Source of the DNA: Eledone cirrhosa
Lineage: Eukaryota
Direction of reading: 5' to 3'
NCBI GenBank assembly: GCA_964016885.1
Contig: OZ024745.1
Coordinates: forward strand, 80,104,001-80,168,000
Length of the DNA: 64,000 nucleotides
The notes beneath the pieces are model-generated. The model was not told the DNA's origin. It ran no database searches and saw nothing but the letters and a program-made list of their open reading frames with translations. Position numbers and translations under genes: made by a program. Within the stretch, counting starts at the first letter, position 1. Each line of letters begins with the position of its first letter. Below, in pieces: positions 1-64,000 of this stretch.

Positions 1-132
1 ATATACATTTCTGTGTGTGTAATATATATATATACACAGAAATATATATACATTTCTGTGTGTGTAGTATATATATATACACACACAGAAATATATATAC
101 ATTTCTGTGTGTGTAATATATATATATATATA

Positions 133-680
133 CTAGCAGAAAACCACCCGGTGGGCGGTTTTCTGCTAGCAAATCTAGTGTATATACTGATATTGTTGAG
201 ATTTGGATGAGAAATGTTTTTGGCACCACATGTTCACCGTCTCTCGGTGTGTCTTTTATGCATGTATAAATATATATGTTATCTATACGGTGAAATCTTT
301 GAAATAAATATATGTTAAAACGAAAAAGGAGAAAAAGAGATTAGTGACGGAAATATAAACGTTATGATACATAAACGTTATGATATAACGATGGAAATAT
401 ATCTTCAAATGGTCCTTGGCATGGTGTCAAGTCAGAACCGCCTCAAACTGGTTACTTCTGGCTTGTGCAAGGTGTCTCTATAGCAACCAGCGATTCCCTC
501 GGCCTCAGTGACCAAAGTCAGTGGAGAGGGGAAGGTAATGTTTCTATAGCGACAGTGTTTCTCTTGGTAGTACCAAAGTGGAGAAAGGAAGGGGAAGGTA
601 ATATTTCTGTAGCACCTACATTTGAGTTTTAGGGAAGGACAGACAGACAGACAAACAGAGAAATGCCTATATATTTCTGT
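133..680 (-). mobile_element. Non-autonomous Helitron-like element
   Basis: (CTGT)n near the 5' end; terminal hairpin CTAGCAGAAAACC...GGTTTTCTGCTAG ending CTAG|T; inverted homologue at about 1510-2259. Confidence 0.7.
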
Positions 681-977
681 GTGTGTATATATATATATAT
701 ATTACACACACAGAAATGTATATATATTTCTGTGTGTATATATATATATATATATATTACACACACAGAAATGTATATATATTTCTGTGTGTATATATAT
801 ATATTTCTGTGTGTGTATATATATATATATATTACATACACAGAAATGTATATATATTTCTTAGAACAAAATTATTATTAATGTTTTGCTGTTCATAACA
901 ATTGGAATTGAAAAATTACTTTTGAAATTATTAGTTATTTTACTAATGCTTAGATATGTAAAAATGAAGCAATGTTT

Positions 978-1174
978 CTAATAATTGTTTCTACTTTTGG
1001 CACAAGGCCAGCAATTATCCAGTACATTACTGGTACTTTATTTTATCGACCCCGTGAGGATGAAAGGCAAAGTTAACCTCGGCGGTATTTGAACTCAGAC
1101 CGTAAAGGGACGGAACTCCATGCTATGAAGCATGGTGTCCGACTCTCTACAGATTCTGCCAATCCACCGCCCTA
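978..1174 (-). mobile_element. tRNA-derived SINE, family A
   Basis: A-box-like GATTGGCAGAAT, B-box GAGTTCAAAT, central GCCTTTCATCCT..GGGGTCGATAAAATAAAGTACCAG, tail AGAAACAATTATT. Other copies about 4288-4482(+), 10082-10180(-), 19105-19250(+), 24660-24820(+). Confidence 0.85.
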
Positions 1175-1509
1175 ATGTCTGTACGTAATGAGGGAGTGAG
1201 AGGGGAGAGAAAGAAAGGCAGAGGGGAAGTGACGAAGTGACTCTCTCCTCCTCCTCCATCTCCCCATTCGTCACAGTGATAGAGGGGAGGAATGTTAGTG
1301 TTTTACAAAGAGAAAGAGTGAGAGAAACAGACAGATTAAAAGAGAGGGATAGCTGGAGAGAGAGAGAGAGATAGCAACCACGCGCGCACGTGTTTCCACT
1401 GTCGGACAGACAGACAGAGAAATTGCTGGTTATATATTATAAGGATATATATATACACACACAGAAATATATATACATTTCTGTGTGTGTAATATATATA
1501 TACACACAC

Positions 1510-2259
1510 AGAAATATATGGGCATTTCTCTGTTTGTCTGTCTGTCTGTCTGTCCTTCCCTAAAACTCAAATGTAGGTGCTACAGAAATATTACCTTCCC
1601 CTTCCTTTCTCCACTTTGGTACTACCAAGAGAAACACTGTCGCTATAGAAACATTACCTTCCCCTCTCCACTGACTTTGGTCACTAAGGCCGAGGGAATC
1701 GCTGGTTGCTATAGAGACACCTTGCACAAGTCAGAAGTAACCAGTTCGAGGCGGTTCTCACTTGACACCATGCCAAGTCTACTTATAATATATAATGGGC
1801 ATTTCTCTGTTTGTTTGTCTGTCTCTCCGTCTGTAAAAAATGCCAAGGAAACAAATAGACCCGGTTTCAAATCTCTATGCTTTTCAAATTCATTACATTA
1901 ATCTTTATTTATATGTTTCGCTTTACGAGTGTTTCGGCTTATCATTATATATAAACGTTTCTATTTCCATCGTTTTATCATAAACGTTTATATATTTCCA
2001 TCGTTATATCATACCGTTTATGTATCATAACGTTTATATTTCCGTCACTAATCTCTTTTTCTCCTTTTTCGTTTTAACATATATTTATTTCAAAGATTTC
2101 ACCGTATAGATAACATATATATTTATACATGCATAAAAGACACACCGAGAGACGGTGAACATGTGGTGCCGAAAACATTTCTCATCCAAATCTCAACAAT
2201 ATCAGTATATACACTAGATTTACTAGCAGAAAACCGCCCACCGGGTGGTTTTCTGCTAG
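1510..2259 (+). mobile_element. Non-autonomous Helitron-like element (composite; second TC start at 1778)
   Basis: Near-identical reverse complement of 133-680 plus an extra segment beginning TCTACTTATAATATATAATGGGCATTTCTCTGTTTGT; ends with hairpin + CTAG at 2256-2259. Confidence 0.7.
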
Positions 2260-4038
2260 TCTATATATATAAAACTGAGGATGTCTGTCTGTGTGTGTGT
2301 GTGTGTGAGTTTGAATCCCTAAAACTCGAGAAGCACCCAACCGACTGTTTTCAAACTTTTCACATGCAATACTTATGTTTCAGGGAGTGTTCTGAGCAAA
2401 ATAAATTTCAAATTTTCAATGCCCTAGGGACCGCATTAGGCGATTTAGCGATCTCTCTCTATAATTCTTAGTCTTTCTCTTTTTAGATAGATACATATAT
2501 ATATAACGTCGCGCCCTTATAATATCTGTCTGCATTACATCACTTCCCACAATTCTATCTGCATCCAGAACGCGCCCTTATAATATCTGTCTGTATGTAT
2601 GGCTGTCTGCTGCCACCCATGCTCAAGATAAATCTCACACTCATTCCCCAAACAGTTGGTAAGTGCACACAATTTCTTCCTCGCGTTTTAAGCCACAGTG
2701 TTGCTTACTTATGTACCACCAGACCCTTACTTCTTTGCCAGCCATGGTTGTGGCAATACTAAGCTTAGCTAAGGCGGTTATATATTTCGCACAACACTAA
2801 ATACGATTTCCCTCGGCTTCAGGTGACTACCTTCAGAGATGGACCTTCCGCTTCGCACTCAGCCTGTCAATGTATGGCTGTTAAACGGACTGCGAACGCA
2901 TTCTGATTCATTCTAAAAGCTACCAGTGGAAGCAACCATAACACCCTCCTTCAAATATCAGAGATTGCAGTCAAAGTCACTATTAAGGGCTGCAAGTGAA
3001 CGCTCACATGGCCCTTTTTAGGACCATCACTTGAAATTGTTGATGATTACCCTCCTTACTGAGGTGTCAGTGAATGGCTTACACAACCCTTTTAAGGGCC
3101 CTTGAAATAGCTGATGGCGACCCTTTCGTTTAGGGCTGCCAGTGAACGCGCACACACCTCAGGGCCCATTTTATTGCACCATTCCTCTTTAAATTTGTTA
3201 AATTATACCCAGTTTGGTAAACGTTTGTCCAGTTGCGTTTACTTACTAAGGTGCGGTAGACTCCTTCGAGAAGGCTCCACATGCTGTCCGATTGCACGTC
3301 ATGCCTTGCTCAAGCATTGCAGACTTCCCTCTGACATAAGTGGTGACGTCTGTTCTGCTGACTCATGCCACTTTATTAAAGTACAAAAGCACCAAGCCGA
3401 TTTTCTCCATGTCGAAGGAGAAGCATGCCTAATACTAATTGCATCAGAATATTCGGTTTATTTTCTTTACATATTGTCCAGACATGCAGTTTTCCCACAA
3501 TTAGGTCTGTTGGCGGCCCGTGTTATGCACATAAAAAATTCAACTTTTTGATCCCCTAGGGCCCGCATTAGGTGAAAAACTGCTTTTTTTTCAGCTTTTT
3601 ATGGGTATTTTGAGCCGTTACGTCAGACCGATTTCCTTGAAATTGTAACTATGTATTAGTCAGTCTATTCTTCATACCATGAGCAAAGAAAATCCAACTT
3701 TTTTATGGCCTAGGGCCTGCATTAGGTGAAAAACTTCATTTTTTCAGCTTTTTAGGGCTTTTTTTAGGCTTTACGTCTAGCCGATTTTCCTGAAATTTCA
3801 AGGCATATTATGCACATAAAAAAAATTTATTTTCTTGATGGCCTAGGGCCCGCATTAGGTGAAATCCTGCATTTTTCCTGCTTCATCGAGGAAAATCTTA
3901 AAGATTATCCAGCCATCAGAGTATTCGGTTTATTTTCTTTACATATTGTCGAGGCATGAAATTTTTCCACGATTAGGTCTGTTGGCGGCCCGCGTTCCAA
4001 AATACCTTATCCCGTGCAACGCCGGGTACCACTGCTAG
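2260..4038 (+). mobile_element. Non-autonomous Helitron
   Basis: 5' TCTATATATATAAAA plus GT/CTGT microsatellite; 3' CCCGTGCAACGCCGGG hairpin then CTAG|T; internal repeats of CCTAGGGCCCGCATTAGGTGAAA. Confidence 0.8.
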
Positions 4039-4596
4039 TATATATATAAAGTCCAAATAAGGACGAAACAATTGTAAATCAATATTTAGTGAGAAACTGT
4101 ATTTGGTAATACTTTAATGAATAATTTGTGTGTATATATATATATATATATATCATTTGTGACGCACGTTTCACTATTGATCAGTTCAAGGTTCGACCTA
4201 TATTGATCTGGCCCAACTCTGTAATCAAAAGCTCATCAGATATTTAGAATATATTTCTCTGTATGTTACATTTTATATTTCAACAATGGGTTGGCAGTAT
4301 CAGTAGAGTGTCAGGCAACATGTTTTGCAGCATTTAGTTATGGCCCTTTATGTTTTGAGTTCAAATGTTGCCTTTTATCTTTATGGGGTCGATAAAATAA
4401 AGTACCAGTAATGCACTGGGGTCGATTTAATCAACTTTCCCTTCCCCCAAATTGCTGGTCTTGTGGCTATAGTAGAAATCATTGTATTTCACCAATACAT
4501 TAATTCTTGATCATATTCATTCTTGATTTTCTTCTCATTACTTTACATTCTATTATTCAAACCATAAACGTCTTTCTTTTATTTTGTTTTTTTCAG

Positions 4597-4793
4597 AATT
4601 TGATATTGCACTCACTAAAGAAAATAATATGCTGAAAGAACTAAAGCTTTGTAAAATCTGTTTAGATGAAGAATTGAGTGTGGTGTTTTTACCATGTGGC
4701 CATTTGGTCACATGTGCATCATGTGCGTCTGCTCTCACAAACTGTCCTTTGTGTCGAAAAAAAATTCAAGGACTGGTTAAGGTGTATTTCTGA
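4597..4793 (+). CDS. Terminal RING exon of a second, convergent IAP paralogue (upstream exons not seen in window)
   Basis: tttttttcAG acceptor, 197 nt, same phase as the exon at 10332-10528. LTKENNMLKELKLCKICLDEELSVVFLPCGHLVTCASCASALTNCPLCRKKIQGLVKVYF*. About 100 nt of upstream intron is homologous to 10529-10640. Confidence 0.9.
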
Positions 4794-4974
4794 GGGAATG
4801 ATTTTTTGTAACCTCTGACAGAAATTAAGCCAGAATCAGTTCCAGTATGAGCAATGCCCTAAGGACAGACACTAGTCTATTGAAGACGCAGGACATGGCA
4901 GTGATGATGAGGGACAGAGACCGCTGGAGAGAACTCGTCCATGGATCTCGGGAATTTTACCCGCCTTAGATAGA

Positions 4975-5100
4975 TAGATGTCTCTAGACAAAAACATGGA
5001 CTTGGAAGTTAACAATGAAGACGTGGAGAAGTTACTTGAGGACCACAAAATTGAGCTTGGCATGGAAGAATTTAAACAACTTCAGGAGTAGCAGCAACAG
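4975..5100 (+). mobile_element. pogo/Tigger-like transposase C-terminal remnant
   Basis: Translates SLDKNMDLEVNNEDVEKLLEDHKIELGMEEFKQLQE, resembling the acidic Tigger C-terminus. Confidence 0.5.
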
Positions 5101-5612
5101 ACTGTAGGTTTCGCTTTGTATATAGGCAAGGCGGGTCTTCTGAATTACTCCATAGCACCAAAGATCTCAGTCCAGTGACATTGTCTTAGAGAGATGTAAG
5201 TGTGCACGGTTGGAATTTATCAAATCATCCCAGGTTTTTCTGGGTCTGCCTACTCCAGAATATATTTTTTTAACTCGCTTGAAAAATAAGTTGAATTACT
5301 TTGAATAAATAATGAATGAATATTACATAATTTATCTACTAAATTTCATTATTCTTGATTAAATATAAATAATTTTGTTGCTTATTTTCAAATGTCAACA
5401 CTTCCGGTTAGCGATCGCTTAAATAGACATTCATATATTTCCGTCACTAATTTTCTCCTAATGTAGATTATATATAATATCGTCTTTTTTTAATGTATCA
5501 CGGATTACGTTACTGATTATGTAAGACAGTGTAACACAGTCTTCATTCAATTTCTGTGTATATTGTCAATTATGATTTTATTTGATGTATCATATCTACA
5601 TGCATATATACT

Positions 5613-5682
5613 TACGTATAATATCAATATGCACACTACACATGCTAGCAGAAAACCACCCTAAGGATGGTTTTTCTGCTAG
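5613..5682 (+). mobile_element. Helitron-like 3' terminus (related copy at about 7795-7866)
   Basis: CTAGCAGAAAACC...GGTTTTTCTGCTAG|T hairpin terminus as at 133 and 2259. Confidence 0.55.
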
Positions 5683-6099
5683 TATAACTAATTGTACAAA
5701 CACAGACACACTTACAAAAATATACTCATATACATACATTCACACAAACATACATACGCACACAGCATGATAGCATTCGATAAATGGGGAAATGGGAGGG
5801 TAAAATGAAGTATAACTTTTTATTTACTTATTCTTAACAACAAAGTTTAACTCATTTGTTGTTACAGGTTTAACTCAGTCATATAAAGATATAATAATAT
5901 AATGCTTACAGAACAAAAACACAAACAAATATAATATATACAAAGGAAAGGGAAAGGAAAAAAAGAAAGAAAAAAAAACACAAGCAGGTGATACACACAT
6001 CTTAGACCACATACAACAAAAGGCAGATGAAAGGGGTGGACAAACGAACAACTACCAGAGCAGAAGATAACAATATAGCGAGGAGCACTGAAAAACCTC

Positions 6100-6531
6100 T
6101 AATAATTTTTGAGGCAAGCCAGCACGCTCGCAGCATTACGTCGAGTGATGGCGAGGCTGAGGTGCTGGAACAACCAAGCAACCTCACAAGCTTCATCAGT
6201 TACCTCTGTTTGGCAAGCTGCCAGTGAAGATAAGAACCTCGCTGTCAGTAGCCCGACTCCCTCAAACGTTTCAAACATCACAGGCTTGAAAATGTAGTTA
6301 ACCAACAAATCACAGTATTTTAGGATTTTGTTCCGTTCAGCTACATATGCTGTAGCTCTCCCCTTTACTTGCATCCAGGGTGTGGGAAGAAGCAAAGGAG
6401 TCACTAACTGTGACATCCCAGATAAGGCACCTGCCTCTTAACCAGGGGCACAGGATAAGACCATCAGGTCCATCAATTCTGGACAACCCAGAGAGTTCTA
6501 AAATCGAGGGGATGTTTGCCCAGGCCAACAC
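6100..6531 (-). mobile_element. CRE-like non-LTR remnant (restriction-like endonuclease domain)
   Basis: IPSILELSGLSRIDGPDGL.LCPW.RGRCLIWDVTVSD and F.PV.FETF.GVG motifs, frameshifted. Confidence 0.65.
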
Positions 6532-6699
6532 TCATAAGTGGTAATAGGACTGTGTGTATGTGCGCGTGCTTAAGTTTGTCAGTGTTCTTGAATTAGAGAC
6601 GTGTGTGCGTCACCATTTTTAGGTTAGAGACATATAGATGTGTGTGTATCCTTCCCTTTACATACATTTTGTGATGGACAGAAGTCGCTCAAATTTATA

Positions 6700-7250
6700 T
6701 ACATGTGAATGGAGTTCCACTGATGCAGGCAGAGAAGTTCAAGTATCTCAGAGCTATGTTCATGAATGAAGGAAGGCAGGAGGCTGAATTAAGTGCAAAA
6801 ATTGCAAAAGCTGATGCAGTAATGTGCCAGCCTCAGCAACCAGAAGGGGGTAGGTGTAAAAGCCAAACTCGCTGTCTTCCTGGTATTCCTGTCAACTCTT
6901 ACCGAGGATCATGAATCTTGAGTAATGACCAAAAGAATACAATTGCAAATAAAAGTGACGGAAATGAGGTTCCTCTTAATGACCTTTGGAGTAACGTTAC
7001 TTAGTAGAGTGTGTCACTCGGAGATCAGAGTCACTACTTCTCCAGATTGAGAGATTACAGTTCCTATATGGGCATGTGGTTAGAATGTCTCAGGAAAGAA
7101 TCGCTGGACAGATTTTACAACTGGGAAAAGACCCAGAGGTAGATCCTGAACAAGATAGTTGGATAACATCCATGAGCTAGGCTGGTCACACTTTGGGATC
7201 CAGCTGAATCAGTTAGAGACTCGCTGGAAGGAATGTTTGAGAAGGACTCT
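6700..7250 (+). mobile_element. Old Rex3/Expander-like RTE LINE 3' fragment
   Basis: EKFKYL...EGRQEAEL and GHESW-like motifs; homologous to 13270-13870. Confidence 0.7.
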
Positions 7251-7703
7251 GCATATCATATCTATATGCATATATATATATATATATATATAGTGGTGGA
7301 ACACTGGAATGTAATATCCGTAGTGGTAGAGCACTCAGTCCAAGAGACGAGTTAGGTAGAAGTGGTTACACAACTGTTAGTTCACCATACCGAGAACAAT
7401 TGTGGCTTATGTATCGACGGACGAATAACTATCCTAAAGAGATTACGCAATAGTGATTGCCTAAACACGAGAAGTGAATTTTTCACACGTTGTCCACACG
7501 TCACCAAACATCTATTGCATAACTACAAGGCTCCGGACTGATTCTTTGTAATTTTATTTTCAACCTAAAAACTTTCCGGACTTTCGCAGTTATCTCCCTT
7601 ACACCTCCCGCACACAGTCTAGTATTGCCCGTGTGAAGTGACCGAGTTTCTGCGCATGCGCGTTCGTACAGTTGTCCTTCCTGTTCCTATAACCATACAC
7701 ATC

Positions 7704-7743
7704 CCGAGCTGAAGATCCGCGAAGGTGAAACAATTGTTCTCGG
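7704..7743 (+). ncRNA. Type-I minimal hammerhead ribozyme
   Basis: CCGAG-CTGAAGA-TCC gcgaa GGT-GAAA-CAATTG-TT-CTCGG; weak stem II. Confidence 0.7.
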
Positions 7744-7929
7744 TATGGTGAACTAACTGCTGTGTAACCACTTATATATATATATATATATATATACGTA
7801 TAATTACAATATGCACACTACATATGCCATCAGAAAACCGCCCAAAGGGCAGTTCTTCTGATAGTAACTATAATAAATATAATTATTATTTATTGCAAAA
7901 TAACTAGTATTCATTACAATATAAATATT

Positions 7930-8425
7930 ATTTAACAAAAGGTCGAGAGGACACTTCAGTCATGTCAAGGACATGACAACCTCCCTAGAATTTGGTGATC
8001 TACACAACAAACGCACCCAGTACACTCTGTAAAGTGGTTGGTGATAAGAAGGGCATCCAGCTGTAGAAAGCTTGCCAGACAAAGGGTCACGAGGATCTTC
8101 AGCTGTGTCAAGAACATGACAGCCTCCCAAGTGTTTGATCTATAGGATAAATGCACACTGTAAAGTGGTTGGTGATAGGAAGGGTATCCAGTGATAGAAA
8201 TCTTGCCAAACAAAAGGGTCAAGAGGACACTCAGTTGTGTCAAAGACATAACAACCTCTCCTGTGCATATGCTGGTGTGTCAACCGTACATAAAGTAAGA
8301 CACAATCCCTGGCCGACCTGGAAGATCAAAGGCTCTGCTTCAGTACTGAGTTGGCCTATGTAGACCTGGCCAACCCTTGCTAGCAGGGAAAGCAGATGTT
8401 AAAATGATGATGATGATGATGATGA
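7930..8425 (+). mobile_element. Non-autonomous RTE-tailed element with internal repeats of about 140 bp
   Basis: Three AAAGGGTC(A/G)..AGGA units, CTGTAAAGTGGTTGGTGATA.GAAGGG motif, (GAT)n tail. Confidence 0.6.
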
Positions 8426-10331
8426 ATGACTATTTATTACATTATAACTATTATTTATTACAATATAAATGTTATTTATTACAATTCTAGCAGTTTTCGC
8501 TCCAGTTTGTACTGTGCTCAAATCTCCCTCTTCCATACACCCCTCATGTCCTAACACCCCACACTTCACCCACGTACCTTCACCCCTACACTTCCCCAGA
8601 TAAGTGCCCCACCCTAGATCTACCTCACCAATCCTCCCACACCCCAGCCCCCAGTCCACACTGTAAAGAGGTCGTTTTGGTGCCACGACAAAAAACGCCC
8701 AGTCCAAACTGTAAAGTGGTTGTGTAGGTGTCAACAAAAAGCACCCAATCCACACTGTAAAGTGGTTGTGTAGGTGACACGACAAAAAACACCCAGTCCA
8801 CACTATAAATGTGTTTAACATTAGAAAGGACATCCAGGCATAGAAGCTAAGCCAGAAACAGTTCTGTATGAGCAAGTCATGGTCATCTGATCTAGTTTGT
8901 CTCACAGTGAAACAAGTGGTCTACCTCATGTTAGTGTGGAAAAATAGACGTTAAATAGTGATGATAACGACGATGATGATACTTTATAGTCGCCCACCTC
9001 TATTCTGTTTTCAAAAAAAAACAGGCAACAACAACAAAAAAAACTAGGAAAACAAATTCCTTTGCAGCCGTCACCAGGAGCTTTTCTATAAATTTAAATG
9101 GCTGAGGGGTGCTTATCTGTAACTCCAAGGGTACCCCTCCATCCCTGCCTCTATTTTCAGAAAAAGGAGTCATTGGCAAGTGAGTTGGATGTCAGAAATA
9201 AACAAAACAAAACTAAAAAAGAAAAAAAAAATTTCCTCAGAAAAATCTCTGAGGTTGGAAAAAGTCAAAGGTCCTCCACCTTGCGCCTCTCATTCCATTT
9301 TCAGAGAAAAAGTCAATGGCGAGCATGTCGGTAGTCAGATTAGTTGAAAACATGAAAAACCTTAATTATTACCAATTTTATTTAGTGTTGAGAAAGTGAT
9401 GAGAGACATCAAGAGGGATAGATAGAGAGACAAAGGGAGATAGATAGAGACATTAAATGAGATAGAGAGAAATTATATGAATGCATAAACCAGCAAGAGT
9501 GCCTGTCTCAGAGTCACTGTGCTAGAAACAGCAGCAAAATTTCTCCACCTTACCCGTCATTCCGTTTTCAGAGAAAAAGTTGATGACGATCATGTCAGAT
9601 TAGTTGAAAACACACAGAAAAACCTTAATTATTACTAATTTTATTTAGTGTTATTAGTGGACAACATACAAACAAACTTCCTTTTTATAATTATTATAGA
9701 TAAATATTATTTATTACAATATAACTACTAAGATTTGCAATATAACTATTATTTATTACAACAAGCCCATACATTTATTTAACGCTCTTTTTGACAACTT
9801 AATACAAATAACGGAACAACAAAGTATACATTTCCTAGCAATGAATATTTTATTCCAATAGGGAGGATGAACAAACTTGTACTCTATCAATCCCGAAAGG
9901 ATAAAAGGTAAAGCAAACCTCAATAGGTTTTGAACTTAGAAAATAAAGGGCTGTAACTATATGCTACAAAGCATGTTGTCCAACACACAAATAACAGAAC
10001 AAAGTATAATTTTACCAATCAGTTGGCCATGGCAAAACAGACAGGCAATGTGTATTTTATTATGATAGAAATGGTGTACAAATAATTGTTTCTACTTTAG
10101 GCACAAGGCCAGCAATTACCCAGTGCATTACTAGTACTTTATTTTATCGACCCCGTAAGGATGAAAGGCAAAGTCAACCTGGTGTACAAATAATAATTAG
10201 TAAATAGTCTTATGAACTAATACAGCACACATATATATAATTTACATATATATATGTGTAGCAGTAATATTCAATTATGGGTCTCAAAAGAGTTGTACTA
10301 GATGCATGTATGTTGAATATCAAACCATACC

Positions 10332-10528
10332 TCAGAAATATGCCTTAACACGATTAAGAACCTTTTTCTGACACACAGGACAGTTACTGAAATCAGGAGA
10401 ACATAATGCACAACTGACAAAATGGCCACATGGTAAAAACACATCACCCAATTCTTCTTCTAAACAGATTTTACAAAGTTTGTATTGTTTCAGCTTATTA
10501 TTTTCTTTAACTAGATCAGCATATGATA
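10332..10528 (-). CDS. IAP exon 6: C-terminal C3HC4 RING and stop
   Basis: ttttttcAG acceptor, 197 nt. LVKENNKLKQYKLCKICLEEELGDVFLPCGHFVSCALCSPDFSNCPVCQKKVLNRVKAYF* (no ATG, so absent from the ORF track). Confidence 0.93.
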
Positions 10529-10645
10529 CTGAAAAAATAAAAATAAAACAAAGACATTTACAGTTTGAATATCAGAAACATGATAATAGAATGTAAAGTA
10601 ATGAGAAGAAAATCAATGAATATGATCAAGAATTAAAGTAATATA

Positions 10646-10836
10646 ATAATTGTTTCTACATTTGGCACAAGACCAGCAATTACCCAGTGCATTACTGGTA
10701 CTTTATTTTATCGACCCCGTAAGGATGAAAGGCAAAGTTAACCTCAGCGGGATTTGAACTTAGACCGTAAAGGGACGTAATTATGCTGGAAAGCATGGCG
10801 TCCGACCCTCTACTGATACTGCCAATCCACCGCCCT
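10646..10836 (-). mobile_element. SINE family A in IAP intron 5
   Basis: Full-length match to 978-1174. Confidence 0.85.
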
Positions 10837-11599
10837 AAAGTGATATAATAATAATGATAATAATGAATTTATTGTGTAAAGTGGTTAGGTGCACTACAAA
10901 AATATATAAAGAAACATTTTTTTAATTAACACTTTAGTTTAAATTAACCCATTATTATTATTAAATGTGGGTTAAAAACAACATCAACAATTATGTAAGA
11001 AAAAATAGTATTCTCAATACTGAAAAGGGAAATATGGAGTACATCTAATATAGTTATAACTACTCTAACCCTTTAACATTTAAACCGGCTGTATCCAGCC
11101 AGAATTCTCTCACCTCTTTCTTTTCAAACTGGTCATAACCAGTTGCTTATACTGATGTTAAGGTATTGTTCTCAAAATAAATAATATCAAAATCTTATAG
11201 ATTTGATATGATGTGGGATAATTATATGAGGTAAAACCTTTACCATGAAAATACAATAGTAAATATAAAGTAATGTAAATGCTAAAGCCATTTTCTTTCT
11301 TAGTTTCTGGCTAGTGAATTTAGTGAAAAGTACAGCAGATATTTATTTTTAAACTAAAGATCATATTAGAAATTAATTTTATTCATATAAATTAAATAAC
11401 ATTACAAATTGTTTATAATTCTTACAGAATGAAAATATAAACACATAATAAATACAATTAATTATTGCTGGGAACCTTACAAATATAATACACAAAAATA
11501 TATGATCAAAGTGAGATAAAAAAACAAACAAAAACAACCATCACTTCACCACCAAGTGCAACAATCAGCCACAGACCACAAAGGTAAGCCAACACATTC

Positions 11600-12350
11600 G
11601 CAGCTTCACTGCAGCTGATGGTGAGGCTAAGATGCTGAAACAACCAGGCACCCCACAGACATCACCTGACACCTTGGTAAGGCAAGTTGCTAACAATGAC
11701 AAGAACTTTGCTGTCACTGGCCCAGCTCTACCAAACGTATCTAATCGTTTTTTTATAGTTCCCAGTAATTTAGGATTATTCCATTCGGCAATGGAAGCAG
11801 TGACCCTCATATTTACAGCAACATCCATGATGTGGGAGGGAGCAAAAGACTCACTGACTGTGGCATCCCAGATGAGACATCTGCCTCATACCCAGGGACA
11901 AAGGGTAGACCATCTTATCTATTCCAATCAATTCTGGATAATCCACATAGCTCCAGAACTGAGGGGATATTTACTTGAGCTAGGGCCCACTTAATGATCA
12001 GGTTTAGCTTTGTGAGGCAGGTGAAGCAACCAGCATTCGGGCAGCAACACAACCATAGAGGCCTGCGGTACCGAGGGGCCCTACCACAGTGACATCTCAG
12101 ACAACAGCTCCCGCTCAGAAGCAATGGAGATGCGGTGTATGCACAGATTAAGAAGTTCACCAATGTTGGTCTCAGGCAGGGCATCAATCCAGTCGCCCAA
12201 GAAGAGATAGTGACAAGTATTTACACAGACCGAGACCTCCCAACTGTTTGGGAGAAGGTAGCCCAGTCGCGGGACTCTGGAGGGTATCTGACATTGACCA
12301 TGGTATAGACAGTGGAAGTTTTCATGGATGCTTCCTTGCCTTGGAATCAA
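11600..12350 (-). mobile_element. CRE-like non-LTR remnant, same family as 6100-6531
   Basis: WIDALP...G, Cys/His knuckle remnant, IPSVLELCGLSRID, and WD-type motif, with frameshifts. Confidence 0.65.
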
Positions 12351-12506
12351 TAACTATCTAATATCCATGTAAAACAAGAGAAGGATCATTTTGTAGCAGC
12401 TACTTCACTGTCAGTACTTTTATAGATAGTAAAGGAATCATTTAATATTTACTAACAATCATTTCAATATATAAAGAAATAGAGGAATAATCACTTATTT
12501 ACTTAC

Positions 12507-12644
12507 TAGCTGTCATTTCAGAGCCAACTTTTATTGTTGTTTGGGCAGGCTCCTCTTCATCGCTTACATCTTCAATATCATCATCAAAATCAGGGCATTT
12601 ATGGATTGCTTCTAGTAACTGGGATGCTTTTGAAAAAGATTTAC
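12507..12644 (-). CDS. IAP exon 5: UBA C-terminal helix and acidic linker
   Basis: tttttttcAG acceptor, GTAAGT donor, 138 nt, phase 1 to 1. GKSFSKASQLLEAIHKCPDFDDDIEDVSDEEPAQ... Confidence 0.9.
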
Positions 12645-12855
12645 CTGAAAAAAAACAAAAAAAAATATACATCAGGCTTTGTAAAATATTTGAATAATTA
12701 AAATCTTGTATACGCTTAAATCCTATTTACCCACTGTTTTCATAATTCTATATTGCTTTGTTAGGTTTCTATCTGTACTTCAAATATAGAAATTTGATGG
12801 CTTATAACTAATAAAATTTTGTTGGAGGAAAGCACAAGTCCTGTTCATTATTTAC

Positions 12856-13049
12856 AGGGCGGTGGATTGGCAGTATCGGTAGAGGGCCGGACGCCATGCT
12901 TTGACGCATAGAGTTACGTCCCTTGCCATTCTGAGTTCAAATCCCGCCAAGGTTAACTTTGCCTTTCATCCTTACGGGGATCGATAAAATAAAGTACCAG
13001 TAATGCACTGGGTAATTGCTGGCCTTGTGCCTAAAGTAGAAACAATTAT
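12856..13049 (+). mobile_element. SINE family A in IAP intron 4
   Basis: Full-length copy, inverted relative to 10646-10836. Confidence 0.85.
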
Positions 13050-13910
13050 TTACATGAACAGTATCGACATGCACAGCCAGGTTGGAAGTGGTATCATGAC
13101 TGGCGGGTGTAAAATCAGACAATTGGAATTTGCAGACGACATGATGTTACTTAACTCGGCAGAAGGTGATCTCCAACTTGCACACGACAGATTTGATGCC
13201 GAGTGCTGCATGGCTGGAATGAAAATCAGTGCTGCAAAACCTGAGATGCTCATCCTCTCAAGGAAGCCTGCACAGTGAACTCTACATTTAAATGGAGTTC
13301 CACTGAAACAGGTAGAGAAGTTCAAGTATCTTGGGGCTGTGTTCATGAGTGATGGAAGGCAAGAGGCTGAATTAAGTGCAAGAATTGCAGGAGCTGGTGC
13401 AGTAATGTGCAGCTTCAGCATTCAGTTATCAGAAAAAAGGAGGTGGGTGTAAAAGCCAAACTCACTATCTTCAATTCAGTATTCGTGCTAACCCTTACCT
13501 ATGGTCATGAATCTTGAGTAATGACCGAAAGAATACAAGTGACCGAAATGAGGTTCCTCCAAAGGGTCTTTGGAGGAACGTTACTTAATAGAGTGTGTAG
13601 CTTGGAGATCAGAGAGTCACTCCTGGTAGAGCCACTACTTCTCCAAATTGAGAGATCACAGCTCCAATACTATGGGCATGTGGTTGGAATGTCTCAGGAA
13701 AGAATTGCTGGACAGATTTTACAAGCAAAACCAACCGGCATGGAGACCCAGAGCAAGATAGTTAGATAACATCCATGAGCTTGGCTGGTCTCACTTGGAG
13801 ATCCAGTCGGATCTGTTGGAGATGGTTGCTTCTGGACCAGCTGGAAGGAGTATTTGAGGACTCTGCCCCTACAACCCTCTCAGGAATAAGTGGGCCAAGA
13901 AGAAGAAAGT
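13050..13910 (+). mobile_element. Old Rex3/Expander-like RTE LINE 3' fragment
   Basis: LEFADD, GMKIS, FKYLG, PTLTYGHES-type motif, VEPLLLQIERSQL.YYGHV. Confidence 0.8.
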
Positions 13911-14264
13911 ATTTATTAAAGCATAAAGTATTTATTAAAGCTTATCAGCCTCATTTTATAATTTCAGTTTGAATCAGAAATATTAATGTGTAAACCAAAT
14001 AATAAAAAACCCTAGTGGTAGCAGTGCATTTTGTTTTTGACAATATCATTGCCTTCTAATCTATTTGACCCTACAGTTGGTATATTTTTACAGATTAGTT
14101 CTGAAAATTTGACCCTACAGTTGGTACATTTTTACATAATAGTTCTGAAACTTCATTAACAAAGGAGTTACTAAACAGTTATATTCACTCTTCCTTGAAA
14201 AACTTGCTAAAAGAAGACCAATTAATCAGAAATTCATGTTTAACTTAATGGATATGATGATGAA

Positions 14265-16230
14265 TTACTCAAGCTTTTGTAGAAAGACTTCATAAATACA
14301 TTAGTGCAACAAAAAGCTCTCCATTAATCCCATGTTCCTACAGAACCTTCCCCAACAAGTCTCATGGGATGTGATTGGATGCATTTTTGAGGTTAACAAA
14401 ACAAGCATACACCTCTTGGCAATACTCCCACGGTTCTTTCAAAGACTTGCCAAAGTGTGAATATTTGGTTGGCTGTACTTCGTCAGGGGCAAAATCAATG
14501 CTTGGACTCAACAATATCCCTATATATCTCTTTGCTAGACACTTAGCATACACTTTACCAGGGATGCTTCCAAGGAGATCCCCTTATAATTGGAGTAATT
14601 TCTTCTGTCTCCTTTTTTGAAAATTGGGATTATCATTCCTGATTGCCATTGCTTAAGTGCTTTTCCAGAGATCCAGGCCACCCAACACACATGATTCAGC
14701 CAGAGAATATCTTCTCTATTTAAGGTTTTTAACATCTCGGACCAAACTTGATTCTCCCCAGAGGCCTTGCCACATCTGAGCTCTTTAATTGTTTTAGTGA
14801 CTTCAGCCTCCGTGAGGTCAGTCATCGCTCGAAGATGCACCTCAAGTACATCAGATGTGACTGGATTTAGGAAATCAGCAAAGTAGTCTCTCCACCTCAT
14901 GAGGATACACCTCTGTAAAGAGAAGAGAACTCCAGATGAGTTCCTGATAATAGGTTTGGAGGGGAACTTCTTATTAAGAAGTTGGCAGATGGTCTGCCAG
15001 AACACTTTATTTGCCGATCTGAAAAGTCAATTCCAGCTTAACCCCAAAGTCTTCCCATATCTTAAATGTGGACACCTTTAGTATCTCTGCTAGGACTTTT
15101 TGTGCCTGCTTGTACTGCAAGTGCAAAAAGGAAAACATTTTTCCAAGCTAAGCTTTGTAAGCTCCCTTCTTGACTTGGATGGCATCTTTAACCACCTCAT
15201 TGAACCAATGGGTCTTCCTGCCACCTGGCACCACACCAAGCCACTTCTGCCCACAGCATTTAACAACTAAAGCAGAAACTGCTGAGCTGAACAGTTTCCA
15301 CTCCATTTCAACATCCTCAGTTTGTTCAGGGTGTTCTCTGAATTTGGATGCTATAGTATCTATATACATGTTCCTAACTTCCTTATCAGCCAGTGCTTGC
15401 CAGTTTTTTGTGTTTTCTTAGCTTTATGTAATCTTAGGTTGCAGATAACTAGGTGATCAGTTGACAGCTCAGCCTCTCTCTTAACACGAACAGCCAACAT
15501 AATCAAAGAGATGAGAGACAATAAGAAAATCAATTATTGATCTCTGATTTCTGTTCAGACAAATGGTGCTAAGTAGCACTACTACTTCTCCTATTCATAA
15601 ACTTCATGGACTAGATAATGCACAGCCATGTTAGAAGTGAGATCAAGACTGATGGATGTAGGATCATTCTGCTGGAATTTGTAGCTGATATAGTACTACT
15701 TAACTCATCAGAAGGTTATCTCCAACATGCACTTGATAGGTTTGCTGCTGAGTGCTGTATGACAGGAATGAAAATCAGTGCTGTGAAGACTGAGACACTT
15801 GTCTTCTCAAGGAAGACTGCATATTACACTCTACGTGTGAGTGAAGTTTCACTGAAGCAAAGGAGTAGTAAAAGTATTTCGGGGTCATTTTCACGGGTGA
15901 TGGAAAGCTGGAGGCTGAATTATGTGCAAGACTTGCAGAAGCTGGTGCAGTAATGTGCCAGGTTCAGCATTCAATCATCAAAAGAAAGGAGCCAAACTCA
16001 CTATCTTTAATCAGGTATTCGTGCCAACACTTACCTATGGTCATGAATCTTGGGTAATGGGGTTCCTCCAATGGGTCTTTGGAGTAAAATTACTTGATAG
16101 AGCGGGTAGCTCAGAGATCAGAGAGTTGCATATTTAACAGCTATTTCTCCAAATTGAGAGATCACAGCTCTGATACTATGGACGTGTGGTCGAAATATCT
16201 GAGGAGAGAATCATTGGACAGATTCATAAA
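14265..16230. mobile_element. Rex3/Expander-like RTE with 5' inversion (minus about 14265-15555, plus about 15560-16230)
   Basis: The minus part encodes the end of APE to mid-RT (IPIFKKGDRRNYSNYKGISL, VYACFVNLKNA); the plus part continues from the LSPLLF region to the C-terminus. Confidence 0.7.
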
Positions 16231-16393
16231 ATGTGATGGTGGTGATGATAGTGGTGGTGGTGGTGATGATAGTGGTGGTGGTGGTGATGATGGTAGTGAT
16301 TGTGCTGATGATGATGAATTAAACACAAATATCGGATAGCTTCATTTTGTATATTGAAAATAATTAAGAAAACAAAACAATAAGTAGGTTTAC

Positions 16394-16522
16394 CTGTTTC
16401 TTTGATTTTATTTTTCACTACTCTTTTGACTACATTTCGTTTATAACCCATAGATAAAACAGCCAGAACTGGAGGTGTATCCAGACAGGAATATTTAAGA
16501 TATCGAGATTTCGGGAGAATAC
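16394..16522 (-). CDS. IAP exon 4: UBA domain, first part
   Basis: aattttAG acceptor, GTAAAC donor, 129 nt, phase 1 to 1. LDTPPVLAVLSMGYKRNVVKRVVKNKIKETG contains the IAP-UBA MG(F/Y) motif. Confidence 0.9.
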
Positions 16523-16839
16523 CTAAAATTTAAAATAGAATTAAAACTTCATTAGAAAATTATATTTAAATTAATAAAATAAAGATGACATTTGACCATT
16601 TCTTTGAGTGTTTTTTTTATCTGTTTCTGAACATAGCTTGCAGTAACAGTCTCGCAAGGATGGTGTTCTGGAAAAGTGTCTTGTTGCTTGCTCAAAGAAG
16701 TATAAAGTTTTTAAGAGATGGGAAGTTGAGGTTGTTCGTATTAAGAGCAGAAAATAGCTGCTACTGAGAATTGACACCAGGAGGTCAAAAATATGCAGAG
16801 GGGAGGTGCAACCAACAGAGTGAGAGTTGGCAAAGGGCA

Positions 16840-17560
16840 AGGTGATGAAGTTGAAGTCCTTAATCTACTTCTGTTTATTGTTTTTCAAGCCATAATGGAA
16901 GAGTTTGAGACTGGCACTCCATGAAAGCTCCTGTATACCAATGAGCTGGTCTTTATAGCTGAATTGATGTAGGAGTTTGTGGCAAAAATTGTGACATGAA
17001 GGAGGATTCTAGAATTGAGAAGCTTAAAAGTAAGCTTAGCAAAGACTAAAGTTTTAATAAGTAGGAAGGCAGACAGGAACCTGATATTGTCAGCGATGTG
17101 TTCTTGTTCAATATATCAAAAAGGGGTAGACAGAAATTCTGCAAGATGTATACAGTGTAATCTATGGACACACAAGAGATGTAGTGGAATTACAGGTAGG
17201 TTAACAGAGAAGATAGACTTTGTATGTGGCAGATGCCTGAAAGAAGAAAGCATTAAAGAACATATGAAACAAATACCCTCAAGAGTTGCAAAGGAGGCTC
17301 CCTAGAAGTTGTTCATGACTTTTGTTACCTGGGTGACCTAGTCTGCTGTGGGGGATGCTCTAAATGTGTGGTAGCCAGAGTGAGAATTAGCTGGAGGATT
17401 TCTTTCTTGGAGTAAAAAGTAGGATGTGCGATACCTGCATGATAGTGAGACATGGATCTGCAAAGAAGGTGGAGTGAGTATGTCCCGATAACTGTGTGGT
17501 ATTGGTGTGCATGAACAACATGGCACAGGAGTGCTGACATGAGAAGTCTGTCTACAAGAT
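16840..17560 (+). mobile_element. Degenerate RTE (PHD-type) fragment
   Basis: LKVSLAKTKVL...[17 protein letters not shown]...FVCGRC; a further 3' piece lies at about 19660-20275. Confidence 0.75.
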
Positions 17561-18056
17561 AGTAATCAAGACAATGTAGATTTGTTTCCTATTAAATTGA
17601 TAAGTTAATCTAAACCCCAATCTAGTCTGAATGAAGTTTGAGTGCTAAAGAGTGTTTTGAAAACTGAAGATTAAGCTCTAGATTAATGTATACCAGTCAC
17701 TTCCTGTTAACATCCACTGACAGAGTCTACCCAGGTCATCAATGCTAACATGAACAAACTTATAAAAAGATCTTTTGAGAAGTTTTTACTTGTGTTTTAC
17801 AGGTATTGTATTTTGATTGTTCGAGGGTTTTGGTCATCTAAACTTTCTATATTCTATCTTTTATTCTTTCACTATTAAAATTTAATTCTTGATGAGCTAT
17901 CGGATTCTCATTTTAATAAGGACAGAATTCTTTAGTTGTTAACAAGAATAACACAGAAATAATATTAACATTTTGATGAACAGTATACATTTTAATTATA
18001 AACAGTAAATAAGACATTTTTAGAATTTACAGACATTGTTTTGTATATTTTCTTAC

Positions 18057-18159
18057 CTGAAGTTGGAGTATTTGGGAAAGATGTAACATCTTCAATAGTT
18101 GTTGATCCTTCAGTTGGCTCAGCAGAACCATCTGGAACTGAACTAGCATTATCTAATAC
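18057..18159 (-). CDS. IAP exon 3: S/T/P-rich linker
   Basis: ttatcttaaAG acceptor, GTAAGA donor, 103 nt, phase 0 to 1, open frame VLDNASSVPDGSAEPTEGSTTIEDVTSFPNTPTS; phases match both neighbouring exons. Confidence 0.85.
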
Positions 18160-18384
18160 CTTTAAGATAAAAAATGTTATAATTTCAACAAATATACTTG
18201 TCAGTAATGCCTCAATGGTAGGGTCAGATACATACTTTTCACTGTCAATTTGTAGAAATTACAGGAAAAATATGGAAAAGTCAAGCTATTAGATAACTAG
18301 CTAATTAAAAACCTGCAATTAGTCTTGTGTAGTATTTGTAATTAGTATTTTATCTTTCAGGTTTTCCAACTTTTGCAGATGAAC

Positions 18385-18819
18385 CTGTCCCAACAACTGT
18401 CATGTGTTGGTGACCAAGATAGATACAATTTGAAAATATTTGGTATTCTACCAATATCTCATTTTCTGGCAAGGATAAAATCTATTTGACTGGTGATTAA
18501 GTGATTGTCTGGCTTTTTAAAGTTTGTGTTACAGATAGATATGTCATTAGCATCACAGAACTCCAGGAGCCTGAAACCTTCCTCATTTCTAGTACCAAAC
18601 CCATAACCTCCATGGATCTCATCAAAGCCATCGCAGTGTTGCATTATGTCCATTAAAGTTGCCTGCAATTATTATGAAGTCACTGTTGGTTATTTGGGAA
18701 GTAGTGAACATTAGGGACTCATAGAACCCGTTTTTTAGTATGCCTGGCAGTCCAGATTGAGGTGCATATGCAGATATAATTGTCACGGTTGGTCTATTTA
18801 GTACAAGTTTAAACAACAA
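18385..18819 (-). mobile_element. RTE apurinic endonuclease domain remnant
   Basis: TIISAYAPQSG, GNFNGH, HGGYGFGTRNEEG..LLEFC, NTNFKK, SQIDFIL. Confidence 0.8.
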
Positions 18820-20524
18820 AGGAATAACTCATAATTAATAGCTCTGGTAAATAACATTTACCAATAGCTAAACAATTCATACTGTGTGAAGTTTATTGCT
18901 AAACTTGTTAATGTATACACTCATTTTCAACAGCTAAAGAATCAATTTAAACTTTTATTAGAAGATTAAGTAACAACTTGATGAAAAACTATTGAGCACC
19001 TATTTTCTAAATGTCTGAATGTAATTGTTAATAAGATATAATTTTCCAAACTATTAACCTCATCTTTCAACATGAAACAGTTTTTAAATTTTATATTTAC
19101 AGAAAGGGTGGGGGATTAGCAGAATTAGTGGAGAATCAGATAAAATGCCATTGCAATATTTGTTCTGGCTCTTTACATTCTGAGTTCAAATCCTGCCACA
19201 GTCAACTTTGCCTTTCCCCTAAATTTGGTGGCCTTCTGCCTAAATTATTTATATTTACATTTTGCTTTGATCATCTAGTATCATATTTCTAGAAGTCAAC
19301 ACAGTAATATACTGGATTTCAAACTAAGAATTTTTATTTCTAAACTAAAATAATAATAGTCTTATCCACTGGTTCACTGATATAACTTGCTCGAGATCAA
19401 GTATTACATTAAATACTTCTTCCAGATATTTCATTGCTCATGTCTTCTCTATGGATGTAACATTTGTTCCCTATGGATTTAGAATCTCTAGAAACTGATG
19501 CATTTGATATTCAGGTACATTACTCTGGAAAGCTACAGTCAGCCATGCTTAAGACATGCTACTAATTTAATTGACAGTGTTTGTTGTGTTGATATCATCT
19601 GGACACTTTTATTTATGCTGTCTTTAATTCTATCCCATATCTGGATTTCTGAAATTAGGCATAACAGGGATCAAATGCAGTGTGCAGGAGAGGAGATTGT
19701 GTTGGTATGGACATGTGATGCATATGAAGGATGACAGCTTTATAAAAAGGTGCAGAACACTCAAGTTGATGGAAGCTGTGGAGTAGGAAGACCTGAGATG
19801 AGGTGATAAAAGCTAACCTTGCACAATTTCACATCTCAAAGGCAATGTCACAAAACCAAGATCTCTGGTGTTATGCAGTAATACAAAAGACCTGCCAACC
19901 CTTGTGCAAGTGTTGAAGCATACATTTAGTATGCAGCACCTTCATCACCCACGTCTTAACACCCCTCCCTCACCCACATACCTAGATCTACTTCCCCCAA
20001 TCAAGTCCTCAGTCTACATGGTTGAAACATACATCTAGTATGAAGCACCAATCCCCTTGCACCTCACCCATCCAACACTGTAAAGTGGTCGTTTTGGTGA
20101 CATGACAAAAAGTACCTAGTACACACTGTAAATGTGGTTGGCATTAGGAAGGGCATCCAACCATAGAAACAAGCCAAAATCAATTCTGTATGAGCAAGAT
20201 ATAGTCATTGGACCTGGCTTGTCTCACAAGTGGACAATTCGTCTAACCCATGCTAGCATGGAAAATGTACATTAACACTTTAGCATTCACATTACTCTAT
20301 ATATACTATTATATTTTCATGCTAAATGCTTTATCTCACATAATATCAAATCTATGAGATTTTGAAAGTATTTATTTTGAGAACAATACCTTAACATCAA
20401 TTTGAGCGACTAGTTACAGCCAGTTTCAACAGAAAGAGGTAGAAAATTCTGGCCGGTTTTGGCCAGTTTGAATATTAAAGGGTTAAATGGTGATGATGAT
20501 GATGATTTTATTATTTTTACTTAC

Positions 20525-20706
20525 TTGGTTATATGAAGATGCTTTATTTTTCATACTTGCTGATGCGATGTACTTGGAATCTTTCATCTGTTGTACAAAA
20601 GTACACCTTGGAAACCACCGAGCATGTTCGTGCCATGGTTGGTCATCATCATCCCAATTACATAAACCACCATCACAGCTAAAACATATAACTGTATCAA
20701 ACTTTC
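20525..20706 (-). CDS. IAP exon 2: second half of BIR4
   Basis: cctacAG acceptor, GTAAGT donor, 182 nt, phase 1 to 0. GKFDTVICFSCDGGLCNWDDDDQPWHEHARWFPRCTFV is a canonical type-II (IBM-binding-like) BIR. Confidence 0.95.
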
Positions 20707-22254
20707 CTGTAGGCCAATAGAAAAACAAAAGTAAACAATTTAAAATTGAAGGATTTTTCTTAAGAATCAAGAAAGACAACTCTGGTGGGACTAGAACTTA
20801 GAATGAAATTAAGCCCTCGTAGAACTAGAACTCAGAATAAAACTAAGCCCCACTGTAACTAGGGCTCAGAATAAAACTACCATATATACTCGAATATATA
20901 TATATATAATTTAGGGATTGTAACCAGAGTGAGCATTCGATGCAGTTTCCAGTAGATATATTGGTGTTGTACTAAGCAGAGTGTAATACTAATAACAATG
21001 AAAAGGATGAAGTGTTAGGTCTTCATTACATTGAACTTCTGTTATAGTAATGTCAGAATGATTCAGTCATTACCATAACAGAAATCCAATGAGTTATTGA
21101 TTCTAGAGTTGGGCCAGATCGAGCCTTGAGCTGATCAATTGCGAAACGCGTGTCACACCTCAATTAACGTAATGAAGATCTAACACTTTGTCTTTTTTAT
21201 TATTATTAGTATATATATATATATGTCGAAGAAATAGGCAAAAATCCAAACCCTGTTTATAAGATGAGGCAGGTAATCAACACATGTTTAAATGGTCTGG
21301 TTTTGAAATTCTCATGTGTGGAGAATATACTTATGAAGTTTTAATATTTTGATATCTAAAATGCTTTAAGTGTTGTTCAAAGTATAGTTGTTGTTTCACA
21401 ACTCCATTACATAATGATTTTTTTCCTATTTCTGACTGTTTATAAAACATAAAAAACAATAGGAAATATGAATTTCACGATGGAAGTGAAACTAGTTTAA
21501 TATTCACCTCCAAAACGCAAATATTTTAGCATCTCAAAAGGTTGAGAAACACTGGATTAGAGAACAGTTTTTGTTTCACAACTCCCTTGCATAATGATTT
21601 TTTTTTTTTACCAATTTCCAACTGATTTGAAGGCCATATTCATTCAAAATATTAAAAAAAAAACAATATGAAATACGAATTTGTAATATTCACCTCCAAA
21701 ATGAAACCTGTGTACATTTACATAGAATTTTGAAGTTGGTGAAAAATGGCAAAATATCAACCTTGAATATAATCTGACCCTCCATTTTACCATAGATTTT
21801 TTGGTCACATATTTCTCTGCTTATATATGAGTATATACAGTAAATACTGATTCTAGTATATACAGTAAATACTGATTCTAACAGCCATCACTTTTGAAGA
21901 TAACAAGTTAGTGTTTATTTAGTAACAACAGAACAGTTAAGTGTAAATGCTGAGTTGAAGGAACAAGTCTAAACTCCCCAACCAAATCCTTTGAGTTGAT
22001 ATAATCCAAAGAGAATTTAAGAGCAATAAATAAGTTGTTCAGACAGTTTAGAAAAGCAGAATGTCTTTTTTTTTTCACTGAGACTTATGATAGCTAAAAT
22101 TCTAACTATGGTATATTATGGAATATTTGTAGATTTCATTAAAAAATAAAATTGAACATTCATTTATTTATTTCAGCCCAGAGAGCTACTTTGAAGTATG
22201 TATATTTATAGGTGGATGATTGTCTTTTATCAACACCAACCAAGATCTGAATAT

Positions 22255-22730
22255 GTACAAAATTTCTTCCGAGGAAGTTCAGTGATGAACAGGAAAGATG
22301 CATTACCTCCAATCACAAGAGGATTTGAGTTTCTGGTGACCAGTGACGAAAGTCAGAGTGCCAATGGAAGCCTCATGGTTCCCCCAGACCTGAGAAAGCC
22401 AGTCGACCGAGAAGCTCATGACTATCCTCTTTTTCGATAGTAAGAGAATTATCAAGATTCACTGGGTTCCCTCTGGTTAAATGGTCAACAAAGAGTATTT
22501 TCTGGAGGTGTTGAGGGAGTTCAGGAAGGCTAAAGCTTTTCCACTTGGGTTAGTGGCACCAGCAAAATCCACCAGTCCACAATTCCATCCTGGTAACCAC
22601 CTACTTGACAGTGATGGGCATCAAAACTGTCTCTCACTGTCCCTACTTTCCAGACCTTGCTCCCTGTGACTTTTGGTTGTTACCCAAACTGAAGGAAAAC
22701 CTCAGAGGCAGTAATTTTGAAGACATTTTG
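22255..22730 (+). mobile_element. mariner transposase remnant
   Basis: LVTSDES, VNKEYFLEVLREFR, SPDLAPCDFWLLPKLKENLRG motifs. Confidence 0.8.
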
Positions 22731-22894
22731 AAATTCTTTTAAGCAGGAATATTACTTCACTTTTGGCCTATATCTGGAGTTTAAAAGACAAAAACCGCCA
22801 ATATAAGTTCCACTGGGAGATCCTATAATGGCAATAAAATACCTTGCGATCTTTATGTTGCTGAAGCTTTAGAAATCCTTTATACCAATGGATG

Positions 22895-22976
22895 TATTGG
22901 GTTGTAACATAAATTCCCGCCGTTGTTTATTAAGAAGTTTTATAACAACGGCGAGAATTTATGTTACAACCCAATA
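22895..22976. mobile_element. mariner-type MITE, almost entirely terminal inverted repeat
   Basis: TA-TTGGGTTGTAACATAAATTC(C)CGCCGTTGTT ... AACAACGGCGAGAATTTATGTTACAACCCAA-TA. Confidence 0.8.
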
Positions 22977-23419
22977 TTTTAAACAAAGATCTGTGGAAAC
23001 TGGTTTGCAAACATAAACTATATAAAACTTTCTTATAATACAGCCCAACATTGTATCCTTATGGAAAGTATGAATTTATATCTCAACAGTATGTAGATGA
23101 TATATGCTATGATGCAGTAATTAAGAACAACCAAACTTTATACTTTTTTATATATATATTTTCTATATTCTATACTTTTGCACATGTAATATATGCATGC
23201 ATCTATGTTTGTAAGCGCATACCTATGTACGACAACAAATAGCTTATCATTACTCCTTACTTTGAAAATATTTACCTTAATTATTGTTATATTATTATAA
23301 TTACTATTATTATTATTATTATCATTATACCACCATGATTATTATTATTATCATTATTATTCATAATCATTTACACGATGATGATCTTATTAACACTGGA
23401 TCATTTAATTGACTCCTTA

Positions 23420-23830
23420 TAAAGTTATGTAACCTCAGATAGTCAGGAACCTCTGCAAGGTGTTTGCTGCCCCAAATGTATTGTTTTCTACCATGTTGTA
23501 AAGCTGGAGCTGATTCCAATTCTATCAAGGTTTTACTGGAGGCTTTCTTTTACCACCCCAAGTGCACCAATCACAATTGGTACCACTCATGTTTTCATAT
23601 TCCATATTCTCTCAACATCTATTTTCGAGTCTGCATGCTTTACGATTTCTTTATCATTGATGTAATGTTCTCCTAGATAAGCTACATCAATCAACAAACA
23701 TCTCCTTTCAATACCTTTCTCCACCAGAGTTATGTTGGGCCCTGTGTTTTCAAGAACTGTATCTGTCTCAATTGCAAAGTCCCATAAGAGTTTCACAGTC
23801 TTATTTTCTAGGACCTTCTCTGGAAAGTGG
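23420..23830 (-). mobile_element. R4/Dong-like non-LTR remnant (RLE domain)
   Basis: KLLWDFAIETD..LE...P.ITLV....CLLIDVA, followed by PIVIGALG-type sequence. Confidence 0.65.
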
Positions 23831-25544
23831 ATATTAAATAATGATGATTATGATGTGCAAGAGATAAAACTGTGTTAGTACAGACATGGAATGCAAATAG
23901 ATGATGCCCATTGATCAGAGAAGTAATAAGAAATCGGGAAGAAAAAAAAACAAGAAAGACATGACAACAAATGATGAAATGTGATTTCAGGATATTGAAC
24001 CTCACAAAGGAGATGATAAAATGATGGTTTATACAGCTGGGCATCCTTCCTAATGGCAGTCACTTTACAGAGTGTACTGGGTGCATTCTATTGTGATACC
24101 AGCAGTAAAGAGGTTGTCACGTCCTTTACTTGACTGAATGCTGTGTTAGAGAGGACCTATGCAAACATGGAAAAATTAATGTAAAGATGATAATAATATT
24201 ATAGACTGTGAAGCTAGCATGCGTAGATAGTTATAAAGTAATGAAATGTATTGCTTTGAGACCTTTTACTCACTGAGTCAGATGACAATATGATTTAAAG
24301 ACAAATGGTAGTGGAATAATTTTGAAAATGTTGAAGCAAATGATGTATGAGACTGGAATGATTTCTGATTTACAGAAAATGTAAATCGGTTCTCAACTAA
24401 CATAGGGTTATAGTTATTTGTTGTGATGGTTCTGAAAAAACTGTTGTAGACTTGTGTTACATTTCTTAACTGATATGAGACTTCTACAGTTTTTCAAAAT
24501 GAATCTTTTCTCATTACATTTCTGACAATAAATCATCATCAATTATACTAATCTCTAGGGTGGTACCCCAGCATGGCCTCAGCTGGATGGTTGGAACAGG
24601 TAAAAGAGTAACAAATATTGCTCAGTCTTTTAATTTTACCTTGATGTATGATGTACAAATGTGGTGAATTGACAGAGTCATTAGAAGGTTGGATAGAATG
24701 CTTTGCAGTATTTGTTCCAGCTTTCTGTTCTCTGAATTCAAATCCCGCCAAGGTCAACCATGCCTTTCGTCCTTTTGCAGTTGATAAAAAAGTACCAGTC
24801 TAGTACTGGGGTCGATTCTTCCTCTGTATCTCATTTTAACTTCCTTCTTTCATTTTATATCCTTCTCTGGAAGGAATCTGCTGTGTTCAGACCGAAGAGG
24901 AAATGTGCTCTACCAGGTTAAAAAATGCCATATGTCAATATGCACCCCTATAATTCCATCAGGAGTTACGGGTTTATAAATATGTGTTGTACAAATTCAT
25001 CAGAAATTGCACCAGAAGATGGCAATTCTAAAGATTAAAAACATAGTATAGCCTCTGTAGTCATTCACATTGCTAGAAACAGCAGCTAAATTATGTTCTA
25101 CTGTCTTTCAAAATGGAAAAAAAAACAAAACAGGACAGTATAATCTGAATGCCCATGATAATAGAGCTGCTCAATCACGTCTAAGCTGAAGTTAAATAAT
25201 AATAGCAACAACAACTGCAGCAAAGTAAATATAAACTCAAAAGATAAAAATAAAAGACCGATTGTTCTGTAGCTCATTAATCTGATTAATATTTTTGTTT
25301 CCTGTAAGTGAATAAAATAAATAAAGGGTAATTCTAAATTTTCAGGAACACACTAGACATAAGGATAAGGTTAATGATTTGATTATCTACTCAAATCTTT
25401 TAGTTATTGTGTCAATGGGGAAGATGTATATTTATCAACAATATGCAAAATATTCAAAACCATGTTATACAATTTAGCAAATTGGAATTAATATTATAAA
25501 AAAAATTAATCAACGACAAAAACATAAAAATTGTGTTCACCTAC

Positions 25545-26553
25545 CATTATGGAAAAAACCAGCTTCTGCTAAAACTTCTGGTTTTTGCTTTTTATCCTTT
25601 GGCCACAAAGAAAATGTTTTAAGGCGTTCACTTAACAAAGCAAGATTTGGATGTATAGGGCGGTCAAATAGAATGTTACTCCGAGCTTGTATTGGTACAT
25701 TACCTACCAATTTCTCACACAAGAAAGGGCAGTTCGGAGAAACTGACCTATGTTTTTCTTTAATGTTATCACCTGCTTTCCAATTATTGATTTCACATTT
25801 GCAAAAAATACAACAGACATTATCTGCAGGCCCCTTGTGGTAGAAACCATTAGCTGCCAAATCTTTAGCTTTTAATGGGTAAGATGTCGTCCATTTGACA
25901 AAACTTTTTATCCGATTCAGTTCGTATTTCAAATCCATTTTCATAAAAGATTCTAAATTTGGACATTTCGGACTAAAACGTGTATGTTCTTTATGGACAT
26001 CATCATTTTCTTTCCAGTTGCGCAATTGGACAGAGCAGTATGCACATTTAACAGCATCTCCATAACCTAAGTAATAAAATCCATTCTTGGCAAGATCTGT
26101 GGGTGTTACTGGCACATTTTTGTTCCAATTTTTATAGGTATCCAGTCTTTTTTGCATATCAAGCATTTCATTCTTATTTGAATTAATAACATTTTCAGTA
26201 TTAGTTGGCATTGCAGAATCAGTTTGGATCTCAGTGCTCTGAGCATTAAAAGCTGCAGCATTTTCATCATCTGCTTCATCATATACATATACTGGAAAAC
26301 TCTCAACTTTATATCTACACGAATGATCATGTTTGAAACTGGAATCTGAAAACTTAACTACAGTTTTACAGAAATAGCACATTATTTTTTCTGCTGTCGT
26401 ATCGTAATAATAACCATTTCCAGAGAGTTGTACAGATGTTAACTTTGGATGAATATTTTCAAAAAACGTCAATAATCTTTCAATTTCATAACGTAAATCC
26501 CCAGCAGGTGTGCTAAGATTTTTTTAAAATTTTCTTTCAGTAATAGTGGTCAT
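25545..26553 (-). CDS. IAP gene coding exon 1: short BIR1, BIR2, BIR3 and first half of BIR4; in-frame TAA at 26524-26526
   Basis: ATG at 26553 follows a polypyrimidine/AG acceptor (26570 or 26576). Reads MTTITERKF*KNLSTPAGDLRYEIERLLTF..., then RLDTY..W..LAKNGFYY..D.VKCAYC..WK..EH..SPKC and RIKSF..W..LAANGFY..CIFC..KH..SPNC. Donor GTAGGT at 25544, phase 1. Confidence 0.93.
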
Positions 26554-27229
26554 TGCTTATTCCCAGTGACTGAAACTAAAAAATACAAAAATATGAGATT
26601 AATTTAATGAATTTGGTTTTCTGTAAGAAATTCTATAAACTACAAAATAAAAAGTAATGCATAGTTAACAACTCACACCTACGGGAGGTTTAGCTGGCCT
26701 CCTACAAAGCTGTACCCCATGGAAGGTATTTTAATGATAAAGATCCTAGTACCATCATGTTTTACAGTTCACACCTATGCAGGTTTAGCTGACCTCCTAC
26801 AGGGATTATCTCATAGGAGGTTTCTTGTGATTTTTAATTATAGGAGCCCCATGTTATCACGAAAAGCAACATAAAATGAAACAACTTGCTCAAGAACACA
26901 ATATACTGCTCAGTTCAGGAACTGAATCCACAATTTTATGATTGTGAGTCCAAAACCCTAACCTAGAGAGCAATAACAGAAAGCTAGAAGAGAAGCCAGG
27001 TATAACTAGCAAGGAGAGAAGCAGAAAAGAAGAAGTGTACATATATTCTACACTGTGAAGTATTTTAGATTGCGAGGCAGTGTACATATATTCTACACTG
27101 TGAAGTATTTTAGATTGCGAGGCAGTGTACAAGAGAAAATTGTGATGTGGTTGGAGAAAAGTGTGTTTGAAACGATAGTGGAGCATTTGTCCTGTCTGAT
27201 GATGAAGTTACTATGAGAGGCTGCTGAAT

Positions 27230-28460
27230 GAAGAGAATAAATAGGATATAGAGGGCCTACCCTATGCAGATCCAACAGTGACTAGTCATAAAAGTCAAAA
27301 GGAGGGTGATAGATAAAGCAATTAAAGTCATGAAAGTAGGAAAGGCAGCGGGACCAACTGATATAGTTGCTGAGACACTAAAAGCATCTGTCATGGTAGG
27401 ATATCCACTAGTCAGATGCTTTGTTAATCAACAAGGGTAAGGGAGACACACCAGACTGAGGTAACTAGAGAGGCATCAAGTTGATGGACTAGGTCATGGA
27501 AGTTGCTGAAAGGGTTATAGCACAACTAATTAGATGAAATACAGTTTGGCTTTTTGCCTAGTAGGAGTACTACTGATACCCTCTTTCTGGTGAGAGAACT
27601 ATAGGAGAGGTACTTCGCTAAGAGTAAGCCACTGTATCTGGCTTTTGTAGATCTGGAGAATGCTTTTGACAGGGCTCCACGCTCAATATTCTGGTGGGCA
27701 CTCAGGAAGCTAGGTATAGACAAATAACTTGTAATTCTGTAATTTGGTGGGCACTTAGGAGACTAGGTGTAGATGACTTGTGAGGGCCATGCAGGTCATA
27801 TAAAAGAGCAACTAGCAGGGTGAGGGTTGGAAATGAGTGAATTTGAAGTGCAAGTGGCGGTTCACTAGGGATAAGTCCTCAGTCCACTCTTGTTTATCTT
27901 TGTCATTCAAGCCATCACTGAGGAGTTTTAAAACTGGCACTCCATGGAAGCTCTTATATGCTGATGACCTAGTCCCTGTAGCTGAATATGTAGGAGAGTT
28001 AGAGGCAAAATTCCAATCAAGGATGAAAAACCTAGAAATGAAAGGCCTAAAAGTAAACTTAGCAAAGATGAAAGTTTTATGTAGGAAAGAGAATATGAGG
28101 ATGATATGATCAGAGAAGAGGCTATTTGACATATCAGATAAAGGGTTGGGCAGAAATTCCATAAGGTGTACACAGTGTAATCTATGAATGCACAAGAGAT
28201 GTATTGAGATTACAGGTAGGTTACAGAAGACAGATACACAGGAGAAGTAAGTACTAAGAACATATGTGAAATTGATTCTTTCAGTTACCAGGAAGGCTCC
28301 CAAGAAGTTGTTGACAGCTTGTGTTACCTAGGTGATCTAATTAACAATGAGAGATGATGCTATGAAAGTGTGATAGCCAGGGGTAGAATGGGCTGGAAGA
28401 GGTTTAGAGAGCTGGTACCTCTACTGACAACAAAGGACTTTTCTCTCAGAGAGAAGGCGA
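27230..28460 (+). mobile_element. Degenerate RTE (PHD-type) RT fragment
   Basis: LDEIQFGF, LAFVDLENAFDRAP, PWKLLYADDL with stops and frameshifts. Confidence 0.8.
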
Positions 28461-28849
28461 AAAACAAATGAGAAGTATGCTTCAACCCTAGTGGTGGTAT
28501 CATGATTAAAAGCATTTGGTACGACTTGGGATCGTATATAAGCAAGATGCAAACCACTGGCCCATCAGAGAGGTCAGTACTATTTGAGTATTGACTTCGT
28601 CTGTGAAAACCTGTCCAATCTATGCTTAACAGAGAAAATAGATATTAAATGATGATTATATATATATATATGTATTGCTCCATCACTTTTGAGATGATTT
28701 AGACGGTTTTGGCTGCTATCTCCAGCGTCAATATAAGCCCGTCATATTGTCCTAATACATTGATATATATATTCAATATTATAAGAAAATCAATGGTATG
28801 AAATTATTATTTATTCTTTCATTCCTACACACGTTTCATTATGGCTAGA

Positions 28850-29042
28850 TAGATTGGCAGTATAGGTAGAGGGTCGGACGCCATGCTTTGCAGCAAAGAG
28901 TTACGGCCGTTTATGATCTGGGTTCAAATCCCGCCGAGGTTAACTTTGCCTTTCATCCTTACGGGGTCGATAAAATAAAGTACCAGTAATGTACTGTTGA
29001 ATTGCTGGCCTTGTGCTAAAAGTAGAAACAATTATTATTATT
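28850..29042 (+). mobile_element. SINE family A
   Basis: Same head, core and tail as the other copies. Confidence 0.85.
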
Positions 29043-29109
29043 ATATATATATGTATATATATATGTGTATATATATATATATATATACACACATATATAT
29101 ATACATATA

Positions 29110-29699
29110 CTATGTTGGTACGGTCACGTGATGCGCATGAAAGACGACAGCTGTATAAAAAAGTGCAGGGCGATAAAAATAGACGGTAGCCACGGAGTAG
29201 GCAGACCCAGAAAAACCTGGGACGACTTGATAAATTCCGACCTCACACACTTACACCTCTCCAAGACAATGTCACTGGACTGAGATCTTTGGCACTACAC
29301 AGTCATACAGAAGACCCGCCTTGCCTAAGTACAAAGCGAAATCTACAGTCAGTAGGCACCTCTAACAAAATACACCCCCTACCCCCCGTCCCACTACCCC
29401 CTTAAATGTGAAGTTATGTTGGTAGCACAACATCCAGTCCGAAACAAATGATATTGTGTAGGTGTCACGACAAAAAAAACACAGTCCACGCTGTAATGCG
29501 GCCGTGTAGGTAACACGGTAAAAACCTTCCAGTCCACACTGTAAACGTGGTTGCTGTTAGGAAGGGCATCCAGCCATAGAAAACTTGCCAGACAGTCCTA
29601 TGCGAGCAAGACAACCACTCTTGCCTCAAGTGGGAAACCTCCCGTCCAAACCCATGCAAGCGTGGAAGATGGACGTTAAACGTTGATGATGATGATGAT
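29110..29699 (+). mobile_element. Young RTE LINE, 5'-truncated
   Basis: WYGHVMRM..GRPRKTW, 3' UTR and (GAT)n tail, between TA tracts. Confidence 0.9.
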
Positions 29700-29812
29700 A
29701 TATATATATACACATATACATATATATATAAATACATACATACATATATATATACATACATACATAAATATATATATGTATACATACATACATACATATA
29801 TATATACATACA

Positions 29813-30377
29813 TGGTGGCTGCCAACTCGTTTTCGAGTACGGCCACTACTTTATATCCATGTAGGAGAACCCCTACCGATGCGCTGAACGAGTGTGGCTT
29901 TTTAGTCCAGCCAGTGACTTGAAAACTCTGGTACAAACACTACACTTGTGACAATTATTGACACACAGTGCTGGGCCCATGGTACCATGTGACGACAAGT
30001 GCGGAGAGATCTCCAGATATAAAGCAATGCCTGTGCCGTGAAGCTTTTATAGTGAGCAAAGGCACTGCACAAAGCCAGTCCCACTCTCTTAACCAAGATG
30101 ATATTTACCAAAAAGATGAACAAGTCAACACCATTGGATACCATCAGAGTTGCAGGTGTTATATCAGAGTTTTCCTTCTAGAATTCTGCTTTGACAAAAG
30201 CTAAGGGGGTCATCTCTCCCAGTGATTTTGGATGGCCATTGACTCTTAAGAGCTCCTTTGCCCTTTGACAGGTTTTGTTTTTAGTCCTGCAGGATGTCGA
30301 AAGTCACCCTCCTCACCAAGAAACCTTGGTGGGGTTGCCAGTTTAGTCGCCAACGACCCGACCATGAGACAGGTTGT
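29813..30377 (+). repeat. Repeat X: putative LINE 5' end / ORF1 remnant (other copies 38148-38742, 40882-41363, 56339-56712)
   Basis: Four highly similar copies share the left boundary (TA)n-TGGT(G/A)GCTGCC and have different right ends. Confidence 0.8.
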
Positions 30378-30499
30378 ATATATACACATATACATATACA
30401 CACATCTATATATATACACATATATATATACACACATATATATATATATATACATACATATATATATATATATGTATATATATGTACACATATATACAC

Positions 30500-30531
<32 letters not shown>

Positions 30532-30655
30532 GTATATATATGTACACATATATACACATATATATATATATATACATATACACATATATATATATATATA
30601 TACACATATATATATATATATACACATATATATTTATATATATATACATATATAC

Positions 30656-30686
<31 letters not shown>

Positions 30687-30694
30687 CATATATA

Positions 30695-31145
30695 AACATC
30701 CTACTTGCGCAACATGCCCCAGCCAGAGCCAAAACAAGCCGCTCCAGAAGTATGCTGATGTCGCACGTGCCGCGCCAACAAGAAGGCATGCACATGCCGA
30801 CGAGATACAGATGGCCGCAGCAGAGCAGAACAATTTTTTAGTGATGGCAGAGAAGATTGTGGGACAGCTGACCTGGCTGCATCGTCTCCAGAGCCAGGGT
30901 CACCCACTCCAGCACTCGAGACCACCACAATTAAGGGACCCAGAGTGGCCGCTGCTGACACCAGACCAGGTGTCATACCGACAGCCATTACTGGCACCCC
31001 AAAAGTCACACCAGTGCTGCTGCTGAATGTCAGTGGCCTGGTGAAACTCAGTAACATGAGTAAAATTTCCTACCTGGGAGACTTACCCATAAGCAATCAA
31101 GCATTATGCATGGGACTAACCGAAACGCACCTGACAAGCAGTATA
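30695..31145 (+). mobile_element. LINE ORF1 end / ORF2 APE N-terminus (CR1/L2/Jockey-group-like); partial copy at about 45285-45462 on the minus strand
   Basis: VLLLNVSGL...K..YLGDL......MGLTETHL matches APE motifs I-II (N..GL, .TET.L). Confidence 0.65.
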
Positions 31146-31426
31146 GCTGCAATACCAAAGATCTAGCTGCAATACCAAAGACGATCTGAAAGCCAGGATC
31201 ACAAGTGCCTTTAGGGGCCTAAGTAGGGTGACAGTGGCCTGTAGCCGGTTCCGAGACCACCTCGAGGCCGTCATCAAAGCCAAAGGCGGGTTTATCGAAT
31301 GAGATCGAATGAACAAGTCATGAAGACAAACTGACCCAAGTTTGATAAATATACCTTAAAAAATAAAACTACTGTGTTATTCTTTCCTAGACAGTAATCT
31401 TGCGAACAAATATCGTCCGCACCCTG
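31146..31426 (+). mobile_element. Tc1/mariner-superfamily 3' remnant with right TIR
   Basis: CNTKDDLKARI..AF......[21 protein letters not shown]; terminus ...CACCCTG|TA. Confidence 0.75.
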
Positions 31427-31575
31427 TATATACATACACACACACGTATATATATATATACATATATATATATATACATATACATATATATATATATACA
31501 TATACATATATATAAATATATATACATATACATATATACATATATACATATATATATATACATATATATATATAC

Positions 31576-31622
<47 letters not shown>

Positions 31623-31721
31623 CATATACATATATATATATATACATATACATATATATAAATATATATACATATACATATATACATATATACATATATA
31701 TATATACATATATATATATAC

Positions 31722-31800
<79 letters not shown>

Positions 31801-31868
31801 CATATAAAATATTAAACAAATAATGAATAAACAATGAGACAGTTCCTTATATTAAACAAAAAAAGTTC

Positions 31869-32016
31869 ATTATTTAACGATCGTTTCTAGGATATATATG
31901 TGTTAGAATTGGCATGCATATTCAACAGATCTATGTACAAAATTATACAAAATTATACAAACTATCAAGATTAAATATACATACCAACACATATATACGC
32001 CGTCTTCAGAAATAAT
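31869..32016 (-). ncRNA. Type-I hammerhead with extended stem II
   Basis: ATTATTT-CTGAAGA-cggcgTATATATGTGTTGG...CTAACACATATATAtccta-GAAA-CGATCG-TT-AAATAAT. Confidence 0.7.
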
Positions 32017-32026
32017 ATATATATAC

Positions 32027-32279
<253 letters not shown>

Positions 32280-32294
32280 CATATATATATATAC

Positions 32295-32377
<83 letters not shown>

Positions 32378-32402
32378 CATATATATATATACATATATAT
32401 AC

Positions 32403-32447
<45 letters not shown>

Positions 32448-32526
32448 CATATATATATATATACATATATACATATATATATACATATATATATATATAC
32501 ATATATACATATATATATACATATAC

Positions 32527-32557
<31 letters not shown>

Positions 32558-32572
32558 CATATACATATATAC

Positions 32573-32603
<31 letters not shown>

Positions 32604-32616
32604 CATATACATATAC

Positions 32617-32662
<46 letters not shown>

Positions 32663-32877
32663 ATACATATATATATACATATACATATATATATACATAT
32701 ACATATATATATACATATATATATATACATATACATATATATATATATACATATATATACATATACATATATATACATATACATATACATATACATATAT
32801 ATATACATATACATATATATATACATATATAAATACATATACATATATAAATACATATACATATATATATACATATA

Positions 32878-34111
32878 CAGCAAGGTAAGAATTAACAACG
32901 AATATAGTGAAGAGTTTAGCGTAAAAGTTGGTGTTCATCAGGGTTCTGTTCTTAGCCCCCTATTATTTATTATTGCCCTTCAGGCTATAACAGTGGAGTT
33001 TAAGACCGGCTGCCCATGGGAACTCCTATACGCAGATGATCTAACGCTCATAGCTGAATCAATGGCCGAGCTAGAGAAGAATTTCCAAACATGGAAGCAC
33101 GGCCTAGAATCAAAAGGCCTTAAAATTAACCTGGCTAAGACTAAAGTTCTAGTTTGTAGGAAAGAAAATAAGGCGCCGGTCCCTTCCGGGAAATGGCCAT
33201 GCTCAGTAGCTAGAGTCAGAACTGGATGGAAAAAGTTCAGAGAGCTTATACCACTATTAGCCATTAAAGGGTTCTCCCTAAAAATGAAAGGCAGGTTGTA
33301 TGATGCCTGCATACGAACAGCAATGTTGCATGGCAGTGAGACCTGGGCATTGTGTGCAGAGGATATACGCAGACTAGAGAGGAACGAAGCTTGCATGCTC
33401 CGCTGGATGTGTAATAGTAATATACGTGAATGGCAAAGCATAAACGAACTAAGGGAAAAATTAGAAATAAGAGAGATCAGATGTTGTTTACTCGAGAGAA
33501 GGCTACGTTGGTGTGGTCACGTGATGCGCATGAAAGACAGCTGTATAAAAAAGTGCAGGGCAATAAAGATAGACGGTAGCCACGAAGTAGGCAGACCCAG
33601 AAAAACCTGGGACGACCTGATAAATTCCGACCTCACACACTTACACCTCTCCAAGACAATGTCACTGGACCGAGATCTTTGGCGGTACTCAGTAATAGAG
33701 AAGACCCGCCTTGCCTAAATACAAAGTAAACCTACTACAGTCAGTAGGCATCTCTAACAAAATACGCCCCCGTCACACCACCCCAACCCCATCCACACCG
33801 CCCCTTTCAATGTAAAGTTACGTTGGTGCCACAACATCCAGGCCGAAACAAATGAGATCGTGTAGGTGTCACGACAAAAAAACACACAGTCCACGCTGTA
33901 ATGTGGCCGTGTAGGTAACACGGTAAAAACCTCCCAGTCCCACACTGTAAATGTGGTTGGTGTTACGAAGGGCATCCAGCTGTAGAAAACCTGCCAGACA
34001 GTCCTATGCGAGCAAGACAACCACTCTTGCCTCAAGTGGGAAAACTCCCGTCCAAACCCATGCAAGCGTGGAACATGGACGTTAAACGATGATGATGATG
34101 ATGATGATGAT
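32878..34111 (+). mobile_element. Young RTE LINE, 5'-truncated, PHD region internally deleted
   Basis: YADD present; KWPC is joined directly to SVARVRTGW (CAGT/CTCAGT-type microhomology); (GAT)n tail. Confidence 0.92.
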
Positions 34112-34126
34112 ATACATATACATAAT

Positions 34127-34468
34127 GGAGGCACATGGCTTAGTGGTTAGAGCATTGGCCTTGCATTTGAAAGGTTGTGAGTTCAATTCTGAGACTGGGC
34201 GATGTGTTGTTTCCTTGAACAAGACACTTTATTTCACATTGCTCCAGTTTACTCAGCTGTAGAAATGAGATGATAGGGACTGGGGTCCCTATCATACCAC
34301 TGTAAAGTGGTCGTGGAGGTGCCACGGCAAAAAAGCACCCACCACTCACTGTAAAATGAGGTTGGTGTTAGGAAGGGCATCCAGCTGTAGAAATCAAGCC
34401 AGTATCAGTTCCCGTCCGACCCTTGCAAGCAGGGAAAAAGCGGACGTAAAAGGAAATGAATGATGAAA
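34127..34468 (+). mobile_element. tRNA-derived SINE family B with RTE-derived 3' tail
   Basis: A-box TGGCTTAGTGG, B-box GAGTTCAATTC, CORE-like CCTTGAACAAGACACTT, then GGTTGGTGTTAGGAAGGGCATCCAGCTGTAGAAA...CGGACGTAAAA shared with the RTE 3' UTR. Confidence 0.8.
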
Positions 34469-34680
34469 TTAATACATATATATATATACATATACACATA
34501 TACATACATATACACATATATATATACATATACATATATATATATACATATAAATATACATATAAATATACATATATATATACATATACATATACATATA
34601 CACACATATATATATATATATACATATACACATATATATATATATATATACATATACACATATATATATATATACATATA

Positions 34681-34714
<34 letters not shown>

Positions 34715-34766
34715 CACATATATATATACATATACACACATATATATATATATATATATACATATA

Positions 34767-34809
<43 letters not shown>

Positions 34810-34869
34810 ATATACATATACATATATATATATACATATACATATATATACATATACATATATATATAC

Positions 34870-34943
<74 letters not shown>

Positions 34944-35083
34944 ATATACATATATATATATATACATATATATACATATATATACATATACACATATATA
35001 TACATATACATATACATATATATACATATACATATACATATACATATATATACATATACATATATATACATATACATATATAC

Positions 35084-35114
<31 letters not shown>

Positions 35115-35140
35115 CATATACATATATATACATATATATA

Positions 35141-36814
35141 TGTACGACAACTACAGGAGAAGTACCTAGCTAAAGGTAAACCCCTCTACTTAGCTTTTGT
35201 CGACTTGGAGAAAGCCTTCGACAGAGTCCCCCGCTCCATTATCTGGTGGGCTCTTAGAAAACTAGGCGTTGACGAATGGCTTGTGAGGGCTATACAAGCC
35301 ATGTATAAAGAAACAGTCAGCAAGGTTAGAATTAACAACGAATATAGTGAAGAGTTTAGCGTAAAAGTTGGCGTCCATCAGGGCTCTGTTCTCAGTCCAC
35401 TACTATTTATTATTGCCCTTCAGGCTATAACAGAGGAGTTCAAGACAGGCTGCCCATGGGAACTCCTATACGCAGACGACCTGACACTCATAGCGGAATC
35501 AATGGCCGAGCTAGAGAAGAAATTTCAAACATGGAAGCACGGCCTAGAGTCAAAAGGACTTAAAATTAACCTGGCTAAGACCAAAGTACTAGTTTGTAGG
35601 AAAGAAAACAAGGCGGCGGTCCCTTCTGGGAAATGGTCGTGCTCGGTGTGTAGGAAAGGCGTAGGTAGAAACTGCATTTTATGTCCTAAATGCAAAGTAT
35701 GGGTGCATAAAAGATGTAGTGGGATCACAGGTAAGCTAACTAAGAACATAGATTTTACATGTGGCCGGTGCTCTGGTGCAATAAGCAGAGTGCCCACAAA
35801 ATACTAGCTCTTTCAATTGCGCAGAGGGTTCTATAGAAATAGTGGACAGCTTCCGTTACCTGGGCGATAAAATCAGCAGTGGGGGAGGGTGCTCTGAAGG
35901 TACTGTAGCTAGAGTCAGAACTGGTTGGAAAAAGTTCAGAGAGCTTATACCACTATTAGCTGCTAAAGGGTTCTCACTAAAAATGAAAGGCAGGTTGTAC
36001 GATGCCTGCATACGAACAGCAATGCTGCATGGCAGTGAGACCTGGGCATTGTGTGCAGAGGATATACGCAGACTAGAGAGGAACGAAGCTTGCATGCTCC
36101 GCTGGATGTGTAACAGTAATATACGTGAACGGCAAAGCATAAACGAACTAAGGAAAAAATTAGAGATAAGAGGGATCAGATGTTGTTTACTCGAGAGAAG
36201 GCTACGTTGGTATGGACACGTGATGCGCATGAAAGTCGATAGCTGTATAACAAAGTGCAGGGCAATAAAGATAGACGGTAGTCACGGAATAGGCAGACCT
36301 AGAAAAACCTGGGACGAGCTGATAAACTCCGACATCACACACTTACACCTCTCCAAGACAATGTCACTGGACCGAGACCTTTGGCGGTACTCAGTAACAG
36401 AGAAGACCCGCCTTACCTAAATATATAGTAAAACCTACTCCAGCCAGTAGGCATCTCTAACAAAATACACCCCGTCCCACCACCACCACCCCCACCCCAT
36501 CCACACCACCCCGTTCTATGTAAAGTTATGTTGGTGCCGCGCCATCGAGGCCGAAACAAATGAGATCGTGTAGGTGTCACGACAAAAAAACACACAGTCC
36601 ACGCTGTAATGTGGCCGTGTAGGCAACACGGTAAAAACCTCCCAGACCCACACTGTAATTGTGGTTGGTGTTAGGAAGGGCATCCAACTGTAGAAAACCT
36701 GCCAGACAGTCCTATGCGAGCAAGACAATCACTCTTGCCTCAAGTGGGACTACCCCCGTCCAAACCCATGCAAGCGTGGAACACGGACGTTAAACGTTGA
36801 TGATGATGATGATG

Positions 36815-36815
<1 letters not shown>
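35141..36815 (+). mobile_element. Young RTE LINE, 5'-truncated
   Basis: ORFs 35205-35807 and 35842-36420 (one frameshift); (GAT)n tail. Confidence 0.93.
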
Positions 36816-36877
<62 letters not shown>

Positions 36878-36929
36878 AATATATATATACCTACATATAT
36901 ATACATATATATACATATACATACATATA

Positions 36930-37923
36930 TCATAATCTATAAATCTCAGTGTGTGGTCATGCTCCTTCGTTATAGAAATCTACGATATAGAATTTCTTCA
37001 ATTGAAATTTACAAGTCAGTACCCTAAATAGTTCCGATTGCGTCTTGACACAGATAATTTTTTCAATTTCACCCACAATTACGCAAAAAATAGATAAAAC
37101 TCAATATTTTATGATTTTTCTCTCTCATTTAAACTGCTGAACTCTTTCTACTACCATTCAAAATCTATACAACTTCATAGTTTCTGCTACTTTCTCTTTC
37201 CAAGCTTGATGGTGATACTGTCCGTTCACACCACTCCCTACTGTCTTAAATTTAGAAAACACATATCCTCTATGAGGTTACTAAACCTGCTAGAAACAGC
37301 AGCTAACTCTCCCCCATATCACACCCCTCCCCACACCCTACTGTCTTAAATTTAGAAAACACATATCCTCTATGAGGTTACTAAACCTGCTAGAAACAGC
37401 AGCTAACTCTCCCCCATCTCACACCCCTCCCTACTGTCTTAAATTTAGAAAACATATCTTCTATGAGGTCACTAAAAATGCTAGAAACAGCAGCTAACTC
37501 TCCCCAATATCACACCACTCCCTACTGTCTTAAATTTAGAAAACACATATCCACTATGAGGTCACTAAACCTGCTAGAAACAACAGCTAACTCTCCCTCA
37601 TATCACAACCCTCCCTACTGTCTTAAATTTAGAAAACACACAGACAACCATGCAGAACAACTCCATCGCAGCTCTGTTGTTCGGCTGGCATCGTCTACGC
37701 GCGTGTTGCGCAAGTACTGTGAAACAAATTTCAACAGTTTTTTGCACAGAGATAATATCCATAGGCGAAACTACAATTGTCACTGCTGGCGCAGCTCCTG
37801 CTTCCAGGTCTGCAATTCATTCACCCAGTGCCTGGCAAACAAAAAAGTGCTGCCATAAAATGGGTGGTGCAACCTAACTTTGGTAACTTACTCACCCCGA
37901 GCAACGCCGGGCTTTAATGCTAG
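36930..37923 (+). mobile_element. Non-autonomous Helitron with internal tandem array of about 90-bp units
   Basis: A|TC start; 3' CCCGAGCAACGCCGGG hairpin then CTAG|T; 4-5 tandem units at about 37228-37640. Confidence 0.75.
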
Positions 37924-37974
37924 TATATATATATACCTACATATATATAGATATACACATACATATATATATAC

Positions 37975-38027
<53 letters not shown>

Positions 38028-38880
38028 TATATACATATATATATACATATATATATACATACATATATATACATATATATATACATATATATACATATAT
38101 ATATACATATATATACATATATACATATACATATATATACATATACATGGTGGCTGCCAACTCGTTTTCGAGTACGGCCACTACTTTATATCCATGTAGG
38201 AGAACCCCTACCGATGCGCTGAACGAGTGTGACTTTTTAGTCCAGCCAGCGACTTGAAAACTCTGGTACAAACACTACACTTGTGACAATTATTGACACA
38301 GTGCTAGGCCCATGGTACCATGTGACGACAAGTGCAGAGAGATCTCCAGATACAAAGCAATGCCTGTGCCGTGAAGCTTTTATAGTGAGCAAAGGCACTG
38401 CACAAAGCCAGTCCCACTCTCTTAACCAAGATGATATTTACCAAAAAGAAGAACAAGTCAACATCATTGGATACCATCAGGGTTGCAGGTGTTATATCAG
38501 AGTTTTCCTTCTCCTAGAATTCTGCCTTGACAAAGGCTAAGGGGTCATCTCTCCCAGTGATTTTGGATGGCCATTGACTCTTAAGAGCTCCTTTGCCCTT
38601 TGACAGGTTTTGTTTTTAGTCCTGCAGGATGTCCAAAGTCACCCTCCTCACCAAGAAACCTTGGTGGGGTTGCCAGTTTAGTCGCCAACGACCCGACCAT
38701 GAGACAGGTTGTACTGGGATACATGTTACCAGTAGCACCAATACATACATATATATATACATATACATACATATATATATATATACATATACATATATAT
38801 GCATATATATATATACATATATATATATACATACATATATATGCATATATATACATATATATATATGCATATATATATAC

Positions 38881-38911
<31 letters not shown>

Positions 38912-39024
38912 CATATATATATATACATATATATATATACATATATATATATACATATATATATATACATATACATACATATACATATATATGCATATAT
39001 ATATATACATATATATATACATAC

Positions 39025-39056
<32 letters not shown>

Positions 39057-39339
39057 GCATATATATATATACATATATATATACATACATATATACATAT
39101 ACATACATATATATATATGTAAACACATATATATATATATACACATATACATACATATATATATACACATATACATACATATATAAATATATACACATAT
39201 ACATATAAATATATACATATACATACATATACATACATATATATACATATATATATATACACATATATATATACATATATATATACACACATATATATAT
39301 ATACACCTATATATATATATACACATAAATATATATATA

Positions 39340-39375
<36 letters not shown>

Positions 39376-39573
39376 TATATATATACATATATATATATAC
39401 ATATCTACATATATATATATACATATATACATATATATATACATATCTACATATATATATACATATATACATATATATATACATATATATATACATATAT
39501 ATATACATACATATATATATACATATATATATATATACATATATATATACATATATATATACATATATATATA

Positions 39574-40728
39574 TTGTTATACTTGGGGAGGGTCATATTT
39601 GCGTAATATTGCCAGAATTAATAACAGAACACACTCACTGTTTGGTTGGTTTTCGCTTCTCGCTGTCTTTTATATCTGCGATCTAACTTACTCGGTCCTC
39701 AATGTTGCCATTGACTGACTGGCGGTCAAAAATAATACAGATACAATATAGACACAAACACATATATATAGTTTACATAATTTACATAAATCTTTCGTTG
39801 CACATCTGCAACATCGTCAGTGGTGTTATATTCGTTGTTCCTCCTGTTGTGTTGTATGTCTACGCCATTTTTTTTTTTTTTTTTTTTCAGTCTGTCTATA
39901 TATTTATATATTTATTTGCTTCTTTGTTTATCTTATTTTATTTTGTCTTCTTTGCGCATGCGTTTGCGTGTGTGTATAGTGTTATGTGTGATGTCTGACT
40001 AGTGTGTATAGTGTTGTGTCTGCTGGGTGACTAGTGTGTGTTTATGTGCTTGTGTATGTATTTATTTATCTTATTTTATTTTATTTTATTTACTTATTTA
40101 TACTTCTCTTAGGTCAGTGTTGTTTGTTTGGGTGTTGTTGTTGTTCCACTCATTCTTTCTGTTTAGCTTTGGTCTTCTAATTTCTATTTCACTGGCCTCT
40201 CTGATTTGCCTATCTGCTGGGTCATTCCTATGTTTAGATATTATTCTAATTTCTATGTTGTCTATGTTACCGTCATGTCGTTGTCTAGCATGTTCGTATA
40301 GTACTGACCCGTTTTTTCGTCCTTTTAGTTCCCCCCAGTGTTGGTCTATCCTTTCGCCTATGCTACGAGCTGTCTCACCTATGTATGTTGTTGTCATGTT
40401 TCTGCAAGTACCCTCTGTACATCTTATGCTATAGACTACGTTTCTAGTTTTACAGTTTATCCGGGGGTTCACCTTACATATGATACATTTCCTATTAGTA
40501 CAGTGGGTTTTCTTAAAAGGGTAGGTTTTGCTGATCAGGGATTTTATGGTGGTTCCTGGCTTTACTACCACCTTTATTTTTAAGTGGGTCTTTCTCAGGG
40601 CCTTTCTACACTGGTTAGCTAATTTCCCTCCAGGGGTGGCTTCCACAAACATGACACTCTGATATCTCTGGTTGTCGTACCATGATGTGGCCTTCCCTAT
40701 CTTATGTCTAGCCCTATCTAAGCTATTC
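39574..40728 (-). mobile_element. Penelope-like element 3' part: GIY-YIG endonuclease and pseudo-LTR
   Basis: ORF 40098-40652: C-rich linker, NVVYSIRC...[16 protein letters not shown]...R..REA.EI..RPKLNR; hammerhead core at 39793-39820. Confidence 0.88.
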
Positions 40729-40793
40729 CATATATATATACATATATATATATATACATATATATATACATATATATATACATATATATATAC

Positions 40794-40825
<32 letters not shown>

Positions 40826-41363
40826 ATACATATACATATATATATACATATACATATACATATATATATACATATACATATATATATACATATGGTGGCT
40901 GCCAACTCGTTTTCGAGTACGGCCACTACTTTATATCCATGTAGGAGAACCCCTACCGATGCCCTGAACAAGTGTGACTTTTTAGTCCAGCCAGTGACTT
41001 GAAAACTCTGGTACAAACACTACACCTGTGACAATTATTGACACATAGTGCTGGGCCCATGGTACCATGTGACGACAAGTGCAGAGAGATCTCCAGATAT
41101 AAAGCAATGCCTGTGCCGTGAAGCTTTTATAGTGAGCAAAGGCATTGCACAAAGCCAGTCCCACTCTCTTAACCAAGATGATATTTACCAAAAAGAAGAA
41201 CAAGTCAACATCATTGGATACCATCAGGGTTGCAGGTGTTATATCAGAGTTTTCCTTCTCCTAGAATTCTGCCTTGACAAAGGCTAAGGGGTCATCTCTC
41301 CCGGTGATTTTGGATGGCCATTGACTCTTAAGAGCTCCTTTGCCCTTTGACAGGTTTTGTTTT

Positions 41364-41466
41364 TATATATATACATATATACATACATATACATATATAC
41401 ATATATATATACATATACACACATACATACATATACACATATACATATATATATACATATACATAT

Positions 41467-41501
<35 letters not shown>

Positions 41502-41702
41502 TATATACATATACATATACATATATATATACATATACATACACATATACATATACATATACATATATATATACATATATATATACATATACATATACAT
41601 ATATATACATATACATATACATATATATATACATATACATACATACATATATACATATACACACATATACATATACATATATATACATATATATACACAT
41701 AC

Positions 41703-41735
<33 letters not shown>

Positions 41736-41989
41736 CACATATATATATATACATATATATACATATATATATATATATACATACATATATACATATATTC
41801 ATATATATATATATACATATATATACAAATATATATACATATACAAATATATATACATCTATACAAATATATATACATCTATACAAATACATATATACAC
41901 ATATATATATATATAACCAAATATATATATATACATATATATATATACAAAAATATATATATATATACAAATATATATTTTTATATTTG

Positions 41990-42021
<32 letters not shown>

Positions 42022-42033
42022 TATTTGTATATG

Positions 42034-42065
<32 letters not shown>

Positions 42066-42140
42066 CACAAATATATATATATATACAAATATATATATAT
42101 ACAAATATATATATATATACAAATATATATATATATACAA

Positions 42141-42177
<37 letters not shown>

Positions 42178-42348
42178 CATATATATACATATATATATAT
42201 ATACACAAATATATATATATATACAAATATATATATATATACAAATATATATATATATACAAATATATATATATATACAAATATATATATATATACAAAT
42301 ATATATATATACAAATATATATATATATACAAATATATATATATACAA

Positions 42349-42379
<31 letters not shown>

Positions 42380-42382
42380 CAA

Positions 42383-42413
<31 letters not shown>

Positions 42414-43032
42414 CAAACACATATATATACAAATATATATATATACAAATATATATATATACAAATATATATATATATATATATATACAAATATATATAT
42501 ATATATATATATATACAAATATATATATATATATACAAATATATATATATATATATACAAATATATATATACATATATATACAAATATATATATATATAT
42601 ATATATACAAATATATATATATATATATACAAATATATATATACATACATATACAAATATATATATATATATATATACAAATATATATATATATATATAC
42701 AAATATATATATATATACAAATATATATATATATATATATATACAAATATATATATATATATATACAAATATATATATATATATATATACAAATATATAT
42801 ATATACATATACATATATATATACATATACATATATATATACATATACATATATATATACATATACATATATATATACATATACATATATATATACATAT
42901 ACATATATATATATACATATATATATATACATATATACATATATATATATACATATATATATATACATATACATATATACATATACATATACATATATAT
43001 ATATACATATATATATATACATATATATATAC

Positions 43033-43079
<47 letters not shown>

Positions 43080-43152
43080 CATATATATATATACATATAT
43101 ATATATATACATATATATATATACATATATATATATACATATATATATATAC

Positions 43153-43215
<63 letters not shown>

Positions 43216-43230
43216 CATATATATATATAC

Positions 43231-43281
<51 letters not shown>

Positions 43282-43310
43282 CATATATATATATACATAT
43301 ATATATATAC

Positions 43311-43359
<49 letters not shown>

Positions 43360-43392
43360 CATATATATATATATACATATATATATATAAAC

Positions 43393-43439
<47 letters not shown>

Positions 43440-43452
43440 CATATATATATAC

Positions 43453-43503
<51 letters not shown>

Positions 43504-43516
43504 CATATATATATAC

Positions 43517-43547
<31 letters not shown>

Positions 43548-43596
43548 CATATATATATATACATATATATACATATATATATATACATATATATAC

Positions 43597-43641
<45 letters not shown>

Positions 43642-43672
43642 CATATATATATATATACATATATATACATAT

Positions 43673-43729
<57 letters not shown>

Positions 43730-43754
43730 CATATATATATACATATATATATAC

Positions 43755-43817
<63 letters not shown>

Positions 43818-43906
43818 CATATATATATACATATATATATACATTTATATATACATATATATATATATACATATATATATACATATATATATACATTCAT
43901 ATATAC

Positions 43907-43955
<49 letters not shown>

Positions 43956-44020
43956 CATATATATATACATTATATACATATATATATATATATATATACA
44001 TATATATATACATTATATAC

Positions 44021-44058
<38 letters not shown>

Positions 44059-44090
44059 ATACATGTATATATACATATACACATATATAC

Positions 44091-44131
<41 letters not shown>

Positions 44132-44225
44132 TATATATACATATACATGTATATATACATATACGTATAAATACATATACATGTACATATACATATATAT
44201 ATATACATACACACATATATATATA
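41364..44225. repeat. Compound TA/TACA/TACAAA microsatellite of about 2.9 kb, the largest of many between 29 and 61.5 kb
   Basis: Directly visible; others include 32015-32877, 34470-35140, 38743-39573, 55732-56338, 56713-57661, 58036-59120 and 60591-61455. Confidence 0.97.
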
Positions 44226-44816
44226 TTGCGCATGAAAGACGATAGCTGTATAACAAAGTGCAGGGCAATAAAGATAGACGGTAGCCACGGAATAGGCAGA
44301 CCCAGAAAAACCTGGGACGAGCTGATAAATTCCGACCTCACACACTTACACCTCTCCAAGACAATGTCACTGGACCAAGACCTTTGGCGGTACTCAGTAA
44401 TAGAGAAGACCCGCCTTACCTAAATACATAGTAAAACCTACTACAGTCAGTAGGCATCTCTAACAAAATACACCCCCGTCCCACCAACACCACCCCATCC
44501 ACACCGCCCCTTTCTATGTAAAGTTATGTTGGTGCCACACCATCCGGGCCGAAACAAATGAGATCGTGTAGGTGTCACGACAAAAAACACACAGTCCACG
44601 CTGTAATGTGGCCATGTAGGCAACACGGTAAAAACCTCCCAGACCCACACTGTAAATATGGTTGGTGTTAGGAAGGGCATCCAGCTGTAGAAAACCCGCC
44701 AGACAGTCCTATGCGAGCAAGACAATCACTCTTGCCTCAAGTGGGAAAACCCCCGTCCAAACCCATGCAAGCGTGGAACACGGACGTTAAACGTTGATGA
44801 TGATGTTGATGATGAT
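44226..44816 (+). mobile_element. Young RTE LINE 3' fragment
   Basis: RMKDDSC...EKTRLT*, 3' UTR and tail. Confidence 0.9.
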
Positions 44817-45031
44817 ATATTTTCTCAAGAAAAACCACAGACCCTCCATCTCAACTCTACTTTTGAAAAGCAGAAGAACTGCGAAACCGGTAAAGGAACC
44901 AAATAAATATATATATTTTTTTTTAAATAAGACTCCAGTTGCATTTTCGATTTCATCTTTATTTCTTTATACTTTCACTCGTGTAGGACACCTCGGTTAT
45001 TTTTCATTTTGCAAAAAAACCTCACATATAT

Positions 45032-45096
<65 letters not shown>

Positions 45097-45099
<3 letters not shown>

Positions 45100-45282
45100 A
45101 TAATTGTTTCTACTTTTGGCACAAGGCCAGCAAATTACCCAGTGTATTACTGGTACTTTATTTTATCGATCCCGTAAGGATGAAAGGCAAAGTTAACCTC
45201 GGCGGGATTTGAACTCAGAATGGCAAGGGACGTAACTCTATATGTCAAAGCATGGCGTCCGACCCTGTACCGATACTGCCAA
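45097..45282 (-). mobile_element. SINE family A
   Basis: Same head, core and tail; tail abuts (TA)n. Confidence 0.85.
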
Positions 45283-46230
45283 GTAATAATAATGCTTGAT
45301 TGCTTATGGGTAAGTCTCCCATGTAGGATATTTTACTCATGTTACTGAGTTTTACCAGGCCGCTGACATTCAGCAGCAGCACTGGTGTGACTTTTGCGGT
45401 GCCAGTAATGGCTGTCGGTATGACACCTGGTCTGGTGTCAGCAGCGGTCACTCTGGGTCCCTTATGTTTATACCATTACTTATTTGTATAGGTAAGTATA
45501 TATTACCTGTTTGTTTTGTGAAGGTACGTATACTTTCTCGTACGTATATTTGATTGTATATGTAGGTATGTGTGTGCGCTTGTTATATACGTATTTATTT
45601 ATTTATATACATTTATTTAATTATTTGTATACACGCACACACACACATTTATATGTGCGTGTATTTGTATACCTATAGCAAGTGTTTTCGCGTATGCTTG
45701 TGTGTACGTATATGGATGCATGTATGTATTTATTTAATTTCAATTACCTCTGTATTTTATTTACTTTATTCTTAACTCTGAAGCCGAGAATCATTCGATC
45801 TCCTAGTCAGAATTTTAGTCTACGACTTCTGCTATACCATTTACGTGGTTTTGTCTTTGCGTGCAATTGTTCTCCACGCTCCACATATGACATATTATCT
45901 TCGTTTTTTCCTTTCATTGCCAGAGAACGTCTCTATGAACCACCTATTAGAATATTAGTGTACGACTTCTTTTATACCATAAACGTGGTTTTGTCTTTGC
46001 GTGTAATTGTTTTTCACAGCTCCAAATAATGACGTATTATATTCGTTTTTTCCCGTTCTTTGCCAGGGTACGTTTCCACGGACGAAAGTATCGTCTTCCT
46101 GTCTTCTTCCGGTTGCAACGTTTTTTGAAATATTCACTTCTGCGTTCACAGATTGACTTTGTTAGTTTCAGAAGATCCCGTTCAGGGTGAAAGCAGCGAT
46201 TCTTTGCTTAAAATTTAATCTGTTATTTTA

Positions 46231-46272
<42 letters not shown>

Positions 46273-46290
46273 GTATATATATGTATATAT

Positions 46291-46814
46291 AAAGGCTACG
46301 TTGGTATGGTCACGTGATGCGCATGAAAGACGACAGCTGTATAAAAAAGTGCAGGGCAATAAAAATAGACGGTAGCCACGGAGTAGGCAGACCCAGAAAA
46401 ACCTGGGACGACTTAATAAATTCCGACCTCACACACTTACACCTCTCCAAGACAATGTCACTGGACCTTTGGCGGTACTCAGTAATAGAGAAGAGCCGCC
46501 TTACCTAAATACAAAGTAAAAACTACTACAGTCAGTAGGCACCTCTAACAAAATACACCTCTGTCCCACCACCCCCACCCCATCAACACCGCCCCTTTCA
46601 ATGTAAAGTTATGTTGGCGCAACAACATCCAGGCCGAAACAAATGAGGTCGTGTAGGTGTGGTTGGTGTTAGGAAGGGCATCCAGCTGTAGAAAACCCGC
46701 CAGACAGTCCTATGCGAGCAAGACAACCACTCTTGCCTCAAGTGGGAAAACTCCCATCCAAACCCATGCAAGCGTGGAATATGGACGTTAAACGATGATG
46801 ATGATGATGATGAT
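46291..46814 (+). mobile_element. Young RTE LINE 3' fragment
   Basis: As the other copies, with a UTR deletion. Confidence 0.9.
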
Positions 46815-46883
46815 ATATATATGTATATATAAATATATATATATGTATATATATGTATATATGTATATATATACATATATACA

Positions 46884-46917
<34 letters not shown>

Positions 46918-46951
46918 CATAGAATATACATACATGAATATATATATATAT

Positions 46952-48213
46952 ACATAAACTGGAAACATTCTCCCAAACTTGTAGAAAACTTATAATGAAA
47001 CAATTGTTTGGAAAGAGAGATATACTTTAACTTTAATTATATCTCATAAAATAATACAACTGGTTTTTCCACATTATACATATTGTTAGCACCCCAAACA
47101 CTTAAATTGGGTTTATATTTTAATATAACCTAATGTTTGTTGAGTGAGATGGTTACCAGTCAGCGTTTAGCTTTAAACTATCTCTGTTATTGTATTAAAT
47201 ATTTACTCTTGATTGGCCAGAGGTGTTTATTTCCAGGTACCTTATGAATTTGACTTTCCGTATTTATTACTGTTGTGAAATATTGTGGCTTTTTTTGGTT
47301 GTAACTTCTGTTTTTTAGCCTAGGAAAATATATATATATGCCTACGTATATAATTACATGCATATATGTATTTATTTTCTTTTATTAATTGAGTTCTATA
47401 CACGAGGAATTAATATTGGTTTTGAAATAACTAATTAACCCGCATGTGTTTTATATTTTACTCTTAATAATTCGGCCGGAGAATTATATTCCCATTTGCC
47501 CTTTATAGCATAACTTTCTGCATTTACTGCGGTTATGAGAAGCGATTCTTATTCGGGTACAACCTCTGTTTTAGCCTAAGAAAATATCTATATGCATGTG
47601 TAATTTATACAAGCATATATTTATTTTTTTATTTTTTTTATTTTCAATTGAGTTCTTAAACACGTTGGATCGATAATGTTTTCAAAAAAACTAATTAACC
47701 CGCGTGTATATTATTTTTTTTCCTCATTTCGTGGATCGTGGGTTGTCTCCCCTTCCCGCTTCGTGTCGCTATGATACTTCCTCAGTCAAAAACTGCTGGA
47801 ATTTCAAATTTGGCGGTCATTCGAGGTGAGAGAGAGCAACTTTACGGACATGATTTTTGACAGCGGTAAGAAATTGTTTTCTTATATCAATGTTTAATGG
47901 GCTTCCACTAATGATTTATAAGTGCCCACCTAAATATATTCTTACATGAATATATATTAGGCTTCTACATAAACTGGAAACATTCTCCCAAACTTGTAGA
48001 AAACTTATAATGAAACAATTGTTTGGAAAGAGAGATATACTTTAACTTTAATTATATCTCATAAAATAATACAACTGGTTTTTCCACATTATACATATTG
48101 TTAGCACCCCAAACACTTAAATTGGGTTTATATTTTAATATAACCTAATGTTTGTTGAGTGAGATGGTTACCAGTCAGAGTTTAGCTTTAAACTATCTCT
48201 TATTGTATTAAAT
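46952..48213. repeat. About 245-bp direct repeats (46952-47200 and 47967-48213) around a unique core; possibly tandem pseudo-LTR
   Basis: ACATAAACTGGAAACATTCTCCC...TTGTATTAAATA occurs twice; degenerate hammerhead core on the minus strand near 47757-47789. Confidence 0.75.
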
Positions 48214-48944
48214 AATTATATATATACATATATATATACATACATGTCTATATATATATATATATACAGGTTAATATAAATTAATATATTTGATAAACAC
48301 AAATACCAACATATTCATGTTTGTATTGTAAATGACCAAGTTAGCTAGATTGAAATATACTAATAATAATATTACAGTTTGCCTATCTTGACTTATGATA
48401 ATAAATCAACAAAAACAAATCGTGTTGGCAATGGCCGTGGTGCTTGGACAAATTTAAATTACAAAATCAAACCTGTTCCGTAGACAGGTTTAAACCTTAA
48501 AATCCAAATATGTTTTGAATAATGAAAAAGTGGAAGAAATACCGCATTTTGATCTCCTCAGCAAGCACTATAAAAATTGGTATGTTCCACTTCAAAATAT
48601 TTAGAAAGACTGTTTAGCGCACGAGGTAATTTCACGCGGTTATCCAGTGTCTAGCTAGTCTCATACACGTGCTGCTAGAAATAACAGCCGTTTGTATGGG
48701 GCTAAATTCAGCTCAATGAAGGAGCAGTGATAAATCAATAATAATGAGTTCAAATCTCAGGCAGTCTTTTACAATGAAATAGCTAAAGTCATACGAGTTT
48801 TCAAGGAAACACACTTCATCTATTCTCCAGAGAGAATGACTCACGTTCTATGCAAATTAGTCTGCCCACTACTGATTTTCATAGAAAAAGCATATAACGA
48901 TATGTGCTTTTACAATTCTCCAGAGAAGCCGGAAAGATAGGTAT

Positions 48945-48987
48945 ATATTGCTGATGAGATGTAATAACATCGAAACTAGTCCAATAT
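48945..48987 (+). ncRNA. Type-I minimal hammerhead ribozyme
   Basis: ATATTG-CTGATGA-GATGT aata ACATC-GAAA-CTAG-TC-CAATAT; all core bases present; predicted cleavage after GUC (48981). Confidence 0.88.
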
Positions 48988-49235
48988 TCCTGTCTGGCTC
49001 TCTGGTGAATAGAGGAAGTGTGTTTCCTTGAAAACTCGTATGACTTTAAAACCCGGTTCGTCTGTTTGTTTACATACAGACTAGCTGGACACTCACTGTA
49101 AAGTGTCTAGTGAAAAACTCGGTACATGTACATATGTATACATATGTGTATTTATATGCATACTAATACTTCCGTATACATATATAGATGTACACTTTAA
49201 CTTAATTGTTTATACATATATACATATATATATAC

Positions 49236-49266
<31 letters not shown>

Positions 49267-49313
49267 CATATATATATATACATATATATATACATATATA
49301 TATATACATATAC

Positions 49314-49347
<34 letters not shown>

Positions 49348-49367
49348 ATATATATACATATATATAT

Positions 49368-51418
49368 GGACCAGCAGTGTTAGTCGAGGGGAGTATAATA
49401 AGTAAGGCAATCAAGGATATGAAGACGGGTAAGGCGGCTGGGCCTTCGGAAATAGTTGCTGAGATGCTAAAGGCATCTGGCACGGTGGGACACACCATGG
49501 TCACCCGCATAGTTAACCAAGTCGTACAGAATGGGGTTGTTCCGAAGGACTGGCATAGCAGCATCATCGTTAACTGTTATAAGGGTAAAGGAGACGCCCT
49601 AGATAGGAGTAACTATAGAGGCATTAAATTAATCGACCAGGTCATGAAGGTCACGGAAAAAGTAATAGCGCAACTAATCAGAGAGAGAATTGACCTAGAT
49701 GAAATGCAGTTCGGGTTTGTGTCAGGCAAAAGTACCACAGACGCTCTTTTCATTGTACGACAACTACAGGAGAAGTACCTAGCTAAAGGTAAACCCCTCT
49801 ACTTAGCTTTTGTCGACTTGGAGAAAGCCTTCGACAGAGTCCCCCGCTCCATTATCTGGTGGGCTCTTAGAAAACTAGGCGTTGACGAATGGCTTGTGAG
49901 GGCTATACAAGCCATGTATAAAGAAACAGTCAGCAAGGTTAGAATTAACAACGAATATAGTGAAGAGTTTAGCGTAAAAGTTGGCGTCCATCAGGGCTCT
50001 GTTCTCAGCCCCCTACTATTTATTATTGCCCTTCAGGCTATAACAGAGGAGTTCAAGACAGGCTGCCCATAGGAACTCCTATACGCAGACGACCTGACAC
50101 TCATAGCGGAATCAATGGCCGAGCTAGAGAAGAAATTCCAAACATGGAAGCACGGCCTAGAATCAAAAGGCCTTAAAATTAACCTGGCTAAGACAAAAGT
50201 TCTAGTTTATAGGAAAGAAAATAAGGCAGCGGTCCCTTCTGGGAAATGGTCGTGCTCGGTGTGTAGGAAAGGCGTAGGTAGAAACTCCATTTTATGTCCT
50301 AAATGCAAAGTATGGGTGCATAAAAGATGTAGTGGGATCACAGGTAAGCTAACTAAGAACATAGATTTTACATGTGGCCGGTGCTCCGGTGCAATAAGTA
50401 GCAGCAAGTGCCCACAAAATACTAGCTCTTTCAATTGCGCAAAGGGTTCTATAGAAATAGTGGACAGTTTCCGTTATCTGGGTGATAAAATCAGCAGTGG
50501 GGGAGGGTGCTCTGAAAGTACCGTAGCTAGAGTCAGAACTGGTTGGAAAAAGTTCAGAGAGCTTATACCACTATTAGCTGCTAAAGGGTTCTCCCTAAAA
50601 ATGAAAGGCAGGTTGTACGATGCCTGCATACGAACAGCAATGTTGCATGGCAGTGAGACCTGGGCATTGTGTACAGAGGATATACGCAGACTAGAGAGGA
50701 ACGAAGCTTGCATGCTCCGCTGGATGTGTAACAGTAATATACGTGAACGGCAAAGCATAAACGAAATAAGGAAAAAATTAAAAATAAAAGGGATCAGATG
50801 TTGTTTACTCGAGAGAAGGCTACATTGGTATGGACACGTGATGCGCATGAAAGTCGATAGCTGTATAACAAATTGCAGGGCAATAAAGATAGACGGTAGC
50901 CACGGAGTAGGCAGACCGAGAAAAACCTGGGACGAGCTGATAAACTCCGACCTCACACACTTACTCCTCTCCAAGACAATGTCACTGGACCGAGACCTTT
51001 GGCGGTACTCAGTAACAGAGAAGACCCGCCTTACCTAAATACATAGTAAAACATACTACAGCCAGTAGGCATCTCTAACAAAATACCCCCCACCCCCGTC
51101 CCACCACCCCCACCCCGTTCTATGTAAAGTTGTGTTGGTGCCACACCATCCAGGCCGAAACAAATGAGATCGTGTAGGTGTCACGACAAAAAAACACACA
51201 GTCCACGCTGTAAATATGGCCGTATAGGCAACACGGTAAAAACCTCCCAGACCCACACTGTAAATGTGGTTGGTGTTAGGAAGGGCATCCAACTGTAGAA
51301 AACCTGCCAGACAGTCCTATGCGAGCAAGACAATCACTCTTGCCTCAAGTGGGACTACCCCCGTCCAAACCCATGCAAGCGTGGAACACGGACGTTAAAC
51401 GTTGATGATGATGATGAT
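49368..51418 (+). mobile_element. Young RTE LINE, 5'-truncated, one nonsense change (TGG to TAG at 50070-50072)
   Basis: Complete RT, PHD and C-terminus; (GAT)n tail. A UTR-only copy lies at 52253-52555. Confidence 0.95.
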
Positions 51419-51432
51419 ATATATATATACAC

Positions 51433-51536
<104 letters not shown>

Positions 51537-51550
51537 ATATACATATATAC

Positions 51551-51609
<59 letters not shown>

Positions 51610-51610
51610 C

Positions 51611-51743
<133 letters not shown>

Positions 51744-51783
51744 CATATATATAAGATCAAAAGATGGTTAAAAGAGTTCCATG

Positions 51784-51854
51784 TATTTTATTATGCGCAT
51801 TTCAAAAACAAATATCATCATGCAATAACATTTGCGTTTTCATCAGATAAAATA
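51784..51854 (-). ncRNA. Type-I hammerhead, same family as 53208
   Basis: TATTTTAT-CTGATGA-...-GAAA-TGCGCA-TA-ATAAAATA; compensatory change in stem I relative to 53208. Confidence 0.8.
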
Positions 51855-52039
51855 GGAAGACATGATATGAAGGTTAAAAAACACTTGTGAATAGTGCAGT
51901 TTTAAATCAACAGATTTTTGATCTTTTGATCTTATATATTATGTATACTCCAGTCCTACAAACTGTAGAGTGCTTCTTATCCGATATTTGCATTGCTTTA
52001 TTGTACTACAATAAAACTCACCTCCTACATATATATACA

Positions 52040-52072
<33 letters not shown>

Positions 52073-52117
52073 GTATACATCTATACATATATATATATAT
52101 ATATATACATCTATACA

Positions 52118-52189
<72 letters not shown>

Positions 52190-52216
52190 CATACATATAT
52201 ATATATACATCTATAC

Positions 52217-52249
<33 letters not shown>

Positions 52250-52565
52250 CATATGTAAAGTTATGTTGGTGCCGCGCCATCCAGGCCGAAACAAATGAGA
52301 TCGTGTAGGTGTCACGACAAAAAAAACACACAGTCCACGCTGTAATGTGGCCGTGTAGGCAACACGGTAAAAACCTCCCAGACCCACACTGTAAATGTGG
52401 TTGGTGTTAGGAAGGGCATCCAACTGTAGAAAACCTGCCAGACAGTCCTATGCGAGCAAGAGAATCACTCTTGCCTCAAGTGGGACTACCCCCGTCCAAA
52501 CCCATGCAAGCGTGGAACACGGACGTTAAACGTTGATGATGATGATGATGATGATATATATATAC

Positions 52566-52620
<55 letters not shown>

Positions 52621-52710
52621 TATATACATCTATACATATATAGTTGTAATAAAATGAAAATGAAATTTCATTTCTCACTCTTAGTACGGCACATACATAC
52701 TTACATATAC

Positions 52711-52745
<35 letters not shown>

Positions 52746-52980
52746 CATCTATATATATATATACATATATATATATATACATCTATACATATATATATAT
52801 ATACATCTATACATATATATATATATACATCTATACATATATATACATCTATACATATATATACATCTATACATATATATATATATATATATATGTAGGA
52901 GGTGAGTTTTATTGTAGTACAATAAAGCAATGCAGATATCGGATAAGAAGCACTCTACAGTTTGTAGGACTGGAGTATGC

Positions 52981-53316
52981 ATAATATAAGATCAAAAGAT
53001 GGTTAAAGGAGTTCCATATGTTTTATTATGCGCATTTCAAAAACAAACATCATCATGCAATAATATTTGTGTTTTCATCAGATAAAACAGGAGAACATGA
53101 TATGAAGGCTAAAAAACACTTGTGGATAGTGCAGTTTTAAATCAACATATGTTGATTTAAAACTGCACTATCCACAAGTGTTTTTTAGCCTTCATATCAT
53201 GTTCTCCTGTTTTATCTGATGAAAACACAAATATTATTGCATGATGATGTTTGTTTTTGAAATGCGCATAATAAAACATATGGAACTCCTTTAACCATCT
53301 TTTGATCTTATATTAT
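52981..53316. repeat. Perfect spacer-less palindrome (2 x 168 bp)
   Basis: Centre CAACAT|ATGTTG at 53148/53149; the arms read as exact reverse complements by eye. Confidence 0.9.
53208..53278 (+). ncRNA. Type-I hammerhead (mirror copy at 53019-53089 on the minus strand)
   Basis: TGTTTTAT-CTGATGA-[stem II CAAATATTATT/GATGATGTTTG]-GAAA-TGCGCA-TA-ATAAAACA. Confidence 0.8.
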
Positions 53317-53353
53317 ATATATATATATATATACATATATATACATCTATACA

Positions 53354-53445
<92 letters not shown>

Positions 53446-53474
53446 CATATATATATATACATATATATATATAC

Positions 53475-53519
<45 letters not shown>

Positions 53520-53548
53520 CATATATATATATACTTATATATATATAC

Positions 53549-53579
<31 letters not shown>

Positions 53580-53580
53580 C

Positions 53581-53661
<81 letters not shown>

Positions 53662-53664
53662 CAT

Positions 53665-53695
<31 letters not shown>

Positions 53696-53927
53696 CATAT
53701 ATACATATATATATATATACATATATTCATATATATATATACATATATATATGTACATATATATATATACATATATACATATACATATACATATATACAT
53801 ATATATATATACATATACATATATGCATATATACATATATATATACATATATGCATATATATATACATATATGCATATATATATACATATATATATACAT
53901 ATATGCATATATATATGTACATATATA

Positions 53928-55731
53928 CATCATCATCATCATCATCATCAACTTTAACATCCGTGTTCCACGTTTGCATGGGTTTGGACGGGGGTTTTCC
54001 CACTTGAGGCAAGAGTGATTGTCTTGCTCGCATAGGACTGTCTGGTGGGTTTTCTACGGCTGGATGCCCTTCCTAACACCAACCACATTTACAGTGTGGG
54101 ACTGGGAGGTTTTTACCGTGTTGCCTACACGGCCACATTACAGCGTGGACTGTGTGTTTTTTTGTCGTGACACCTACACGATCTCATTTGTTTCAGCCTG
54201 GATTGTGTGGCACCAACATAACTTTACATAGAAGGGGGTGGTGTGGATGGGGGACGGGGGGGGACGGGGACGTGGGTGTATTTTGTTAGAGATGCCTACT
54301 GACTGTAGTAGGTTTTACTATGTATTTAGGCAAGGTGGGTCTTCTCTATGACTGAGTACCGCCAAAGGTCTCGGTCCAGTGACATTGTCTTCGAGAGGTG
54401 TAAGTATGTGAGGTCGGAGTCTATCAGCTCGTCCCAGGTTTTTCTAGGTCTGCCTATTCCATGGCTACCGTCTATCTTTATTGCCCTGTACTTTGTTATA
54501 CAGCTATCGACTTTCATGCACATCACGTGTCCATACCAACGTAGCCTTCTCTCGAGTAAACAACATCTGATCCCTCTTATTTCTCATTTTTTCCTTAGTT
54601 TGTTCATGCTTTGCCGTTCACGTATATTACTATTACACATCCAGCGGAGCATGCAAGCTTCGTTTCTCTCTAGTCTGCGTATATCCTCTGCACACAATGC
54701 CCAGGTCTCACTGCCATGCAACATTGCTGTTCGTATGCAGGCATCATACAACCTGCCTTTCATTTTTAGGGAGAACCCTTTAGCGGCTAATAGTGGTATA
54801 AGCTCTCTGAACTTTTTCAATCCAGTTCTGACTCTAGCTACTGTACTTTCAGAGCACCCGCCGCCACTGCTGATTTTGTCACCCAGGTAACAGAAGCTGT
54901 CCACTATTTCTATAGAGCCCTCTGCGCAGTTGTAAGAGCTAGTATTTTGTAGGCACTTGCTGCTACTTATTGCACCAGAGCACCGGCCACATGTAAAATC
55001 TATGTTCTTAGTTAGCTTACCTGTGATCCCACTACATCTTTTATGCACCCATACTTTGCATTTGGGACATAAAATGGAGTTTCTACCTACGCCTTTCCTA
55101 CACACTGAGCATGGCCATTTCCCGGAAGGGACCGCCGCCTTATTTTCTTTCCTACAAACTAGAACTTTAGTCTTAGCCAGGTTAATTTTAAGGCCTTTTG
55201 ATTCTAGGCCGTGCTTCCATGTTTGGAATTTCTTCTCTAGCACAGCCATTGATTCAGCTATGAGTGTTAGGTCGTCTGCGTATAGGGCAGCCGGTCTTGA
55301 ATTCCTCTGTTATAGCCTGAAGGGCAATAATAAATAGTAGGGGCTGAGAACAGAGCCCTGATGGACGCCAACTTTTACACTAAACTCTTCACTATGTTCG
55401 TTGTTAATTCTAACCTTGCTGACTGTTTCTTTATACATGGCTTGTATAGCTCTCACAAGCCATTCGTCGACACCTAGTTTTCTAAAGGCCCACCAGATAA
55501 TGGAATGGGGAACTCTGTCAAAGGCTTTCTCCAAGTCGACAAAAGCTAAGTAGAGGGGTTTACCTTTAGCTAGGTACTTCTCCTGTAGTTGTCGTACAAT
55601 GAAAAGAGCGTCTGTGGTACTTTTGCCTGACACAAACCCGAACTGCATTTCATCTAGGTCAATTCTCTCTCTGATTAGTTGCGCTATTACTTTTTCCGTG
55701 ACCTTCATGACCTGGTCGATTAATTTAATGC
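53928..55731 (-). mobile_element. Young RTE LINE, 5'-truncated
   Basis: ORFs 55310-, 54584-55249 and 54326-54526; (CAT)n at the left end. Confidence 0.93.
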
Positions 55732-55840
55732 ATATATATATATATACATACATGCATATATATATACATATATATACATATACATATATATACATATATA
55801 TACATATACATATATATATATATACATATATATACATATA

Positions 55841-55878
<38 letters not shown>

Positions 55879-55924
55879 TATACTTATACATATATATATA
55901 TATATATACATATATATACATATA

Positions 55925-55962
<38 letters not shown>

Positions 55963-56008
55963 TATACTTATACATATATATATATATATATACATATATA
56001 TACATATA

Positions 56009-56050
<42 letters not shown>

Positions 56051-56057
56051 TATATAC

Positions 56058-56094
<37 letters not shown>

Positions 56095-56173
56095 TATATA
56101 CATATACATATATATATATATATATATATACATATACCTATATATATATATATATACATATATATACATATAC

Positions 56174-56208
<35 letters not shown>

Positions 56209-56237
56209 CATATATACACATATATATATATATACAC

Positions 56238-56288
<51 letters not shown>

Positions 56289-56717
56289 TATATATATACA
56301 CATATATATATATATATACACATATATATATATATATATGGTAGCTGCCAACTCGTTTTCGAGTACGGCCACTACTTTATATCAATGTAGGAGAACCCCT
56401 GCCGATGCGCTGAACGAATGTGACTTTTTAGTCCAGCCAGCGACTTGAAAACTCTGGTACAAAGACTACACTTGTGACCATTATTGACACATAGTGCAGG
56501 GCCCATGGTACCATGTGAAGACAAGTGCAGAGAGATCTCCAGATATAAAGCAATGCCTGTGCTGTGAAGCTTTTATAGTGAGCAAAGGCACTGCACAAAG
56601 CCAGTCCCACTCTCTTAACCAAGATGATATTTACCAAAAAGAAGAACAAGTCAACATCATTAGATACCATCAGAGTTGCAGGTGTTATATCAGAGTTTTC
56701 CTTCTCCTAGAATATAT

Positions 56718-56756
<39 letters not shown>

Positions 56757-57013
56757 TATACATATACATATATATACATATATATACATATATATATACA
56801 TATATACATATATATACATATATATATATACATATATATACATATATATATATACATATATATACATATATATATATATACATATATATACATATATATA
56901 TATACATATATATACATATATATATATACATATATATACATATATATATATACATATATATACATATATATATATACATATATATATATACATATATATA
57001 CATATATATATAT

Positions 57014-57074
<61 letters not shown>

Positions 57075-57103
57075 CACATATATATATATACACATATATA
57101 TAT

Positions 57104-57157
<54 letters not shown>

Positions 57158-57254
57158 ATATATATATACATATATATACATATATATATATATACACATA
57201 TATATATATACATACATATATATATATACATACATATATATATATACATACATA

Positions 57255-57332
<78 letters not shown>

Positions 57333-57363
57333 CACATATATATATATACATACATATATATAT

Positions 57364-57412
<49 letters not shown>

Positions 57413-57431
57413 TATATATATATATATACAC

Positions 57432-57486
<55 letters not shown>

Positions 57487-57596
57487 TATATACATATATA
57501 CATATATATATATATATACATATATATACACATATATATATACATATATACATACATATATATATACATATATATATACATATATACATACATATA

Positions 57597-57632
<36 letters not shown>

Positions 57633-57661
57633 TATATATATACACATATATATATACATAT

Positions 57662-58035
57662 ATGGCTTAGTGGTTAGAGCATTGGCCTTGCAATCCAAAG
57701 GTTGTGAGTTCAATTCTCAGACCAGGTGATGTGTTGTTTCCTTGAGCAAGAGACTTTATTTCACATTGCTCCAGTTTACTCAGCTGTAGAAATGAGATGA
57801 TAGGGACTGGCGTCCCTATCATTCCACTGCAAAGTGGTTGTGGAGGTGCCACTGCAAAGAAGCACCCAGCCCACACTGTAAAGTGGATGTGGAGGTGCCA
57901 CGGCAAAAAAGCACCCAGCACTCACTGTAAATGAGCTTGGTGTTAGGAAAGGCATCCAGCTGTAGAAATCAAGCCAGAATCAGTTCCTGTCCCACCCTTG
58001 CAAGCTGGGAAAAGCGGACGTAAAATGATGATATG
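57662..58035 (+). mobile_element. SINE family B (a third, partial copy is at 63923-64000 on the minus strand)
   Basis: Matches 34127-34468; flanked by TA tracts. Confidence 0.8.
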
Positions 58036-58249
58036 ATATATATATACATATATATATACATACATATATACATACATATATATATACATATATATATACA
58101 TACATATATATATACATATATATATACATATATATATACATATATATATACATACATATATATATACATACATATATATATATATACATATATATATACA
58201 TATATATATACATATATATATATACATATATATATACATATATATATAC

Positions 58250-58280
<31 letters not shown>

Positions 58281-58325
58281 CATATACATATATACATATA
58301 TATATATACATATATATACATATAT

Positions 58326-58378
<53 letters not shown>

Positions 58379-58393
58379 CATATACATATATAC

Positions 58394-58424
<31 letters not shown>

Positions 58425-58703
58425 CATATACATATATACATATATATATACATATATATATATATACATATACATATATACATATATATACATATACATA
58501 CATATATATATAGATATACATATATATATACATATACATATATATATACATATATATATATACATATATATATACATATACATATATATATAGAGATATA
58601 CATATATATATAGATATACATATATATATACATATACATATATATATAGATATACATATATATATACATATACATATATATATACATATACATATATATA
58701 TAC

Positions 58704-58780
<77 letters not shown>

Positions 58781-59064
58781 CATATATATATATACATATA
58801 TATATATATACATATATATATATACATATATATATACATATATACATACATATATATACATATATATATACATATATATATATATATACATATATATACA
58901 TATATATATATATATATACATATATATACATATATATATACATATATATACATATAAACATATATATACATATATATATATATATGCATATATATATATG
59001 CATATATATATATATATATATATATATGCATATATATATATACATATATACATACATATATACA

Positions 59065-59095
<31 letters not shown>

Positions 59096-59199
59096 ATACA
59101 TATATAAATATATATATACATATAGTATAATAAAGCCAAAAAAATGCAGGTATGGACATAGAATAAGGAATGCAAATGCAAAAGATATTGACAATTAAT

Positions 59200-59566
59200 C
59201 TTTTACCTTAGATTTATTTAAATGTCCTTTATTTTCGAGATAATATCTCTTCTTCGGAGGGAAGTAAAGCGGTTAAACCAGTGTTCTAAATAGCTTGCCA
59301 AGTCATGCTGACAGGAAATGGTATAGAGTATCTGTCCTATCTATAATGTCGAAGAGTTAAGGTTAGGTGGATAAAGAGTAGTCTCCCTTCAAAATGGTTT
59401 TTTTTTTGTACATGCCTGTTTAAGTGTGTGGGAGAATGCATGAAGATGTAAGTATGTGAGTGTGTGTGTGTGAGAGTGAGAAGATGTCTATACGTAAATG
59501 TGGGGAATAGATGTTATCTCGTGTTAGAACTGGTCTTTGTGTGTGAGAGAGAATAAGTGGAGGTGT

Positions 59567-59612
<46 letters not shown>

Positions 59613-59763
59613 GTCCGTGACGGGGTGTCTGTAAATATGGGGCTAGAATCACTATCAAGTTATGAATTGGGTGTTGAGTTCTCGTCTATTATTGATTGGT
59701 GGTTGTGTTTTGTCTATAATTAGTGCTTACTTAATTCTAAGATTGCCGAGGTTTCTTTCCTTA
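59200..59763 (-). mobile_element. Second Penelope-like remnant
   Basis: Translates KERNLGNLRIK*ALIIDKTQPPINNRRE (GIY-YIG C-terminal motif with E mutated to stop), then (CA)n and a degenerate hammerhead core at 59233-59257. Confidence 0.65.
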
Positions 59764-59769
59764 CATATA

Positions 59770-59801
<32 letters not shown>

Positions 59802-59821
59802 CATATATATATATATACACA

Positions 59822-60229
59822 TAAGCCGACCTTACCCAACTACACCTCTCAAAGACAATGACACACGACCGTGACTTCTGGCGTCACGCAGTAATACAGA
59901 GTACCCGACCTCCCATGGGTACATGCTGAAGCATATAAACAATATGCCCCCACACCCCTCACCGCAAGGTGGTCGTGGAGGTGCCACGGCAAAAAAGCAC
60001 CCAGCCCACACTGTAAAGTGGGCGTGTAGGCGCCACGAAAAAGCACCCAGCACTCACTGTAAATGAGGTTGGTGTTAGGAAGGGCATCCAGCTGTAGAAA
60101 TCAAGCCAGATCAGTTCCTGTATGAGCAAGGCATGGTCAGCCGACCAGACACTGCACACAACAGGACAACCCGTCTAACCCATGCTAGCGTGGAAGAACG
60201 GACGTAAAACGGTGATGATGGTGATGATG

Positions 60230-60300
<71 letters not shown>

Positions 60301-60590
60301 AACAATATGCCCCCACACCCCTCACCGCAAGGTGGTCGTGGAGGTGCCACGGCAAAAAAGCACCCAGCCCACACTGTAAAGTGGACGTGTAGGCGCCACG
60401 AAAAAGCACCCAGCACTCACTGTAAATGAGGTTGGTGTTAGGAAGGGCATCCAGCTGTAGAAATCAAGCCAGATCAGTTCCTGTATGAGCAAGGCATGGT
60501 CAGCCGACCAGACACTGCCCACAACAGGACAACCCGTCTAACCCATGCTAGCGTGGAAGAACGGACGTAAAACGGTGATGATGATGATGA
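59822..60590 (+). mobile_element. Two tandem 3' ends of a second RTE subfamily (59822-60230 and 60298-60590)
   Basis: Near-identical direct copies ending CCATGCTAGCGTGG stem + CGGACGTAAAACG(GTGAT)(GAT)n; an older relative lies at about 8540-8985. Confidence 0.8.
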
Positions 60591-60733
60591 TATACATATA
60601 CATATATATATATACATATACATACATATATATATATACATATACATATATATATATATACATATACATATACATACACATATACATATACATATACATA
60701 CATATATATATACATATATATATATACATATAC

Positions 60734-60813
<80 letters not shown>

Positions 60814-60825
60814 ATACATATATAC

Positions 60826-60904
<79 letters not shown>

Positions 60905-60935
60905 CATATATATATACATATATATATATATATAC

Positions 60936-61220
<285 letters not shown>

Positions 61221-61354
61221 CATATATACGTATATATATACATATACATATATATACATATATATATACATATACATATATATATATACATATACATATA
61301 CATACATATATATATATACATATACATACATATATATATATACATATATATATG

Positions 61355-61454
<100 letters not shown>

Positions 61455-61630
61455 AAGAATGAATAATAACAGGTAGACATCATAAAAAGGTAATTTATTC
61501 CGTGTGCTTACAAGTGTTTCCACGGTGGTACTGCAGCCTAGTTCCGCTACGTGCAAATTCACAAGTACTTGCAGAACTCGAATATCTAATGCTGTGACCA
61601 CTGTTTCCTCAGAGCATATCCTCAGATATG

Positions 61631-63909
61631 ACGCTGATAAGAAGGTAGCTTGGAAGTGTCACTACGAAAGGCTTCTAAATGAGGAGAACAAATGGGAGAA
61701 AGACAGTCTCCCCCACATCGACCCAATAGAGGGACCAGCAGTGTTAGTCCAGGGTAGTACAATAAGCAAGGCAATCAAAGATATGAAGACGGGTAAGGCA
61801 GCTGGGCCTTCGGAAATAGTTGCTGAGATGCTGAAGGCATCTGGTTCGGTGGGACACACCATGGTCACCCGGATAGTTAACCAAGTCGTACAGAATGGGG
61901 TTGTTCTGAAGGACTGGCGTAGCAGCATCATCGTTAACTGCTATAAGGGAAAAGGAGATGCCCTAGATAGGAGTAACTATAAAGGCATTAAATTAATCGA
62001 CCAGGTCATGAAGGTCACGGAAAAAGTAATAGCGCAACTAATCAGAGAGAGAATTGATCTAGATGAAATGCAGTTCGGATTTGTGTCAGGCAAAAGTACC
62101 ACAGACGCTCTTTTCATTGTACGACAACTACAGGAGAAGTACCTAGCTAAAAGTAAACCCCTATACTTAGCTTTCGTCGACTTGGAGAAAGCCTTCGACA
62201 GAGTCCCCCGTTCCATTATCTGGTGGTCTCTTAGAAAACTAGGTGTTGACGAATGGCTTGTGAGAGCTATACAAGCCATGTATAAAGAAACAGTCAGTAA
62301 GGCTAGAATTAACAACGAATATAGTGAAGAGTTTAGCGTAAAAGTTGGTGTCCATCAGGGCTCTGTTCTTAGCCCCCTACTATTTATTATTGCCCTTCAG
62401 GCTATAACAGAGGAGTTCAAGACCGGCTGCCCATGGGAACTCCTATACGCAGATGATCTAACGCTCATAGCTGAATCAATGACCGAACTAGAGAAGAAAT
62501 TCCAAACATGGAAGCACGGCCTAGAATCAAAAGGCCTTAAAATTAACCTGGCTAAGACAAAAGTTCTAGTTTGGAGGAAAGAAAATATGGCGGCAGTCCC
62601 ATCTGGGAAATGGCCATGCTCAGTGTGTAGGAAAGGCGTAGGTAGAAACTCCATTTTATGTCCCAAATGCAAAGTATGGGTACATAAAAGATGTAGTGGG
62701 ATCACAGGTAAGCTAACTAAGAACATAGATTTTACATGTGGCCGGTGCTCTGGTGCAATAAGTAGCAGCAAGTGCCCACAAAATACTAGCTCCTTCAACT
62801 GCGCAGAGGGTTCTATAGAAATAGTGGACAGCTTCCGTTACCTGGGTGACAAAATCAGCAGTGGGGGAGGGTGCTCTGAAAGTACAGTAGCTAGAGTCAG
62901 AACTGGATGGAAAAAGTTCAGAGAGCTTATACCACTATTAGCCGCTAGAGGGTTCTCCCTAAAAATGAAAGGCAGGTTATACGATGCCTGCATACGAACA
63001 GCAATGCTGCATGGCAGTGAGACCTGGGCATTGTATGCAGAGGATATACGCAGACTAGAGAGGAACGAAGCTTGCATGCTCCGCTGGATGTGCAATAGTA
63101 ATATACGTGAACGGCAAAGCATAAACGAACTAAGGAAAAAATTAGAAATAAGAGGGATCAGATGTTGTTTACTCGAGAGAAGGCTACGTTGGTACGGTCA
63201 CATGATGCGCATGAAAGACGACAGCTGTATAACAAAGTGCAGGGCAATAAAGATAGACGGTAGCCACGGAGTAGGCAGACCCAGAAAAACATGGGACGAG
63301 CTGATAAATTCCGACCTCACACGCTTACACCTCTCCAAGACAATGTCACTGGACCGAGACCTTTGGCGGTACTCAGTAATAGAGAAGACCCGCCTTACCT
63401 AAATACAAAGTAAAAACCTACTACAGTCAGTAGGCATCTCTATCAAAACACCCCCCCGTTCCACCACCTCCACCCCATCCACACCGCCCCTTTCAATGTA
63501 CAGTTATGTTGGTCCCACAACATCCAGGCCGAAACAAATGAGATCGTGTAGGTGTCACGACAAAAAAAAACACACAGTTCACGCTGTAAATGTGGCCGTG
63601 TAGGCAACACGGTAAAAACCTCCCAGCCCCATACTGTAAATGTGGTTGGTGTTAGGAAGGGCATCCAGCTGTAGAAAACCCGCCAGACAGTCCACGCTGT
63701 AATGTGGCCGTGTAGGCAACACGGTAAAAACCTCCCAGCCCCACACTGTAAATGTGGTTTGTGTTAGGAAGGGCATCCAACTGTAGAAAACCCGCCAGAC
63801 AGTCCTATGCGAGCAAGACAACCACTCTTGCCTCAAGTGGGACTACCCCCGTCCAAACCCATGCAAGCGTGGAACACGGACGTTAAACGTTGATGATGAT
63901 GATGATGAT
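61631..63909 (+). mobile_element. Longest RTE LINE copy: uninterrupted RT-PHD-C-terminal frame to stop at 63402, lacking the APE domain
   Basis: Open frame with [53 protein letters not shown]; duplicated UTR segment; (GAT)n tail. Confidence 0.95.
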
Positions 63910-64000
63910 ATATATATATACATATCATCATTTCATTTTACGTCCGCTTTTCCCTGCTTGTAAGGGTGGGACGGGAACTGATTCTGGCTTGATTTCTACA

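Follow-up and report, generated by a model that had tools for sequence, protein, structure and literature searches.

A truncated, inverted non-LTR retrozyme copy in Eledone cirrhosa, likely inserted by Penelope-like machinery

The window, a stretch of 64,000 nucleotides of the Eledone cirrhosa genome, harbours at 48784..49048 a 265-bp segment whose ends resemble those of a MITE and whose interior carries a hammerhead ribozyme. This combination raises the question of whether the segment is a DNA transposon holding a ribozyme or part of a retroelement that only looks like one. The favoured answer, with a probability of about 0.85, is that the locus represents a truncated, inverted copy of family A, a non-LTR retrozyme, likely inserted by the reverse transcriptase (RT) and GIY-YIG endonuclease of a Penelope-like element (PLE) of the Neptune type, a label that rests on a CxxxxCxxC motif and the preference for (TA)n. 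The class of element is known and the locus itself is damaged; its value lies in family A.

Two inverted arms of 51 bp, as described in an earlier sequence-only reading of the locus, match at 49 of 51 positions, with mismatches at 48818 and 48826 (Table 1). The same reading took the arms for the boundaries of a 265-bp element, and this delimitation does not hold. To the right of the second arm, family A continues uninterrupted as far as 49212 as part of a 470-bp unit, and to the left of 48787 lie 523 bp of another repeat, family B, up to the TA tract at 48265. The unit of family A is numbered from the first base after the cleavage site. The stub is truncated at both ends and joined to family B via 1-4 nt of microhomology, while the forward arm spans the cleavage site and terminates at the short fixed 3' end of family A. 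The stub overlaps the forward arm in unit bases and thereby generates false terminal inverted repeats (TIRs).

Table 1. Parts of the composite insertion in the window (positions count from the first base of the window)
Feature	Position	Strand	Description
(TA)n-type microsatellite	48216..48264	none	left end of the composite insertion; from sequence
Family B arm	48265..48787	-	bases 27-547 of the 547-bp tandem unit; stops at the short fixed 3' end of B
Predicted family B type I hammerhead	48440..48568	-	CUGAGGA at 48561-48555; long stems II and III; predicted cleavage after 48447
Inverted family A stub	48784..48834	-	unit bases 17-67 past the cleavage site; left 'TIR' of the sequence-only reading
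Family A forward arm	48835..49212	+	unit bases 325-470, then 1-231; 5'-truncated
Family A type I hammerhead	48935..48995	+	predicted cleavage after 48981
Right 'TIR' of the sequence-only reading	48998..49048	+	internal bases 17-67 of the forward arm, no terminus
(TA)n-type microsatellite	49213..49366	none	adjoins the fixed 3' end of family A; from sequence

Read as a class II MITE of the Tc1/mariner type with a TA target, the segment would possess genuine 51-bp TIRs, and its hammerhead would be captured or incidental. The identity of the arms at 49 of 51 positions and the TA at the start and end of the segment suit this reading, as do seven other loci among the top matches that align to the 265-bp query from end to end. 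In those seven loci, however, the arms extend for hundreds of bases to the fixed ends of family A; the right flank in the window is unbroken family A, arm lengths vary at every locus, and the readable target duplications measure 9-16 nt. The left junction, between A and B, was found just twice in 3.0 Gb, once in the window and once on contig C1714, whose copy has a 1.8-kb flank 99.7% identical to the window; by the same count, the 51-bp length of the inverted arm is unique to the window locus. Because the junction occurs once, apart from a duplicate contig, the MITE look is accidental. The MITE reading is given virtually no credence.

When compared with its own genome (3.0 Gb), the 265-bp query yielded 1,039 candidates, and the best 40 mostly match bases 52-265 at ~99%. 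A MITE family was rejected, as no 265-bp family of many copies bounded by conserved TIRs was found. A MITE-type target duplication of fixed length was rejected as well, the flanks of the 265 bp being repeat sequence and not duplicated host DNA. The broader proposal of the sequence-only reading, a non-coding, ribozyme-bearing retroelement tied to PLEs instead of a DNA MITE, fits what was found.

Several further features were noted in and around the composite insertion. To its left lies a 283-bp direct repeat (96%) at 46924-47205 and 47936-48218, the copies being ~1,015 bp apart. Just past the right TA tract, 49367-51038 (+) holds a reverse transcriptase fragment of the LINE type, presumably of an RTE-like clade, that is truncated at its 5' end and interrupted by one stop; it has several 67-70% relatives within the window. 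Within the forward arm, the octamer ATGCAAAT at 48850-48857 is part of a block conserved in families A, A' and one of two C copies; by analogy with amphibian satellite 2, it may serve as an snRNA-type promoter, a role for which a literature search gave no confirmation. A 151-base contig of depth 2 from run X5 (organism C) matches window positions 48900-49051 with 2 differences and 1 gap and stems either from a relative with family A or from stray DNA.

Family A is organised as 470-bp units (466-470 bp in subfamilies) in head-to-tail tandem, each with one type I hammerhead. The unit is low in GC and non-coding, the longest Met-started frame comprising 84 aa, and its circular fold is predicted at -149.6 kcal/mol against -98.2 +/- 4.6 kcal/mol for 40 shuffles. 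The genome contains 1,317 exact 43-nt hammerhead cores (reversed-pattern control 0). The forward arm of the window is 99.7% identical to its nearest other locus, L007.

The insertions of family A share a characteristic anatomy. A typical copy consists of two 5'-truncated arms placed head to head; the point at which the arms meet is variable, and the outer ends are fixed and adjoin (TA)n. The two outer ends lie at unit positions 226-232 (short end) and 297-301 (long end), ~70 nt apart on the RNA. Exact long-end junctions (unit base ~300 followed by (TA)n) number 2,120, with 0 in the reversed-pattern control, and exact short-end junctions (unit base ~226-231 followed by (TA)n) number 1,774, with 1 in the control. 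Both patterns required TA; AT-rich or (TA)n targets also occur in the locus set picked by hammerhead, which carried no such requirement. Among the first 100 long ends listed, an outward-facing short end lies within <=15 kb for 61, compared with 1/100 for inward-facing short ends, 2/100 for long-long pairs and 0/89 for short-short pairs; the copies with paired ends span 79 to 14,670 bp (median 1,017). The other 39/100 long ends are without an exact short-end partner, and many of the unpaired short ends have a long arm that is either a variant or tiny. When 60 loci were chosen by their long end, mostly of a subfamily 84-90% identical to that of the window, 46 showed an inverted short end within the 3.5 kb considered. 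No direct terminal repeats surround a unique interior at the mapped loci, i.e. there is no LTR layout.

Inner junctions are scattered over the unit and are mostly blunt or show an overlap of a few bases, and arm lengths differ from locus to locus. Twin priming of the classical kind, in which the two arms would copy separate parts of a single linear RNA, was rejected because the arms usually share unit bases and the inner ends are not clustered beside the start of the other arm. Direct target duplications of 9, 13 and 16 nt were found at 3/15 two-arm loci, those lying outside simple repeats; these lengths include bases shared with the element ends, and the other 12/15 loci, in simple repeats, are unreadable in this respect. 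Three insertions of less than 100 bp (L203, L265 and L267) retain short and long ends head to head, and L243 is a single-arm insertion of family A between direct duplications of ~45 bp.

Arms span the cleavage site, and the two-arm insertion at L139 reaches 15 units; arrays comprise 2 to more than 60 units. The units and both arms of an insertion share one subfamily haplotype, and arms within one locus differ less from each other (mean 3.1 differences) than arms across loci do (mean of medians 8.4, from 33 loci); L136 and L160 depart from this pattern. Conversion of one arm by the other could equally produce this likeness, which is therefore not taken as proof of a single template. Among the unit variants within arrays, some changes are private and others periodic, a mixture compatible with rolling-circle copying as well as with multimeric templates.

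Such arrays bring up another origin: family A may be a satellite spread at the DNA level by unequal crossing over, extrachromosomal circles or microsatellite break repair, with the hammerhead as a passenger. The very long arrays at L138/L140/L159, where more than 60 units are seen, and the periodic sharing of variants among array units, as predicted by later duplication, speak for it. Against it stand the conservation and covariation of the hammerhead, the target duplications, and the combination of fixed outer ends ~70 nt apart, variable inner ends and ~2,000 dispersed insertions, which is a PLE signature and unlike random breakpoints. Spread as a satellite is hence regarded as improbable. 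The array at L138, L140 and L159 (G000:C1:95,620,986 to beyond 95,658,800) is at least 38 kb long and begins in (TA)n with an ordinary short 3' end; it is a candidate source locus or a candidate satellite born of one insertion.

The family A hammerhead itself is well defined. Stem I (48945-50/48982-87) has 6 bp and is extended via an internal loop into a second helix. The core consists of CUGAUGA (48951-57) and GAAA (48972-75), stem II has 5 bp and an AAUA loop, and stem III is a single A-U pair capped by a palindromic CUAG tetraloop. The core, the lengths of stems I and II, the palindromic stem III and the predicted cleavage site are those given by the sequence-only reading; its term 'minimal' was not sustained, as stem I extends past the internal loop. 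The extended stem I with its internal loop and the 4-nt loop II are retained across families and set this hammerhead apart from the minimal PLE type. A match to the Rfam model HH9 at 48933-49003 reached 34.9 bits (E 4.5e-6 in 6 kb, 6.5e-7 in 851 bases), which is below the Rfam gathering score of 52. Rfam matches to miRNA, snoRNA and sRNA models nearby were discarded as low-complexity and far below the gathering scores.

Conservation was assessed in 59 loci picked independently of the hammerhead, differences being departures from the column majority; counts from another set, in which an exact hammerhead match had guided part of the selection, were set aside in favour of this one. Differences amount to 2/528 in the core, 3/593 in stem I, 0/192 in loop II and 0/192 in the tetraloop, compared with 400/17,550 outside the hammerhead in the same loci. 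Stem II shows 32/480 differences, all from one pair, which is T-A in 33 loci, A-T in 18 and mixed in none. When all hammerhead positions are compared with the rest (37/2,070 vs 400/17,550), Fisher's test is not significant (p = 0.18), because the compensatory swap in stem II is counted as 32 differences.

Families related to family A at ~70%, with units of 430-510 bp, were found at L089:7718-9901, L127:2469-3800, L071, L010, L161 and L180. These paralogous families carry the same CUAG-loop hammerhead, with GUA or GUU as the cleavage triplet and a U-U mismatch at the base of stem II. The hammerhead stems covary across them. The alignment behind this statement comprises 13 variants from 51 distinct 61-mers, one per visible subfamily or variant; the variants are related to one another, and single copies with apparently private changes as well as junction artefacts are omitted, a choice that favours a clean result. 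Stem I is 100% paired in all 13 variants, with 3/6 pairs changed on both sides. Stem II is 86% paired with 3/5 doubly changed pairs, and its first pair is unpaired in 8/13 variants. Neither the covariation score of 0.40 nor the paired fraction was matched in any of 500 shuffles (0/500), and slid controls were 39-50% paired; the number of doubly changed pairs was equalled by 220/500 shuffles.

In the single-sequence minimum-free-energy fold, the active hammerhead is not formed (-7.6 kcal/mol for the target vs -16.3 kcal/mol), and the core-proximal pairs of stem I have a mean predicted pairing probability of 0.3. According to the folding prediction, two hammerhead copies can pair through the CUAG palindrome. 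We infer ribozyme activity of family A from the conservation, the covariation and the likeness to the axolotl ribozyme HHR_Amex1. Family A displays every retrozyme feature testable here and, judged by its sequence, is an animal non-LTR retrozyme.

Family A encodes no protein, and the PLEs of the same genome are candidates for its mobilisation. A genome-wide GIY-YIG search gave 10,595 candidates; the best 150 were scored and 84 loci (44 + 40) were examined. PLE proteins with long ORFs contain RT and GIY-YIG domains in 4/5 cases and RT alone in 1 (E 0.01), and they possess a CxxxxCxxC linker, a feature of the Neptune and Nematis clades (PMC8557442). PLE insertions in this genome consist of inverted arms ending in (TA)n, one arm being longer by 62, 34, 33 or up to 56 nt. 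Among the hallmarks described for PLEs are inverted copies truncated at the 5' end and a tail on one side only (PMC8557442). A purified PLE protein cuts and extends both strands of AT-rich DNA, two internal start sites of that protein on the RNA define the tail, and hammerhead cleavage is dispensable for PLE insertion (all PMC11167929). Young PLE families with long frames are located at L077:4809-7622(-), L079:1775-5062(+), L082, L084 and L086-L088; near their 3' ends, these PLEs have hammerhead-like motifs with a CCGG palindrome and a non-canonical 5' core.

The same end anatomy permits a different view, namely that family A is the pseudo-LTR at the 3' end of an autonomous PLE and that its loci are ordinary 5'-truncated PLE insertions. 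The ends of family A have the same anatomy as those of PLEs, Xenopus retrozymes resemble PLE pseudo-LTRs (10.64898/2026.07.22.740005), and the GIY-YIG places checked are 84 of the 150 scored, so this view has something in its favour. Across ~135 insertions, however, long arms extend upstream solely as further 470-bp units and never into a coding region, and the unit has no long ORF. An RT or GIY-YIG ORF is absent from the unit, and none lies 5' of any arm in ~135 distinct insertions (duplicates removed). DNA similarity between the family A unit and PLEs was found in none of the 84 GIY-YIG loci out of 10,595 candidates, where matches to family A were only nested copies of A or its paralogues. 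A pseudo-LTR origin is thus a slim prospect, and as no PLE resembling the unit in sequence was found in the 84 loci, we infer the partner of the retrozyme.

The best single pointer to an enzyme common to family A and a PLE is locus L263. Here, a long-end arm of family A is followed by a 40-nt inverted A stub and then directly by 2.46 kb of the RT-EN region of a PLE; the PLE part is 92-96% identical to L084 and stops at the short 3' end of the PLE. A deletion between neighbouring insertions could also explain this arrangement.

The same ambiguity applies to the A/B junction in the window. Family B has a 547-bp tandem unit with 1,921 candidates in the genome, of which the best 40 were scored, and elsewhere (L037-L046) it shows two arms, an 84-nt tail and (TA)n. 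Its predicted hammerhead had no Rfam match; stem I changes in pairs among relatives of 71-76% (L087, L163), and the window copy has an A at the core position G12 (48516). A stub of family A that runs into a foreign repeat was observed at L263 (PLE), L280, L274, L032 and L012 in the ~135 insertions mapped. The flank of L280, together with L080, L086, L153, L160 and L208, represents a further high-copy, TA-inserting, two-arm repeat; the L280-flank repeat has matches in 49 loci and an apparent tail of ~80 nt.

In the window, the A stub and the B arm may have been joined within one insertion by template switching of the reverse transcriptase, or a later deletion may have fused two neighbouring insertions. 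The recurrence of the layout at the five loci named above is in favour of a switch, as is the fact that L263 obeys the rule of one short plus one long end, and a two-arm insertion of A with two short ends is known from L282. Against a switch, the composite insertion in the window has a short end on either outer side, one of A and one of B, contrary to the usual short-plus-long rule, and the B part appears older than the A part (97.7% to its nearest sampled relative vs 99.7%). Moreover, the families nest in one another's TA tracts, so that deletions would yield similar products, and at L032 there are 5 nt of microhomology and the foreign piece is duplicated locally. Because the window has two short ends and its B part is the more diverged one, we lean slightly to a deletion, and a switch is given somewhat less than an even chance. 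No piece spanning the A/B junction or the whole stretch was present among the contigs of four sequencing runs, and since the duplicate on C1714 belongs to the same assembly as the window, the junction is without independent confirmation.

For the preferred reading, a retrozyme inserted by PLE machinery, the following course of events may be envisaged. Multi-unit copies of family A would be transcribed, and their hammerheads would release RNA of unit length, probably aided by the pairing of two palindromic CUAG loops. A host ligase may then circularise the unit RNA, as suggested by the work on other retrozymes (PMC7229834). If it acts like the purified enzyme of PMC11167929, the PLE protein would nick an AT-rich target, in most cases (TA)n, on both strands. 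cDNA synthesis would start at two fixed internal sites of the RNA, ~226-232 and 297-301 nt past the cleavage site; the two cDNAs would halt at variable points and be joined head to head, which is the anatomy observed. Since arms run through the cleavage site and may comprise many units, their template would have been circular or an uncleaved multimer. In the window, 51 bp of the second arm would be left, fused to family B by neighbour deletion or template switch.

More generally, several unrelated hammerhead retrozyme families could be copied in trans by the Neptune-type PLE protein. This protein would prime both target strands, using two fixed sites inside a circular RNA, and would switch between RNAs during an insertion. 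We put this extension forward tentatively and rate its chances slightly below even. If it is true, family A would carry in its 70-nt tail region a portable cis-signal for PLE reverse transcription that works independently of sequence, and chimeras such as L263 would directly name the partner enzyme of an animal retrozyme.

PLEs have been termed 'a strong candidate' for the mover of animal retrozymes (PMC7229834), and their role is backed by co-occurrence and phylogeny (10.64898/2026.07.22.740005); in the text of these two reports, the PLE partner is proposed from co-occurrence and pseudo-LTR similarity alone. Family A is an additional member of the known animal non-LTR retrozymes, with unusually clear genomic support for a Penelope-type mobilisation. 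The ~2,000 young insertions with the signature of two start sites, the near-intact PLE ORFs and the retrozyme-PLE chimera offer a ready test: they supply an RNA of 470 nt, the two start sites predicted on it and an enzyme as candidate, and the assay has been published for another PLE (PMC11167929). The locus also calls for caution in annotation, since short inverted stubs of the PLE type can mimic MITEs.

Among the known systems, the MITEs at issue, which we take to be Tc1/mariner-derived, resemble the window locus only, in being short, non-coding and bounded by inverted repeats flanked by TA. Unlike them, family A has no fixed termini, no fixed 2-bp duplication and no family of 265-bp copies.

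The EN+ PLEs of the Neptune and Nematis groups share with family A the 5' truncation, the partial tandems and the inverted 5'-truncated copy, as well as the one-ended tail, the (TA)n targets, a hammerhead upstream of the 3' end and a variable target duplication (PMC8557442, PMC11167929). In contrast to them, family A codes for no protein and has no sequence in common with the sampled PLEs. Its tail of ~70 nt exceeds the 30-40 bp described in PMC8557442 and PMC11167929 and the 33-62 nt of the PLEs in this genome. Non-autonomous Chlamys PLEs, e.g. MRC1 of Chlamydomonas, form multicopy head-to-tail insertions by means of PLE machinery and resemble family A in this; in contrast to it, their 3'-end sequence is generally also that of an autonomous family, and the clade they belong to is described as being without canonical hammerheads (PMC8557442).

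The closest counterparts are the animal non-LTR retrozymes of Cervera & de la Pena 2020 (PMC7229834) and Li, Clavereau & Pollet 2026 (10.64898/2026.07.22.740005). Like family A, these consist of non-coding tandem units that are low in GC and each contain a single type I hammerhead; they range from partial monomers to long arrays, have a self-paired circular fold and occur alongside PLEs; their target duplications exceed 4 bp, and those readable in family A measure 9, 13 and 16 nt. The 470-nt unit is larger than the 150-450 bp given in PMC7229834 but falls within the 51-972 bp of 10.64898/2026.07.22.740005. For published retrozymes, expression, circles and cleavage have been demonstrated, whereas for family A they are predictions from genomic sequence; Li et al. 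report cleavage in 1/9 predicted Xenopus retrozymes (10.64898/2026.07.22.740005). The words 'inverted' and 'tail' are not used for retrozymes in the main texts of PMC7229834 and 10.64898/2026.07.22.740005, and a literature search largely of freely accessible papers found no publication on template switching by retrozymes or on inverted retrozyme insertions.

Of the individual ribozymes, axolotl HHR_Amex1 and that of newt satellite 2 are most similar, with a one-pair helix III, a palindromic tetraloop and the same anatomy of loops 1 and 2 (PMC7229834). The family A hammerhead differs from HHR_Amex1 in sequence and host and has CUAG as its loop. HHR_Amex1 is weak alone and efficient as a dimer (PMC7229834), and by analogy, the family A hammerhead may likewise cleave as a dimer.
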